A stretch of 58,188 nt of DNA, from contig JBDKTL010000046.1 of assembly GCA_039698055.1 (NCBI GenBank), positions 1 through 58,188 on the forward strand, written 5' to 3'. Numbering within the stretch: the stretch's first letter is position 1; the number at the start of each line of letters is the position of its first letter. The notes under the pieces were generated by a model that searched no databases, was not told the origin of the DNA, and saw only the letters and a program-made list of their open reading frames with translations. Positions 1 through 58,188 of this stretch are shown here, piece after piece. The position numbers and the translations under genes are program-made. Origin of the DNA: Methanoregula sp. GTDB taxonomy: Archaea > Halobacteriota > Methanomicrobia > Methanomicrobiales > Methanospirillaceae.

Positions 1-95
1 GCTGGTTTGACCGGGATCATCTTCCCGCTCTTCCCTCAACGATGAGTATTTCCCGGGCCCTCATCGATGACTGGCTACGCGAAAAGGAGCAATAA
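1..95 (+). CDS. nudC: 3' end of probable NADH pyrophosphatase (NudC-like Nudix hydrolase), partial
   Basis: Frame 3 reads WFDRDHLPALPSTMSISRALIDDWLREKEQ*, resembling the NudC C-terminal WF..D.LP..P...SI.R.LI..W pattern; only 30 aa are visible. Confidence 0.6.
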   Translation, partial: WFDRDHLPALPSTMSISRALIDDWLREKEQ

Positions 96-419
96 CGGGC
101 CAACGAAAAAAAATCCACGAAAAAAAATCGCATAAATTCGTGGGACAAAAAAAATTCCTGTTTTTATTACGGCAGTACAGGTTATTTTGCGGTTCCTGTG
201 ATCATCCTGCTGCCGATCCGCCGGCTGCACGGTCGCTCGCGGGGCACGGATTGACGGGAGAGGGAATCGGGGAGGTCATGCCCCGGCAATATCACAATGT
301 TCATATAAAACTAAAAAATAATACAGCGTGATAGGATAACCGGCTCAGCGACCGGCCCGGAAATATAAAATTCCGGCAGCCGTCAAAAATGCCGGTAATT
401 TAAAAAATGAGGCGATACC

Positions 420-1277
420 ATAACCCGTGCTCCATCACTCAAGGAGAAGATCTTCCGGATCATGGAAGAGCCTCCCGAGGGCAGTCCCGCGGGGAAGTAC
501 TTTAATTATTTCATGATTTTTATCATCGTCCTCAACGTCCTTGTCGTGATCCTTGAAACCGTCCAGCCGGTTCATGCACAGTTTTTCTGGGAATTTTCGG
601 TCATCGACCTTGTGTCTGTCCTCATCTTTACGATTGAATATATCCTCCGGCTCTGGGTGTGCGTGCTGCACCGGGAATTCAAAAATCCGTTTTCCGGCAG
701 GATCCGGTATGCACTGACGCCGTTTGCCATCATCGACCTGCTCGCGATTGCCCCGTTCTATCTTCCCTTGTTCATGCCCATCGACCTGCGGTTCCTGAGG
801 ATTCTCCGGCTCTTCAGGATTATCCGTGTGCTGAAGCTCGGGCGCTATTCGGAAGCCACCACGGCGTTTCACCGGGTGCTTGTCAAGAAAAAAGAAGAAC
901 TGATTCTCACGTTTTCAATCCTTGGAATCGCGATCGTTCTCTCCAGTTCCCTTATGTATTATGCAGAGCACGATGTCCAGCCTGAAGCATTTGCAAGCAT
1001 CCCCCATGCAATGTGGTGGGCGCTTGTCACGCTTGCAACCGTTGGGTATGGCGATGTATATCCTATCACGCCGCTGGGGAAACTGCTCGGTGGAATTGTC
1101 GTTATTATTGGCATTGCAATATTTGCCCTTCCGTCTGCGATATTTGCTTCGGGATTTATCGAAGATTACCATCACCGGAAGCGTATTGTCTGTCCGGCCT
1201 GCGGTTCGGTCATCAATATCGAAAACATCCCCGAAGTGACCGCACCGGAAGATACTAAGGAAAAACCGGAGAACTAA
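420..1277 (+). CDS. Voltage-gated potassium channel / ion transporter (6 TM)
   Basis: S4 motif RFLRILRLFRIIRVLK, pore TVGYGD, C-terminal CPACG. ORF-track start is 462 (ATG); an in-frame ATA at 420 follows SD GAGGCGA. Confidence 0.9.
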   Translation: MTRAPSLKEKIFRIMEEPPEGSPAGKYFNYFMIFIIVLNVLVVILETVQPVHAQFFWEFSVIDLVSVLIFTIEYILRLWVCVLHREFKNPFSGRIRYALTPFAIIDLLAIAPFYLPLFMPIDLRFLRILRLFRIIRVLKLGRYSEATTAFHRVLVKKKEELILTFSILGIAIVLSSSLMYYAEHDVQPEAFASIPHAMWWALVTLATVGYGDVYPITPLGKLLGGIVVIIGIAIFALPSAIFASGFIEDYHHRKRIVCPACGSVINIENIPEVTAPEDTKEKPEN

Positions 1278-1370
1278 GGTACCCATGTGAATCCCGTTGG
1301 CGTCATGCAGGTTTTTTAAATCGTTTCTTAAACAATTCTTTTAACCAATGCCGTACAACAATGTTAGGAC

Positions 1371-1442
1371 GGGCTGGTAGATCAGTGGTAGATCGCTCCC
1401 TTGGCATGGGAGAGGCCGCGGGTTCAATTCCCGCCCAGTCCA
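1371..1442 (+). tRNA. tRNA-Ala(GGC)
   Basis: GGGCTGG/CCAGTCC acceptor stem with G3:U70, anticodon arm CTCCC-TTGGCAT-GGGAG, T-loop GGTTCAATTCC. Confidence 0.97.
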
Positions 1443-1519
1443 TTCGTTTTTACCTGTTTTTTCTCTCACGCAGACACACGTTATTTATGTTTGAACAATA
1501 ATCGTATGTCAGAGCGACC

Positions 1520-2149
1520 ATGCGTATCCGCGATCTCATCCTTCCCGAAGATAAGGTTTTTTTTGTGCTGTTTAATGAAATGTGTGCCAAAATTGCCGAG
1601 GCTGCCACCATACTCAATGAGATGACGCATGAACTCCCCGAGGGTACGGAAAAATCCCACAAGGTGCGGCAACTGGAACATATGGGCGACGAGATCACCC
1701 GGCATATCTACGAGCAGCTCAACGAATCGCTGATTACCCCCCTTGAGCCGGAAGAGATTTCCCGGCTGGCCCCGGTTTTAGACGATGTGCTGGACAAGAT
1801 CGACTGGGTCACCAACCAGCTCGCAAACTATGGCATTCCCCAGTCAAACGATGTATTAAAAGAATACTCGTACCTGGTCATGCTCGCGAGCACGGAGATC
1901 GCATCGGCGGTTGATGCACTCTCAAAACTGGACCGGCCCGATGATGTCAAATCGCATGTGCTGGAGATCAACCGTCTCTATAATCTTTCGGGGGAACTGC
2001 TCTCGCGGGCGGTCCTTGATCTCTTCAAGGCGCAGGACCTGCTGCTCATCATCAAACTCAAGGATATCTATGAAAGCCTTGCCCTGGTGATGGATAAATG
2101 CAACGACGTCGGCCATGCGCTCAGTGACATCTCGATGAGCCATTCATGA
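1520..2149 (+). CDS. DUF47 / PhoU-like phosphate transport regulator (copy 1)
   Basis: LEHMGD...ITPLEPEEI..L...LDDVLD and KDIYE motifs; directly upstream of a PiT gene. Confidence 0.9.
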   Translation: MRIRDLILPEDKVFFVLFNEMCAKIAEAATILNEMTHELPEGTEKSHKVRQLEHMGDEITRHIYEQLNESLITPLEPEEISRLAPVLDDVLDKIDWVTNQLANYGIPQSNDVLKEYSYLVMLASTEIASAVDALSKLDRPDDVKSHVLEINRLYNLSGELLSRAVLDLFKAQDLLLIIKLKDIYESLALVMDKCNDVGHALSDISMSHS

Positions 2150-3339
2150 CCGGCATGGATCCTGTCATCCTGTTTGGGGTCCTGCTGGCCCTTGCGATGA
2201 ATTTCATCAACGGGCTCAACGATGCCGCCCATGCCATTGCAACGGTCGTCGCAACAAAAGCCCTGTCGCCCTTCAAAGCGGTCCTGCTCACGGGGATCTG
2301 CAATATGCTGGGCCCGTTTATTTTCACGACCGCAGTTGCAACAACGATCGGTACGACCATCATTTATGGCAGCGCACTCACCCCGCAGTCGATCATCATT
2401 GCCATTCTCGTATCGACAGCTCTTGTCTTTACGGCCACCCGCATGGGTATCCCCCTTTCAAGCAGCCATGCGATGGTCGGGGGACTGATTGGCTCAAGCA
2501 TCGCAGCATTTGGCTTTGCAGCGGTCATTGTCCCGAGCCTGAGTATCCTTGCAGAAACTCTTGTATGGGGAATCATCGGTGCCTTTATCGGTGCCATAGT
2601 CATCGGGGTGATTGCCGGATCGCTTGAAGGGGACGTGAAACTGGGTGTCATCATCGGCGCGATATGTGGAACCGGTGTTATTATCCCGCTCATGATGATC
2701 ATCGGGGTGCTCAAATTAACCGGCCTTTTCGCGATTGTCCTGTTCATCTTCATCTCCCCCGTCCTTGGAATTGTCACGGCATTTCTTTTCGATGTGGCAA
2801 TCTCCCACCTGTTCCGGAACTCCCGCCAGAACAGGATGAAACGGATATTTTCCCCTCTCCACGTGTTTGCCTGTCTCTTCCAGGCGGCAGGGCATGGGGC
2901 AAATGACGGCCAGCATGCCGTTGGTATTATCACCGCACTGCTCCTGTCCGCCGGTGTGATATCGACTTTTGCCATCCCGACATGGGTCATTCTCGCATCC
3001 GCGATCGCCATCGGGCTTGGCACCTGTTTTGGCGGATGGAAAGTCGTGGACAAGATGGCAAAAAAGATTACGAAGATCCGCCCGTACCAGGGTTTCTGCG
3101 CCGCCACTGCCGGCAGTGCGACGCTTGCCATGGTCACCTCGTACGGTGTGCCGGTTTCTTCCACCCATGTGATCAGCGGCGCCATTATTGGTGTCGGGGT
3201 GACCCGGGGCAAGAATGCGGTCCAGTGGGACGTAGTTCGCGAGATGATGATCGCATGGGTGATCACGATCCCGCTTGCCGCACTCTGTTCATGGGCCGGC
3301 TTTTTGTGTTTCGAACTTGTCCGCAGGGCAGTTATGTAA
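2146..3339 (+). CDS. PiT-family inorganic phosphate transporter (copy 1)
   Basis: NGLNDAAHAIAT, PLSSSH, HGANDGQH, PVSSTH motifs; ATGA overlap with DUF47. Confidence 0.93.
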   Translation: MTGMDPVILFGVLLALAMNFINGLNDAAHAIATVVATKALSPFKAVLLTGICNMLGPFIFTTAVATTIGTTIIYGSALTPQSIIIAILVSTALVFTATRMGIPLSSSHAMVGGLIGSSIAAFGFAAVIVPSLSILAETLVWGIIGAFIGAIVIGVIAGSLEGDVKLGVIIGAICGTGVIIPLMMIIGVLKLTGLFAIVLFIFISPVLGIVTAFLFDVAISHLFRNSRQNRMKRIFSPLHVFACLFQAAGHGANDGQHAVGIITALLLSAGVISTFAIPTWVILASAIAIGLGTCFGGWKVVDKMAKKITKIRPYQGFCAATAGSATLAMVTSYGVPVSSTHVISGAIIGVGVTRGKNAVQWDVVREMMIAWVITIPLAALCSWAGFLCFELVRRAVM

Positions 3340-3398
3340 AAAAAAGCGTTTCCGCTATATTTTTTAGGGATCTTCACTGACTAACTGGTAGGTTTGTT

Positions 3399-4028
3399 AT
3401 GGGCATTCGCGAATTTTTGATACCTCAGGACAAGATTTTTTTCGATCTGTTTGAACGCCAGGCAGCAACCATGCGGGAAGCGGCATACCAGCTGGTTGCC
3501 CTGACGGAAGATTTCACCAATGTTAAAGAGAAACGCCATGCCATCGAGGTGCTCGAACACCAGGGCGACCAGATCACCCATTCGATCCATGAACAGCTCA
3601 ACAGCACGTTCATCACCCCCCTCGATCCTGAAGAGATTACAAGGCTCGCGTCAGCACTTGACGATGTGCTGGATTTTATCGATGGCGCTACCGAGAAAAT
3701 GTTTTACTATGGTATCGAAGCCACCGATGTCCATATGATCGAACTGGCAAAACTTATCCACATGTCCACAATCGAGATCGAAGGTGCGGTAAAAGGGATC
3801 CGCTCCATCAAGAACCCCCGGTATATTGAAGAGCGCTGCATCGAGGTCAACCGGCTTGAAAACCTTGCTGACGATGTGCTTGCCCATGCGGTCACGGACC
3901 TGTTCCGGAGCCAGGACGCGATCACCATCATCAAGTTCAAGGATATCTACGAACACCTGGAAACGGCAACCGACCGGTGCGAAGATGTTGCAAATGCCTT
4001 ATCGGATATTGCGATGCGCCATTCGTAA
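3399..4028 (+). CDS. DUF47 / PhoU-like phosphate transport regulator (copy 2)
   Basis: LEHQGD...FITPLDPEEI...LDDVLD, LENLADD, KDIYEHLETATDRCEDVA. Confidence 0.92.
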   Translation: MGIREFLIPQDKIFFDLFERQAATMREAAYQLVALTEDFTNVKEKRHAIEVLEHQGDQITHSIHEQLNSTFITPLDPEEITRLASALDDVLDFIDGATEKMFYYGIEATDVHMIELAKLIHMSTIEIEGAVKGIRSIKNPRYIEERCIEVNRLENLADDVLAHAVTDLFRSQDAITIIKFKDIYEHLETATDRCEDVANALSDIAMRHS

Positions 4029-4057
4029 TGAGGAATACATAATCCCACGAGACCATC

Positions 4058-5089
4058 ATGCTGGAAGCATCACTTGCCCTCATTATCGGTATCATTGGCA
4101 TTGCGCTGATCTTTGATTTTACCAACGGATTTCATGATTCAGCAAATTCCATTTCGACGGTTGTCTCAACAAAAGTCCTCTCCCCCAGAAATGCCGTAAT
4201 GTTTGCCGCATTCTTTAATTTTATCGCAGCATTCGGGTTTGGGGTGGCGGTGGCAAGCACAATATCAAAGATTATCAAGCTTGACATTGTCCCGACCACG
4301 CTCATCCCGTACATTGTCCTGTCAGCGCTTATCGGCGCCATCTGCTGGAACCTCATCACCTGGCTTTTAGGGCTGCCAACCTCATCGTCTCATGCGCTCA
4401 TCGGGGGGATGGCCGGTGCCGGCATCTCTGCTGCAGGAATCGCCGCTGTGATGTGGTCAACCGTTGGGCTGGTTGCCCTCTTCATGGTGCTCTCCCCCAT
4501 CATCGGGTTTACCGGTGGTTTTTTCTTTATGGTGTTTGTCCTTCACCTTTCCAGAAAAGCCAGCAAGGCAACTGCCGAGGGATATTTTAAACGTCTCCAG
4601 CTCTTTTCTGCGGCGGCATACAGTTTCAGCCACGGAACTAATGACGCACAGAAAACCATGGGAATCATCGTTCCGCTCCTGTTCTCGATTGGCTATTTCG
4701 GCGTAGCAGCAGATCCCAATAATCTCCCGGTGCCGATCTGGGTCATTCTCATGGCCCACGCAGCAATAGCGCTGGGTACGCTTGCCGGCGGGTGGAGGAT
4801 TGTTAAAACCATGGGCTTTAAGATCACCAAACTCCGGCCGGTGCACGGGTTTGCCGCTGAAACAGCCGGCGCAGCAACGATTATCGGGGCATCGGTCGTC
4901 GGCATCCCCGTGAGTACGACTCACATCATCTGTTCGTCGATCATGGGCGTTGGTACAACGAACGGTTCAAGCACGGTAAAATGGGGTGTTGCCCGCACCA
5001 TTGTCTGGGCATGGGTGCTCACCATCCCGGTCAGCGCACTGATCGGGTTTGTCTCGTTTGCGATCATCAGGGTTATTATCGGGTATTAG
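4058..5089 (+). CDS. PiT-family inorganic phosphate transporter (copy 2)
   Basis: NGFHDSANSIST, GLPTSSSH, HGTNDAQKTMG, PVSTTH motifs. Confidence 0.95.
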   Translation: MLEASLALIIGIIGIALIFDFTNGFHDSANSISTVVSTKVLSPRNAVMFAAFFNFIAAFGFGVAVASTISKIIKLDIVPTTLIPYIVLSALIGAICWNLITWLLGLPTSSSHALIGGMAGAGISAAGIAAVMWSTVGLVALFMVLSPIIGFTGGFFFMVFVLHLSRKASKATAEGYFKRLQLFSAAAYSFSHGTNDAQKTMGIIVPLLFSIGYFGVAADPNNLPVPIWVILMAHAAIALGTLAGGWRIVKTMGFKITKLRPVHGFAAETAGAATIIGASVVGIPVSTTHIICSSIMGVGTTNGSSTVKWGVARTIVWAWVLTIPVSALIGFVSFAIIRVIIGY

Positions 5090-5215
5090 GTAGGGTAACG
5101 ATCTCAATATTATGAGGAGGAGATTCTCATATTTTCCTGATTGGACGTAATGAAAAAAGGAGTAAATTTTTTTTATATCACACAGTTGACTGTGAATAAT
5201 TTAATTCAAATAAAA

Positions 5216-5668
5216 TCATTCAAGAATTAGTTTGTAAAATTCAGAATTAGTTAATAATCTAAGATTCGGCACTTCTTTCTTCACTCTTTTTCTCAATATA
5301 TTATCATCAGTGACAAGATAATCCACATCGCATTTTGCTGTTGCGGCAATTAACGCATCATGCATCATTTTGATATTTCCTTTATAGATAGCATCAATTT
5401 CTTCACCATCATAAAAGGATGCTTCACCTAAACGGGAAACCCCAAGGACAAATCCTCTCGTTGGAATGCGAGTACAGTAGTTCTGCATAAAATTCAAGAG
5501 ATTTGATCGTAATCCTGAATTCGGAATTTTTTCGATTTCATCTTCCTGAATATGAGTTATACAAAGAGTCAATTTTCGATTATTCACAGCAAGAACAACA
5601 CAATCAAAGAGGGTTTTATCGTATCCAATTGAATTGATAGCATTGGTATCCAGCATAAAGATAGGCAT
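5216..5668 (-). CDS. PIN-domain (VapC-like) nuclease
   Basis: FMLDTNA N-terminal motif, acidic EDEI, DALIAATA...YLVTDD; AT-rich sequence; start chosen at MPIF (ORF is open to 5716). Confidence 0.8.
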   Translation of the reverse strand: MPIFMLDTNAINSIGYDKTLFDCVVLAVNNRKLTLCITHIQEDEIEKIPNSGLRSNLLNFMQNYCTRIPTRGFVLGVSRLGEASFYDGEEIDAIYKGNIKMMHDALIAATAKCDVDYLVTDDNILRKRVKKEVPNLRLLTNSEFYKLILE

Positions 5669-5833
5669 TTTTGAAATCCATCCAAAATATTTTAACATAA
5701 CCAAATCGGTAATCATATAATTCGAAAATACATTTACCCCTTATTATGGGTGGTATTTATACAGTTATTCATATTATTTTTAAAACCTCTTCATTTTTTT
5801 GTGAGTAATGAATGTATTGTGCTGATTTCAAAG

Positions 5834-5905
5834 ATGGGGGCTGATGCCCCCATACCCCAAAAAAAGATGAACGTCGCCGCCCCCGAGGGGACGCCCCCGC
5901 GGCGA
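5834..5905. repeat. GC-rich hairpins (REP-like)
   Basis: ATGGGGGC-TGAT-GCCCCCAT (5834-5853); TCGCCGC (5874-5880) pairs with GCGGCGA (5899-5905), enclosing CCCC-GA-GGGG. Confidence 0.7.
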
Positions 5906-5982
5906 TCTGAATTCGGTTTTATTGATAAAAAAAAAATTCCTTAGAATCAATATTTACTGACAATTAAAAAAATGAGGATTTA

Positions 5983-6048
5983 TGGGGGTCAAGGGGATGC
6001 TCCCCTTGGGGTGCCTCCCCCTTTGGGGGAGTGAGGGGGTCACCCTCA
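5983..6048. repeat. Three consecutive GC-rich hairpins (REP/MITE-like element)
   Basis: CAAGGGGA-TGC-TCCCCTTG, CTCCCCC-TTT-GGGGGAG, TGAGGG-GGTCA-CCCTCA in an AT-rich background. Confidence 0.7.
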
Positions 6049-6230
6049 TAATCTATCTGAAAGATTTGGAATACCTGGATGAACACAGGTTTTTGATGAA
6101 GCCGAAATTTTGCAATCTAGCAAAATCCGTATGAACTGAAGTGAATCTTTAAAAAAAATCTTATTCCAATAATCTTTATTGGATGTGCAAACATCACGTG
6201 ACGTTTTTGTCATAGAGATGTAAGGAGCCA

Positions 6231-6884
6231 TTATTTTTCCAACGGATTTTTCACAAAATACCGGCAGTACTGACGTATCGGACAGCGCTCGCAATGCGGT
6301 TTTTTGGCATCGCAGCACTCCCGCCCGTGGGTGATAAGGAGATCCGTCAGGTCGCCCCACACTGCCTGTGGATATATTTTCATAAGATCCTGTTCGATCA
6401 CCGCCACGTTGTCGGTATCGGAAAATCCTATACGCTGTGCGAGGCGGCGGACGTGCGTGTCAACGGCAATGCCCTCGTTTTTCCCCAGCGCGTGATACAG
6501 GACAATATTTGCGGTTTTCCTGCCGACACCTGGGATCTTTACGAGGTCATCCATCGTTTGCGGAACCTTGCCGTCAAAATCCCGGAGAATTGTCTGTGCC
6601 GCGGCAATGATATGCCGGGTCTTGGCATGGTAAAACCCGAGACTGTGGATGATCTCCTCGACATCGGAAACTTCGGCATGGGCAAGTGATTTCGGGGTTG
6701 GGTACCTGGCAAAAAGCGGCTTTTTTACTTTTAAGACCGCACGATCAGTTGTCTGTGCGGAAAGAACCGTGAGAATAAGCACGACAAACGGCGTGCCGCG
6801 ATCAACGCTCTTTGGAAAACCAACCGCATGAGGATACGCGGTAATCAGGACAGAATAGATATCTTTTGCATCCTGTTTTTTCAT
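6231..6884 (-). CDS. nth: Endonuclease III (HhH-GPD glycosylase, 4Fe-4S)
   Basis: LSAQTTD, IPGVGRKTAN, IAVDTHV, C-x6-C-x2-C-x5-C; start MKKQ because the upstream part of the ORF is tRNA-Pro. Confidence 0.96.
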   Translation of the reverse strand: MKKQDAKDIYSVLITAYPHAVGFPKSVDRGTPFVVLILTVLSAQTTDRAVLKVKKPLFARYPTPKSLAHAEVSDVEEIIHSLGFYHAKTRHIIAAAQTILRDFDGKVPQTMDDLVKIPGVGRKTANIVLYHALGKNEGIAVDTHVRRLAQRIGFSDTDNVAVIEQDLMKIYPQAVWGDLTDLLITHGRECCDAKKPHCERCPIRQYCRYFVKNPLEK

Positions 6885-6886
6885 TA

Positions 6887-6961
6887 TGGGGTAGGGCGGA
6901 TTCGAACCGCCGTCAAAGCGTCCCAAACGCTCTAGGATGGACCAGGCTACCCTACTACCCC
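6887..6961 (-). tRNA. tRNA-Pro(TGG)
   Basis: Reverse complement GGGGTAG...GAGCG-TTTGGGA-CGCTT...GGTTCGAATCC...CTACCCCA. Confidence 0.96.
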
Positions 6962-7020
6962 GCGCCTTACAGTATTGTTGCGGGTCTCTAAAAATACCTG
7001 CCGTTTGATGGGTGGGAAAA

Positions 7021-7725
7021 TCAGAGCGGGAGCGGTTTTTTCCGGGTTTCGCTCACGACGGTTCCGGTAAAAGTGCCTTTTAAGATCGCGCCCGACAGGT
7101 TCTTTGGTTTGCTCCCGTCAAGTACCACGAGCGGGATGTGGCTGCGCTCGACAACCCGGGCAGCGACAATGTCAAGAACATTGTTCGATCCGGCGGTTAA
7201 CGCCTTCGTCCCGACAATTTCGACCAGCTGCCGGGGCGTAAGCGTATCGTAGCGTTTCGCGGTTTTGTCTTTTTTCGGGTCGGCGGAATAAATGCCGTCA
7301 ACTGACGTCACGTTGATAAAGACATCAGCCCGCACACGTTCGGCGAGCACGGCAGCAACGGCATCGGTGGTCTGGCCCGGTGTGATGCCGCCCATCACCA
7401 CAATCTTACCGGTTTCGGCAAACTTTTTTGCCTCTGCATGGCTTTCGGCAACTTTCGGGTAGGCATCTCCTTCAAGAGCGGATATCAGGAGCGTGGCGTT
7501 CAGCCGGGTGATGAGGATGCCAATCTCATCAGCGGTGCCTTCGTCAATTGCGAGGCTGCGGGCAAGGTCGATATAGCGCCGCGCTTCACCGCCGCCGCCG
7601 ACCACCACAAAAAGCCGGTGCTGTGCAGCAATATCCCGGAGTACCGGGAGATACGCCCTGATCCTGTTTTTCTCAAGGTCCGGAATGAGAATGGAACCGC
7701 CAAGCGAGATGACAACCGTCTTCAT
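7021..7725 (-). CDS. pyrH: UMP kinase (archaeal type)
   Basis: VISLGGS, VVGGGG.AR.YI, GG..PGQTTDAVAA, VDGIY.ADPK. Confidence 0.95.
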   Translation of the reverse strand: MKTVVISLGGSILIPDLEKNRIRAYLPVLRDIAAQHRLFVVVGGGGEARRYIDLARSLAIDEGTADEIGILITRLNATLLISALEGDAYPKVAESHAEAKKFAETGKIVVMGGITPGQTTDAVAAVLAERVRADVFINVTSVDGIYSADPKKDKTAKRYDTLTPRQLVEIVGTKALTAGSNNVLDIVAARVVERSHIPLVVLDGSKPKNLSGAILKGTFTGTVVSETRKKPLPL

Positions 7726-7769
7726 TGCACTAGTTTTTGTACCGGATAGTCTTAAGTTAGTTGTTGAAT

Positions 7770-7928
7770 ATGCTGCGCTGCCCGGTCTGTAAAAGCCGCG
7801 ATATCTTTCCGGTTTCGGGAGGATATATCGGCCAGGTGTACCAGTGTAAGGACTGCAAGTATCGGGGCTCGTTTGTGCTCGACATCAATGAACCGGATGA
7901 TACGGCATGGGAAAAAAATAAAGAATAG
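7770..7928 (+). CDS. Small zinc-ribbon protein, 52 aa (not in the ORF track)
   Basis: MLRCPVCKSRDIFPVSGGYIGQVYQCKDCKYRGSFVLDINEPDDTAWEKNKE*: CPxC...YxCxxC; fills the pyrH-amrS gap. Confidence 0.8.
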   Translation: MLRCPVCKSRDIFPVSGGYIGQVYQCKDCKYRGSFVLDINEPDDTAWEKNKE

Positions 7929-7965
7929 CGACAGCCGGACAATCAAACCAAGGAAGGGAACGTGT

Positions 7966-8979
7966 ATGTACGAAGCGCGCCAGTACCAGAAAAAAGAGAA
8001 GAGTGCGGTGCAGTGCTCGCTGTGCAGCCATCGCTGCACGATCGCCGATACCAAAACCGGGATCTGTGGTGTGCGAAAAAACGATGGCGGGATATTGTAC
8101 GCGACTACCTATGGCCTGATCAGTGCCGAGGCGGTTGACCCGGTTGAAAAAAAGCCGCTCTTCCACTACCTGCCCGGCACCCGGGCGTATTCTCTTGGCG
8201 GGATCGGGTGCAATTTCCATTGCGAGCACTGCCAGAACTGGCATATTTCCCGTGCCAATAAGGACACTATCCGTCTTGCTTCACTCTCTCCGGATGAAGG
8301 GGTCGGCCGCGCGATTGAAAGCGGGAGCGCGAGTATTGCATGGACGTACAATGAACCAACCATCTGGCACGAGTACACGCTCGATATGGGAACCCTTGCC
8401 CGGGCCCGGGGGCTTGGGACAATTTACGTGACAAACGGGTACATCACGGAAGAAGCCCTGCGGGAACTTTCGCCGATGCTGGGTGCATACCGGGTGGATC
8501 TCAAGGCATTTACGGACGGATTTTACAAAAAAATCTGCGGGGCGCATCTCCAGCCGGTGCTCGATTCAGCCATTGTCGCGCGGGAACTCGGTATGCACAT
8601 CGAGACGGTGACGCTGGTCATCCCGGGCCTCAACGACAGCATGGATGAGACAGACGCCCTGATCCGCTGGGTGATCGAACATCTCGGCCCGGAAACGCCG
8701 ATGCATTTCTCGCGGTTCCACCCGGATTACCAGATGACTGACCGGGCTGCAACACCCGTGGCAACGCTTGAGAAAATTTATCACCGGGCAAAAGAGCTTG
8801 GCCTGCAATTCCCCTACCTTGGCAATGTGTCTGACCACCCGTACGGCAATACGTACTGCCCCGCGTGCGGGACGCTCCTTATCGCACGACAGGGCTATTC
8901 CTGCCGGTTTGTTGCGCTTCACGGCGATACGTGCAAAAACTGCGGCGAACACATCGGGATCGTGCGCCATGTCTCCTGA
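7966..8979 (+). CDS. amrS: AmmeMemoRadiSam-system radical SAM enzyme
   Basis: CSLCSHRC...GICGVR, DPVEKKPLFH, GCNFHCEHCQNW, TYNEP, C-terminal CPAC...CKNC. Confidence 0.9.
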   Translation: MYEARQYQKKEKSAVQCSLCSHRCTIADTKTGICGVRKNDGGILYATTYGLISAEAVDPVEKKPLFHYLPGTRAYSLGGIGCNFHCEHCQNWHISRANKDTIRLASLSPDEGVGRAIESGSASIAWTYNEPTIWHEYTLDMGTLARARGLGTIYVTNGYITEEALRELSPMLGAYRVDLKAFTDGFYKKICGAHLQPVLDSAIVARELGMHIETVTLVIPGLNDSMDETDALIRWVIEHLGPETPMHFSRFHPDYQMTDRAATPVATLEKIYHRAKELGLQFPYLGNVSDHPYGNTYCPACGTLLIARQGYSCRFVALHGDTCKNCGEHIGIVRHVS

Positions 8980-9490
8980 ACCTGCACAAGGATCAGAACC
9001 GGGTTTTGTTGCTGATCGGATGCTTGGCACCCTCACCCGGTACCTCAGGTTCATGGGCTACGATACGATCAGCGCAAATGGCTTCTCCCCGGGTAATGCA
9101 AAAGAAGATACCCTGCTCCTTGAGATTGCCACGCGGGAACACCGGGTTCTTCTTACCCGGGACCATGAACTTGCCGGCCGGGGCAGCGATCGTGCGGTGC
9201 TTGTGGATTCTGACGATGTGCTGGCGCAGGTCCGGCAACTGGTGGACCTTGGGATCATCACGCGCCGGTGCCTGATGACCCGGTGCTCGCTGTGCAATAC
9301 TGTTCTGCGTCCTGCCACCGCAGAGGAGATTTCCGGTGCGGCATATGCGCCCCGCGATGCGCAGGACTTCGCTTTCTTCTGGTGTGGACCGTGCAAAAAA
9401 TTATACTGGAACGGATCGCACGGGAAACAGTTGTCCCGGCGCATCGGAAACCCCGGTGACGGTGACCCGGATACACTGGAAACCGGATAG
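8969..9490 (+). CDS. Mut7-C RNase domain protein (DUF82, PIN-like + zinc ribbon)
   Basis: ADRMLGTLTRYLR..GYD, LLTRD, RCSLCN...CGPCKKLYWNGSH. Confidence 0.88.
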   Translation: MSPEPAQGSEPGFVADRMLGTLTRYLRFMGYDTISANGFSPGNAKEDTLLLEIATREHRVLLTRDHELAGRGSDRAVLVDSDDVLAQVRQLVDLGIITRRCLMTRCSLCNTVLRPATAEEISGAAYAPRDAQDFAFFWCGPCKKLYWNGSHGKQLSRRIGNPGDGDPDTLETG

Positions 9491-9563
9491 GTTTCTCCTT
9501 TTTCGTGCGGTACAATAATCTATCATTTATTTAGTCAGCGGGAAAACGGGTAGTAAATACAAG

Positions 9564-11066
9564 GTGTCTCCCATACCGACCTTCCGTGCCGCACCCGACC
9601 CTGGCAGTATCACCGGCCAGCGCATTATCGTTGCTACGGTGTCCCTCGCATCGCTGGTGGGAGCACTTGACATGAGCATTGTCAATATCACCGTTCCCAC
9701 GATCATCAAATCCTGGCAGATACCCATTGGCCTTGGATCGCTAATCATCATCTCTTACATGCTCACCATCACCGGCCTGATCCTCTTTATGGGAAAACTG
9801 GGCGACCGGTACGGTTTCCGGTCCCTTTTTACCATCGGCCTTGTGCTCTTTGGCCTGGGCTCATTCCTGTGCGGCGTGTCGACGGAAATTACGAGCATGA
9901 TCGCGTCCCGGGTGATCCAGGGGGCCGGTGCGGCAATGTTTTCTGCGATCGGGCCGGCCGTTATCACCACGTACCTGCCGCTGTCGGTCCGGGGGAAATC
10001 GCTTGGTTTTCTCATTGCCATGTCTGCTGTCGGGTTAGCACTCGGCCCCGGCCTTGGCGGATTTATTTCGCAGTACATCGGGTGGCGCTGGGTGTTTTTC
10101 ATCAACCTCCCGATCGTACTCGTCGCGCTTGTCATGAGCTGGTACAGTATCCCCTCTGCATCGGGGACAACTGAACAAAAACCCCTTAATTTTATCGGAC
10201 CGGCACTCTTTGTCATGGCCCTGATCCTCGTTCTTTCGGCGTTCTCGTTCTACCAGGTACCGGGCACACCGGATTTTGTCCTACTGCTGCTCTTTATGTC
10301 AGGGTGTATAGTGGGTGGGATTTTTGTTCTGCGGGAACGGAACAATCCTGATCCTCTTATCAGCCCGGCTCTTATACGGAACCGGGATTTCCGGCTGGCC
10401 ATTGTCACCTGTTTTATCATAACGCTGCTCTTCTCCGGTGTCACGTACCTGATGCCCCTGTACCTGATCAATTCCCGCCATCTCGACCAGTCCCTGGCCG
10501 GGCTGATTATGACAGTGCCAGCACTGCTCTCGATCGTGGTGGCTCCTGCTGCCGGCAGCCTTGCCGACCGGCATGGGAGCCTTTCCATCTCCATCATCGC
10601 TGTCGGGCTTGCGGCGGCCGGGTTCCTGATCTTTTTTACGTTCAATCCTCTTACGCTGGTTATTGTCATCGTTGCCGGGATGGTTGTCACCCGGGTCTCC
10701 ACGGCAGCGTTCTTTGGCCCGAACGCCCGGCTGATCATGGGGCACTGCCCCCCGGATTCAGTTGGCGACGGGTCCGGGATTATGATGACGGCCCGGCATG
10801 TAGGAATGGTCTTTGGAATTGCCTTTTTCCAGAGTGTATTTGCTATCCGCATGTATGCTGCCGGCATTCCCCGTGACGGGACGCCGCTTGTAGCGAAGTT
10901 GACACCGGCACTTTCCGTACTGGGGTACCAGGCAGTCTACCTGACCGCGTTTGCTCTTTGTATCCTTGTTATCTTCGTTGTACATATGACACGTGATGTG
11001 CCGGATGTGGATACAGGTGCCAAACCGGAAGAACTGAATGCCGATACGGTAATGATCCACGATTGA
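9564..11066 (+). CDS. MFS transporter, DHA2/EmrB-like (14 TM)
   Basis: LDMSIVNI..P, GKLGDRYG, RVIQGAG, GP.LGG, WRWVFFINLP. Confidence 0.92.
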   Translation: MSPIPTFRAAPDPGSITGQRIIVATVSLASLVGALDMSIVNITVPTIIKSWQIPIGLGSLIIISYMLTITGLILFMGKLGDRYGFRSLFTIGLVLFGLGSFLCGVSTEITSMIASRVIQGAGAAMFSAIGPAVITTYLPLSVRGKSLGFLIAMSAVGLALGPGLGGFISQYIGWRWVFFINLPIVLVALVMSWYSIPSASGTTEQKPLNFIGPALFVMALILVLSAFSFYQVPGTPDFVLLLLFMSGCIVGGIFVLRERNNPDPLISPALIRNRDFRLAIVTCFIITLLFSGVTYLMPLYLINSRHLDQSLAGLIMTVPALLSIVVAPAAGSLADRHGSLSISIIAVGLAAAGFLIFFTFNPLTLVIVIVAGMVVTRVSTAAFFGPNARLIMGHCPPDSVGDGSGIMMTARHVGMVFGIAFFQSVFAIRMYAAGIPRDGTPLVAKLTPALSVLGYQAVYLTAFALCILVIFVVHMTRDVPDVDTGAKPEELNADTVMIHD

Positions 11067-11146
11067 GGGTAAAGAACGATCATATCCCACAAAGAGCGTA
11101 CAGTGTCCCTGACCGGCACTCCGCACCGGCACCCCCGGCAGGGGAT

Positions 11147-12691
11147 TTACGAGCCCCGCTGATTTTCAGGGTTCACCGGGGATGAAACGGGCAACAAAAA
11201 CTCCGGTTTTTTTATGGATAAGGGGAGTCCGGACTGGTCATGGTGCACAGTGGGACTGCACGTGGCATTTCCTTCACGGTTAGCGCTATGGTGCATGCCA
11301 TAGAGGAAGTATACCGCGAGACCGATCCCGAGCCAGACGACAAACATGAGATGGGCAAGGGTATTGAGGTTGAAGATCAGGAATGAACAGGTGCCGACAC
11401 AGAGGAGGGGAATGACCGGCACAAAGGGACAAGAGAACGGCCGGACAAGATCCGGCCGCTGAACCCTTAAGAGGAGGATGCCGATGGCAACGATTGCAAA
11501 GGCCACAAGCGTGCCCATGTTTACCAGTTCTGCAATGATCTTCAGGGGGAAGAAACCGGCGATGAATGCCGTGAGTATACCGGTGAACAGGATCACTTTT
11601 ACCGGTGTCTGTGTTTTCTGGTGGATTTTTGAAAAAAATGACGGTAACAGGCCGTCCCGGGACATGGCAAAAAAAATCCGGCTCTGGCCAAACAGCATGA
11701 CCAGGATCACCAAGGTCATGCCGCAGAGTGCACCGACAGATACCACAGCGGCACCCCATGATATTCCGATCCGTTCAAGAGCAAAGGCTATCGGGGCATT
11801 GATGGCATCCGCACCGGCAAGTTCCGCAACCGGCACAATCCCGGTAAGGATTACCCCGAGCACGATATAGAGGACGATGCAGATGGCAAGAGAGCCGATA
11901 AGCCCGAGGGGGAGGCTCTTTTTAGGATCTTTTGTCTCCTCGGCAGCCGTGACGACCGCATCAAACCCGGTAAAAGCAAAAAAAATAATAGCCGCGCCCG
12001 AGAACACACCGAGCCACCCTTTAGGTGGCATGAAGGGTGTCCAGTTTGCCGGGTTGATGGAAAAGAGTCCAAGAATAATAAACAGGACAATAACTGCAAT
12101 CTTGATCCCGACGATGGCTGCATTTGTCCGCGCACTATTTTTGGTCCCCCGTATTAACAGCAGGGAAAGGCACAGGACAATAAAGATGGCTGGCAGGTTG
12201 ACAATTCCATTGTCCGTTCCCGGTGGATTCACAAGAGCGGGCGGAAGAAAGAATCCAAGGGACACAAGCAGGGCATTGAGATACCCGGACCAGCCGATTG
12301 CCACAGCAGAAACTGCAAGGCCGTACTCAAGAATAAGATCCCAGCCGATGATCCAGGCCCAGATTTCGCCAAGCGTTGCATAGCAGTAGGTATAGGCACT
12401 GCCCGCGATCGGGATCATGGCAGAAAATTCCGCATAGCAAAGTGCAGCAAAGAGGCAGGCAACGCCGGCAATGGCAAAAGAGACCGGCAGTGCGTTGCCT
12501 GCATGCAGCCCCGCGACAATTCCGGACAGGACAAATATTCCCATTCCGATAATTCCGCCGATCCCGAGCATGACAAGATCAAACGGGGTCAGGGTACGTT
12601 TGAGGGCATGGTCGCTGTTCAGATCAGACATCATCTTGGTGATCTGTTTTTTCTGGAAGATGGCGTGGTCAAGGAGTAATCCTTTATTCAT
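11147..12691 (-). CDS. Amino acid permease (APC superfamily, CAT-like)
   Basis: LGIGGIIGMGIFVL, YAEF...P.AGSAYTY, FFAFTGFD, AEE..DP, SRDGLLP; start uncertain. Confidence 0.93.
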   Translation of the reverse strand: MNKGLLLDHAIFQKKQITKMMSDLNSDHALKRTLTPFDLVMLGIGGIIGMGIFVLSGIVAGLHAGNALPVSFAIAGVACLFAALCYAEFSAMIPIAGSAYTYCYATLGEIWAWIIGWDLILEYGLAVSAVAIGWSGYLNALLVSLGFFLPPALVNPPGTDNGIVNLPAIFIVLCLSLLLIRGTKNSARTNAAIVGIKIAVIVLFIILGLFSINPANWTPFMPPKGWLGVFSGAAIIFFAFTGFDAVVTAAEETKDPKKSLPLGLIGSLAICIVLYIVLGVILTGIVPVAELAGADAINAPIAFALERIGISWGAAVVSVGALCGMTLVILVMLFGQSRIFFAMSRDGLLPSFFSKIHQKTQTPVKVILFTGILTAFIAGFFPLKIIAELVNMGTLVAFAIVAIGILLLRVQRPDLVRPFSCPFVPVIPLLCVGTCSFLIFNLNTLAHLMFVVWLGIGLAVYFLYGMHHSANREGNATCSPTVHHDQSGLPLSIKKPEFLLPVSSPVNPENQRGS

Positions 12692-13079
12692 AATCGGCCT
12701 CGATTCAAGCGATTTTTTTTTGCATGCGGGGAAAATACGGAGAGCTGCCGAAGAGATTTGCCCCACCGGAGCCTGAGATGAATGTACGCTGACTGAATTC
12801 CCGGTAATTGTAATCTCCCATTTAAACGTGATAAAAAAACTGATGAGTGAAAAAAATATTTCACTAAAAATCGCCCCGATTTTTAAAATACGGTCTGGAT
12901 GGGTGCAAAAATAATTTCACTCATCGCCGTATTTATACTGGACTCACGTGAAAATGATATCCTGTGCAGGGATTGAACCGCTGGCGGGTGTCGGTACGGG
13001 AGACGATATCTTACCGGCAGCCGCATAAAAAACCGGAAATTTGGGGTCTGGTAACAGGATCCGGCAGGAACTGTGCAGT

Positions 13080-14111
13080 ATGATCAACGGATATCCTGTC
13101 GATGTTTCCGTGACCGTGAACTTACTCTTGAGTATCGGCATCGTCTTTGTCAGTATATGGGGCTATCATAAGATTGGCAGGGTGACACCGCTGTTTTTCG
13201 GGTTTGCCTATACCTTGTTTGCCATTTCCCATTATCTCATTTTAACCGGAGAGAACAATGCAGCCGGGATCATTTTTTTTATCCTTCGTACGGGGGGTTA
13301 TGCCTTTGTGGTCATCGGTCTCTTTGCCCTCCTGAAAGATATCATATGGCGGCAGGAAGCGGAAATGGAACTGGCCCGGTTTACCAGCCGGCTTGAAAAC
13401 CGCGTTCTTGAACGGACGGCCGATCTTGCACAGGCAAATGAGATGCTCATTGCCGAGGTCTCTCATCGTTCCCTTGCAGATAAAAGCCTCACACAATCCC
13501 TGCATGAGAAAGAGGTACTCATAAAAGAGATCCACCACCGGGTGAAAAACAATCTCCAGATCATCGTAAGCCTCCTGTACCTCCAAGCCCAAAAGACACA
13601 GGACCCTGCCTGTGAAGCTGCCCTTGCCGACAGCCAGACCCGGATACGATCCATGGCGCTCATTCACGAGAACCTGTACCAGTCCGGCGATCTTGCATCT
13701 GTCGATTTTAACCGGTACCTCAGGAACCTGTCCGGCAATCTCATGGTAGCCTATGATACCGGTCGTCACGGCATCCGTGTTACCACTGACGCACCGGATC
13801 TTGTCGTGAATATAACCACTGCGATCCCCCTGGGCCTGATTGCAAATGAACTGATCTCAAATGCCCTCAAGTACGCGTTTTCGGGACGTGATGGCGGAGA
13901 GATCACGCTGACCGGGTACCGGGAAAAAGAACGGATAATGCTGGTTGTCAGGGATAACGGGCGCGGAATCCCGGAAGAGTTTGACTGGCAGCACGCAGAT
14001 TCCCTGGGATTCAGCCTGGTACTGATGCTGGTGCGGCAGCTGAAAGGGACGATCACCCTTGACCGCACAAACGGGACGACCTTTGTTATTATTCTCCCGA
14101 ATCCGGAGTGA
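13080..14111 (+). CDS. Membrane-bound sensor histidine kinase (HisKA_2 type)
   Basis: N-terminal TM helices, EIHHRVKNNLQ H-box, NELISNALKY, DNGRG, SLG. Confidence 0.93.
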   Translation: MINGYPVDVSVTVNLLLSIGIVFVSIWGYHKIGRVTPLFFGFAYTLFAISHYLILTGENNAAGIIFFILRTGGYAFVVIGLFALLKDIIWRQEAEMELARFTSRLENRVLERTADLAQANEMLIAEVSHRSLADKSLTQSLHEKEVLIKEIHHRVKNNLQIIVSLLYLQAQKTQDPACEAALADSQTRIRSMALIHENLYQSGDLASVDFNRYLRNLSGNLMVAYDTGRHGIRVTTDAPDLVVNITTAIPLGLIANELISNALKYAFSGRDGGEITLTGYREKERIMLVVRDNGRGIPEEFDWQHADSLGFSLVLMLVRQLKGTITLDRTNGTTFVIILPNPE

Positions 14112-14112
14112 A

Positions 14113-15054
14113 ATGATGCTTGAAAAACAGCCGTTGATACTTATTGTTGAGGATGAATTGATTGTTGCAGAGAACCTGCGGATTGTCTTAACCGGCATGG
14201 GGTACAATGTTCCTGAACCTGCCGGGAGCAGCGGGGAGGCACTGGCACGGGTATCCGAGATCCATCCGGATCTAATCCTGATGGATATTGTGCTTGAAGG
14301 ATCCCCGATGGATGGGATAGAGACTGCAAAAAAGATGCACCAGTACGGAGATGTCCCGGTGATTTTTGTGACCGCGTATTCCGATGAGAATACCCTTATG
14401 CGGGTGAAGGGCACGGAACCGTATGCCTATATTCTTAAACCGTTTAACGAACGGGAACTGTCTGCTGCCATCGAACTGGCACTCCAGCGATACCACCTCG
14501 ATCGGGAGATTAAAAAACGCGATAATCTCCTGTTTGCCATCAGTTTTGCCATTGAGTGGTTCCTGCGCAGGTGCCGTGCCATTCCCTCGGACGATCCGCG
14601 GTACGAGAAAAATCTTGAAACCGGGATCATGGAAATCCTTGAACATATCGGGTTTGCCGTTCAAGCGGCGGGTGTCTGCATATTCCGCCTGAATCCCGGG
14701 AGCGGGGGGAACTATGGCGCGACCGTTCAGTACCTGTGGGTCGATCCGGGAACTTCGGGATGTGGGAGGATTTCGATTTCGGGCATGGAATCTATCACGT
14801 TTACGACAAGCCTGTGGAGATCGCTTCTTGGGAGTGGTAATACCATTGCCGGGGATGTGAAAAAGTTTCCCGATGGGGAACGCCGGTTCTTTGAGAAATG
14901 CGGGATCAACTCGATTGCCGTTTTCCCCCTTTTTAAAAAGGACACCCTCTGGGGCTTTGTGGGTTTTTACGATACCGGACATCGCGACTGGTCGGACAGC
15001 GAGATGGAGGGTCTCCAAATCGCAGGAAACCTGTTAGGTGCCGTGCTTGAATGA
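14113..15054 (+). CDS. Response regulator receiver + GAF domain protein
   Basis: IVEDE, LMDI, FVTAY, KPF receiver motifs; C-terminal GINSIAVFPL...LWGFVGF GAF pattern. Confidence 0.9.
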   Translation: MMLEKQPLILIVEDELIVAENLRIVLTGMGYNVPEPAGSSGEALARVSEIHPDLILMDIVLEGSPMDGIETAKKMHQYGDVPVIFVTAYSDENTLMRVKGTEPYAYILKPFNERELSAAIELALQRYHLDREIKKRDNLLFAISFAIEWFLRRCRAIPSDDPRYEKNLETGIMEILEHIGFAVQAAGVCIFRLNPGSGGNYGATVQYLWVDPGTSGCGRISISGMESITFTTSLWRSLLGSGNTIAGDVKKFPDGERRFFEKCGINSIAVFPLFKKDTLWGFVGFYDTGHRDWSDSEMEGLQIAGNLLGAVLE

Positions 15055-15120
15055 GATGCGATTAAAAAGAGAGCATTTTTTTGATTTGATGCAGAGCCTG
15101 TTTTCCCCATCAATTTTCTC

Positions 15121-15900
15121 TTAAATCTCCTGCGTGAGAATCTTGTAAAACTTATCGGCCGCGTTGCGCTCGATCCATGGCCGGTGGCCGCATTTCTCCA
15201 GCAGGATAAACCGGAAGTCGGTTAGTTCTTTTGTAAGCGGAACCTTGACCCCGTCAGCCGGATGGGGATCCCAGTCCCCGTGGATTGCAACCACCGGGCA
15301 GGCGATCGATCGCGCCATCATCAGAAGAGACTTCTTGCGCCGTAGTTCAGATGCCTCGTCCCAGACTCCTTTGTATATATCATACTGGCGATGGAATGAC
15401 TCCTCTTCTACTGGTAGTGGATCGAACGCATCAGCATGTGCAAGCAGGTTGCCCAGCTGTGCAAGGATGAGATTTTTATCACCGCCCTGACCGGTTTCAA
15501 CCTGTTCAAGCAGGATTTTGGTCTCGGATTGTTCGGCAGGCGAGAGCCGCCCGAGACGGGTGGTGGTGATAGCGGTAGTATACTGGTCTTCAAACGGTGC
15601 GCTGCTGACAAGGATCAGTTTTTTCACGAGTTCCGGGTACCGTGCAGCAACAATCCAGGAAAGAAAAGCTCCCCACGAGAACCCGACCAGCGTCACGGGC
15701 TGCTGCCCGTATGTCGTGAGCACCAAACGGAGCTCGCGCACCTGCCCTTCCAGCGTTGTCTCGGTCTGGAGCGGTTCAAGAACGCCTTTTACCGTTGAAA
15801 TTTCACGGGCAACGGTTGCCATCTCCCCCGGGGCACCCGGGCCGCCGTGGATGACGGCAACCGAATACGGACTGGGCCCCCATTTCCTCACCGGGCTCAT
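15121..15900 (-). CDS. Alpha/beta-fold hydrolase
   Basis: HGGPG, GFSWG nucleophile elbow, IHGDWD, CGHRPW. Confidence 0.9.
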   Translation of the reverse strand: MSPVRKWGPSPYSVAVIHGGPGAPGEMATVAREISTVKGVLEPLQTETTLEGQVRELRLVLTTYGQQPVTLVGFSWGAFLSWIVAARYPELVKKLILVSSAPFEDQYTTAITTTRLGRLSPAEQSETKILLEQVETGQGGDKNLILAQLGNLLAHADAFDPLPVEEESFHRQYDIYKGVWDEASELRRKKSLLMMARSIACPVVAIHGDWDPHPADGVKVPLTKELTDFRFILLEKCGHRPWIERNAADKFYKILTQEI

Positions 15901-15963
15901 AAGCAGTACCCGGTTATTTCCCTGACGGATAAAATGTTCGAGATCAAAAAAGAAAAACCGGTA

Positions 15964-16482
15964 TCAGGATTGTTTCCCCGCTCTCTGCATCAGTGCCAGC
16001 AGACCTGCGAGAATTGCGGTGGGTGTTGGCGGGTTGCCGGGAATTTTTATATCAACGGGAAAAAGTTTGTCCGCCCCGCCCAGCACCGCATACGTCCCTT
16101 TGAAGATCCCGCCATCGCAGGCATCGTCCCCAACCGCCACGACAAATTTCGGCGACGGCATGGCATCATAGGTTTTTTGTGCGGCAATGGTCATGTTGTG
16201 CGTCACGGCGCCCGTGACCATCAGCACGTCCGCGTGACGTGGCGAAGCGACAAAACTGATGCCGAACCGCTCCACATCGTAAAATGCGTTGGACAGATTG
16301 TTGATCTCGATCTCGGCGGCGTTGTCGCTGCCGGTATCCAGTTCGCGGATGGCAAGGCTGCGCCCGAACCGGGCATCGATCTCCCGTTTGATTGCCTGCC
16401 CGATATCTTCAATTTCCTCATCGCGAACGGGCGTTGGTTCGGTCATTTTTTTCTTGAACAGGCAGGAAAATGCATTGACCAT
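15964..16482 (-). CDS. NuoB/HyfI/EhrS-like small subunit with the Fe-S cysteines substituted
   Basis: YDVERFG..FVASPRHAD..VTG signature; ligand sites read GSDNAA, VGDDAC, PGNPP. Confidence 0.9.
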   Translation of the reverse strand: MVNAFSCLFKKKMTEPTPVRDEEIEDIGQAIKREIDARFGRSLAIRELDTGSDNAAEIEINNLSNAFYDVERFGISFVASPRHADVLMVTGAVTHNMTIAAQKTYDAMPSPKFVVAVGDDACDGGIFKGTYAVLGGADKLFPVDIKIPGNPPTPTAILAGLLALMQRAGKQS

Positions 16483-16492
16483 TCAGATCACC

Positions 16493-18070
16493 TCACAAAT
16501 CCGTCCCGGCGTATGACAGGTTCAGGCTCTTGTTGATCACCGGGAAATCTGCGATGATATTTCCCGGCGCCGCATGTTCGATTGCCAGCCAGTTCCCAAA
16601 CGATGCGGTCCGGACTTTATACCGGTCGACCACGCCGTTTTTAATGGAGAGCCAGCAGAGATTTTCACCCCGTGCTGATTCGACAAGGGAAAGGGCATAC
16701 CCGTCGTGAACCGGTGCGGAGCTGCGGACATCCCCGCTGGGAATTGCTGCAATCATCTTTTCGATCATGTCCAGTGAGTCCATGATCTCCGCAGCTTTTA
16801 TCGTAAACCGGGCGATCACATCCCCGTCATGCAGGGGTTTCGATTCAGGCCGGAACCGGTCATAGATCCCATACGGGTGGTATACCCGCACATCCACTAT
16901 CCCGCCGGACGCCCGCGCCATCGGTCCGGTGATGTTGAGCGGGCGCAGCAGCTCTTTTTTGATAATGCCGGTTGTCGTGAACCGGTCGATTACCGAAGGT
17001 GTTGAGAGGACAATCTTGAGACCGACCTTGTATTGTTTCCGGAAATCTCTGATGAATCCTGCAAGTTCCTGGAGCGATGAGTTTTCGATATCTTTTGTTA
17101 CCCCGCCAATGCAGATCATGCCACGCATGAACCGGGAACCGGTAAGAGTTGCACCCTCCCGGAATATTTCCTCACGCAGCACCGAGAACTGACTGGCGCC
17201 CAGCGGGAATGCGACATCGGTGAGCATCCCTGCCTGATCGCCAAGATGCGAGCAGACCCGTTCCAGTTCGCACAAAATTGTCCGCAGGTACCATGCCCGG
17301 TCCGGAACAGGAATGCCAGAGGTCCGCTCTGCCGCTATACAGAAATTGGTTGCGTTTGCTACGGACTCATCGCCGCTGATCGCTTCGGCAACCACGACGC
17401 AGTCCGCTGGCAGTTTTCCTTCCGCACATTTCTCGATGCCCCGGTGCGTGTAGAACATGCGGATCTCAAGGCCAAACACCGTTTCCCCGATGACGCTGAA
17501 CCGGAAATGACCCGGTTCGATGATCCCGGCATGCACCGGCCCGACGGCAACCTGGTACACCCCGTCGCCCGTGATTTTACGGAACGGGTATTCTTCTGTC
17601 GGGCTGACCGATTCTTTTACGGCAACCGGGACATTGCGCACCGATTTCTGCAGAGGGTGGAACCCGGCCGGATAGGATTCGTGCAAAAACAGCCTGCGGG
17701 TGTCAAATGCCCCGTCAAACTCCACGCCAAAACCGTCACGGCATTCCCGTTCGAACCATGATGCGGAAGGAAAAACTGACGCAATGGACCGGGCCCGGTC
17801 ATTCACGTTGCGCACAAGGATCAAAATGTTATCCTTCCGGATAAAGACCGAGAGCAGTGAATAGGGCCATTCTTCACTGAACCCTTCGACACAGAACAGC
17901 GCCGCAAGGACGAATTTGTGTGCCGCAAGATACGGGACGGCACAAGCAAATTCCGAATCTGAAACGGTCAGGTAGGATTCATTGTTCGAGCCGATTGCGA
18001 TCCGGGAAGGAGCATCAGCGCCAAACAGTTCAGCAACCACAGTTTTCAGGATATCGGGTGGTTCTGTCAT
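16493..18070 (-). CDS. Ehr large subunit (NuoC+NuoD / HyfG-like) lacking NiFe-binding motifs
   Basis: WFERE..D.FG (NuoC-like), GPVHAGIIEPGHFRF, YTHRGIEK, ESARGE, C-terminal DFPVINKSLNLSYAGTDL. Confidence 0.92.
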   Translation of the reverse strand: MTEPPDILKTVVAELFGADAPSRIAIGSNNESYLTVSDSEFACAVPYLAAHKFVLAALFCVEGFSEEWPYSLLSVFIRKDNILILVRNVNDRARSIASVFPSASWFERECRDGFGVEFDGAFDTRRLFLHESYPAGFHPLQKSVRNVPVAVKESVSPTEEYPFRKITGDGVYQVAVGPVHAGIIEPGHFRFSVIGETVFGLEIRMFYTHRGIEKCAEGKLPADCVVVAEAISGDESVANATNFCIAAERTSGIPVPDRAWYLRTILCELERVCSHLGDQAGMLTDVAFPLGASQFSVLREEIFREGATLTGSRFMRGMICIGGVTKDIENSSLQELAGFIRDFRKQYKVGLKIVLSTPSVIDRFTTTGIIKKELLRPLNITGPMARASGGIVDVRVYHPYGIYDRFRPESKPLHDGDVIARFTIKAAEIMDSLDMIEKMIAAIPSGDVRSSAPVHDGYALSLVESARGENLCWLSIKNGVVDRYKVRTASFGNWLAIEHAAPGNIIADFPVINKSLNLSYAGTDL

Positions 18071-19551
18071 TAAAACCTCAGCTCCGTCACAATCTGGTTA
18101 AGAAATGCAGTTCCCCCTGCCGGGAAAAATATTCCGATGATAAGAATTAGCGCAAGCAGTGCAACAATCGGGAGTTTCATACTCAGGGGCGTTTTATAGG
18201 GGGGTAATTCCTGTTGTTGCCGGGAAGAGGTCTGCTTACCAAATGCCGTGATCACAAAGTACCCGATTGCTGCTGCCGCGATGAAGAGGAGGAAAAGGAC
18301 AAGTGCAAGCACGACAAGCGATTCCGTGCCAAGCGAGAGCAGGATAAAGAATTTTGAATAGAAGACCGGGAAGGGCGGCATGCCGATGATCGCAAGACCG
18401 CCGATAATAATACCCCATGCAGCAAATGGCTGGAACCGGAACACGTCTCGTATGTCATCGATCGCCTCGCCAAACAGGTGGCTCTTGTACTGCCGGTGCA
18501 GGATACCTGCCGACAGGAAGAGGGAGGCTTTGGTGAATGCATGCGCCATCACGTGGAACAATACCCAGAAGAGCGCAAACGGTGTGGCAACGGCAAGTCC
18601 GATAAGGATGATGCCCATATTCTCGATGCTTGAAAATGCGATCAGTTTTTTTAAGTTCTTTTCTGCAAGCATGGAGAAGACTGCTATCGCTATTGTGAAA
18701 ATGCCAAAGAGCCCCAGCATTGCCGCGATGGTCGGGAGTGCTGCGGTCTGGTGCGCGAGGGCATAAACCCTGATGATCCCGTAGATACCGACATTGAGCA
18801 GCACACCGGAAAGAAGGGCGCTGACCGCTGACGGGGCTTTTGCATGCGCCTCGGGGAGCCAGGTATGGAACGGGAAGATGCCGGACTTTGCGGCAAACCC
18901 GATAAAGACCAGCGCACAGGCAGCAGTCATCATGCCGGCGGGAAATGTGGCCGCATGTTCCATGAGCACCGTCCAGTTCAGGGTACCGGTACCAAGCGTT
19001 GACCGTGAGACCTCAAAGAGAAAGATCAGCCCGACAAAGGAGAAGAGCATCGCCGCAGATGCAATGAAGATGTATTTGATCGCCGCATCGATGTTCTCCC
19101 GTGCGGAGAGGATTGCAACAAGCATTGCGGAGATGATCGTGGTCATCTCGGCAAATATCCAGAACAGGGCGAGGTTATCCGAGAAGAATGCAAGGATTAT
19201 CACCAGCTGGAGCAGGCACCATGCGCCGTAGAATAACCTGATGCTTCCTTTCTCCAGTTCCCCGCTCGAGAGCAGGTTCTCGACATATCCGCCGGCATAG
19301 ATGGCAGCGCAGGTAAAAATTATGGTGGTGATAATGACTTCATACAGCCCGAGATGGTCGATGAAGAAAAATCCGCTGCCGACAAGAAATGCATTGACCG
19401 GCACCTGCTGCCAGAGCAGAATCGAGAAGGAAATTCCTGCATAGATCACAGCCTGTGCAATACTGACCATGTTCATCTGCCGGTGCGTGCGGCAAAGCCC
19501 GATGAGGACGAGGGCAAGGATCGCAACAAGCGTAAATGCAACCAGTATCAT
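18070..19551 (-). CDS. hyfF: HyfF-like antiporter-type membrane subunit
   Basis: LFWIFAEMTT, AAIKY, KSGIFPFHTWLPEAH, AFSSIEN, HAFTK, FYSKF. Confidence 0.88.
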   Translation of the reverse strand: MILVAFTLVAILALVLIGLCRTHRQMNMVSIAQAVIYAGISFSILLWQQVPVNAFLVGSGFFFIDHLGLYEVIITTIIFTCAAIYAGGYVENLLSSGELEKGSIRLFYGAWCLLQLVIILAFFSDNLALFWIFAEMTTIISAMLVAILSARENIDAAIKYIFIASAAMLFSFVGLIFLFEVSRSTLGTGTLNWTVLMEHAATFPAGMMTAACALVFIGFAAKSGIFPFHTWLPEAHAKAPSAVSALLSGVLLNVGIYGIIRVYALAHQTAALPTIAAMLGLFGIFTIAIAVFSMLAEKNLKKLIAFSSIENMGIILIGLAVATPFALFWVLFHVMAHAFTKASLFLSAGILHRQYKSHLFGEAIDDIRDVFRFQPFAAWGIIIGGLAIIGMPPFPVFYSKFFILLSLGTESLVVLALVLFLLFIAAAAIGYFVITAFGKQTSSRQQQELPPYKTPLSMKLPIVALLALILIIGIFFPAGGTAFLNQIVTELRF

Positions 19552-20240
19552 GGCAAATCTCCCTTTTCTTCCCAGAGGTAGAACCGGTGGAGCCGGTTAT
19601 GGTATTCCTCAAGCGTCGAATCGATACCCACCGTAAGGATGGTTGTCAGGAGCACGAGGATGATAAGATCGATGACAATCAGAAATTCAATGATGAACGG
19701 CAGTTCCGTAGCAAAAAGCCCAAAGAGCAGGACGCCGTTTTCCATGGAAAGGTAGCCGAGCACCTTTGTCAGGGCTTTTTTGCGGCTGAAGGTAACCATC
19801 ATCCCCATCAGCATGAGGGAAATGCCGATAACCGCACCAAAGAAAAAGAGGTTGCTCCTGACCGGTATCTCCACAAGGATGCGGGACAGTGCGATATAGA
19901 TCACAAGCATCAGGCCAAGCGAGATAAAGAGCGAACTCGTGGGGCTCAGGAAATGGAATTCGATATCCCGTTTGATCCGGATTTTCTCCTGAATAGTCGC
20001 GATAAAGTACGGGATGATGAGCACTTTTGAGATGAACGTGACAAGGGCAATGCCAAACAGTACCGCTGATCCCTCCATCCCGTAGAGTGCAAGCGCGATC
20101 CCCACGAGCGCAAGCGACTGGAGCGCATACACCCGTATAAGGGAGATAAGATTGCGGGTCGTGATGATATACGCGGCGGTGATAATGACAGCGACGAACA
20201 GGATCCTGATCACCGATTCAAGAATGAGTGTGCTGGTCAT
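19548..20240 (-). CDS. hyfE: HyfE-like membrane subunit
   Basis: YALQS, K..IIP, GYLSMENG motifs; position in the operon. Confidence 0.85.
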   Translation of the reverse strand: MTSTLILESVIRILFVAVIITAAYIITTRNLISLIRVYALQSLALVGIALALYGMEGSAVLFGIALVTFISKVLIIPYFIATIQEKIRIKRDIEFHFLSPTSSLFISLGLMLVIYIALSRILVEIPVRSNLFFFGAVIGISLMLMGMMVTFSRKKALTKVLGYLSMENGVLLFGLFATELPFIIEFLIVIDLIILVLLTTILTVGIDSTLEEYHNRLHRFYLWEEKGDLP

Positions 20241-21178
20241 GCAAACACCTCGATGATAATCACGAGCGTGGAAAAGAAAAATGCCATAATGAACAAACCG
20301 GGGAGGCGGAAGAACCGCATCTTTGCCATCGACGATTCAAAGAGCCCGGTAATACCTGCAAGGATGGCACCTTTGACGGCAAAAAGGCAAAATGCGAGTG
20401 CGAGTGCGGCAAGCGAAAGACTGGTGGCAAGTCCCCACGGAATAATGAGGTTGATTATCAGTGCCATAATGAGCGTCTGTTTGATCGCCGCTGACAGTTC
20501 CATGAGCGCGAGGTTCCGGCCGGATTGCTCGAGAAGCATTCCCTCATGGATCATCGTCAGTTCAAGGTGAGTCTCCGGGTTGTCCACCGGCAGCCGGGAC
20601 GTTTCAACGATCAGGATGATAAATAATGAGATCCCGATCAGGATCAGGGTTGGCGATACGGGAGTCCCGGATGCAGAAGAGACCAGCACCATGTCAAAAA
20701 TGTTGAGCGATTTGAAGACAAACGCCAGTGCTGCAAAGACGATAATTGTGGTGGGTTCGATAATTGCCGATATGCTCATCTCGCGGGAACTGCCCATGCC
20801 GCCAAACGAACTACCTGCATCCAGCCCGGCAAGCGCCATGAAAAACCGGGCGAGCACGAGCAGGTACAGGAACAGGATGATATTCCCGATTCCGCCAACC
20901 GGGTCCGTTACGTAGATCAGCGGTACAAAAAGCGACGCCGTGAGGAGCGCCGCGATATTTACGTAGGGCGTCACCCGCATGATCCACGAAGCGTTCCGCG
21001 AATAGATCACTTCCTTGCTGAACAGTTTTGCAATCGTATAGTACGTCTGGAAGACTGAAGGCCCCTGCCTTCCCTGGGTCCACGCCTTCACTTTTTTAAT
21101 CAGGCTGACAAAGAGCGGGGAAATTGCGATTACTGCAAGGGTATTGAGCACGCAGTACAGGACAAAATCCAGTATCAT
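20237..21178 (-). CDS. HyfC/HycD (NuoH-like) membrane subunit
   Basis: QGRQGP...Q.Y..I.KL, FGGMGSSRE, R.PVDNPETHLELTMIHE. Confidence 0.92.
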   Translation of the reverse strand: MILDFVLYCVLNTLAVIAISPLFVSLIKKVKAWTQGRQGPSVFQTYYTIAKLFSKEVIYSRNASWIMRVTPYVNIAALLTASLFVPLIYVTDPVGGIGNIILFLYLLVLARFFMALAGLDAGSSFGGMGSSREMSISAIIEPTTIIVFAALAFVFKSLNIFDMVLVSSASGTPVSPTLILIGISLFIILIVETSRLPVDNPETHLELTMIHEGMLLEQSGRNLALMELSAAIKQTLIMALIINLIIPWGLATSLSLAALALAFCLFAVKGAILAGITGLFESSMAKMRFFRLPGLFIMAFFFSTLVIIIEVFA

Positions 21179-23118
21179 GCACAGACCCCCAGGAACAGGA
21201 TGATCGCGACAACGGTGACAAAGACGTACAGGATGTAGGTGTCCAGGCACCCGTTCTGAACCCGTGCAATGGCAGCGGCGGCGCGGGTGGATGCCCCTGC
21301 GATGGGGAAGTACAGGTATTCTTCAAAGAATTTGATTAACCGGATATCGGCAGTACCCTCTTTGAGGAGGCAGTTGTGGGCATCGTAATATGTCATGTGG
21401 CTGGTCTTTTTTGGCCGGTATATTGCAGAAAAGAACGTGACAACCGGCTCGGAGAACCCGTGCCCGGTATATTCGGTGGATGATGGCAGCGATTTGATGC
21501 CGCATCCCCATGTTTCACCGATCCGGACGTCGCGGGAGGCAGTGAAATAGAGTACCGTGTACGCAAGGGCGCCCATGAACAGGAGCAGGATGCTCACAAG
21601 GAACATATCCGGGATGGGAAGGGTATACCCTGCAAAGGTGAGGATCTGGAATGCGCCAATACCAAGCACGATACATGCTCCGGCAAGGATCGCAGGCCCG
21701 GCAATCATGGCCCGGTTCACTTCTTTTGCCTCAGAACTTTCACGGGAACGGGGCTGTGCAAGGAATATGGAGCCAAACGCCTTGACAAAGCAGGCAGCGG
21801 AGAGTGCGCTTGTCAGGGCAAAGAGCGCAAGGCAGATGAAGAGGAGCACTTTGACGAGCGGGTCAACAACGGCGACCGACTGGAAGAACGCAATAAAGAT
21901 CAGGATCTCGCTTGCAAACCCGTTCAGTGGCGGCAGGGCTGCAATCGATATTGCACCAACAAAAAATAATGCCGAGGTACAGGGCATGCGGTGTGCGAGT
22001 CCACCCATTTTCTCGATGTCCCGTGTATGCGTGGCATGCACGACCGATCCTGCGGTGAGGAAGAGCAGGCTTTTGAAGAGTGCATGATTGAGCGAGTGGA
22101 AGAGTGCGCCAAGCAGGCTGATCGTGGCAAGAAGCGGCAGGCCAAGCGCGACGAAAATGACATACAGCCCGATGCCGACAAAGATGATGCCGATATTCTC
22201 GATGCTTGAGTATGCGAGCATTCCTTTCACATCATGCTCTTTTAATGCGTACATGATGCCGAGAACTGCCGATGCGGTACCGGCAATGAGGATAAGTACT
22301 CCCCATCCAAGATCGAGAGTGAACACTGAAAGAATAAACCGGACAAGGCCGTACACGGCTACTTTCAGCATCACACCGGACATGAGCGCCGAAACCGGGG
22401 ACGGGCTAGCGGGGTGGGCATAGGGCAGCCATTTATGAAACGGGATAATACCGGCTTTGATGGCAAAGCCGATAAAAAGTGAAAGAAATGCAACCGTGAT
22501 GAGGGCCGTGTCTGCCGAATGCACAGCGGCGATAGCAAAAGAACCGGACGCTGCATAAAGTGCAATAAACCCCAGCATCACAAAAAGCGTCGAAAGATGG
22601 GTCATCACAAAATAAAAGATCCCGGCATTTTTTGTATCCGGTCCGGCATACTCATACATGACAAGGAAGAACGAACTGGCGGCCATCAGTTCCCAGAACA
22701 GCAAAAATGAGACCGTGTTTGCCGAGGCAACGACCAGTGCCATTGCCAGCACAAAGAGATTGGTACAGCCGCAGAGCAGGTTGCGCCGTCCCCCGCCGTC
22801 CATGTGTTCGGTGTATCCTGTTGAGTAAAGTGCGACGCACGCAGCAACCACACCAATGATGAGAAGGAAAAATGCCGCGAGCCGGTCAAAGAAAAAACTC
22901 ACCGGAAATGCGCCAAACGGCTGGTATACCGTGAAGGCTGTTGGAATACCGGTGACGAGAATGACAAGGGAGAGCCCGGCAAGGATCGTGGATGCAATGA
23001 TGGTGCAAGCCAGGGAGATGGTGCGGATGAACCGGCGATCCTGCATCGCACCGGCAAATGGCACGAACATCCCGATAAGGTAAATCAGAACCGCGAGAGT
23101 AAACGCCAGCTGGATCAT
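21175..23118 (-). CDS. hyfB: HyfB/HycC-like antiporter-type membrane subunit
   Basis: FWELM, KAGIIPFHKWLPYAHP, MLKVA, AYSSIENIG, NHALFK, PPLNGFASE, TWGCG; SD AGGTGG before the ATG at 23118. Confidence 0.9.
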   Translation of the reverse strand: MIQLAFTLAVLIYLIGMFVPFAGAMQDRRFIRTISLACTIIASTILAGLSLVILVTGIPTAFTVYQPFGAFPVSFFFDRLAAFFLLIIGVVAACVALYSTGYTEHMDGGGRRNLLCGCTNLFVLAMALVVASANTVSFLLFWELMAASSFFLVMYEYAGPDTKNAGIFYFVMTHLSTLFVMLGFIALYAASGSFAIAAVHSADTALITVAFLSLFIGFAIKAGIIPFHKWLPYAHPASPSPVSALMSGVMLKVAVYGLVRFILSVFTLDLGWGVLILIAGTASAVLGIMYALKEHDVKGMLAYSSIENIGIIFVGIGLYVIFVALGLPLLATISLLGALFHSLNHALFKSLLFLTAGSVVHATHTRDIEKMGGLAHRMPCTSALFFVGAISIAALPPLNGFASEILIFIAFFQSVAVVDPLVKVLLFICLALFALTSALSAACFVKAFGSIFLAQPRSRESSEAKEVNRAMIAGPAILAGACIVLGIGAFQILTFAGYTLPIPDMFLVSILLLFMGALAYTVLYFTASRDVRIGETWGCGIKSLPSSTEYTGHGFSEPVVTFFSAIYRPKKTSHMTYYDAHNCLLKEGTADIRLIKFFEEYLYFPIAGASTRAAAAIARVQNGCLDTYILYVFVTVVAIILFLGVCA

Positions 23119-23218
23119 CAGCGCCACCTGATGTTTTGCCGGACCGGGACCCGGCACATTCGCAGCGAACCGTTGCGGTCAGGGACGAGATAGCCTTTGG
23201 GATATCCCGCGGGTGTCT

Positions 23219-23881
23219 TCATTCTGCACCTGCCATTTCCGTGAAGGATCCCATACGGACTGCTGAAGGTTCACGCTTCATGGGGCAGACATCGATTCCC
23301 CTGAGATCGCCAAGACAGAAACTGAACCGGTCCCGGATGGTTTTTGGAAGGTCCGGTTCCGGGATCGGGAAAAACCCCATGCCGCCGTAAAACTCCATCA
23401 GTTCTATCTTGGCATGCATGTAGAGGGTTTCTTCTCTCCCGCATTCTTCGATCAACTGTTCCATGACCGAGCGGGCAAAACCCCGGCGGCGATACTCGTC
23501 AAGGACGTACACCCCGTCAACTTCGAGCCCGTCCGGGTGGCGGGAGCACCGGGCAACACCGACAAGGCGTGTTCCGGCAAATGCGGCAAAAAGCCGGTCG
23601 GTTGCCAGGTCGGCCTTCTGCTGGTGGTAATGCACCCAGAGTTCGTTTTCCGCACGCACCATCTCGTTCGCAGAGAGCTCCCGTACAATGACAGAACCCG
23701 TAACGGGGATCGTGACAGATGTGTTGACCGGGAAAAGAACTCTTTTTTGGATGAGGTTGAACAAATGCGGGCGGAACGTGACAAAACTTCCGCTCTCTTC
23801 ACCCGCAAGCGTATATAATGTAAGGAGTGTAGTATCTTCGCTGAACTGGTCCGGATCAGCGCTAGAGGATATGGCTGGTAT
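23219..23881 (-). CDS. GNAT-family acetyltransferase
   Basis: VYVLDEYRRRGFA acetyl-CoA motif, FYGGMGF. ORF track starts at TTG 23764; the frame is open to an ATA at 23881 behind AGGAGG. Confidence 0.85.
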   Translation of the reverse strand: MPAISSSADPDQFSEDTTLLTLYTLAGEESGSFVTFRPHLFNLIQKRVLFPVNTSVTIPVTGSVIVRELSANEMVRAENELWVHYHQQKADLATDRLFAAFAGTRLVGVARCSRHPDGLEVDGVYVLDEYRRRGFARSVMEQLIEECGREETLYMHAKIELMEFYGGMGFFPIPEPDLPKTIRDRFSFCLGDLRGIDVCPMKREPSAVRMGSFTEMAGAE

Positions 23882-24002
23882 AACCCGCCTCCTGTATTCT
23901 GGTAGATACGTGTATCATGGCAAACCCGGACTATAGTCCCAAAGGTAATCACAAGCAATTTAGTCTGGAGCTATTACTTTTTTTCCAGTATAAATCCCGA
24001 TG

Positions 24003-24022
24003 GTGATTTTGGACAAAATCAC
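24003..24022. promoter_or_regulatory. Palindromic candidate operator in the divergent GNAT/Ehr - carbonic anhydrase region
   Basis: GTGATTTTG-GA-CAAAATCAC, perfect 9-bp arms. Confidence 0.45.
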
Positions 24023-24332
24023 TCACGGCATAAACAATTTTTTGGTTTGTCTGTGGTTGTTCACGTTTATCACAGGATAATGAATGAAAATTTTACAATA
24101 TTTTTACAAACCGGGGCTGTTTATCTAAAATACTCATATATGCGCGGTTTGCAGCATTTTTTTGTTGGAATGAAAATAATCAACAATTTGGGGTCGGATG
24201 ATAAATCCAGCCGATATTTATCGCCAGACTATCCAGCGGAAGAAATACGAATATTTATTATATTTCCTGCACGACGAAAACCTGTGGTGTACTGGAAAAC
24301 GATGACCATGTTGCCAACGGAAATGATGCATA

Positions 24333-24914
24333 ATGATTGACAACCTGCTCTTAGGAAATTACAAATTCAGGGAGACCGATTTCAGCCCGAATATTGACTA
24401 TTACCGCGAACTGGCACACAGCCAGCATCCGTCGGTTCTCTGGATTGGGTGCTCGGACTCACGTTTGCAGACCGGACATATCACGCAGGCCAGAGCGGGG
24501 GAACTTTTTATCCAGCGCAATATCGGCAACATCGTGCCGATCCACGACTGGAACTTTGCAACTGTGCTTGAATACGCGCTTATGCACCTCCATGTAAGCG
24601 ATATCGTAATCTGCGGGCATTCAAACTGCGGGGCGATACGGGCACTGGATAATGAGAGCACGGATTCCTATATCCCCCTCTGGCTGAATAATGCCCGGGA
24701 AGCACAGGTCCGGGTGGATAAAACGATTGCCCCGCCAACGACCGTGCTTGAAAAAGAAGAACGCTACTATCTGATAGAGCAGGAAAATGTCCGGCTCCAG
24801 ATCGAGCACCTGCATACCTACCCGATCCTGAAAAAGGCGGTGGATGATAAAAAAGTCGAGGTTCACGGTCTGTATTATGATCTCGGCACCGGTGCCCTGA
24901 CGCGGGTGACCTGA
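24333..24914 (+). CDS. Beta-class carbonic anhydrase
   Basis: GCSDSR, GELF..RNIGN, CGHSNCGA zinc ligands, HGLYYDL.TG. Confidence 0.95.
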   Translation: MIDNLLLGNYKFRETDFSPNIDYYRELAHSQHPSVLWIGCSDSRLQTGHITQARAGELFIQRNIGNIVPIHDWNFATVLEYALMHLHVSDIVICGHSNCGAIRALDNESTDSYIPLWLNNAREAQVRVDKTIAPPTTVLEKEERYYLIEQENVRLQIEHLHTYPILKKAVDDKKVEVHGLYYDLGTGALTRVT

Positions 24915-24915
24915 A

Positions 24916-25254
24916 TCATAAACAGGCATCAATCTCTTTTTTAATCCGGTCAAGTGAAATTCTGCCGATGCGGGTGAGTTTGTTGTTTACCAGCACCATC
25001 GGAATGGGGGGGAGTTCCGTTTCAAGAATCGTGCGGATATGATCCGGGACTTCAGTATCGATCAGCGTCAGTTTTACGTCCACGTTCTTTCCATATATCC
25101 CTTCAAGTGTGTTTTTGAGAGCGGCATATGCCCTGGTAAGATCTCCTGACGGGTGGCATTCCGAAAGCCCGCAGGTGCGGTCAGCGTCACAGGGAAACGG
25201 TGAACATTCAGAGTTTTTCAGGCCGATTATTTCGACAAGTACCGGGCCGGTCAT
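24916..25254 (-). CDS. Hypothetical Cys-rich, probably thioredoxin-fold protein
   Basis: ECSPFPCDADRTCGLSEC cluster plus PIPMVLVNNKL..GRI cis-Pro-like motif. Confidence 0.6.
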   Translation of the reverse strand: MTGPVLVEIIGLKNSECSPFPCDADRTCGLSECHPSGDLTRAYAALKNTLEGIYGKNVDVKLTLIDTEVPDHIRTILETELPPIPMVLVNNKLTRIGRISLDRIKKEIDACL

Positions 25255-25764
25255 GCCAGGTACGTTGGTTCTGGCAATATTTGAGTATTCGGGAAGTTGC
25301 AGGGGGGATAATGGAGCAGGCGATGAAAAACGGTAGAGTCCTGATGCGGTTTTATCACCGGCACGAGGAAATTTTTTAAGATGTTGCAATACGTTTTTTT
25401 CCTAAAAGTTTTTTTGGTTCTTTTTCATTTAAAAGGGGCACACTGCCCCTCGTACCTCCGGTTGAGATGGCCCCCACTCCTGAGTCGGTTTATAAAGATG
25501 CTCATTCATCAAGGAAAAATTATTCAATTTTGTTGAGTGTGAAAAACGATCCTGCCCAAAGAAGTGCCGACATTGCGATAGAGCGACATCTTCGGGTAGG
25601 GGATGGATCGTAAATGATTCAGACAAGTATTCACACAAAATAAACCGACAACGAAACAATCATTTCATCATGCTTTTTTTCAGAATTAAAAATTATTTTC
25701 ACACCATCTTTTAGGGGCATACTCGTGTGCTCACTGAACACAGCAACAAAAAGGATAAAAAAAA

Positions 25765-26280
25765 TCAGATAAACCGTTCGAACCGGTCTTTGGTCACTTT
25801 GCAGATCGGGCAGATGCCGGGTGGTTCCAAGCGTGCACAGAGATATCCGCAGACGGTACAACGCCAGACGGGTAACGGAAATACCGGGCTGGTTGTTGCA
25901 CTGACCGTGTGTATGGCTTTTGTAATGCCCCGCTCTGATCGGGGAGGGCGACGTTCCGGAACCGGCCCGGCCTTTTCGTTTCCGGTTGAAATCGCCGCAT
26001 TGACATAGAGCGCACAGTAGCAGGCATTGAACTCCTCAACATCATCGTCCCGGTACCGGCACGGGCAGATAATGTCGAGGTCCTCTGCTTTTTTCCCTGA
26101 CGCCAGCCGGCAGGGGCATGCCTGGTACCCGTAACGCCGCTCGTTTTTTATCAGGCCCCGGATAAGTGACCGGACAAAATCGGTATCCGGGTTCAGGAAA
26201 TATCCGTGCTCATCGCAATCCGCCTTGAGCGTGCGGTATAACCGGTCGATGTCCGGTTCTGAAACTTCAATAAAACTCAT
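25765..26280 (-). CDS. Ferredoxin:disulfide reductase (FTR catalytic domain + rubredoxin-like domain)
   Basis: CPCR...CPC...CYCALY; C-terminal WRCTVCGY...CPIC. Confidence 0.93.
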   Translation of the reverse strand: MSFIEVSEPDIDRLYRTLKADCDEHGYFLNPDTDFVRSLIRGLIKNERRYGYQACPCRLASGKKAEDLDIICPCRYRDDDVEEFNACYCALYVNAAISTGNEKAGPVPERRPPRSERGITKAIHTVSATTSPVFPLPVWRCTVCGYLCARLEPPGICPICKVTKDRFERFI

Positions 26281-26558
26281 GCACCAAACGCCTTCCGGAT
26301 TTCTTCTTCACGGAACCCGATAATGCTGGATTTGTTATTGATCACAAGAGTCGGAAACGAACCCTGCGGATTCCATTTCTCAAGTTCGTCCATCACGGCG
26401 TTCTGTTCATTACTTTCCAGAAGATCTACGTACTGGTAACTGAATGCAATCCCCAGTTCCGTTAACAGTTCTTTTGTTTTTTTGCACCACTGGCAAGTGG
26501 ATAGTGCGTACAGCATCACCTGGCCGTGATCCTTTCCCGTTACCTGTTCGATAGCCAT
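26277..26558 (-). CDS. Methanoredoxin / glutaredoxin-like protein
   Basis: LYALSTCQWCKKTK, NPQGSFPT..IN, GF.E.EIR; overlaps the FDR gene. Confidence 0.9.
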   Translation of the reverse strand: MAIEQVTGKDHGQVMLYALSTCQWCKKTKELLTELGIAFSYQYVDLLESNEQNAVMDELEKWNPQGSFPTLVINNKSSIIGFREEEIRKAFGA

Positions 26559-26730
26559 AGAGTAACTCCGTTTCCCGTATCAGAGAGATTGACGTAAGAT
26601 AGTATATAAAAATGGGTATTCGATACTAATCGCGTTTCTTTCAGGCCCGTTCTGGCATGACGGTATTATCCGGACTGGTGTACCTGACATTATCGTTAAT
26701 AACTCATCAGGCACATAGGATATGGAAATT

Positions 26731-27786
26731 ATGAAGGCTGTTCTGGGTCTGGAGGATGGTGAATTTGTTGTCGGGGATGGATTTGGCGTTGAAGGAGAAC
26801 GGGCCGGAGAGCTCGTGTTCAATACCCAGATGACAGGATACATGGAATCCTTGACTGATCCCAGTTATTTTGGCCAGATCCTGATGTTCACATTCCCCCT
26901 TATCGGGAACTATGGTGTCGATAAACAAAATTTCCAGAATCCTAAAGTCTGTGCACTTGGCTGCATCGCAAAAGAGATTTGCGAAAAACCTGCTGCCCTG
27001 CCATCAATCCGAGCCTTTTTTGAAGAACAGGGTTTGCAGGGCATGCAGGGCGTCGACACCCGGGCACTGACTATCCGCACCCGGGTTCACGGGACAATGC
27101 GTGCGGCGCTTGTTGTCGGCAGTGATGATGGCGAGTATGCGGTCAGCCTTGCACGAAGAACCCCGACTATCTGCGATATTTCCCCGATACCGGAAGTATC
27201 CTGCAAAGAACCATACCATATACCGGGCAGCGGAAAGCGCATCGCTATTATCGATCTCGGTGTAAAGAAAAATATTCTCATAAGCCTTTCCAAACGCAAG
27301 GGCGATTTGTACGTGTTCCCTCATGATGCTGATTCGGATCAGGTTATTGCCTGCAAACCCGATGCCCTGTTTATCACGAACGGGCCCGGCGATCCCAAAC
27401 AGGCGCATCAGGCCATCAAGTGCATCCAGGACCTGCTCGGGCAGCTGCCTGTTTTTGGCATCTGTATGGGTAACCAGTTATCAGCGCTGGCACTTGGTGC
27501 GGATACGTATAAAATGAAATTTGGCCACCGTGGAGCCAACCAGCCGGTCCGCCATGTGGACGGGTGTATTTTTATCACAACGCAGAATCACGGGTTTGCG
27601 GTTGATGGTGACACGCTTCCTGAAGGGTGTACTATTACCTACGAAAATGTGAACGACGGGACCGTTGAAGGATTTGAGAACAAAGAACTGAATCTGACGA
27701 CCGTCCAGTTCCATCCCGAGGCGCATGGCGGCCCGCGGGATACGGAATCCCATTTCTTTGATTCGCTGTTCCGGAGGATTGCCTGA
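26731..27786 (+). CDS. carA: Carbamoyl-phosphate synthase small subunit
   Basis: GELVFNT.MTGY.E.LTDPSY, NGPGDP, GICMG, QNHG, QFHPE. Confidence 0.98.
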   Translation: MKAVLGLEDGEFVVGDGFGVEGERAGELVFNTQMTGYMESLTDPSYFGQILMFTFPLIGNYGVDKQNFQNPKVCALGCIAKEICEKPAALPSIRAFFEEQGLQGMQGVDTRALTIRTRVHGTMRAALVVGSDDGEYAVSLARRTPTICDISPIPEVSCKEPYHIPGSGKRIAIIDLGVKKNILISLSKRKGDLYVFPHDADSDQVIACKPDALFITNGPGDPKQAHQAIKCIQDLLGQLPVFGICMGNQLSALALGADTYKMKFGHRGANQPVRHVDGCIFITTQNHGFAVDGDTLPEGCTITYENVNDGTVEGFENKELNLTTVQFHPEAHGGPRDTESHFFDSLFRRIA

Positions 27787-30700
27787 TGCCAATAAGAACG
27801 GATATCAAAAAGGTCCTGCTCATCGGGTCAGGTCCGATCCAGATAGGCCAGGCTGCAGAATTCGATTTCTCCGGAACGCAGGCATGCAAATCGCTTCGTG
27901 AAGAGGGCATCAGGGTCGTACTGGTCAATTCGAACCCGGCGACGATTATGACCGATCCTGAAACGGCGGATGAAGTGTATATCGAGCCGCTCCGGGCAGA
28001 TTTCATCGCGAAGATTATCGAGAAGGAAAAACCGGATGGCATTCTTTCGGGAATGGGTGGGCAAACGGCGCTGAACCTTACCGCGGAACTTGCCGAGATG
28101 GGCGCACTCAAGGACGTAGAAATTCTTGGCACACCATTAAAGGCAATCTACCAGGGAGAGGACCGGGAGAAATTCCGTGACCTGATGAAGGAAATTGGTG
28201 AACCGGTACCGCATAGTATCGTCCTGAATTCAGTAAGCCAGATCGACGATGCGATAAAAGAGATCGGTCTCCCGGCCGTCGTGCGACCAGCATATACCCT
28301 TGGCGGGGCGGGGGGCGGTATTGCCCAGTCACGCGAGGAACTGATCCGGATTGTTGAACTTGGCCTTTCCCGTTCCCGTATCCACCAGGTTCTTATCGAA
28401 GAAAGCGTGATGGGCTGGAAAGAGATTGAGTTTGAAGTGATGCGGGATGCATCTGATACCTGCGTGATCATTTGTGGCATGGAGAACGTGGATCCTATGG
28501 GTATCCATACCGGGGAGAGCGTGGTCGTTGCGCCTATCCTGACCCTCCGCGACGACGAGTTCCAGATGATGCGGACTGCTGCTATCCACATCATACGGGC
28601 GCTCAATGTTCAGGGTGGCTGTAACATCCAGTTTGCGTTCCTGAACGGGGATTACCGGGTCATCGAAGTAAACCCCCGGGTCTCCCGCTCGTCTGCACTT
28701 GCATCCAAAGCGACCGGGTATCCAATCGCACGGGTTGCAGCAAAAATCGCAGTCGGCCTGCGCCTTGATGAAATCAAAAATACCGTCACCGGGTGCACCG
28801 CCGCATCGTTTGAACCCACGATCGATTATGTCGTTGTTAAAGTTCCCCGTTGGCCGTTTGACAAGTTCAAAGGCGCCGACCGGACGCTTACCACATCGAT
28901 GAAAAGCACCGGTGAGGTGATGGCAATCGGACGGACGCTTGAGGAAGCGTTCATGAAGGCCAAGCGTTCTGTCGATACGGATGTCCGCAGTCATACGAGC
29001 CCAAGCGAGATCCGTATGATCCTGTCGCGCCCGACCGATGAGCGGTTTCACTGCCTGTTCGATGCATTCCGACAGGGATTTTCCATTGAAGAGATCGTGC
29101 AGCTCACGTCAATTACGCCGTTTTTCCTTGAAAAAATAAAAAATATCGTGGACATGGAAAAACAACTGGCGGTCCGGTGCGAGGATGCCGATATCCTTGC
29201 GGCAAAAAAATATGGATTTACCCATGCAGAAATTGCTGAAATTTCAGGAATGCCACTGGATGCTATCGCACGAATTGCCGGAGACCCCTCCTATAAGATG
29301 GTAGATACCTGTGCAGCAGAATTCCCGGCCATCACCCCCTATTTCTATTCGACGTATGAACCCAATTGCGAGATCGTGAGGAGCGACCGGCAGAAAGTGC
29401 TGATCCTTGGTTCAGGCCCCATCCGCATCGGCCAGGGAATAGAATTTGATTATTGCACGGTTCACGCTGTTCAGGCCCTTCGGGAAGAGGGCGTGGAAGT
29501 TCATATTGTCAACAACAATCCCGAAACGGTATCTACGGATTTTGATACGTCAGATCGTCTCTTCTTTGAACCGATGCTTCTTGAAGATGTGGCAAATATC
29601 CTCAAAAAGGATAACTATTACGGTGTGATGGTCCAGTTCGGCGGACAGAATGCGGTAAACCTTGCAGTCCCGGTCGAAATCGAGATTAAAAGGCTCGGGT
29701 TATCGACAAAAGTGCTGGGGACAAGTCCTGACGCGATGGATATCGCTGAAGACCGGGACCGGTTCAGCGTCCTGCTCGATAAACTGCATATCCCCAGCCC
29801 GAAGAACAGTTCTGCGTATTCTGAATCTGAAGCAAAGGAGAAGGCAGAAATGATCGGGTACCCGGTAATTGTCCGGCCGTCATATGTCCTTGGCGGGCGG
29901 GCAATGGAGATTGTTCACGATACAATCGAACTGGAAACCTACATGAAGGAGGCAGTCCGGGTCAGTCGGCACCATCCCGTCCTGATCGATTCATATCTCC
30001 AGAATGCGGTCGAACTTGATGTGGATGCAGTTTGTGACGGAGAGGATGTCCTTATCGGTGGCATCATGGAGCATATTGAGCAGGCCGGTATCCATTCCGG
30101 TGATTCAGCATGCGTAATACCGACCCAGTCGCTCTCGGCATCCATCGTGAACACGGTCAGGGAGTACACCCAGAAGATTGCGCTTGGTCTTGGGGTTGTC
30201 GGCCTTGTTAATCTCCAGCTGGCGGTCCGGGACAACGTCGTGTACGTTCTTGAGGCCAATCCGCGCGCAAGCCGGACGGTACCGTTTGTGTCCAAGGCCA
30301 CCGGTCTGCCCATTGCAAAGATTGCAGCAAAAGTGATGATCGGAAAGAAACTGCGCGATATGGGTTACCATGAACGCGAGTTCAGGCATATTGCAGTAAA
30401 AGAAGTCCTCCTTCCCTTCAATAAATTATCCGGTGTGGATACGATGCTAGGTCCGGAGATGAAGAGCACCGGTGAGGTTATGGGGATTGATTATGACTTC
30501 GGGCTTGCCTTTTACAAAGCCTGTATCTCCGCGGATAATGAACTACCCTTAAAAGGCAATATTTTCATTTCCGTGAATATGGAGCAGAAAGAAGATGTTA
30601 TTCCCATTGCCCGGCACCTGCGGGATCTTGGCCTTACGCTTTTTGGAACTGAAGGAACTGTGGACTACCTCCATGAAGCAGGTGTGGAAGCACATCTTGT

Positions 30701-30947
30701 GCGAAAAGTGCAGGAAGGTTCACCAAACGTGCTTGACATGATGCGGCACGGTGAGATCCGCCTCATCATCAATACACCGCAGGACAAGCAGTCCCGTCAG
30801 GATCATTACCAGATCATGCATGCGGCAGTAGACCTCCAAATCCCCTATATCACCACGCTTCAGGCAGCGCGGGCAGCTGCGCTGGCGATTGATGCAATCA
30901 AGCGAGAAAAGATGACGCTTGAGCCTATCAGCCACTATCTGAAGTGA
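27786..30947 (+). CDS. carB: Carbamoyl-phosphate synthase large subunit
   Basis: GSGPIQIGQAAEFDFSG, two ATP-grasp halves, MKSTGEVM twice, MGS domain. Confidence 0.99.
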   Translation: MPIRTDIKKVLLIGSGPIQIGQAAEFDFSGTQACKSLREEGIRVVLVNSNPATIMTDPETADEVYIEPLRADFIAKIIEKEKPDGILSGMGGQTALNLTAELAEMGALKDVEILGTPLKAIYQGEDREKFRDLMKEIGEPVPHSIVLNSVSQIDDAIKEIGLPAVVRPAYTLGGAGGGIAQSREELIRIVELGLSRSRIHQVLIEESVMGWKEIEFEVMRDASDTCVIICGMENVDPMGIHTGESVVVAPILTLRDDEFQMMRTAAIHIIRALNVQGGCNIQFAFLNGDYRVIEVNPRVSRSSALASKATGYPIARVAAKIAVGLRLDEIKNTVTGCTAASFEPTIDYVVVKVPRWPFDKFKGADRTLTTSMKSTGEVMAIGRTLEEAFMKAKRSVDTDVRSHTSPSEIRMILSRPTDERFHCLFDAFRQGFSIEEIVQLTSITPFFLEKIKNIVDMEKQLAVRCEDADILAAKKYGFTHAEIAEISGMPLDAIARIAGDPSYKMVDTCAAEFPAITPYFYSTYEPNCEIVRSDRQKVLILGSGPIRIGQGIEFDYCTVHAVQALREEGVEVHIVNNNPETVSTDFDTSDRLFFEPMLLEDVANILKKDNYYGVMVQFGGQNAVNLAVPVEIEIKRLGLSTKVLGTSPDAMDIAEDRDRFSVLLDKLHIPSPKNSSAYSESEAKEKAEMIGYPVIVRPSYVLGGRAMEIVHDTIELETYMKEAVRVSRHHPVLIDSYLQNAVELDVDAVCDGEDVLIGGIMEHIEQAGIHSGDSACVIPTQSLSASIVNTVREYTQKIALGLGVVGLVNLQLAVRDNVVYVLEANPRASRTVPFVSKATGLPIAKIAAKVMIGKKLRDMGYHEREFRHIAVKEVLLPFNKLSGVDTMLGPEMKSTGEVMGIDYDFGLAFYKACISADNELPLKGNIFISVNMEQKEDVIPIARHLRDLGLTLFGTEGTVDYLHEAGVEAHLVRKVQEGSPNVLDMMRHGEIRLIINTPQDKQSRQDHYQIMHAAVDLQIPYITTLQAARAAALAIDAIKREKMTLEPISHYLK

Positions 30948-31078
30948 TTAACGTCTGACAACCTGGATTTTTATCAGGTTTTTTCGTCATTTTTTTCTGC
31001 GTACCTGTTGTTTTTATCCAGAGGGTACATGAGCCATAATAGAATATGCTTATATACCGAGATAACAAAAAAACATGC

Positions 31079-31576
31079 ATGAAGAAAATTTTTGTTGTTC
31101 TTGCAGTCCTGTTTATCGGGATTCTGTTAGCGGGATGCACATCCCAGCCGGCAACTCCTGTAGCCACACCCACTCCAACTGAAGTTTTGACCGCTGTGCC
31201 AACCGCCGTTCCAACCATGGAGGTTACGACTGCCGTACCAACAACCGCTGCCACTCCGGAAGTAACCGCAACCCCCACGCCAACACCGACACCGGTACCG
31301 ACGTACACCATGACATTCACGACGACTATGCAGGTTCTCAATGGTCCAGATGCGTACATCAAAGCCGGGACAAAAGTCATCTGGATGAACAATGACTCGT
31401 TAAAACCCCACGGTATACAGGCACTTAGCTCCCAGACTGGACAATATTTCGGTACGATGGAATCAAAGTCAATTCCTTACGGAAAAACATATGAAGTAAC
31501 TTTTGACAAACCGGGTTCATACGATTACACGACCACATTCCAGCCCCATCTGATGGGAAAGATTGTCGTAAGTTAA
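31079..31576 (+). CDS. Lipoprotein with Pro/Thr-rich linker and cupredoxin-like C-terminal domain
   Basis: Lipobox LLAGC, PT repeats, G..V.W.N.D..PH...G.TY..TF..PG.Y.Y. Confidence 0.8.
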   Translation: MKKIFVVLAVLFIGILLAGCTSQPATPVATPTPTEVLTAVPTAVPTMEVTTAVPTTAATPEVTATPTPTPTPVPTYTMTFTTTMQVLNGPDAYIKAGTKVIWMNNDSLKPHGIQALSSQTGQYFGTMESKSIPYGKTYEVTFDKPGSYDYTTTFQPHLMGKIVVS

Positions 31577-31734
31577 ATCAAGGCGATACTTAGTTCAGGA
31601 ATACACACCTGAACACTATTTTTGTTCTTTATAAAAAGTTTGTTTTTCTTCTCTTGTTTGAGGTATCCCCGAAAAATATATGGTGGAACCTCTTACGTAT
31701 ACACACACTACGTTATGTGCGGAAATGATTCATC

Positions 31735-32943
31735 ATGGGAAAAGGAACCATCGTACTTGCATATTCCGGGGGACTTGATACCTCGATCTGTATTCCCCTT
31801 TTAAAAGAGCGATATGATTACGATCGCGTTGTTACCGTTGCTGTTCATGTCGGACAGCGCGATGAAGAAATTGACGTGGCAACAAAAAAAGGGAAAAAAT
31901 TAGCCGATCGCCACTACACGCTTGATCTGCGGGAAAAGTTTGTCAGCGACCATATCTTTCCTTCAATCAAGGCAAACGGCTCCTACGAGGGCTACCCGAT
32001 GGGGACGTCACTTGCCCGGCCGCTTATCGCTGAAGAAGTGGTAAAGATTGCAAGAAAAGAAGGGGCAATTGCTGTCGGGCATGGCTGCACCGGGAAAGGA
32101 AACGATCAGCTACGGTTCGATTTTATCATCCGCGGTGCCGGGCTTGATGTTGTCGCACCTATCCGTGAGCTCAATCTCACCCGTGATTGGGAGATCGATT
32201 ATGCAAAAGAACATAATATCCCGGTTACGGTGAAAAAAGACAAACCCTGGAGTGTTGACGAGAATTGCTGGAGCCGGAGCATCGAGGGTGGCGAGCTTGA
32301 AGATCCCGCATATCACCCCCCTGAAGAGATCTATCAATGGACGGTTTCGCCGGATAAAGCGCCCGGTACACCGGTGAACGTAACGATCGAATTCAAAAAT
32401 GGGGTCCCCGTTGCCATGAACAAGAAGAAAATGGTAGGATATGAGCTTATCCAGAAACTCAACCTGCTTGCCGGGAAACACGGGATCGGCAGGAATGATA
32501 TGATAGAGGACCGGATCCTTGGACTTAAAGCACGGGAGAATTATGAACACCCGGCGGCAACGGTGATTTTAGCGGCGCACCGTGATTTGGAAGGCCTTGT
32601 CCTGACCCGGCAGGAACTGGCATTCAAGCGGATGGTGGATGACAAATGGTCCGAACTTGCGTATAAGGGACTGGTCTATGAACCGCTCTACGCCGCACTG
32701 AACGCATTTATCAACACGACCCAGGAACGGGTAAATGGAAGTGTCGACCTGCAACTCTTTAAGGGCAGTGTCCGTATCCTCGGGCGTATGTCGCAAAATG
32801 CAATCTACTCATCAGATCTAGTCTCCTTTGACAGTGCATCCATCGACCAGTGCCATGCAATTGGCGTCTCCCAGTACTTTGGTTTGCAGGCACGCCTCGT
32901 TCATGCTCTCTCTGCAAAGAAAAAAAGTAAAAAGAAAAACTAA
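31735..32943 (+). CDS. argG: Argininosuccinate synthase
   Basis: [33 protein letters not shown]. Confidence 0.98.
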
Positions 32944-33424
32944 TTTTTTTGTTGTTTACTTATGGGGTGTCTGCATCGGGGGTGCAAATGCATACTTCAC
33001 AATTGCCCCGATGAACAGACTTTTGGTAGGGTTATATAGTTTAATCACGTCTGAAAATGCATCGTTTATTCGTTATGCATGATGGAATTTTAATTTAGAA
33101 TTCCCGCTGAAGAGCCCTTTTGCAGGCAGCAGAGACTATTGCCACCGGAGTATCAAGGCATCGGTCCCGATCAATGAAACTGGATGGTGGCTGTGTCGCT
33201 AAAATGCCGATGCGCCAAAAAATATTTTATTTTGGTTTAAAACTACATGGTTTCATGCGTGTGTTTATTAAGAATGGTTATATCATCTGAAGAAAATCTT
33301 GGGTTGGCGTTTTCCGGTAAGATTTGTATGCCCCACCCTGCGATTTAGTACAATAACCCTGTTTTTGAGGATGCCCCCGTTAATAAAGAGAAACTTATAT
33401 GGATTGATAATCAAATCGGGTACT

Positions 33425-34924
33425 ATGTGCGCCAGTTTTTTTTCCCGCTTCACTAAACCGCACCCCCATATCGTTGAAAGTCCGCCTCCCCCATCCATCG
33501 CACATGGTGCCGGGATGCAGGTTCCGGAATATAAAAACAAACCGTATTTTATTGTTGCGTCGGTTGAGATGGGCAATACCACCACAAAGTGCATTCTCAC
33601 CGGCGTGAGTCTTGAAACCGGAATGTCGTACGTGATCAATAAGACCGTCAGTATGAGCAGGGATATCCGAAAACCAAAACCCGGCGAAGAAATTTTTGGC
33701 GAAACACTTGACGGCACGCAACTGAGCCGCGAAGCAGTCACCGAACTCGTCAGGGATACCCTGATCAAATGCCACAAGGATGCCCATCTCGATATTGTCA
33801 AGGACCTGGACTTTGTCGTTCGCAGTACCGGTGTCGTTGCGGAAATGGAGTCTCCGGATCAGGTTGGTGACTTTGTCATCGCCCTTGCCAACGGCTGCCT
33901 GAATGCCGGTGTCCCGCCCCGGAAGATGACACCTCCAATGTCAAAGGCAAACCAGTCCCAAAAACTCCAGCCGTTCAGTTTTGCTGACAAAGTTGTTTTT
34001 ATCGGTGCGGTAGCTGGGGTGGTCCCCCCGGTAGGCTCTACCGGTGTTGAAATGGTCGCTAATGAAATGGAAGGGGAACTTGCGATGGCGGGAATCAAGG
34101 AAGGCGCAAAATGGACCCCGGTGGATTTCCGCAACCCGTGTGTGTCTGTCGATTTTGGCACGACCCTGGATGGCAGGATCACCAGCGATGTAAGCCCGGA
34201 TAATCCAAATCCTTTTGCAAAGACCATCGGAAATTTTTGTGGTCTTGCGGGTGCGATTCCTGATGCAATTGTCCGGGGAACCGGTCTCGTGCAGGAACAG
34301 ACCGGTACTGCACTCGATATTTTCGGCGAACACAGCGTGACCGGTGGGTTGTTTGGCGGCGGTAACCGACAGGTAATCGATGAATATGTTGACCGCTGCC
34401 ATGAACATATCGATATCCGGATCGTGCCTGCCGATCGCGAACGGTTCGGGCGGGTACCGGTAAATTCAAAAGCGGCAATCGAATCCGGTGTTGCGATGAT
34501 CGGTTGCGACTGTGGTAAAAACAGCAGCGATCTCAATTCCCTGCTTGCAATCGGAAAAGAGATCCATGAGAAACACAATCTTTCAGTTTTAAACGAAGTG
34601 GTGGACAGGGTCTGTACGAAGATGGCTCTCCGTCTGGTTGATATTGCATTGGAACAAAATCTTGTTCCCCGGAACGCGTCGATCGGTTTTACCGGACGGG
34701 CTGCGATCTCCGGGCGAAAACCCGAGTACATTCTTGAAGGGATCATTGAGCGCGATATTTTCGACGATCCAAATGATCACCTTGTATTTGTAGATGATGG
34801 TCTTGCCCGCGGGGCAGCACTGATGGGTCGGTGCATGAACTCACTGGGTAAGCCCAAAAACCCGATTGGCGGTGTACGTGGCGGACCGTGTATTATGAGC
34901 CGCCGGATCAAAATAGGAAAGTAA
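33425..34924 (+). CDS. Methanogenesis marker protein 14
   Basis: VASVEMGNTTTK, DFVVRSTGV, NEMEGEL, DFGTTLDG, VDDGLARGAA.M.RCMNS.G.P. Confidence 0.88.
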   Translation: MCASFFSRFTKPHPHIVESPPPPSIAHGAGMQVPEYKNKPYFIVASVEMGNTTTKCILTGVSLETGMSYVINKTVSMSRDIRKPKPGEEIFGETLDGTQLSREAVTELVRDTLIKCHKDAHLDIVKDLDFVVRSTGVVAEMESPDQVGDFVIALANGCLNAGVPPRKMTPPMSKANQSQKLQPFSFADKVVFIGAVAGVVPPVGSTGVEMVANEMEGELAMAGIKEGAKWTPVDFRNPCVSVDFGTTLDGRITSDVSPDNPNPFAKTIGNFCGLAGAIPDAIVRGTGLVQEQTGTALDIFGEHSVTGGLFGGGNRQVIDEYVDRCHEHIDIRIVPADRERFGRVPVNSKAAIESGVAMIGCDCGKNSSDLNSLLAIGKEIHEKHNLSVLNEVVDRVCTKMALRLVDIALEQNLVPRNASIGFTGRAAISGRKPEYILEGIIERDIFDDPNDHLVFVDDGLARGAALMGRCMNSLGKPKNPIGGVRGGPCIMSRRIKIGK

Positions 34925-34937
34925 GGAACGATGAACC

Positions 34938-35186
34938 ATGCCTGAAGAAACAAAAACCGAAGAACCATTGTTTGATGTCCTCATTCCCCCCGGAGTACCG
35001 CGATCGATTATCGCTGAAGTCGGTGAGAAATATGATGTAAAACTCGTCGAACGCAAACAACACTATAATTTTGCCAATATGCAGGGCGAAGAGCGTGAGA
35101 TTCTCGCATTTCGGGGCAAACGGGAGATTGTTGAGCAGGTGGAGAAGTTTATGATCCAGCGTCTCCAGGAATTTATTGAAAAATAA
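34938..35186 (+). CDS. Conserved small hypothetical protein
   Basis: 82-aa ORF 13 bp after marker 14; IPPGVPRSII...LAFRG. Confidence 0.7.
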   Translation: MPEETKTEEPLFDVLIPPGVPRSIIAEVGEKYDVKLVERKQHYNFANMQGEEREILAFRGKREIVEQVEKFMIQRLQEFIEK

Positions 35187-35190
35187 CAGG

Positions 35191-36102
35191 TTATTTTTTT
35201 AACAATTTTACGAGCAGTGCTTTTTGTGCGTGGAGCCGGTTTTCGGCTTCTTCCCAGACCAGACTCTGGGGACCGTCAATCACGTCACCTGCAATCTCTT
35301 CGCCGCGGTGTGCTGGTAAGCAGTGAAGGACCCGTGCGTCCACAGAAGCGTAGCGGAGCAGCGCGGTATCTACCGTAAACCCCTTAAAAGCGGCAAGACG
35401 TTTGGTGCGTTCTGCTTCATCTCCCATGGAGATCCACGTATCGGTGAAGATGACATCTGCATCTTTTACTGCTATTTCGGGTTCTTTTACTGTTTTTACG
35501 TTCCCGCCAAGAGATACTGCCTGGTCCAGGATATCTGGCGACATTTCATATCCTTTCGGTGTGGCAACCGTAACATCCATGCCGGTTAGTGCGGACGAGA
35601 GTACAAGGGAGTTGCAGACATTGTTGCCATCACCTACCCATGCAACCCGAAGATTTTCAAGATTGCCAAAATGCTCTTTGAGTGTCAGGATATCTGCAAG
35701 AAGCTGGCACGGATGTTCGCGATCGGATAATCCATTAATAACCGGGATTGTAGCATTCTGTGCCAGTTCTTTGATGGTGCTGTGCCGGTTTGCCCGGATC
35801 ATGACTGCCGTTACGTACCGCGATGCCACGCGGGCAGTATCACGGATCTCCTCGCCGCGCCCTATCTGGAGATCTTTTGCGTTCAGGAAGAGTGCATGAC
35901 CCCCCAGCTCGTTCATCCCGACTTCAAACGAGATGTGGGTGCGGGTGGATGACTTCTCAAAGATCATCGCAAGCGTCGTTCCCTTGAGCAGCTCGTGAGG
36001 AACACCGGCACGTTTCTGTCGCTTCAGGCGCTCAGCATCCAAAAGGATTTCAAAAAGCTCCTCTCTTGTGATATCCAGAATCGATAAAAAATCTTTTTTC
36101 AT
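35191..36102 (-). CDS. argF: Ornithine carbamoyltransferase
   Basis: [29 protein letters not shown]. Confidence 0.98.
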
Positions 36103-37385
36103 CGCAGCTCCTTCATGTGTGCAATACGCTGGTCAAGAAGTGCCTGTGTGCCAATATCCCGGCGGTGAAATACCTGCCCCTTTACCAAAGAGGCTGCACA
36201 TTCGGCGTTACGCTCTGCTTCTTTAAGCGTAGATCCAGTCGCAACAAACGCAATCGTGCGGGAAGACTGCGTAAACAACTGGTTTTTGCGCTCCTCTACG
36301 TTGGCATAGTATATTGTTACATCATCTCTGGATCCCATTGTAAGCGGCTCTCCCTGGACCGGGGCATCAGGATACCCTTTGGGGACAATATATTTGCAGA
36401 CGGTTGCAGCGCAGTCAAAACTTACTTTGGCTGATGAGAGCGTGCCTTCGTCAATCCTTGTTACAACATCGCAAAGATCGGATGAGAGGAGTGTAAGCAC
36501 GTTCATCGCTTCCGGATCCCCGAACCGCGCGTTGAATTCGATTACCTTGGGGCCATCGGCAGTGTTCATAAACTGCCCGTATAAGATCCCTTTGTAAGGA
36601 TGGCCGATCCGTCCCAGTGCCAGGACAACAGACTGCATGATGGCCAGCGCTTTTTTATAATCGGTTTCGGTTACAAAAGGCAGCGAGTGGTCCGGCATTG
36701 AATAGGATCCCATCCCCCCGGTGTTTGGTCCGGTATCACCCTCAAAAGCCCGTTTATGATCCTGCACAAGCGGCATCGGGATGATATGTGTCCCGTCAAC
36801 AAATGCCTGGAGCGTGAACTCCTCGCCAATCAGGCGTTCTTCAATAACGACGTTGCCCCGGAGTTGCCGCGCATATGCAATAGCGCCGGCCCGGTCGACC
36901 TGTTCGCCCATGATGCGGACGCCCTTGCCGCCGGTAAGGCCGATAGGTTTTATTACCAGATCACTTTCCTGTCCTTTGATGAATGCGACCGCTTCATCGG
37001 TATCATGAAAAATCCGGTATTTCGGGCACCCGTCAATATGATGGTGAGCCATAAGCTCGCGGCAGAATGCCTTGTCGGTCTCTATCCGGGCGGCTGCCCG
37101 GTCAGGTCCGACGCACCTTATGCCGGCAGATGTAAGATGATCGACAATACCGGCTTCAAGCGGGGATTCTGGCCCGATGAATGCATAAGAAACGCCGGCT
37201 TCCTGTGCAAACTTTACCACCCGGGCCACATCGGTTTCCTTACAAAGGCAGGTTTGATGCGCACATCGAACAATGCCAGGATTTGGTTTTGCCATTGCCG
37301 CGTAGAGTTCTGTCTCGCTGTTGCGTAAGAGAGCACACGCTATCGCATGTTCCCTACCCCCACCGCCAACAACGAGTATTTTCAT
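36099..37385 (-). CDS. purD: Phosphoribosylamine-glycine ligase
   Basis: [39 protein letters not shown]. Confidence 0.98.
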
Positions 37386-37418
37386 ATCAATCTCATGGGT
37401 GTTTGCATTAAAAATGGT

Positions 37419-37937
37419 TTACTCTTTATTTTTTAGGATCTCACTGATCTTTACCAGTGGTATTAATTCAGCCTGATGTTCTTTGAGCATTGCGCCTGCA
37501 CCCTGTTCCCGGTCGACAACAGTAACAACACGATTGATTATCGCTCCTGCGGACCGGAGCTTGAGAATGCCATAGAGCGCAGAACCACCGGATGTAGTTA
37601 CATCCTCGACAAGCAGGACATTTTTTCCTTTGACATGGCCGATAATCACGGAACTCTTGCCATGATCTTTTTGTGAAGCGCGGATGATCGCATAGGGTTT
37701 ATGGGCAACAAGTGCGGTTGCTGTTGCAAGCGGGATACCTCCGACGGCCACTCCAGCAACCAAATCAAATGATTCCGATGCCGCAATTTTTTCTGCTACT
37801 GCCATGAGCAGGACCGGGTTTGTCATCGCGGATTTGATGTCGACATAATACTGGCTTCTGGCCCCGGATGCCAGCGTGAAATCACCAAATTCAATCGCTT
37901 TATTTTCAATAAGCAGTTCTGCGATGGTTCTTACCAT
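37419..37937 (-). CDS. pyrE: Orotate phosphoribosyltransferase
   Basis: FGDFTLASG..S.YYVD, VEDVTTSGGS, VVDRE. Confidence 0.96.
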   Translation of the reverse strand: MVRTIAELLIENKAIEFGDFTLASGARSQYYVDIKSAMTNPVLLMAVAEKIAASESFDLVAGVAVGGIPLATATALVAHKPYAIIRASQKDHGKSSVIIGHVKGKNVLLVEDVTTSGGSALYGILKLRSAGAIINRVVTVVDREQGAGAMLKEHQAELIPLVKISEILKNKE

Positions 37938-38473
37938 GGGACCTCCTTAATGCCGCTGATGAAGCCGATAATATTTACTACCCGGTGAAGAATGGGCGTG
38001 AGGATGAGGATCATGACAATGATTGGCAGGGTGAGGTTTGCAACCAGCCATGATGGATCAAACAGGAGCATGAGCAAAAACGCTCCCACGACCAGATCGT
38101 ACTGATCGGCAATTGGCCATTTTGCTCCCCGCTCTTTCCCGATTCTTCGTTTCAGAAAACTTTTTCCGATATCGCCGATCAGTGCGCCGAGGGAGAGCAG
38201 GAAAATGGAGGCAAACGTATGGCTGGGCAAAAAATCCCAATTGAACATGCTGGCCAGCCACATCTGGATCAACCCGATTGCGATACCGGCAAGTACCCCG
38301 CACAGGAGACCCCGGTAGGTCTTTCCGTCACCCAGTAACCGTTTGCCGTCCGACAGCTTCACTCCCTTGTCGATGGGAGTACCCCCGCCAAACAGTGCCG
38401 CGACGGGATTTGGAAGGTATGCAGGAAGCATGATCCACATCGCTGAAAGAAGGGCGAGGAGCAACGGTATTAT
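37931..38473 (-). CDS. carS: CDP-archaeol synthase (DUF46)
   Basis: PAY.PN...FGGGTPID.G....G.R..GDGKT.RG, GD...SF.KRR, DQ.D, K.VPW; start uncertain (ATA 38473/38470 or TTG 38464). Confidence 0.92.
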   Translation of the reverse strand: MIPLLLALLSAMWIMLPAYLPNPVAALFGGGTPIDKGVKLSDGKRLLGDGKTYRGLLCGVLAGIAIGLIQMWLASMFNWDFLPSHTFASIFLLSLGALIGDIGKSFLKRRIGKERGAKWPIADQYDLVVGAFLLMLLFDPSWLVANLTLPIIVMILILTPILHRVVNIIGFISGIKEVPW

Positions 38474-38586
38474 GATAGACTCAACACTAATAATATAGCA
38501 CTCCAATACCTGTAATAAAGAGCAGTTAGAAACATTAATGTTACTCACATTTCGAGGAAACGTCTCAATGCAATAGGTGGAAGATA

Positions 38587-40044
38587 ATGTTGATTAAAAA
38601 AACTCGTAGCCTTTGCCCGGTATGCGGATCCGTCCTGGAAGCGGACATTACCGAAGAAGAGGGGAAGGTCTGGATCAGAAGAACATGCCCGGAGCATGGA
38701 GCATTCCGGCATATTTACTGGTCAGATCCTGTGTTATACCACCGTTTTGCCCGGTATGACGCAGTTGGTTCCGGTGTCACAAACCCGCAGAATGTCGCCC
38801 CGGCCGAAAACTGCCCTACGTCCTGTGGGTTGTGTAATAATCACCATTCCCAGACGCTGCTGGCAAATATTGATCTCACCAACCGGTGTAACCTGGACTG
38901 CGACTTTTGTTTTGCCAATGCCCGTGCCTGCGGTTTCATCTATGAACCAACGTTTGATGAAATCGTATCCATGATGCTGGTGCTCAGAAATGAAAAACCC
39001 GTGCCTGCACCCGCGGTCCAGTTTTCCGGGGGAGAGCCCACCATGCGCGATGATCTTCCTGAGATCATCCGGAAGGCAAAAGAACTGGGATTTCCCCAGG
39101 TTCAGATAGCCACGAACGGGATTAAACTGGCAAATGATCCCGGCCTTGCGCAGAAACTCAAAGAGGCGGGACTTTCTACGGTCTACCTGCATTTTGATGG
39201 TGTGACGCCGGAAACAAATCCCATGCTCCAGGCCAGCAACAAGGCCATTGCAAATATGGCAAAGGTTGGACTGGGTATTGTTCTGGTGCCTACGATCATC
39301 AAAGGACGCAATGACAAGGAAATCGGGGCCATTTTGAAATATGCTGCCGATAATATTGCCGTAATACGGGGGGTCAATTTCCAACCGGTGGCCTTTACCG
39401 GTGCCGCCAGTGACGATGACCTGGAAAAATCCCGTATTACAATACCGGAAGTGCTGGAAAATATCGAGACCCAGACCAATGGTGTCGTACGTAAGGACGA
39501 TTTTTACCCGGTTCCCTGTGTTCTTCCCTTTTCTCACCTGGTTGAAGCCTATACCGGCCGACCGCAGGTTCGGTTTACCACCCACCAGCACTGCGGTGCA
39601 GCAACGTACGTGTTTATCACTAAAGACGGACTGGTCCCGGTCAACCGGATGGTGGATGTCGAAAGTCTCTTTGAATCGATCGAACACATGGCAGAAACAC
39701 TTGAGAAAGGGGGAACCATCAACAAATACAAGGCCCTGCTTGAGGGTGTGAAAAATCTTCATGAATCGTTCAAGAAAGGCGAGCAGAGCAGCACGACCGA
39801 ATTCTGGAAACTGATTGCAAAAACCCTGATTGGCCAGAATTTCGATGCCCTGCGGGAATTCCACTGGAACGCGCTTTTTATCGGGACGATGCATTTCATG
39901 GACCGGTATAATTACGACCTTGAGCGTGTGCAGCGGTGCTGTATCCATTACGCGACACCGGATGGGAAGTTAATCCCGTTCTGTACCTACAACAGTGGTC
40001 CGACGTACCGTGAGAAGATCTGGAAACAACACGCAAAAAAATAA
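38587..40044 (+). CDS. tes: Tetraether lipid synthase (GDGT-MAS, MJ0619-like radical SAM)
   Basis: CPVC...CPEHG N-terminal metal site, CP..CGLC..H, CNLDCDFC, RGVNFQPV, RCCIHY, PFC. Confidence 0.9.
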   Translation: MLIKKTRSLCPVCGSVLEADITEEEGKVWIRRTCPEHGAFRHIYWSDPVLYHRFARYDAVGSGVTNPQNVAPAENCPTSCGLCNNHHSQTLLANIDLTNRCNLDCDFCFANARACGFIYEPTFDEIVSMMLVLRNEKPVPAPAVQFSGGEPTMRDDLPEIIRKAKELGFPQVQIATNGIKLANDPGLAQKLKEAGLSTVYLHFDGVTPETNPMLQASNKAIANMAKVGLGIVLVPTIIKGRNDKEIGAILKYAADNIAVIRGVNFQPVAFTGAASDDDLEKSRITIPEVLENIETQTNGVVRKDDFYPVPCVLPFSHLVEAYTGRPQVRFTTHQHCGAATYVFITKDGLVPVNRMVDVESLFESIEHMAETLEKGGTINKYKALLEGVKNLHESFKKGEQSSTTEFWKLIAKTLIGQNFDALREFHWNALFIGTMHFMDRYNYDLERVQRCCIHYATPDGKLIPFCTYNSGPTYREKIWKQHAKK

Positions 40045-40344
40045 AATTGCTTATAAAAAAATCTCTCTTGAATTTTTTTTCGTACCCTTTTTTAGCAACT
40101 CCTTGCTGTTTTCTTATCGATCAATCCGGTTCCCGGTAAACAAATTGAAGGGTACAGGTGTATTAAAAAAATCCGAAGCATCGGACTCCGCCGCCCCTGC
40201 GACGGTTTATACAACTAAAATGTACGATACATCAATCATCAGGATTGCCTGCGTGAACGTGTAAAGTGGGTCGTTATAGGAAAACTCGCGACGGTCTTTT
40301 TAGTTGCATGCCATTGTTTAGCCCGTAGCACAATTACCGGGCTT

Positions 40345-41280
40345 TCACAAAAATGGAAGATCGAGAGATTTTCCCTGCTGCATTGCTATTTTTGCAATGG
40401 CGAGATCCTGTATTGCAAGTCCCGTGGAATCAAAGACCGTGATCTCGTCTCCCGTTTCGCGCCGGCGTTTTCCTATGACCACTTCACCCAGTGTTCCGGC
40501 AATCATCCATGCCTGGAACTGTCCTTTGCTGATCGGGACATTAATTTCACCGGAATGGAACGCCTGAGCCGGGTCATCGACAAAAACCCGGGCCCGGTGC
40601 AGGATTGCCGGATCGAGTTCCTGTTTTCCCGGTGCATCGGCGCCGATAGCGTTGATGTGCGTACCTTCATGGATCCATTCATTTTGTACAAGGGGGGATC
40701 GTGACGGTGTTGTGGTGACCAGCACATCACAATCGCATGCCTGTTCGATCGACACGCTGTGAATGTCCAGAGTACCCAGTCGCACCACGAACCCTTCGGC
40801 ATGAACAGGGTTCCGGCTCCAGACCCGAACTTCGCTCACGGTCAGTTCCCGGGCAATTGCTCTTACCTGTGCTTCTGCCTGCCGTCCCGTCCCGACGATG
40901 CCAAGCACGCATTCCTTTTTTGGCGCTAGGTACTTTGCGGCTATAGCGCCGGCAGCGCCGGTTCGCATATCCGTAAGCCGGGTTGCATTCAGGAGAGCCA
41001 CAGGTTGGCCGGTGTTTGTATCAAGAATGACGGTCAGCGCCATGACCGTTGGCAGTCCCCGTGCAGGATTGTCTGGGTGTACATTTACAATTTTTACACC
41101 GGCAATATCGAGCGTGTGAAGGTATGCCGGCATGGTTCGGAAATCACCGGTTGGCAGGGTTACATAGACTTTTGGGGGCATCTGGACATGGCCGTTGCCG
41201 TGATCGGCAAATGCGGATTCAACGGCATGGTTAACGAGCGCGATGTCAAGACCCTTGTCTGCGTCCGGATAATATTTCAT
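40345..41280 (-). CDS. Ornithine cyclodeaminase/mu-crystallin family, probably archaeal alanine dehydrogenase
   Basis: MPPK, GDFRTMPAY, GVK.VNVHP.N, T.MRTGA, NAIGAD, FDSTGLAIQD. Confidence 0.9.
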   Translation of the reverse strand: MKYYPDADKGLDIALVNHAVESAFADHGNGHVQMPPKVYVTLPTGDFRTMPAYLHTLDIAGVKIVNVHPDNPARGLPTVMALTVILDTNTGQPVALLNATRLTDMRTGAAGAIAAKYLAPKKECVLGIVGTGRQAEAQVRAIARELTVSEVRVWSRNPVHAEGFVVRLGTLDIHSVSIEQACDCDVLVTTTPSRSPLVQNEWIHEGTHINAIGADAPGKQELDPAILHRARVFVDDPAQAFHSGEINVPISKGQFQAWMIAGTLGEVVIGKRRRETGDEITVFDSTGLAIQDLAIAKIAMQQGKSLDLPFL

Positions 41281-41580
41281 GTTCGAGTATCGAAGTTCAT
41301 CAGATTTGAACGTATGCACCTCGCACCAGCAGTTGAAGGGTGGGAAATTTCACCCGGCTCGTGTACATACCGGCGATGCAGGGATTGGTGAAAAACTCCT
41401 AAAAAAAGACAAACAAACATGAGGATTAACCGGGCACCTCCCTTGAACGGCGCCACCATCCCGGGATTGTGGGATTTATCCGTCTAATAGCCGGAAAATC
41501 TTTTACAGATTACCGGGCAAACCAGGATCTCTCCCGGATTATAAGCGGAATAATCTGTCGGGAAAAAATACCAAAAAAGA

Positions 41581-41862
41581 TCAGGAATATTCCATTTCTT
41601 TGAGTGCCTTGTCAGCCAGATCTTTCATCCGTGCCGATATTCGCGATGATGAGCTATAATCCACATCTTTCATCGCATTGGCGATCTCGGTACCGAGCAC
41701 AAAAATTGCATATTTATGCTCCATTTTACTCTTATGCATATGAGCGGGTGTGATTTTGAGCGCCCCATACTGGATAAATTTGAGATCCGGATTTACTTCT
41801 TCGAAATAATCCTTTACATCGTAAAGCATCTGGTGAAGGCTGATGAGTTCTTCTTTATGTAT
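41581..41862 (-). CDS. UPF0058-family small protein
   Basis: With an ATA start it reads (M)HKEELISLHQML...Y..L.I.P.H.HKSK.EHK.AIF.LG; the ORF-track start at 41829 truncates the N-terminal motif. Confidence 0.85.
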   Translation of the reverse strand: MHKEELISLHQMLYDVKDYFEEVNPDLKFIQYGALKITPAHMHKSKMEHKYAIFVLGTEIANAMKDVDYSSSSRISARMKDLADKALKEMEYS

Positions 41863-41923
41863 ACTATCACCCCAGACAATTACATGGTCTGATGATGCTT
41901 AAATAAATTTGTGTACGCCGGTA

Positions 41924-43162
41924 TCAGGAGCTCATTTTCAGCAGTCGTATCGACAGCGGGCGTTTGATGATGCCCTTGAAATCCTTTGCGGCGACATATT
42001 CAAGGCCCTTCCATACGAGCCGGTCCAGTAATTTCTGGTCAACGGATCGATCGATTACGAGACCGGTAGCCGGAGCATCCAGCGTTTCCACTGCTTTTTC
42101 CACTTCATCCGATTTTATCTCTTTTACAATCGTTAAATCATCGGAGAGGAATCGTCCGAGATTTTGTCCTTTTATTTCATCCATATGATCCCGGACGGTA
42201 ACAGGCGTCTTTGCGTGACTATCTTTTGGTTTTTTTGCCGCCCCGTCGCTTTGCCGCGAAGATCTCTCCGGGATGATACTGCTATCAAAAGCCGGTTTGC
42301 CACTGTGGAGATCCGATGGTATCTCTGCAGTATTTTCAAAATACTGGTCCCTGACATATTCGACCGGCACTTTGTTCCTGAGGGTCTTAATCACCTCTTT
42401 CTGCGTCATATCCTCAACGCTTTTCCCCCGTGGGGAAAATGCAACATAATCAATGTCGGCAACCTGCAAAAGCTCCCGCAGGATCAGTTCTCCGCCGCGA
42501 TCGCCATCAAAAAAGGCCGTTGCCGTCTTTTTCCCGACCAGATCGATCACGGTTTTGGGGATATTGGTGCCTTCCACAGCAACAGAATTTTTAATGCCAT
42601 ACCTCAGAAGGTTCAGGACATCGGCCCGTCCTTCAACAATGATAATGGCATCCGATTCCAGCACATTTGGGCCAGCGGGAACTTTCTCTTCCCCAAGGGA
42701 ACCGATCTTTTCAATACGGAGGGTCTGGCGAACATCATCCAGCAGTTCATCGCTGTCGATCGTCCCGTCTTCAAACCGGTCGATGAGGATCTCTTTTGCC
42801 CGTTCGACAATTTTTTTCCGCTTGCTGACCCGGATATCCTCGATTGACCGGACCTGTACCTGCGCTACACAGGGGCCTACCCGATCAATTGTTTCAAGCG
42901 ATGCTGCGAGAATCGCCGTCTCCGCTCGATCGAGCGATGTAGAAATAAGGATATCGCCTTTTGTTTCGCCTTTCTTGCTGGTTATCTGGACGTCAATTCT
43001 TCCGACACGTCCGGTTCTCTGGAGATCACGCAGATCCAGATCTTCGCCGAGTAAACCTTCAGTCTGCCCGAATATGGCACCTACGACATCTGGTTTCTCG
43101 ACCACCCCCTCTGCAGTGATGCTGATGTGAATAAGGTACTTGGTAGTATCCGGTGAATACAA
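41924..43162 (-). CDS. dnaG: Archaeal DnaG (TOPRIM) protein
   Basis: [35 protein letters not shown]. Confidence 0.96.
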
Positions 43163-43298
43163 GTAAACGCACCCCCATGTATCATGCTGTTGTGGTTATG
43201 CCTGATCATAGGTATAAAATATATATATCGTTCAAAATTACTTAAAAGGTATGTTCCTTACCAAAACAGCATACCCGGGTTAAATTAAAATCGTAAAC

Positions 43299-43631
43299 CT
43301 ATTGGGTCTCGTCATTATACCCGGTGGCCAGCAAACATTCAATAACCTGTGCTTTTGTTAAACCGGCGATACGGATCCGTTTCTGGGCAGAGGTCGTCCC
43401 CGAGCTGATGGAAACCGATGAAACCGGCACCCCCAGGACTTTTGCTATGAGGGCAGTGACCGCTTTATTTGCTTTTCCGTTCACTGCCTGGGCAGTAACC
43501 CGGCAGGCAATGGTTGTTCTCCATGCATTGTAGCCTGAGGGAAAAACATCCGAATGTGCGCCGGTTGTAACTTCAAGAAGGATAACAGTGCCATTCCGGT
43601 CTTCTGTTACCGCGTCGCGTATCCCGGTCAT
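43299..43631 (-). CDS. DUF167 / YggU-family protein
   Basis: V.A.AV.GKANKAV..LIA..LGV..S.V.I.SG.TS..K. Confidence 0.85.
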   Translation of the reverse strand: MTGIRDAVTEDRNGTVILLEVTTGAHSDVFPSGYNAWRTTIACRVTAQAVNGKANKAVTALIAKVLGVPVSSVSISSGTTSAQKRIRIAGLTKAQVIECLLATGYNDETQ

Positions 43632-43890
43632 TTCGGCACCCTGAAAAGAAGATGTCGCCCGACATCAACACACACGGATCACCAGTGGTTGTCACCGTTC
43701 TTCACCGTTGCATAAAAACCCTCAGTCGGGCGATGCCTGTCGCACAACCGGGTTGTCCCATGGATCATATCCAGACGCTTGTCAATCGATCACCCGGGGA
43801 CCTATGGTTGTGCTGTATCGGCACCCTTCTTCATCTGTATTTTTGGATATATAGAAGTTGGGGAAGTATCAAAAAGCAAAATAAAAATTA

Positions 43891-45147
43891 TCAGGACCGG
43901 TAACCTGCGCCTTTCATCCACTCGCAGGTTCCCCGGGTGTATTGTCCTGACTGGAAGACCACTTCGCCACCCATGATTACCGTGTCGGGGAAAACGGCAT
44001 CCATCCCGTCATAGGGGGTCCAGCCGCATTTGCTGTGCAGCCGATCCGGGGTGATGGCAACCGGCGTTTTGGGAAAGAGGGCAAAATCACCACGGTCACC
44101 GGAAGCAAATCCTGCCGGCCTGATGCCGAGAAGCGCTGCAGGATTCCCCGAAGTTTTCAACATTACATCATGAAGAGAAATCCTTTTTTTGAGAACTTCT
44201 GCCATGAGCAGGGGCACCATAGTTTCCACGCCGGGCATCCCGGAAGGTGCCTGTTCAAATGGCGACTGTTTTTCAGCAGGGGTGTGGGGTGCATGATCGG
44301 ACGCGATAACATCAATCCGGTTCCAGCGGGTCCAGAGATTGTCTCGTTCCTGTTTGCTGCGGAGCGGGGGATTTACTTTACCGTATGCATCCGTGGTTGT
44401 GAATTTCTCGCGGGAAAGGAAAAGGTGATGGGGGGTGACTTCTACTGTGCCAATAGCCGCATCAATAGACAGAACAGAACTCAAATGACAGAAATGCAAC
44501 CGGCAACCTGTCGCATTGCAGGCAAGAATGCGTTGTACCGCACGCATCTCCCCCTGAGCAGATCGCAGTGCATCGTGGGTGGCAAGGGTAGTATCCCTGC
44601 CAGCCGATACTTCTTCGGCATGAATTGTTGCAAGCGCCCCAAGTTCCTGTATCCGGCACAGGGCTGCCGACAGATCTGTTTCTGAAATTGCATCGCCATA
44701 ACTTGAAGATGCAAAGAATGTTTCACCAAACGCCATCGCACCGGAATCCCACATTTCCTTAATGGGGGTCTTTTTTGTTACTCCGCTGTTAATCCCGAAG
44801 TGGCAGTACGCATGTTCCTTCGCATCAGAGACCCGTTGAAAAAATGCTGGCGGGTCGACAAGCAGCGGGAGGGTATTTGGCTGGTCGATAACGACCGTTA
44901 CGCCACCGGCAAGGGCGCTTTTTGTCCCGGTAGTCCAGTCTTCTTTTGCCGACTGAACTCCGCCACGCATATGGACATGCATATCGATTGCGCCGGGCAA
45001 AACTATCACGCCTGTGCAGTCGATGGTTGGAATGCCGCCAGGTGAAGAACCGGTATGGGTAACCCTGCCTTCCCGCAGGGTGATATCAGCGACACGTCCC
45101 CCGGGAAGGGTTACGTTTGTCAGCACCAGATCCGGACAGACTCCCAT
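43891..45147 (-). CDS. pyrC: Dihydroorotase
   Basis: PGAIDMHVHMR, GGVT...DQPNT, HAE, CHLS, KVNPPLR, SDHAPH. Confidence 0.9.
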   Translation of the reverse strand: MGVCPDLVLTNVTLPGGRVADITLREGRVTHTGSSPGGIPTIDCTGVIVLPGAIDMHVHMRGGVQSAKEDWTTGTKSALAGGVTVVIDQPNTLPLLVDPPAFFQRVSDAKEHAYCHFGINSGVTKKTPIKEMWDSGAMAFGETFFASSSYGDAISETDLSAALCRIQELGALATIHAEEVSAGRDTTLATHDALRSAQGEMRAVQRILACNATGCRLHFCHLSSVLSIDAAIGTVEVTPHHLFLSREKFTTTDAYGKVNPPLRSKQERDNLWTRWNRIDVIASDHAPHTPAEKQSPFEQAPSGMPGVETMVPLLMAEVLKKRISLHDVMLKTSGNPAALLGIRPAGFASGDRGDFALFPKTPVAITPDRLHSKCGWTPYDGMDAVFPDTVIMGGEVVFQSGQYTRGTCEWMKGAGYRS

Positions 45148-45342
45148 TGTACTTCAGATTTCCCTTTTAACCCTTATAGTCATGATGATAGTGAAAAGTG
45201 CCCGGGTATTAATAATCCATCAAAAAAACAATCATTTTTTCTTGTACGTCCCTGATATAGTAGTGAACGGTGCCGGATGCGTGACCTTTCAGAACCCGGG
45301 GCAATGCCCTTACGGGTTGTTTTTGGCACCGGGGGGAACCAT

Positions 45343-46086
45343 ATGGATAAAATCATTAAAATCACACTGGGATTGTTGCTGGTCATCATCATTGGATTTG
45401 TTGCGACATCCGGGTATACATCCTATGTTGGTAATGCATACACAAAGTCACTGACCAGTTCCTATTCATATCACTGTACAATCACCACGGATTCCGTGCT
45501 GACAAATGTCACCTTTTTTATTCCGGTACCCGCCGATCCTACAGGGAACTCGCCGGTAATCTCACGGATAAGCGCAAAGAGTATCGATGGTCTTCCTGAG
45601 GGATGGCAGGCAACACTCTACGATACCGGGAAATCAACGTATGTCAAAGTGATTACTCCTTCAATTATCCCCGTCGCGGGAACTACCGCAGGGTCTCCCT
45701 ATTCGGTCAATATTTCGGTTGATGTATCCGCTTCGAAATTAATCGATACGACAAACCCGCTCGACCATTCTGCAGTGTTTTACCCGGTCCAGGATATCAG
45801 TGAAATTACCTGCCCATCGGCAGCGGGTGAGCTTTTACCAGCACAGCACTGCTTTGAATACGTAACATCGATCTATGCAGATTATTTAGCCACACCCACG
45901 ACATCAGTCAGTATCACCTCATCAGTAACTGGAATGAACACCTGGAACGTTTTCAACCCGGAATATAACCAGTACAGTAACCGGATATATGTATCGATGG
46001 TGGGTGAGAATCACGGGTGGGTCATAACCCGTGCCTCCCTTGAAGAAGGTGCCGGCAATAATGATGCGCCAGTTATCCCATCATAA
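45343..46086 (+). CDS. Hypothetical exported / membrane-anchored protein
   Basis: N-terminal hydrophobic helix followed by a Ser/Thr-rich domain. Confidence 0.7.
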   Translation: MDKIIKITLGLLLVIIIGFVATSGYTSYVGNAYTKSLTSSYSYHCTITTDSVLTNVTFFIPVPADPTGNSPVISRISAKSIDGLPEGWQATLYDTGKSTYVKVITPSIIPVAGTTAGSPYSVNISVDVSASKLIDTTNPLDHSAVFYPVQDISEITCPSAAGELLPAQHCFEYVTSIYADYLATPTTSVSITSSVTGMNTWNVFNPEYNQYSNRIYVSMVGENHGWVITRASLEEGAGNNDAPVIPS

Positions 46087-46136
46087 TTTTTTTTAGAGTG
46101 AGAATTTTTTATATTTTTTTTAAGGATGGATTTGGA

Positions 46137-46355
46137 ATGACCGGATTGGTAAAAGATGGCAGGCAACGCTCATCGGTATATTCCGGTTGCGTAGTGGATA
46201 TCATCACAAAAGAAGACCAGCGATCCGGGAAACGCACCCGGGGTGTCGTGCAGGACCTGCTGACGAATTCGGCTACCCATCCTCATGGCATTAAAGTGCG
46301 TCTCAAAGATGGTCGTGTCGGTCGGGTCGCAGAAATTATCGATAATGACTCTTAA
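46137..46355 (+). CDS. YwbE-family (DUF2196) protein
   Basis: K.DQRSGK.T.GVV..LLTNS..HPHGIKVRL.DG.VGRV. Confidence 0.88.
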   Translation: MTGLVKDGRQRSSVYSGCVVDIITKEDQRSGKRTRGVVQDLLTNSATHPHGIKVRLKDGRVGRVAEIIDNDS

Positions 46356-46400
46356 GAGAAAAAAAATCCTGCATTTTAAAGAACAACAAGAGAAAAGCAA

Positions 46401-46485
46401 TGCGAGGGATGGGATTCGAACCCAAGAACTCCTACGAGACTAGCCCCTCAAGCTAGCGCCTTTGACCTGGCTCGGCAACCCTCGC
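46401..46485 (-). tRNA. tRNA-Leu(GAG)
   Basis: Reverse complement GCGAGGG...CTAGC-TTGAGGG-GCTAG, long variable arm, GGTTCGAATCC...CCCTCGCA. Confidence 0.96.
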
Positions 46486-46711
46486 TTTTGTGCCATAACA
46501 AAAAGGTTGTCTATCTAAAAGAATGTTATGGCATGACTGTGATTTTCCGCTTCAAAACGTGGATGCGCGCGGGATTCAGCCCTTCCGGTTTTACGAATCC
46601 GCTAAATGTCGGGGTATACGCGGTACTTATACGGGTTCGGCTGTTTTAATACTCTAATGAATTGAGGTAAACATAGATGTATATTTATATACGTTATACC
46701 CAGTGCTGTGT

Positions 46712-47212
46712 ATGTGGTCTGATATCATCCATGAATTTGCCGATTCGCCATCCCAGAGCCGCGTGGTCCGGTTCCTGCTGGAAAATGGGTTTGGGGTGAA
46801 CCAAGACGCAAGGATCTGCTGCAATGGTATTGAGGTGCCGGCAACGGGTGTAGCAAAAGCGATTGGATCCGATCGCCGCGTGGTTGATTCGACAGCGCGA
46901 CGCATTCTTGAACGACCTCTTTTACGTGAGATATTTATCAACATGCGGGCGACTCCTGACCTAAGCCGGGTAGCAGAATCCCTGGGTTTTTCTGTCATCA
47001 CCGTACTTCCGAAAAATGCCAGTGAGCGGGGAATTGTTGGTGCGGCGGTACGGGTACTGTCAGCACATTCGCTTGCCATCCGCCAGATCTTTGTCACTGA
47101 TCCGGAGTTTGCCGAAGAACCAAAACTGGTGATTATTGTTGAAGATCCGCTGCCTGCCGGTGTTGTCAATGAAATACGGGCACTTCCGCAGGTCAAACAG
47201 GTAATCATTTAA
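46712..47212 (+). CDS. ACT-domain regulator of amino-acid metabolism (archaeal)
   Basis: HTH-like AKAIG.DRRVVD, C-terminal ACT GIV..A...L....I.IRQ. Confidence 0.8.
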   Translation: MWSDIIHEFADSPSQSRVVRFLLENGFGVNQDARICCNGIEVPATGVAKAIGSDRRVVDSTARRILERPLLREIFINMRATPDLSRVAESLGFSVITVLPKNASERGIVGAAVRVLSAHSLAIRQIFVTDPEFAEEPKLVIIVEDPLPAGVVNEIRALPQVKQVII

Positions 47213-47282
47213 AATATATCTCAGATTTTTTTAGATTTTTTATGGTTATGCTCAAAACTTTAAATCCACCAGGATTTTAAAA

Positions 47283-47780
47283 TCACGCAGAGAGGAGGTC
47301 CACATCCCGGGCGAGGCGATACATCCGCTTCCTGAATTTTCGTTGAAGATAAAATGCATCGGCAATACACTCCTCAATGGTCACCCGCTTTTTTCCGGCT
47401 ATAAGATTGTCTGCATGGGCGACGATCTTCTCTTCCGGTGTCCGTGGTATGCAATCCCGGGGGAGAAGGCCAAGCAGCGTGCATTCGTCTGCGGTAAGTC
47501 CGGCTCCGGTATGGCATTCGACAATCCGGGCAACCGCTTCAGGTTCCCCACGTGCCCGGAGAAGGTCTGCTCCTGCCTGTGCATGATGAATCGAATGGGT
47601 TGTGGCCCGGCCAATATCGTGGAGCCATGCCCCTTTCTCAACGAGTGCTTCATCGACATCGGGATTGCTGCGGGCGTATTCTGCTGCACACCGGGCGACA
47701 GCGCTGCAGTGAGCAATAACCTTTGCGTCACAACCTGCGCGGCGCAAAAAAGAAGAGTATGTGGTGGTGGTATCAGGCAT
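47283..47780 (-). CDS. HD/HDIG-domain phosphohydrolase
   Basis: HC, LHDIGR, H...GA, H.GAG, EEKIVAHADN. Confidence 0.9.
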   Translation of the reverse strand: MPDTTTTYSSFLRRAGCDAKVIAHCSAVARCAAEYARSNPDVDEALVEKGAWLHDIGRATTHSIHHAQAGADLLRARGEPEAVARIVECHTGAGLTADECTLLGLLPRDCIPRTPEEKIVAHADNLIAGKKRVTIEECIADAFYLQRKFRKRMYRLARDVDLLSA

Positions 47781-48297
47781 GGCCAAGAGACTTATTGAGC
47801 GTTTCAATCCGGTGGCGAAGTGCCTTTAAGAGTGTATCGTTATCGAAATGGGATAATGCCTGATCGCAGTTCGGGCACCGGAAGTCCCCGTCCATTGCCT
47901 GGGGGAACGTAAAGAGGACGTGACACTCCTTGCAGATGAAGAAGTCATTCTCTTCCTCGTACTGTGCACGTCGTTCCAGTTTATCCCGCACGAGCACCAT
48001 GTCTTCCCGGATTGCATTGAAAATATTATCGATGCGCAACTGCCAGAGATAGGTAAGCCAGCCGGTTTCATTATTCTTGATCCGGTGGTATTCCGCCAGG
48101 CGTTTTTCGTAGAGCGTGTACAGGGTGTGCCTCACCGAATTCAGGTTGATGCCGGTGCTTGCGGCCAGCTGCTCATCACTGAATTCGCCTTCTTTTGGGA
48201 ATTTTTCCAGCAGGCTCAGTCCCTCATCGCCAACCAGTCTGTGAATGTATGCCCTCATTGCTGGTTGATTCAGCACTTCATCTACAGGATCCATCAT
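47773..48297 (-). CDS. tfe: Transcription factor E alpha
   Basis: Winged helix SDEQLA..TGI.LN.VR..LY.LY, GWLTY.W, C..C...F.CP.C zinc ribbon. Confidence 0.93.
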   Translation of the reverse strand: MMDPVDEVLNQPAMRAYIHRLVGDEGLSLLEKFPKEGEFSDEQLAASTGINLNSVRHTLYTLYEKRLAEYHRIKNNETGWLTYLWQLRIDNIFNAIREDMVLVRDKLERRAQYEEENDFFICKECHVLFTFPQAMDGDFRCPNCDQALSHFDNDTLLKALRHRIETLNKSLGHA

Positions 48298-49367
48298 CGC
48301 ATATATTGTCGGACGGTGCTAATATTCTTATCCAACACCGATAATGCTTCGTCGCGCGATGCACCTGAACCATATACACTGACAATAGCTTGGTCTTTTT
48401 CAAACGATGTGCCCGGCCAGGGAATATCGGCAACCTTAGGGGCCAGTTTTTTCAGATCTGCTAAAAGTGTCAGATCTTTATCGGCAAAGAGAATGCTCCG
48501 TGCGGCAAACCGGGCCGGTTTTTTTTGCCTGAGCAACACTCCCCTGCACGCGTTGACATGGTACTCAAACAGGTTGCATTCATAGGCCGCTTCGACCGTA
48601 TCCACCGTTCCCTGGAAGCGGGGATTTACTTCAATTGCATACGGCCCGTGCGGGCCCAGAACAAAATCGATGCCAATAGTTCCTTTGCAGCCGCTTGCAG
48701 CCGCGATTTGTTCAGCCAGCGCCAGCATCCGTGCCGTATCCGGGTGTTCGACAGGTGTCACCGAACCGGAGAATCCGTAGGCAGATGCTCCCTTCCCCCG
48801 GAGGATCTGTTCATTTGCTGCAACTGCCCGTGCGACAGTACCATCGGTGACGCAGCAGACACTGGCAGGAATCCCGTCGATGAGTTCCTGGCTGATATAC
48901 GGGACATCAGGATAGAGGGATTTCCAGACCGCGAGCTCATCTGTGTTATGAATACCTGCATTCCGCCAGCCCCCGGCACCCCGCCGGGGTTTTACCATAA
49001 CCGGAAATGTACCTTCTGGTACAAGCTGGGGCACGGGCACGGGAATATCTTCAAAAAAATGCTGGATATCGAGTTTATCCAAAAATCGCTTCACGGTTTC
49101 CCGTGAAGTGCCGCATAATGGGACCGGTGAACTGGTTTCCTCGGCTCCTGAGGTTACGATGAGAAAGTCAAATGCATGGCGTGCTGCCATCCGGCTCATC
49201 GCATCCGGAAGTTCTTCAAGTTCTTGAAAAGACAGCCGGTCTGAGGTATACCATGCGAGATCCTGGTCACAGAAATGGTCGACCGCACAGACATCATACC
49301 CGGCTCGCGCGGCGGATTGCGCGATATGACGCGTAGCAAATCCGGCAACGAGAACTTTTCCTCTCAC
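48294..49367 (-). CDS. ATP-grasp domain protein
   Basis: [29 protein letters not shown]. Confidence 0.88.
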
Positions 49368-49894
49368 CCTTCCTCCGTATGTTTTCCTGCTTTTGAGGGG
49401 ATGATGTGGATTTTTGCATGCGAAAATTCATTTTTTAATTCTGCACCGGAGAAGAGGTGGTCGAGGAAGAGTGCAAGACTTGAAATTTCAGAATGGGGCT
49501 GACTGGTGACAGCGACGTTATAATCTGCAAGACCGTACATTTCGCCCGGTACCTTCTCTGCTCCAACCACAACAAGAAGTTTATTTTCAGACCGTATTTC
49601 GGGAATTGCATCCGGGAGGTTTATGCCATACATCGTAAGGTGGACAACTTTTCCGCCGTTCTCTTTCCAGTCACGGATACAGGTCCGCCATTTGACGTTA
49701 TCCTCGCAGAAAAATGTCCCGCCCCAGCGCTCCGCAACATCGCCAACACTCTCGACAACACCTTTGTCCGACGCTGCAAGATACATGCCCCGGGCTCCCA
49801 GCGCCCGGCCGGTCAGTGCGACATGGGTCGTTACCCGCTGGTCACGTTCAGGACGGTGGCCGATCCGCAGAATCACAACTTCTTTTTCCGGCAT
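49364..49894 (-). CDS. tRNA (cytidine(56)-2'-O)-methyltransferase aTrm56
   Basis: [34 protein letters not shown]. Confidence 0.96.
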
Positions 49895-49895
49895 G

Positions 49896-50168
49896 TTACG
49901 GTTTCCTTGCCTTTATTACCCCGTTCTCAATAATAAACGGGAGATCGGCTGAATATTTCATCTGGCACCTGATGAGTGCTTCCCCTATGTTCAATGCCCG
50001 TATTTTATCTTCGGAACACTCGATCAGCAGGTTTTTTTCCAGCCGGGCGATCGATGCGGAAACAGTGGGCATGTCAAAACCGCTTTCTGTACAGAGTTCC
50101 TCTCTGTCAGTTACTGGTTTCTGGACGATAAGGTGATAGATGATCCAGTCGGCATCCTCTTCTTTCAC
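49896..50168 (-). CDS. Small winged-helix (MarR-like) protein
   Basis: IY..I......REEL...SG....V..SI.RLE...LI pattern; first gene of the trm56-tfe run. Confidence 0.65.
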
Positions 50169-50267
50169 CTTAATTCATTCCGCTCCCATCGGATTATAGT
50201 TTTTTATTCATGAGATTAAAAGCGGTGTCCGGTGCATCAGTTTTTCTCTGTTAAATGTCGTACTACT

Positions 50268-50684
50268 ATGATAATGGCCCCTGCCCCATCATCCCTTCCC
50301 TTTCACGAACTGGTGACAATCGCGGACTGTCTTCTCGAAGAATGCGGTGAAGATGAAGACGCGCTTGTGCGGAGATTACAGACACTTGACCCGGATATCG
50401 TGAACGAACTGATCGTTTCCGATCTTTTGAATGCATGGCAGGTTTTCTACTTTTTCTTCAGGACTGTTCCTGAGGAGATTATCCGGGAGCGCCTCGATCT
50501 AGAGCCTGCATCTGCACTTGTATCCGGAATCCTTGTCGATGAGATTGATCTTCTGGAACTCAGGTTCGCAATAAAAAATAACCAGCCCTATATGTATGTC
50601 AGCGATGGCGATACTGTGCTTGCCACATTTTCCGGGAACACCGCTTACCAGGATGCACGTGCCTATATCGAATCAACGCTATAG
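50268..50684 (+). CDS. Hypothetical acidic protein
   Basis: ORF of about 138 aa filling the gap; start uncertain. Confidence 0.65.
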   Translation: MIMAPAPSSLPFHELVTIADCLLEECGEDEDALVRRLQTLDPDIVNELIVSDLLNAWQVFYFFFRTVPEEIIRERLDLEPASALVSGILVDEIDLLELRFAIKNNQPYMYVSDGDTVLATFSGNTAYQDARAYIESTL

Positions 50685-51392
50685 CCGGTCACCTGCGCTT
50701 ATTAAGTGTTCATCAACCACGGCAGGAACAATCGGGGGCAGGTTACCCCATGTAATCATGGTATCGCCAAGAATTGCGAGCACTCCCGTGACTCCTGTAT
50801 CCGGCAACCGGTCAAGGATGGACTTGTCATCTGCCCGTATCTGGTTACAGATTGCCGTTGCCCATGCGTCGGCAATAAAAGGATTTGTTCCAAACACGCT
50901 GACGGCATCTGCAACACCAAACGAGATGGATGGGCCGACAGTGGCTGATGAGGTGCAGATGCCAAGAATCGTATCATGAGGGGGAACGACAAATGCAATC
51001 TTATCAGACAGGGGAGCTGTACCAGCATGGATGCCGATCCGGACATTCCGGTTGCTGACGAGCGCGATGTCCCCGCCATTGTCGATCACCCCGAATTGTG
51101 CGCCGGCATCTACCATCGCGGCAACACCTTCGTTTGCAATAGCACCGGCAACGGCTGCCATGGGACCTGTGCCGGCATTTCGTGCAGCCGTTGCCATCCT
51201 GCAGATGACCGGGTCATCTGAAACCGGGGTATAGGGATCGAACGTATCGCGGAAAAAAGGATCCCGAAAGATGTATGCTTCGATGTGCTGGCGTGCCTCC
51301 ATCATCCCTTTTTTTGCAGCAGCGACATGTTCTGGTGCATCTGCAAGAATGGTGGCAAATGTTTCCCGGAAGATGAACGGTTCCCGGATCAT
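50679..51392 (-). CDS. UPF0280 / ApbE-like protein (COG2122, MA1715-like)
   Basis: GPMAAVAGAIA, DNGGDI, GICTSSATVGPSISFG.AD, ADA.AT...N. Confidence 0.92.
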   Translation of the reverse strand: MIREPFIFRETFATILADAPEHVAAAKKGMMEARQHIEAYIFRDPFFRDTFDPYTPVSDDPVICRMATAARNAGTGPMAAVAGAIANEGVAAMVDAGAQFGVIDNGGDIALVSNRNVRIGIHAGTAPLSDKIAFVVPPHDTILGICTSSATVGPSISFGVADAVSVFGTNPFIADAWATAICNQIRADDKSILDRLPDTGVTGVLAILGDTMITWGNLPPIVPAVVDEHLISAGDRL

Positions 51393-51775
51393 AACGGGAG
51401 CGTGAGCGCCTGATGGGGGCACGCATCGATGCATTTGCCGCAGAGCACGCACCGTTCTTCAGCCATCTTCAGTTTCCATTCCGAATCGAACGAGAATACT
51501 TCGCGCGGGCAGATACTGATGCAGGCCCCGCAATCGATACACTCACTCTCGTTCAAGTTAATCCCGTGTTCCAGAATGTGGACCTGTGCACCCAGGCGGG
51601 TCATCGTATCGCTCACCAGCTGGCACTGGTCATCCGGCACTTCGATAAGTGCTTCCCCTTCGGAAGAATCAATGACAGCACGTTCGACGTTGATAAGGAC
51701 ACCGGTGTCCCTGACGACCTGCGCGATGATTGGCCCCCGCCCCGTTCCTCGTGAAAAATTGACAAGAAGTTTCAT
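51389..51775 (-). CDS. NIL-domain + 2x[4Fe-4S] ferredoxin (MA1822-like)
   Basis: N-terminal NIL-like domain, CIDCGACISICP and CVLCGKCIDACP. Confidence 0.92.
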   Translation of the reverse strand: MKLLVNFSRGTGRGPIIAQVVRDTGVLINVERAVIDSSEGEALIEVPDDQCQLVSDTMTRLGAQVHILEHGINLNESECIDCGACISICPREVFSFDSEWKLKMAEERCVLCGKCIDACPHQALTLPL

Positions 51776-53280
51776 TTCAGCCACCTCCCGCCAAAGAGTT
51801 TGCCGAGATTGATTGCCGTAAGCATGGCAATTACATGCCGATCTGCATCCACGACCGGCAATGCACTGATATTATTCTGCTCCAGTTTCTGCACCGCAAT
51901 ATCAACTGCTTCATCGGGTGTTGTGGTAACCACTTTCTTTTTCATGATGTCCCGTACAAGTTTTGCTTTTCCGGGGTTTGCCACCGCTTTTGATATATCA
52001 AATGTTGTTACAATTCCCACAAGTTTTCCCCGGCTGTCAATTACCGGCAGGTGGTTGGTTTCACCTTTCAGGAGTTTTTTTGCCGCGGTCATTATCTCTT
52101 CAGACTCAGAGACACTGACAACCTGCCGGTCCATGATGTCCAGCACGCGCGGTCCTTTGGCGCTTTCATGCATCGGGTGCGCATTTTTTGCTGTATCGAT
52201 CTTTTGGGTCGGAAGAGCCAACTGCATGGTACCATTTTCCACCCATTTTTTGAGTTCCTGCGCGACGTTACGGGCCTGGCGGAAGCTTGAAAGTGAGGAT
52301 GTCCTGACCTCTTCCCCATTAATCTCGACAGAGCCGGATCGAAGTTCTGCGTAGGTAACCTTCCGCACAAGCGGCCGGCTCCGGCTGGGCACGCCATAAT
52401 CGATCAGGTCAACGGAAATATCCTCGTCACAGACAGCGGTTGCCCGCACGACATCAAGGTCAAGCACAGGGAGTGGAATGCCCAGACCTACGTAGAGGGT
52501 GACGCCATACCCAAACATCGTCGCAGCCCGGATATAGTCATGATTCATCTTTTTCATATCCCCGGTTACCATCAGGGTACCAAATCCTCCGGCAGGTGAA
52601 TGCTGGGTACCTTCACCGATGACCATGCCCGGAGCGCCGCATAAAAATATCGGGACGCCGCTGCCGATCAAACGGAAGTTGGGATCATTTGAGAGGGGAT
52701 TAAGGACACCGGCACCGGAAAACGTTACATTCCCGGCTCCGGGCAGGAGGGTCCCCATATAGGTGTGTAAAACCCGGTCAGTAGTATTGGTCGCCGCATT
52801 ATAGCGCTGGTATGCATTGCGCGGGTTGCACATGACGGCCTGGTTGAAGTTTTCAAGCAGGAGTTCGGTCGTGATGGTCCGGCGAGGGTAGCAGTCGGTT
52901 CCCCGAGATATTGCCCGGAGTTCGATGGATTTTCCCGCTACAAGATCCTCCAGGACATGTGCTCCTCCATACTGGTCTTCAAGCGTGTCCGACTGCTGTG
53001 TCGCGCCGATAAACGTATCAACTGCCGCAAGTCCGCCGTAGGCTTCCACATTGTTCAGCCAGATCCGCTCCATCCTGATCGGGGGTTCTGAATGCCCGAA
53101 ATTAAGGAAAGCTCCCGAAGAGCACATCGCACCAAATGTCCCGGTAGTGACAACATCGACTTCCTTGAGGGCTCCTTCTTCTCCGAGTTCGTCGACAATT
53201 CCGGGCATCTCTTCCGCAGTTACTACCCGCGCACTTCCCTCCCGGATACGCTTGTTGATCTGCTCGATGGACTTGTGCAT
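51772..53280 (-). CDS. Homocysteine biosynthesis enzyme, DUF39 + CBS pair (MA1821/MJ0100-like)
   Basis: VDVVTTGTFGAMCSSG, YGGAHV, GTDCYPR, NPRNAYQ, YGVTL.VG.G.P, C-terminal CBS pair. Confidence 0.92.
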   Translation of the reverse strand: MHKSIEQINKRIREGSARVVTAEEMPGIVDELGEEGALKEVDVVTTGTFGAMCSSGAFLNFGHSEPPIRMERIWLNNVEAYGGLAAVDTFIGATQQSDTLEDQYGGAHVLEDLVAGKSIELRAISRGTDCYPRRTITTELLLENFNQAVMCNPRNAYQRYNAATNTTDRVLHTYMGTLLPGAGNVTFSGAGVLNPLSNDPNFRLIGSGVPIFLCGAPGMVIGEGTQHSPAGGFGTLMVTGDMKKMNHDYIRAATMFGYGVTLYVGLGIPLPVLDLDVVRATAVCDEDISVDLIDYGVPSRSRPLVRKVTYAELRSGSVEINGEEVRTSSLSSFRQARNVAQELKKWVENGTMQLALPTQKIDTAKNAHPMHESAKGPRVLDIMDRQVVSVSESEEIMTAAKKLLKGETNHLPVIDSRGKLVGIVTTFDISKAVANPGKAKLVRDIMKKKVVTTTPDEAVDIAVQKLEQNNISALPVVDADRHVIAMLTAINLGKLFGGRWLK

Positions 53281-53371
53281 ATTACAAAATATCGTTTAAT
53301 GAATATTAAAATTATCTGCTATTACTAATAGTAATAAACGATTTTTATTTCTTGCCGTCATTACACCTACT

Positions 53372-54079
53372 ATGCACATAAGTTCCTTCACTGAAGAGAT
53401 GGAACGGCTGGCGCCACCCGGGCTTGCTGAAGAGTTTGATCTTGGGAAAATCGGTCTGGTCATTGAAGGGCGCCCGGAAATCAATACGATATGCTGTGCG
53501 CTTGATGCGACGCCGTTTGTTGTGCGGGAGGCTGTCCGTGCCGGCGCCGATATGCTCGTTGTCCATCATACACCGTTATGGACTCCGCTGACTGCCCTTA
53601 CCGGCAGGACTGCCGGCCTGGTGCGGACGGTGCTTGCTGCTGAAATGAACCTGTACGTTATGCATACAAATTTTGATCGCGCAAAGGGAGGGGTCAACGA
53701 TATCCTGAGTGGGATACTCTCTTTAGAAAATATTACCCCCATGAGTCTTGGCAATGTGGGAACCTGCACCTTATCCATAAAAGAAATATCCCGTCGCCTT
53801 TCCTGCAGGCTCCGCATCTGGGGCGGACTCAAAACCTGTGACCGGCTTGCGGTTGTTGCCGGCAGCGGTTTTGATCCAATCGTGCTTGAGGAAGCAAAAA
53901 CTCTGGGGGCAGATGCATTCCTGTCAGCAGAATTGAAACATTCTGTCATGCGGGCATCCCTGCTCCCGTGCATTGAGGCAACGCATTATGCGCTTGAAGC
54001 GCCGGCAATGGAGCATCTTGCGGCAAAAAGAAACTGGCAGTACATTGCCGATCCCCCGGAACTTGTTTATATCCCATGA
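53372..54079 (+). CDS. Nif3-like dinuclear metal-centre protein
   Basis: LD.T, VHHTP, HTNFD...GGVND, E.KH, HY.LE. Confidence 0.9.
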   Translation: MHISSFTEEMERLAPPGLAEEFDLGKIGLVIEGRPEINTICCALDATPFVVREAVRAGADMLVVHHTPLWTPLTALTGRTAGLVRTVLAAEMNLYVMHTNFDRAKGGVNDILSGILSLENITPMSLGNVGTCTLSIKEISRRLSCRLRIWGGLKTCDRLAVVAGSGFDPIVLEEAKTLGADAFLSAELKHSVMRASLLPCIEATHYALEAPAMEHLAAKRNWQYIADPPELVYIP

Positions 54080-54393
54080 CTGACCTCTGGCAGCATCTGG
54101 CAGAAAAAAAGGCGCTGGATGAAACGCTCCGCGAAGAGATTATCGGGACCTGTGGGGCACGGGGAACAAAAGCGCTGGCGGCAATTGACGGGCACCGGGT
54201 AAAAAAATACCTGGATTTTTTTGTGGTATCAGGTGCGACTTCCGACTATATCGTCGATGAGCAGTTCTGCACCTGCAATGATTTTGTGTTCCGGAATCAC
54301 GAGTGCTGGCACCTGGTTGCCGTACGGATTGCGCTTGCGACCGGTTTATTTGACAGAATCGATGCATGGTACCAGGAAAAGTGGAAAAAATAA
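54076..54393 (+). CDS. SWIM zinc-finger protein
   Basis: FCTCNDF......CWHL.A. Confidence 0.85.
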   Translation: MTDLWQHLAEKKALDETLREEIIGTCGARGTKALAAIDGHRVKKYLDFFVVSGATSDYIVDEQFCTCNDFVFRNHECWHLVAVRIALATGLFDRIDAWYQEKWKK

Positions 54394-54454
54394 GGTCAGA
54401 ACAATATACTAATTATCCTTTATCATCAACAGTACAGGAATTACGTGGTTTGAC

Positions 54455-57196
54455 ATGCTTGAGGAAGAATACCAGTTGGATTATTTTAAAAAACAGGGGT
54501 TGACACGAAAGATTTGCAAATCCTGCGGCGCTGCGTTCTGGACGCGCGACAGCGCCCGTGAATTTTGTGGCGACGCTTCCTGCGAACCCTATACTTTTAT
54601 CGGGAATCCGGTCTTTACGTGCCATACTCTTGACGAAATGCGCGAACAATATCTGTCATTTTTTGAAAAAAACGGGCATACGCGTATCGAGCGTTATCCG
54701 GTCGTTGCACGATGGCGTGACGATATTTATCTCACCATTGCATCCATAGCGGATTTCCAGCCGTTTGTGACCGGTGGTATTGTACCGCCACCGGCAAACC
54801 CGCTGACTATTTCCCAACCCTGTATCCGGTTAAACGATCTGGACTCCGTTGGGCGATCCGGCCGTCACCTGACCACGTTTGAGATGATGGCGCACCATGC
54901 GTTCAATTCCCCCAATGAAGAAATCTACTGGAAAGACCGCACCGTCGAGCTCTGCGACCAGTTCCTTGTAAGTATCGGGGGAGATCTCAATCTTGTCACC
55001 TACAAGGAGCACCCGTGGATCGGAGGAGGCAACGCCGGCCCGAGCCTTGAGATCATGATCGGCGGACTTGAAGTCGCAACGCTGGTTTTCATGAGCCTTG
55101 GCCGGCAGAAAACCGATCATCCCGGCTATGAACTCAACGGTGAGATGTATTACCCGATGAAGCTCCGCATTGTCGATACCGGTTACGGGCTTGAACGACT
55201 GGTCTGGGCGTCAAAAGGTTCTCCCACCATCTACGATGCGGTTTTCCCGGAGATGGTCAGTACGGTGATGAGCTCGGCCGGGCTCTCCCACATGCTTGAC
55301 AACAAGGAATATGCAAAAATCCTTGCGTTGAGTGCGAAATTTGCCGGTGTAATGGATATCTCCGGGACAAACCTGTTCAACCTGCGGAAAAAAGTTGCTG
55401 CTGCTATCGAGATCTCCCCGGAAAAACTGGACCGTATGATCACCCCCATCGAGAAAGTGTACGCAATTGTCGACCACACGCGCTGCCTTGCCTACATGCT
55501 CGGGGACTGTATCGTCCCGTCAAACGTGCGGGAAGGATATCTCGCGCGGCTGGTCATACGGCGGACCCTGCGGTTGATGAACGACCTGAAGATGAAGGAC
55601 TCTCTTGCTGATCTCATTGAAGCGCAGATGAAGATTGTCGGCATGAAAAAATTCGAGCAGGATATATCCGTTGTCCGGGAGATTGTCGACCGTGAAGTTG
55701 AGAAATATGCGGCGACCCTTGAACGCGGCACACGGATTGTCCAGAAGATCGCAAAATCCTACAAGGCAAAAAGCCAGCGGGTGCCGCTGTCCGAGATTAT
55801 CACCCTGTACGACTCCCATGGCCTTCCCCCGGAACTTATCAAGGAGATCGCTGCAAAGGAAGGCGCGGTCATCGATCTTCCCGACAACTTCTATTCCCAG
55901 ATTGCCGACATGCATTCTGAATCAAAGAAGGAAATCGTTGAATCGCCAACAGCAAAATATGTCGAGCGTGTGCAGGGCCTCCCCCCGACGAAAAAACTTT
56001 ACTATGACCAGCCATCCGACACAGAGTTCGATGCGGTCGTTCTAGATTTCTTTGACGGGTATGCGGTGCTCGACCAGACGCTGTTTTACCCGGAAGGTGG
56101 CGGACAGCCTGCGGATACCGGATCGCTTGTCAGCCAGGAGAGCATGGTCCGGGTTGACGACGTGATAAAATCCGGGGACGTGATCCTTCATCATGTGAGC
56201 GGCGGTTTGCTGCGTCGCGGCGAGCGGATTAAAGGGATGGTCGATGAAGAGCGGCGCTGGTCGCTCATGCGCCATCACACGGCAACCCATATCCTGCTCC
56301 ATGCTGCAAAAGAAGTGCTGGGCGCCCATATCCACCAGTCCGGGGCCCAGAAAGGAAGCGAGAGTTCACGGCTGGATATCCGGCATTTCAAACATATCAC
56401 GGCAGAAGAACTGCGCAGGATTGAAACTGCGGCAAACCGGATGATCATGGCCAGCCTCCCGGTCGATATCTCGCATGAGAACCGGACTAAGGCCGAGCAG
56501 CTGTACGGGTTTTCACTGTACCAGGGAGGTGTCCCCCCCGGAAAAGATATCCGCATCGTTAAAGTTGCCGGGGATATTGAAGCCTGTGCCGGAACCCACT
56601 GCCGGAACACCGGAGAGGTCGGTGTTATAAAAATCATCCGTGTGGAACATATCCAGGACGGTATCGAGCGCATCGAATTTGGTGCCGGTGTTGCGGCATT
56701 ATACTACATGCAGCACATCGAACAGATAGCGACAGCATCAGCGGACACCCTGTCAGTGCAGGTAGAAAATCTTCCCTCGACCGTGACCCGGTTCTTCAAT
56801 GAATGGAAGGACCAGAAAAAAGAGATTGAACGCATGAGTGCAAAACTGGTCGATCTCGAGATGCAGACACTGAGCACCGAAACCATCGGGGGTATTCCGG
56901 TTATCGTAAAACATATCGACCTCCCCGCAAAAGAGCTTTCAATCCTTGCCACATCGGTTTCCGAAAAAGGTGGGGTTGCACTCCTGATTGCATCCGGGGA
57001 GACCGCACGGGTTGTACTGGCTTCAGGAGACCCGCGGGTGAATGCCGGTGAGATCATCGGGCAGGTCTGCACCCTGCTTGGTGGAAAAGGCGGTGGAAAA
57101 CCATCCATGGCACAGGGCGGCGGTCCCGAGATAAATAAACTGGACCTTGCCCTGAATGTCGGACGGGAACGTATTATTGCAGATCTCCATGACTGA
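54455..57196 (+). CDS. alaS: Alanine--tRNA ligase (archaeal type)
   Basis: N-terminal CxxC, RWRDDIYLTIASI, DTGYGLER, editing HHTATH and CAGTH, C-terminal GGKGGG. Confidence 0.98.
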   Translation: MLEEEYQLDYFKKQGLTRKICKSCGAAFWTRDSAREFCGDASCEPYTFIGNPVFTCHTLDEMREQYLSFFEKNGHTRIERYPVVARWRDDIYLTIASIADFQPFVTGGIVPPPANPLTISQPCIRLNDLDSVGRSGRHLTTFEMMAHHAFNSPNEEIYWKDRTVELCDQFLVSIGGDLNLVTYKEHPWIGGGNAGPSLEIMIGGLEVATLVFMSLGRQKTDHPGYELNGEMYYPMKLRIVDTGYGLERLVWASKGSPTIYDAVFPEMVSTVMSSAGLSHMLDNKEYAKILALSAKFAGVMDISGTNLFNLRKKVAAAIEISPEKLDRMITPIEKVYAIVDHTRCLAYMLGDCIVPSNVREGYLARLVIRRTLRLMNDLKMKDSLADLIEAQMKIVGMKKFEQDISVVREIVDREVEKYAATLERGTRIVQKIAKSYKAKSQRVPLSEIITLYDSHGLPPELIKEIAAKEGAVIDLPDNFYSQIADMHSESKKEIVESPTAKYVERVQGLPPTKKLYYDQPSDTEFDAVVLDFFDGYAVLDQTLFYPEGGGQPADTGSLVSQESMVRVDDVIKSGDVILHHVSGGLLRRGERIKGMVDEERRWSLMRHHTATHILLHAAKEVLGAHIHQSGAQKGSESSRLDIRHFKHITAEELRRIETAANRMIMASLPVDISHENRTKAEQLYGFSLYQGGVPPGKDIRIVKVAGDIEACAGTHCRNTGEVGVIKIIRVEHIQDGIERIEFGAGVAALYYMQHIEQIATASADTLSVQVENLPSTVTRFFNEWKDQKKEIERMSAKLVDLEMQTLSTETIGGIPVIVKHIDLPAKELSILATSVSEKGGVALLIASGETARVVLASGDPRVNAGEIIGQVCTLLGGKGGGKPSMAQGGGPEINKLDLALNVGRERIIADLHD

Positions 57197-57779
57197 ACCT
57201 GTACTTGTTCTGGAACCTGGCGATGAGCGCGCCCAGAAGATCGCAAAAGCGATGTCAAGCCAAACGGCAAGTGACATCCTTACGCTTCTGGGAGATGGTG
57301 CTAAGAGCCTGACCGATATTACCGAACGGCTGGGAATCCCCTTAACGACCTCCAAATATCATATCGAGAACCTGCTCGATGCCGGCCTGGTCTTTGTAAT
57401 CGAGACAAAATACAGTGTCAAAGGCCGGGAAATCAAACTCTATTCCCTCAGCAACCAACTGGTCATCGTTGCCCCCCGGCATGCGAACGTCCGTTCTCTT
57501 CTGCTGAAATATACTTCATTGTTTGGTGTTGTGATTGTCGGTACGCTGGGACTTACGTTCATCCTGCCGTTACTTACCCCGCCCGTCAGACTGGCGGAGG
57601 CGCCCGCGGTATCAGACTTGGGAACCGGCGGGATAATGGCGGCAAAAGCAAGTTTTGATGCTCCTGTTCCTTCGCCGATGTCTGCGGATCCGGTACTGGC
57701 ATTTTTCCTTGGCGCAGTTTTTGTAATGGCGATTCTTATCCTGTATGAAGCATATCTCTGGAAAACAAAAAAACTATAA
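57189..57779 (+). CDS. ArsR-like HTH regulator with two C-terminal TM helices
   Basis: KAMSS.TA..IL..L.....SLT.I...L..P.TT..YH..NL...GL, YS.KGRE.K.Y; hydrophobic segments. Confidence 0.8.
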   Translation: MTEPVLVLEPGDERAQKIAKAMSSQTASDILTLLGDGAKSLTDITERLGIPLTTSKYHIENLLDAGLVFVIETKYSVKGREIKLYSLSNQLVIVAPRHANVRSLLLKYTSLFGVVIVGTLGLTFILPLLTPPVRLAEAPAVSDLGTGGIMAAKASFDAPVPSPMSADPVLAFFLGAVFVMAILILYEAYLWKTKKL

Positions 57780-58016
57780 TTCTTTTTTCTCCCAGACTCA
57801 ATATCGGTGACGCCAATATCATTTAACCCTGTTAATCCGGCCCGACTGCATTTGGTTCATGTAAAACATCTCCATACCTTCAAACGGTGGAGTGTTTTAG
57901 CAAAAAGCGGTTACATATTTTTTTGTGGAGTTCAGGATGATTAATCCTTTAAAAATAAAAATAGCAGACCCCACAATCTGACGTATTTTCCTCTCACTAA
58001 AAAAAATTCATTCTAT

Positions 58017-58187
58017 TTACTTTCGCTGCCTCATTTTCGCTGAACAGATCAGTGCACACATGCCCAGTGCCCCAAGAACTGCACTAATGGACAGGGGAGA
58101 TTGTGTTGGTGCCGTTGTCGGGGTGGAAATGGGTGTGAGCGTCTTTATTGTTGTCTTTGGCATCGTTGTTGTCGGGATGGTGGTGAA
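58017..58187 (-). CDS. 3' end of a Pro/Thr-rich surface protein with a C-terminal anchor, partial
   Basis: FTTIPTTTMPKTTIKTLTPISTPTTAPTQSPLSISAVLGALGMCALICSAKMRQRK*. Confidence 0.75.
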   Translation of the reverse strand, partial: FTTIPTTTMPKTTIKTLTPISTPTTAPTQSPLSISAVLGALGMCALICSAKMRQRK

Positions 58188-58188
58188 T

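What the first reader, a model, noticed from the sequence alone, without database searches (positions are those of the whole stretch)
15964..16482. NuoB-like subunit with all four [4Fe-4S] ligands replaced: an apparently cofactor-free complex-I/Ehr relative
Seen: the protein keeps the NuoB/HyfI scaffold (YDVERFG..FVASPRHAD..VTG). However, canonical GSCxxC reads GSDNAA (about 16315-16332), GxC reads VGDDAC (about 16117-16134) and PGCPP reads PGNPP (about 16027-16041). The codons are GAC, GCC, GAT and AAC, each two changes away from a Cys codon, in an otherwise intact ORF. Known: these Cys bind the N2-type cluster in complex I, group 4 hydrogenases and typical Ehr small subunits. Inference: concerted replacement, mostly by Asp/Asn, suggests selection for a non-redox site (a different metal, or substrate/proton binding) rather than decay or sequencing error.
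Basis: partly seen in the sequence, partly recalled or inferred. Interest (0 to 1): 0.88.

Follow-up and report, generated by a model that had tools for sequence, protein, structure and literature searches.

The report
Cofactor-free complex-I-like Ehr membrane complex
A methanogen's six-gene relative of respiratory complex I has replaced every cysteine that would hold a metal cluster with conserved acidic and polar residues, so it probably moves ions across the membrane without any redox chemistry.

Summary
ORF 15964-16482 (-) is a 172-aa NuoB/HycG-type small subunit. Its four [4Fe-4S] ligand positions read D53, A56, D120 and N150. It is the last gene of an intact six-gene ehrABCDLS-type operon (15964-23157, -) of a Methanoregula. 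The large subunit has also lost all four [NiFe] cysteines (S232, E235, S519, G522), and no ferredoxin-like subunit is present. This is neither decay nor error. The replacements are invariant or nearly so in the window plus 80 genome loci from Methanoregula, Methanosarcina, Dehalococcoidia, Altiarchaeota and others. All six genes are under purifying selection, the small subunit most strongly (median dN/dS 0.095). Independent DNA runs carry the same operon. A canonical all-Cys Ech sits in the same genome. The charged residues of the antiporter-like subunits are conserved, and a model places the two former metal sites in contact at the subunit interface. My reading is a redox-cofactor-free Ehr clade that still translocates ions; that mechanism is inferred, not shown. 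Ehr complexes and this operon type are known, and the open literature treats them as redox enzymes. I found no mention of the cluster-less small subunit, but the two founding papers could not be read. Verdict: new variant of a known kind.

The parts
21175..23157 (-). ehrA: HyfB/HycC/NuoL/MrpA-like antiporter-type membrane subunit (660 aa as the longest ORF; the true start may lie a few codons downstream)
   Evidence: PF00361 E 9.5e-58. NF006418 924.8 bits (cut-off 794). HycC 7z0s_C E 1.7e-66. E156, K234, H241, K242, K265, H354, H358, K362, E417 invariant in 62/62.
20237..21250 (-). ehrB: NuoH/HycD-like membrane subunit (337 aa as the longest ORF; the alignment to HycD starts at residue 30, so the real start is probably internal)
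   Evidence: PF00146 E 1.5e-34. HycD 7z0s_D E 1.8e-42; many invariant acidic residues (E165, E216, D223, E230, E236, E241, all 68/68).
19548..20240 (-). ehrC: HyfE-like small membrane subunit (230 aa)
   Evidence: NF008556, hydrogenase 4 membrane subunit, E 2e-19 (below cut-off); no Pfam hit. E167, E185, D191 invariant in 71/71.
18070..19551 (-). ehrD: HyfF/NuoN/MrpD-like antiporter-type membrane subunit (493 aa)
   Evidence: PF00361 E 4.2e-48. NF006427 670.6 bits (cut-off 511). E135, H337, K341 invariant in 71/71; K222 in 70/71.
16493..18070 (-). ehrL: fused NuoC+NuoD / HycE-like large subunit without [NiFe] ligands (525 aa)
   Evidence: PF00346 E 4.5e-38 and PF00329 E 3e-15. HycE 7z0s_E E 6.5e-63. 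The four NiFe Cys columns read S232, E235, S519, G522, each 71/71 in the clade.
17366..17377 (-). Codons of S232-G-D-E235 in ehrL, replacing the N-terminal CGxC nickel-iron motif
   Evidence: alignment to HycE. S232, G233, D234, E235 each 71/71. L230-234 lie in the predicted interface, and L232 touches S-D53.
16496..16534 (-). Codons of N513-L525 in ehrL (C-terminal NKSLNLSYAGTDL), replacing the C-terminal DPCxxC motif
   Evidence: N513, K514, S515, N517, S519, Y520, G522, D524 each 71/71. L519-522 and 524 lie in the predicted interface.
15964..16482 (-). ehrS: NuoB/HycG-like small subunit without [4Fe-4S] ligands (172 aa); this is the finding
16315..16332 (-). GSDNAA (residues 51-56): first and second ligand columns now read D53 and A56
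   Evidence: G51, S52, D53, N54 each 81/81; position 56 is variable (T 47, A 28, P 5, V 1).
16114..16134 (-). VGDDACD (residues 117-123): third ligand column now reads D120; C122 retained
   Evidence: G118, D119, D120, A121, C122 each 81/81; D123 79/81.
16027..16047 (-). K146-I-P-G-N150-P-P: fourth ligand column now reads N150; clade-specific Lys146
   Evidence: N150 79/81 and K146 78/81; all-Cys relatives have Y 34, F 12, H 10 of 86 at position 146.

Best explanation
Shown: the ORF is the small subunit (EhrS) of a six-subunit Ehr complex (ehrABCDLS) of a Methanoregula. The complex belongs to a well-supported, horizontally spread clade found in Methanoregula and other Methanomicrobiales, Methanosarcina, Dehalococcoidia, Altiarchaeota and Bathyarchaeia bins. 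In this clade both ancestral metal sites are gone. The four [4Fe-4S] ligands of the small subunit read D53, A/T56, D120 and N150. The four [NiFe] ligands of the large subunit read S232, E235, S519 and G522. The operon encodes no ferredoxin-like or flavin subunit. The replacement residues are among the most conserved in the proteins, and all six genes are under purifying selection. Inferred: the complex carries no redox cofactor and is not a hydrogenase or oxidoreductase. The membrane arm has two antiporter-type subunits with their Glu/Lys/His chain intact, plus a NuoH-like subunit with its acidic residues intact. It therefore still translocates ions, most likely as a gradient-driven cation/proton exchanger or proton-motive-force converter. 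The S/L module stays docked on it. Its two former metal pockets are fused into one carboxylate-rich polar site (S: D53, N54, D119, D120, D123, K146, N150; L: S232, D234, E235, N513, K514, S519, D524). Protonation or cation binding at this site would replace the redox-driven charge change that gates the NuoH-type channel in complex I and in membrane-bound hydrogenases.
For: Ligand loss: (alignments to solved HycG/HycE, NDUFS7, MbhL). Conservation: n=81: D53, N54, D119, D120, A121, C122 81/81; D123 and N150 79/81; K146 78/81; n=71: S232, G233, D234, E235, S519, G522 71/71. The 120 nearest database proteins (78-100% identity), query included, show no Cys in these motifs: 117/120 read GSDN, 119/120 read G-x-x-AC, 113 read PGNPP and 1 PGTPP, and 6 had no regex match. 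No Cys cluster exists anywhere in the complex: the only Cys of the window's proteins that are invariant across the clade are S-C122, A-C495 and A-C552. Operon: 69 of 80 loci hold all six genes in the same order; 10 of the other 11 are cut by a contig end. No other neighbour is conserved across taxa. Selection: median NG86 dN/dS is A 0.148, B 0.135, C 0.136, D 0.141, L 0.160, S 0.095, over 281-528 pairs per gene with 0.05<dS<1.5. The small subunit has the highest share of invariant columns (27% against 4-18%). Clade support: 100 (FastTree, 81 of 212 rows) and 97 SH-aLRT (IQ-TREE quick, 21 of 80 rows). A second, separately placed Cys-less clade also reads Asp at ligand columns 1 and 3. Ion machinery: invariant E156, K234, K242, K265, H354, H358, K362, E417 in A; E135, H337, K341 in D; a row of invariant Glu/Asp in B; homology to HycC, MbhH and MrpA. 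Docking: complex prediction L+S scored 0.95 (runs 0.94, 0.95, 0.95) against a best control of 0.00. That mark was reached by 58 of 80 solved complexes and 2 of 110 mismatched pairs. Runs agree in at least 85% of contacts, and partner pLDDT is at least 84. The interface contains S 47-55, 120, 150-151 and L 230-234, 519-522, with L232-S53 among the best-defined pairs. Like complexes are solved, so this pass may reflect memory of them. Not an artefact: runs X3 (share 0.87) and X4 (0.54) from other studies hold the operon with no indels. The same genome has a canonical Ech with all Cys. The genome (93% complete) has only Ech and Ehr as complex-I-type loci and no MnhG match.
Against: Nothing here measures metal content, ion transport or expression level. 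I had no model coordinates, so the geometry of the site rests on homology and on the contact list. D119, D123 and C122 also occur in all-Cys relatives (29, 22 and 32 of 86). Only D53, D120, N150 and K146 are truly new, and these could simply be a salt-bridge plug that stabilises the fold. The energy source of a cofactor-free pump is unknown. An antiporter role is not specifically indicated: no MrpE/F/G-type subunits are present. In another genus of the same family seven genomes hold both this Ehr and an MnhG-type gene. Published genome papers treat this operon type as a likely ferredoxin-reducing enzyme (PMC4704411, passage seen). A redox partner encoded elsewhere cannot be excluded. One locus (L079) is a remnant with a split L gene and no membrane genes, so the system can decay. 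The RNA evidence is only short contigs in two metatranscriptome libraries of the probable source study.
Confidence: 0.5

Rival explanations
1. The remodelled pocket is a new catalytic or metal site. It would be a mononuclear or binuclear non-Fe-S metal held by Asp, Asn, Cys122 and Glu235, or a substrate site. A non-redox reaction there would be coupled to ion translocation. Vectorial CO2 hydration, as in the CupA/CupB modules of cyanobacterial NDH-1 or in DAB complexes, is one example (both recalled, not from a call).
For: The residues lining both former metal sites are invariant and include four carboxylates in S, D234 and E235 in L, and one invariant Cys. The model puts the two sites in contact. 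A beta-class carbonic anhydrase gene (PF00484, E 1.5e-47) lies about 1.2 kb upstream, divergently oriented, and recurs at that place in 10 Methanoregula-group loci. The host taxa are mostly CO2-using anaerobes, judged from the record titles plus general knowledge.
Against: The linkage to carbonic anhydrase is seen only in the Methanoregula-group loci. None was found within 8 kb in Methanosarcina, Dehalococcoidia or other loci. No His-rich or Cys-His zinc motif is present: H83 is the only invariant His in S, and 80 of 86 canonical relatives have it too. K146 may neutralise the carboxylates without any metal. No tool available here predicts metal binding.
Confidence: 0.2
2. The S/L module is an inert structural relic. 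It is kept because the membrane arm needs it to assemble, or it acts as a regulatory cap. The invariant Asp/Asn/Lys residues merely fill the cavity left by the cluster, and the complex may be a passive or regulated channel rather than a coupled transporter.
For: K146 appears together with D53 and D120 only in this clade, which fits a charge-compensated plug. The predicted interface is retained. The loop 54-58 is low-confidence in the monomer model.
Against: S is the most constrained of the six proteins (dN/dS 0.095, 27% invariant columns). The former NiFe pocket of L is also invariant. This is more conservation than a filler normally needs. A second clade reached Asp at the same two columns independently.
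Confidence: 0.15
3. The complex is still a redox enzyme. Either a [4Fe-4S] or other Fe-S cluster is held by non-Cys ligands (Asp, Asn plus C122), or electrons arrive from a partner encoded elsewhere, as the literature assumes for Ehr.
For: Single Asp ligands to [4Fe-4S] clusters are known in other proteins (recalled). C122 is invariant. PMC4704411 and PMC6349859 (passages seen) propose ferredoxin- or formate-linked redox roles for Ehr.
Against: Only one Cys remains near the site, and the second ligand column is a variable A/T/P/V. The large subunit has no NiFe ligands, and the column of the complex-I quinone-binding Tyr reads Gly (the role of that Tyr is recalled). No ferredoxin-like subunit lies in the operon or among conserved neighbours. 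No conserved Cys motif exists in any subunit.
Confidence: 0.05
4. The gene is a decaying pseudogene, or a sequencing or assembly error.
For: One related locus (L079) does look degenerate.
Against: The window holds six intact ORFs. All six are under purifying selection. The replacements are invariant in 81 sequences. Each changed codon is two changes away from Cys. Independent runs agree, with no indels.
Confidence: 0.01

Closest known systems
Ehr (energy-converting / Ech-hydrogenase-related) complexes, ehrABCDLS type: Methanospirillum hungatei Mhun_1817-1822 and homologous operons in Methanosarcina acetivorans and M. mazei (PMC2686161, PMC4704411); Geobacter sulfurreducens GSU0739-45 (PMC7894505)
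   Same: The six-subunit composition and order match: NuoL-like, NuoH-like, HyfE-like, HyfF-like, large, small. The large subunit lacks the NiFe cysteines. No function has been demonstrated. Methanosarcina loci fall inside the same clade.
   Different: The passages I could read mention only the missing NiFe ligands and still propose redox roles (ferredoxin reduction, FDH-Ehr). The loss of all four Fe-S ligands in the small subunit, and their invariant replacement, is not mentioned there. Many nearest relatives of the small subunit keep all four Cys (86 of 133 representatives). I could not determine whether those belong to Ehr complexes or to true hydrogenases.
E. coli formate hydrogenlyase / hydrogenase-4 type complexes (HycG, HycE, HycC, HycD; PDB 7z0s)
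   Same: These are the best solved sequence matches for S (E 5e-31), L (6.5e-63), A (1.7e-66) and B (1.8e-42). The large subunit has the same fused NuoC-NuoD architecture.
   Different: FHL has a NiFe site, a proximal cluster, a ferredoxin-like HycF, HycB and a formate dehydrogenase. None of these sites or subunits is present here.
Pyrococcus furiosus membrane-bound hydrogenase Mbh (PDB 6cfw)
   Same: MbhJ is the closest fold match for the S model (TM 0.74/0.88, rmsd 2.0 A over 136 columns). MbhH and MbhM are homologous to A and B.
   Different: Mbh carries NiFe and three [4Fe-4S] clusters, plus an Mrp-type sodium module (MbhA-C, F, G) that is absent here.
Respiratory complex I subunit NuoB/PSST/Nqo6 with cluster N2
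   Same: Same Pfam and NCBIfam family (NF005012, 125.5 bits against a cut-off of 116), so annotation pipelines name the protein NuoB. Same fold.
   Different: There is no N2 ligand, no quinone-site Tyr in the partner (Gly at that column), no NuoA/I/J/K/E/F/G genes in the operon, and no evidence of a quinone substrate.
Mrp-type multisubunit cation/proton antiporters (PDB 6z16, 7qru)
   Same: Redox-independent ion exchangers built from the same antiporter-type subunits. A matches MrpA (E 2.2e-45 and 2.7e-41). This is the nearest known analogue for how the complex may work.
   Different: Mrp has no NuoB, NuoD or NuoH-like module, and it needs MrpB, C, E, F and G. No MnhG match was found in this genome. 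So it is a functional analogy at most, not membership.

Membership tests
PF01058 (NuoB / PSST / group-4 hydrogenase small subunit) | Significant match to the family profile | tested here: met
   90.7 bits against a cut-off of 27. NF005012 125.5 bits against a cut-off of 116.
PF01058 (NuoB / PSST / group-4 hydrogenase small subunit) | Flavodoxin-like fold of solved members | tested here: met
   model pLDDT 82.2; 81 PDB chains at E<=0.001, and all 50 listed are from complex I, NDH-1, FHL or Mbh entries.
PF01058 (NuoB / PSST / group-4 hydrogenase small subunit) | Four Cys that ligate the N2/proximal [4Fe-4S] cluster | tested here: not met
   D53, A56, D120, N150; 0 of 81 clade members have Cys in any of the four columns.
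PF01058 (NuoB / PSST / group-4 hydrogenase small subunit) | Heterodimer with a NuoD/large-subunit partner | tested here: met
   This is a prediction only; score 0.95 against a best control of 0.00, and it may reflect memory of solved homologues. The genes are adjacent and 10 nt apart.
Ehr complexes (ehrABCDLS type) | [quoted passage not shown] | tested here: met
   S232, E235, S519, G522, each 71/71.
Ehr complexes (ehrABCDLS type) | Operon of NuoL/HyfB-, NuoH-, HyfE- and HyfF-like membrane subunits plus large and small subunits, without a ferredoxin-like subunit | tested here: met
   the same order in 69 of 80 loci; no further conserved neighbour.
Ehr complexes (ehrABCDLS type) | Small subunit able to hold an Fe-S cluster. 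Papers that propose redox coupling assume this. Whether it defines the family is unknown to me, because the founding papers could not be read. | tested here: not met
Group 4 [NiFe]-hydrogenase | L1/L2 Cys motifs in the large subunit and a proximal cluster in the small subunit | tested here: not met
   The same genome has a true Ech with both features.
Respiratory complex I (Nuo/Nqo) | Tandem-Cys N2 site in NuoB and a Tyr quinone ligand in NuoD (the role of the Tyr is recalled) | tested here: not met
   A55-A56 at the tandem Cys; the alignment to Aquifex NuoCD puts G233 at the Tyr of the DRxDY motif.
Respiratory complex I (Nuo/Nqo) | NuoA, I, J, K and NuoE, F, G subunits | tested here: not met
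   six genes only, tightly packed; no such neighbours.
Mrp cation/proton antiporter | MrpA/D-type subunits with a conserved TM5 Glu, TM7 Lys and a central His/Lys chain | tested here: met
   (invariant E156, K234, K242, K265, H354, H358, K362, E417 in A).
Mrp cation/proton antiporter | MrpB, C, E, F and G subunits | tested here: not met
   no PF03334 match in the genome (93% complete). None in the operon. Only MnhG was searched.

The most novel reading that the evidence does not exclude
This is a natural, widely spread member of the complex I / membrane-hydrogenase superfamily that has dispensed with every redox cofactor. It has turned the fused former N2 and NiFe pockets into a carboxylate-based cation- or proton-binding (or new metal) coupling site. 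The conserved coupling machinery (NuoB/NuoD/NuoH module plus antiporter subunits) would then be driven by charge binding or by a non-redox reaction instead of electron transfer. It would be a minimal, redox-free model for how complex I couples a charge change at the N2/Q site to ion translocation.
Probability: 0.35. Interest if true: 0.8.

Novelty: new variant of a known kind. Interest (0 to 1): 0.62.

Why it matters
How a charge change at the NuoB/NuoD/NuoH junction drives ion pumping about 200 A away is still debated for complex I and its hydrogenase relatives. A conserved relative that keeps the whole coupling and pumping scaffold, but has no electron-transfer cofactors, would separate the conformational and electrostatic machinery from the redox chemistry. 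It occurs in genetically tractable Methanosarcina, so this is testable. It also corrects annotation. These genes are named NuoB, 'Ni,Fe-hydrogenase III small subunit' or 'hydrogenase membrane subunit', and genome papers count them among ferredoxin-reducing hydrogenases in models of methanogen energy metabolism. By sequence they can be neither. The operon is present in 38 of 48 other sampled genomes of the window's genus (Methanoregula by the naming of its nearest homologues), methanogens of peat, groundwater and wastewater. It is therefore likely to matter for their ion economy.

Tried and rejected
Pseudogene or relaxed selection is rejected by dN/dS and by invariance. Sequencing or assembly error is rejected by independent DNA runs X3 and X4 without indels and by more than 190 homologues with the same residues.

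Conserved extra partner genes: an all-against-all clustering of flanking ORFs in 80 loci found none shared across taxa. The other large clusters lay within the operon span on the opposite strand, which I read as shadow frames of the operon genes, or were confined to one taxon group. GNAT (23 loci), beta-carbonic anhydrase (10 loci) and an alpha/beta hydrolase (17 loci) recur only in the Methanoregula-group loci, plus two further Methanomicrobiales loci for GNAT.

Mrp replacement idea. This is my hand tally. In the window's genus, 9 of 10 Ehr-negative genomes have an MnhG-family match (4 at E<=1e-20), against 16 of 39 Ehr-positive genomes including the window's own (1 at E<=1e-20). In another genus of the family, however, 7 genomes hold both. 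Related genomes are not independent samples, and PF03334 also marks Mbh-type hydrogenases. I treat this as a hint only.

Expression. Metatranscriptome contigs X9 (8 pieces) and X10 (6 pieces), at least 99% identical, lie on the A, B, C, D and L genes, and one piece bridges the L stop and the S start (16442-16674). They come from the probable source study, DNA carry-over is not excluded, and contigs cannot show strand or level. Parts without cover mean nothing.

Literature. Twelve held papers contain 'hydrogenase-related complex' or a variant. I read passages from PMC7304191, PMC10284858, PMC7894505, 10.1101/2021.08.23.457424, PMC6349859, PMC2686161, PMC5037454, PMC4378227, PMC4758237 and PMC4704411. 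None mentions a cluster-less small subunit. Marreiros et al. 2013 (BBA) is not held. Coppi 2005 was not looked up, and I have it only from recall and from citations. Either may describe the feature.

No model coordinates are available, so I could not measure distances or test metal geometry.

Technical misses. The regex found nothing, and the looser one read 12 of 14 loci. L088 and L096 were not read, and L089 was read only in the third motif. The regex missed 4 of 80 loci and often hit an earlier E-x-E for motif 1; all 80 loci are covered by the alignment.
Full report
WHAT IS THERE. The minus strand of the window between 15964 and 23157 carries six tightly packed, intact ORFs.
- 21175-23157: a HyfB/HycC/NuoL-like subunit (PF00361; NF006418, 924.8 bits against a cut-off of 794).
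- 20237-21250: a NuoH/HycD-like subunit (PF00146).
- 19548-20240: a HyfE-like subunit.
- 18070-19551: a HyfF/NuoN-like subunit (PF00361; NF006427, 670.6 bits against a cut-off of 511).
- 16493-18070: a fused NuoC+NuoD / HycE-like large subunit (PF00329 and PF00346).
- 15964-16482: the 172-aa NuoB-like small subunit of the finding (PF01058, E 8e-26).
The small-subunit ATG lies 10 nt after the large-subunit stop, behind a GGTGA-type ribosome site. This is the gene content and order that Gunsalus et al. call ehrABCDLS in Methanospirillum hungatei (PMC4704411, passage seen). Anderson et al. noted it in M. hungatei, Methanosarcina acetivorans and M. mazei as a hydrogenase-like operon whose large subunit lacks the NiFe cysteines (PMC2686161, passage seen). 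The nearest database homologues are named Methanoregula sp..

I aligned the protein to the solved E. coli HycG and to human NDUFS7. The cluster ligands fall on D53, A56, D120 and N150, and the complex-I tandem Cys falls on A55-A56. One Cys, C122, sits two residues after the lost third ligand. It is ancestral, since 32 of 86 all-Cys relatives have it.

The large subunit tells the same story. Against HycE, the N-terminal CGxC motif reads S232-G-D-E235. In the C-terminal DPCxxC motif, the two Cys columns read S519 and G522. The operon has no ferredoxin-like (HycF/NuoI) or flavoprotein gene. The only Cys of the window's proteins that are invariant across the clade are S-C122, A-C495 and A-C552. 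By sequence the complex has nowhere to hold a NiFe centre or a Cys-ligated Fe-S cluster.

IT IS A CONSERVED CLADE, NOT DECAY OR ERROR.
- The 120 best hits in the 5.8-billion-protein collection, query included (78-100% identity), show no Cys in the three motifs. By regex, 117 of 120 read GSDN, 119 of 120 read G-x-x-AC, 113 read PGNPP and 1 PGTPP, and 6 had no match.
- A scan of one genome per species found 148 stretches that encode a relative, of which 80 were kept. They come from Methanoregula and other Methanomicrobiales, many Methanosarcina including cultured strains, Dehalococcoidia, Altiarchaeota, Bathyarchaeia and some DPANN-labelled bins, at 62-92% identity.
- In the alignment of the window plus these 80, D53, N54, D119, D120, A121 and C122 are invariant (81/81). 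D123 and N150 are 79/81 and K146 is 78/81. The second ligand column is free to vary (T 47, A 28, P 5, V 1).
- In the large subunit (n=71), S232, G233, D234, E235, N513, K514, S515, N517, S519, Y520, G522 and D524 are all 71/71.
- Gene order A-B-C-D-L-S is kept in 69 of 80 loci, and 10 of the other 11 are cut by a contig end. No other gene is linked across taxa.
- Pairwise NG86 dN/dS medians (pairs with 0.05<dS<1.5; 281-528 pairs per gene) are 0.148, 0.135, 0.136, 0.141 and 0.160 for A, B, C, D and L, and 0.095 for S.
- S also has the largest share of invariant columns (27%).
- Two DNA runs from other studies hold the operon, with 0.87 and 0.54 of its sampled words, and show no indels.
- The same genome encodes a canonical Ech whose small and large subunits keep every Cys, plus Frh.
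- In a sample of 301 genomes of the order, 66 including the window's own have the gene at E<=1e-40. That is 38 of 48 in the window's genus and 12 of 43 genera.
- Fourteen loci from other genera of the order were fetched. In the 12 that my pattern could read, the motifs it picked up are Cys-less in the same way.

WHERE IT SITS AMONG RELATIVES. I took the 150 best representatives of 50%-identity clusters and kept the 133 of at least 150 aa. Of these, 86 read Cys at all four columns, 17 have no Cys there, and the rest are partial or truncated. The D-x-D-N clade is strongly supported: 100 in a FastTree of 212 rows and 97 SH-aLRT in an IQ-TREE quick tree of 80 rows. It lies within a wider Cys-less set (28 rows, support 95) whose other members read N/S-E-G-D/N at these columns. 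A second Cys-less clade of six representatives (support 97) sits elsewhere among all-Cys sequences and also reads Asp at ligand columns 1 and 3. Starred branches force at least three changes of state, and the tree needs five. Cluster loss has therefore happened repeatedly in this part of the family, and Asp has been chosen at least twice. D119 and D123 already occur in all-Cys relatives (29 and 22 of 86). What is specific to this clade is D53, D120, N150 and Lys at position 146, where canonical relatives have Tyr, Phe or His.

STRUCTURE-LEVEL EVIDENCE.
- An AlphaFold2 model of S from a 25-row alignment is confident (pLDDT 82.2) except for the N-terminus and loop 54-58.
- It matches NuoB, PSST, HycG and MbhJ chains. 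The MbhJ chain 6cfw_J gives TM 0.74/0.88 and rmsd 2.0 A.
- A complex prediction of L with S scored 0.95 in three runs, against 0.00 for the best of three controls. That mark was reached by 58 of 80 solved complexes and 2 of 110 mismatched pairs. Contacts agree at 85% or more between runs, and partner pLDDT is 84 or more.
- Homologous complexes are solved, so this shows likeness rather than proof of binding.
- The listed interface contains the former ligand positions of both subunits (S 47-55, 120, 150-151; L 230-234, 519-522). L-S232 against S-D53 is among the best-defined contacts. The two former metal pockets are thus predicted to form one polar, carboxylate-rich site at the subunit interface.

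THE MEMBRANE ARM LOOKS FUNCTIONAL. Subunit A matches HycC, MbhH and MrpA. It keeps the residues typical of antiporter-type channels as invariants in 62/62: E156, K234, H241, K242, K265, H354, H358, K362 and E417. Subunit D keeps E135, H337 and K341 (71/71). The NuoH-like B keeps a series of invariant Glu/Asp residues. HyfE-like C keeps E167, E185 and D191. My assignment of these residues to named helices of NuoL/M/N is from recall.

HOW IT MOST LIKELY WORKS. Three things are shown: no Cys-based cofactor sites, strong selection on the remodelled sites, and an intact set of ion-path residues. The rest is inferred. I think the complex is a redox-independent ion translocator. The S/L/B junction is the place where complex I and Mbh convert a redox-linked charge change into channel gating. 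Here it would respond to protonation or cation binding at the Asp/Glu cluster. I give the overall reading 0.5.

The main rival (0.2) is a new metal or substrate site that drives pumping by a non-redox reaction. A beta-carbonic anhydrase gene (PF00484, E 1.5e-47) is conserved just upstream in 10 Methanoregula-group loci, which makes vectorial CO2 hydration worth a test. The linkage does not extend to other taxa. A purely structural plug or regulatory cap gets 0.15. The co-appearance of K146 with D53 and D120 fits charge compensation, but the degree of conservation argues for more than filling. Retained redox function through unusual ligands or a distant partner gets 0.05, and decay or error gets 0.01.

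EVIDENCE THAT CUTS THE OTHER WAY. No experiment or metal prediction backs the cofactor-free claim, which rests on ligand absence. The driving force is unknown, and no Mrp-type sodium-module subunits are present. The genome (93% complete) has only Ech and Ehr as complex-I-type loci and no MnhG match. Within its genus, MnhG-family matches are commoner in Ehr-negative genomes (9 of 10) than in Ehr-positive ones (16 of 39; my tally). But seven genomes of another genus carry both, and related genomes are not independent samples. One Dehalococcoidia locus (L079) has S intact, a large-subunit gene split over two frames, and unrelated genes where A-D should be. That shows the system can be lost. Transcript evidence is limited to 14 short contigs at 99% identity or more in two metatranscriptome libraries from the probable source study.

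COMPARISON WITH WHAT IS KNOWN. The complex is a member of the Ehr group by the features I could test: a NiFe-less large subunit, the subunit set, and the absence of a ferredoxin-like subunit. It is not a group-4 hydrogenase, not complex I and not an Mrp antiporter by their defining features, though Mrp is the nearest analogue for the proposed mode of action.

The passages I read describe Ehr as lacking NiFe ligands and of unknown function, or propose ferredoxin- or formate-linked redox roles (PMC2686161, PMC4704411, PMC6349859, PMC7894505, PMC10284858, PMC4378227, PMC7304191). In ten searches and these passages I found no mention of a cluster-less small subunit. The two founding papers (Coppi 2005, not looked up; Marreiros et al. 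2013, not held) and all supplements went unread, so prior description cannot be excluded. All 43 distinct PDB sequences matching S at E<=1e-5 come from complexes that I recall as cluster-bearing: complex I, NDH-1, FHL, Mbh and MBS. I therefore rate it a new variant of a known kind, with interest 0.62. It would surprise specialists moderately. It offers a testable, redox-free version of the complex-I coupling module in tractable Methanosarcina. Its function remains inferred.

Noticed in passing
window 24333-24914 (+): A beta-class carbonic anhydrase gene (PF00484, E 1.5e-47) lies about 1.2 kb upstream of the ehr operon. It is divergently oriented, with a GNAT acetyltransferase gene (23219-23764, -) in between. 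The same carbonic anhydrase recurs at the edge of 10 Methanoregula-group loci and the GNAT in 23 loci, but neither is found near the operon in Methanosarcina or bacterial loci.
   Followed up: partly
L079:6373-8522 (Dehalococcoidia MAG scaffold): This is a remnant ehr locus. The small subunit is intact with the same motifs. The large subunit is split into two ORFs (413 + 115 aa). In place of the four membrane genes there are unrelated genes (TetR, FAD oxidoreductase, hydrolase). It is either decay or a mis-assembly.
   Followed up: partly
G000 contig C7:109127-113261 (locus L081): The same genome holds a canonical Ech-type hydrogenase whose small and large subunits keep all cluster and NiFe cysteines. 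It also holds an Frh-type small subunit on C24 (L082). Only three PF01058 loci and two PF00346 loci were found in the 93%-complete genome. No Eha- or Mbh-type small subunit was detected.
   Followed up: partly
representatives P0178, P0182, P0248, P0253, P0260, P0267: A second, separately placed clade of NuoB-like proteins has also lost all four Cys and reads Asp at ligand columns 1 and 3 (pattern D-x-D/A-D/S). This suggests convergent Cys-to-Asp replacement. Its organisms and operon context could not be retrieved.
   Followed up: no
loci L084-L086, L092, L093 (other genera of the order): In some genera the small subunit has Cys at position 50 (the column of the extra first Cys of HycG) while still lacking all four ligand Cys. 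One of them (L093) also has Val in place of C122.
   Followed up: no
window 21175-23157 (-), residues C495 and C552 of subunit A: Two Cys in the C-terminal part of the HyfB-like subunit are invariant in 62/62. C552 lies in a W-G-C-G motif that also aligns with HycC. Their role is unknown.
   Followed up: no
window 25765-26280 (-): A 171-aa protein fuses a ferredoxin-thioredoxin-reductase catalytic-chain domain (PF02943, E 3.1e-22) to a C-terminal rubredoxin-like domain (PF21349, E 2.3e-13).
   Followed up: no
window 13041-15054 (+): A HisKA_2-type histidine kinase overlaps by its end with a response regulator that carries a GAF output domain. The pair lies just downstream of the alpha/beta hydrolase gene that follows ehrS. 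The hydrolase (15121-15900, -) is syntenic in 17 loci, all in the Methanoregula-group range L001-L032.
   Followed up: no
window 15964-23157 (annotation): NCBIfam equivalog models NF006418 and NF006427 ('hydrogenase membrane subunit') and subfamily model NF005012 ('NuoB') score above their cut-offs on these proteins. Pipelines will therefore name a complex without NiFe or Fe-S ligands as a hydrogenase or NADH-quinone oxidoreductase.
   Followed up: partly
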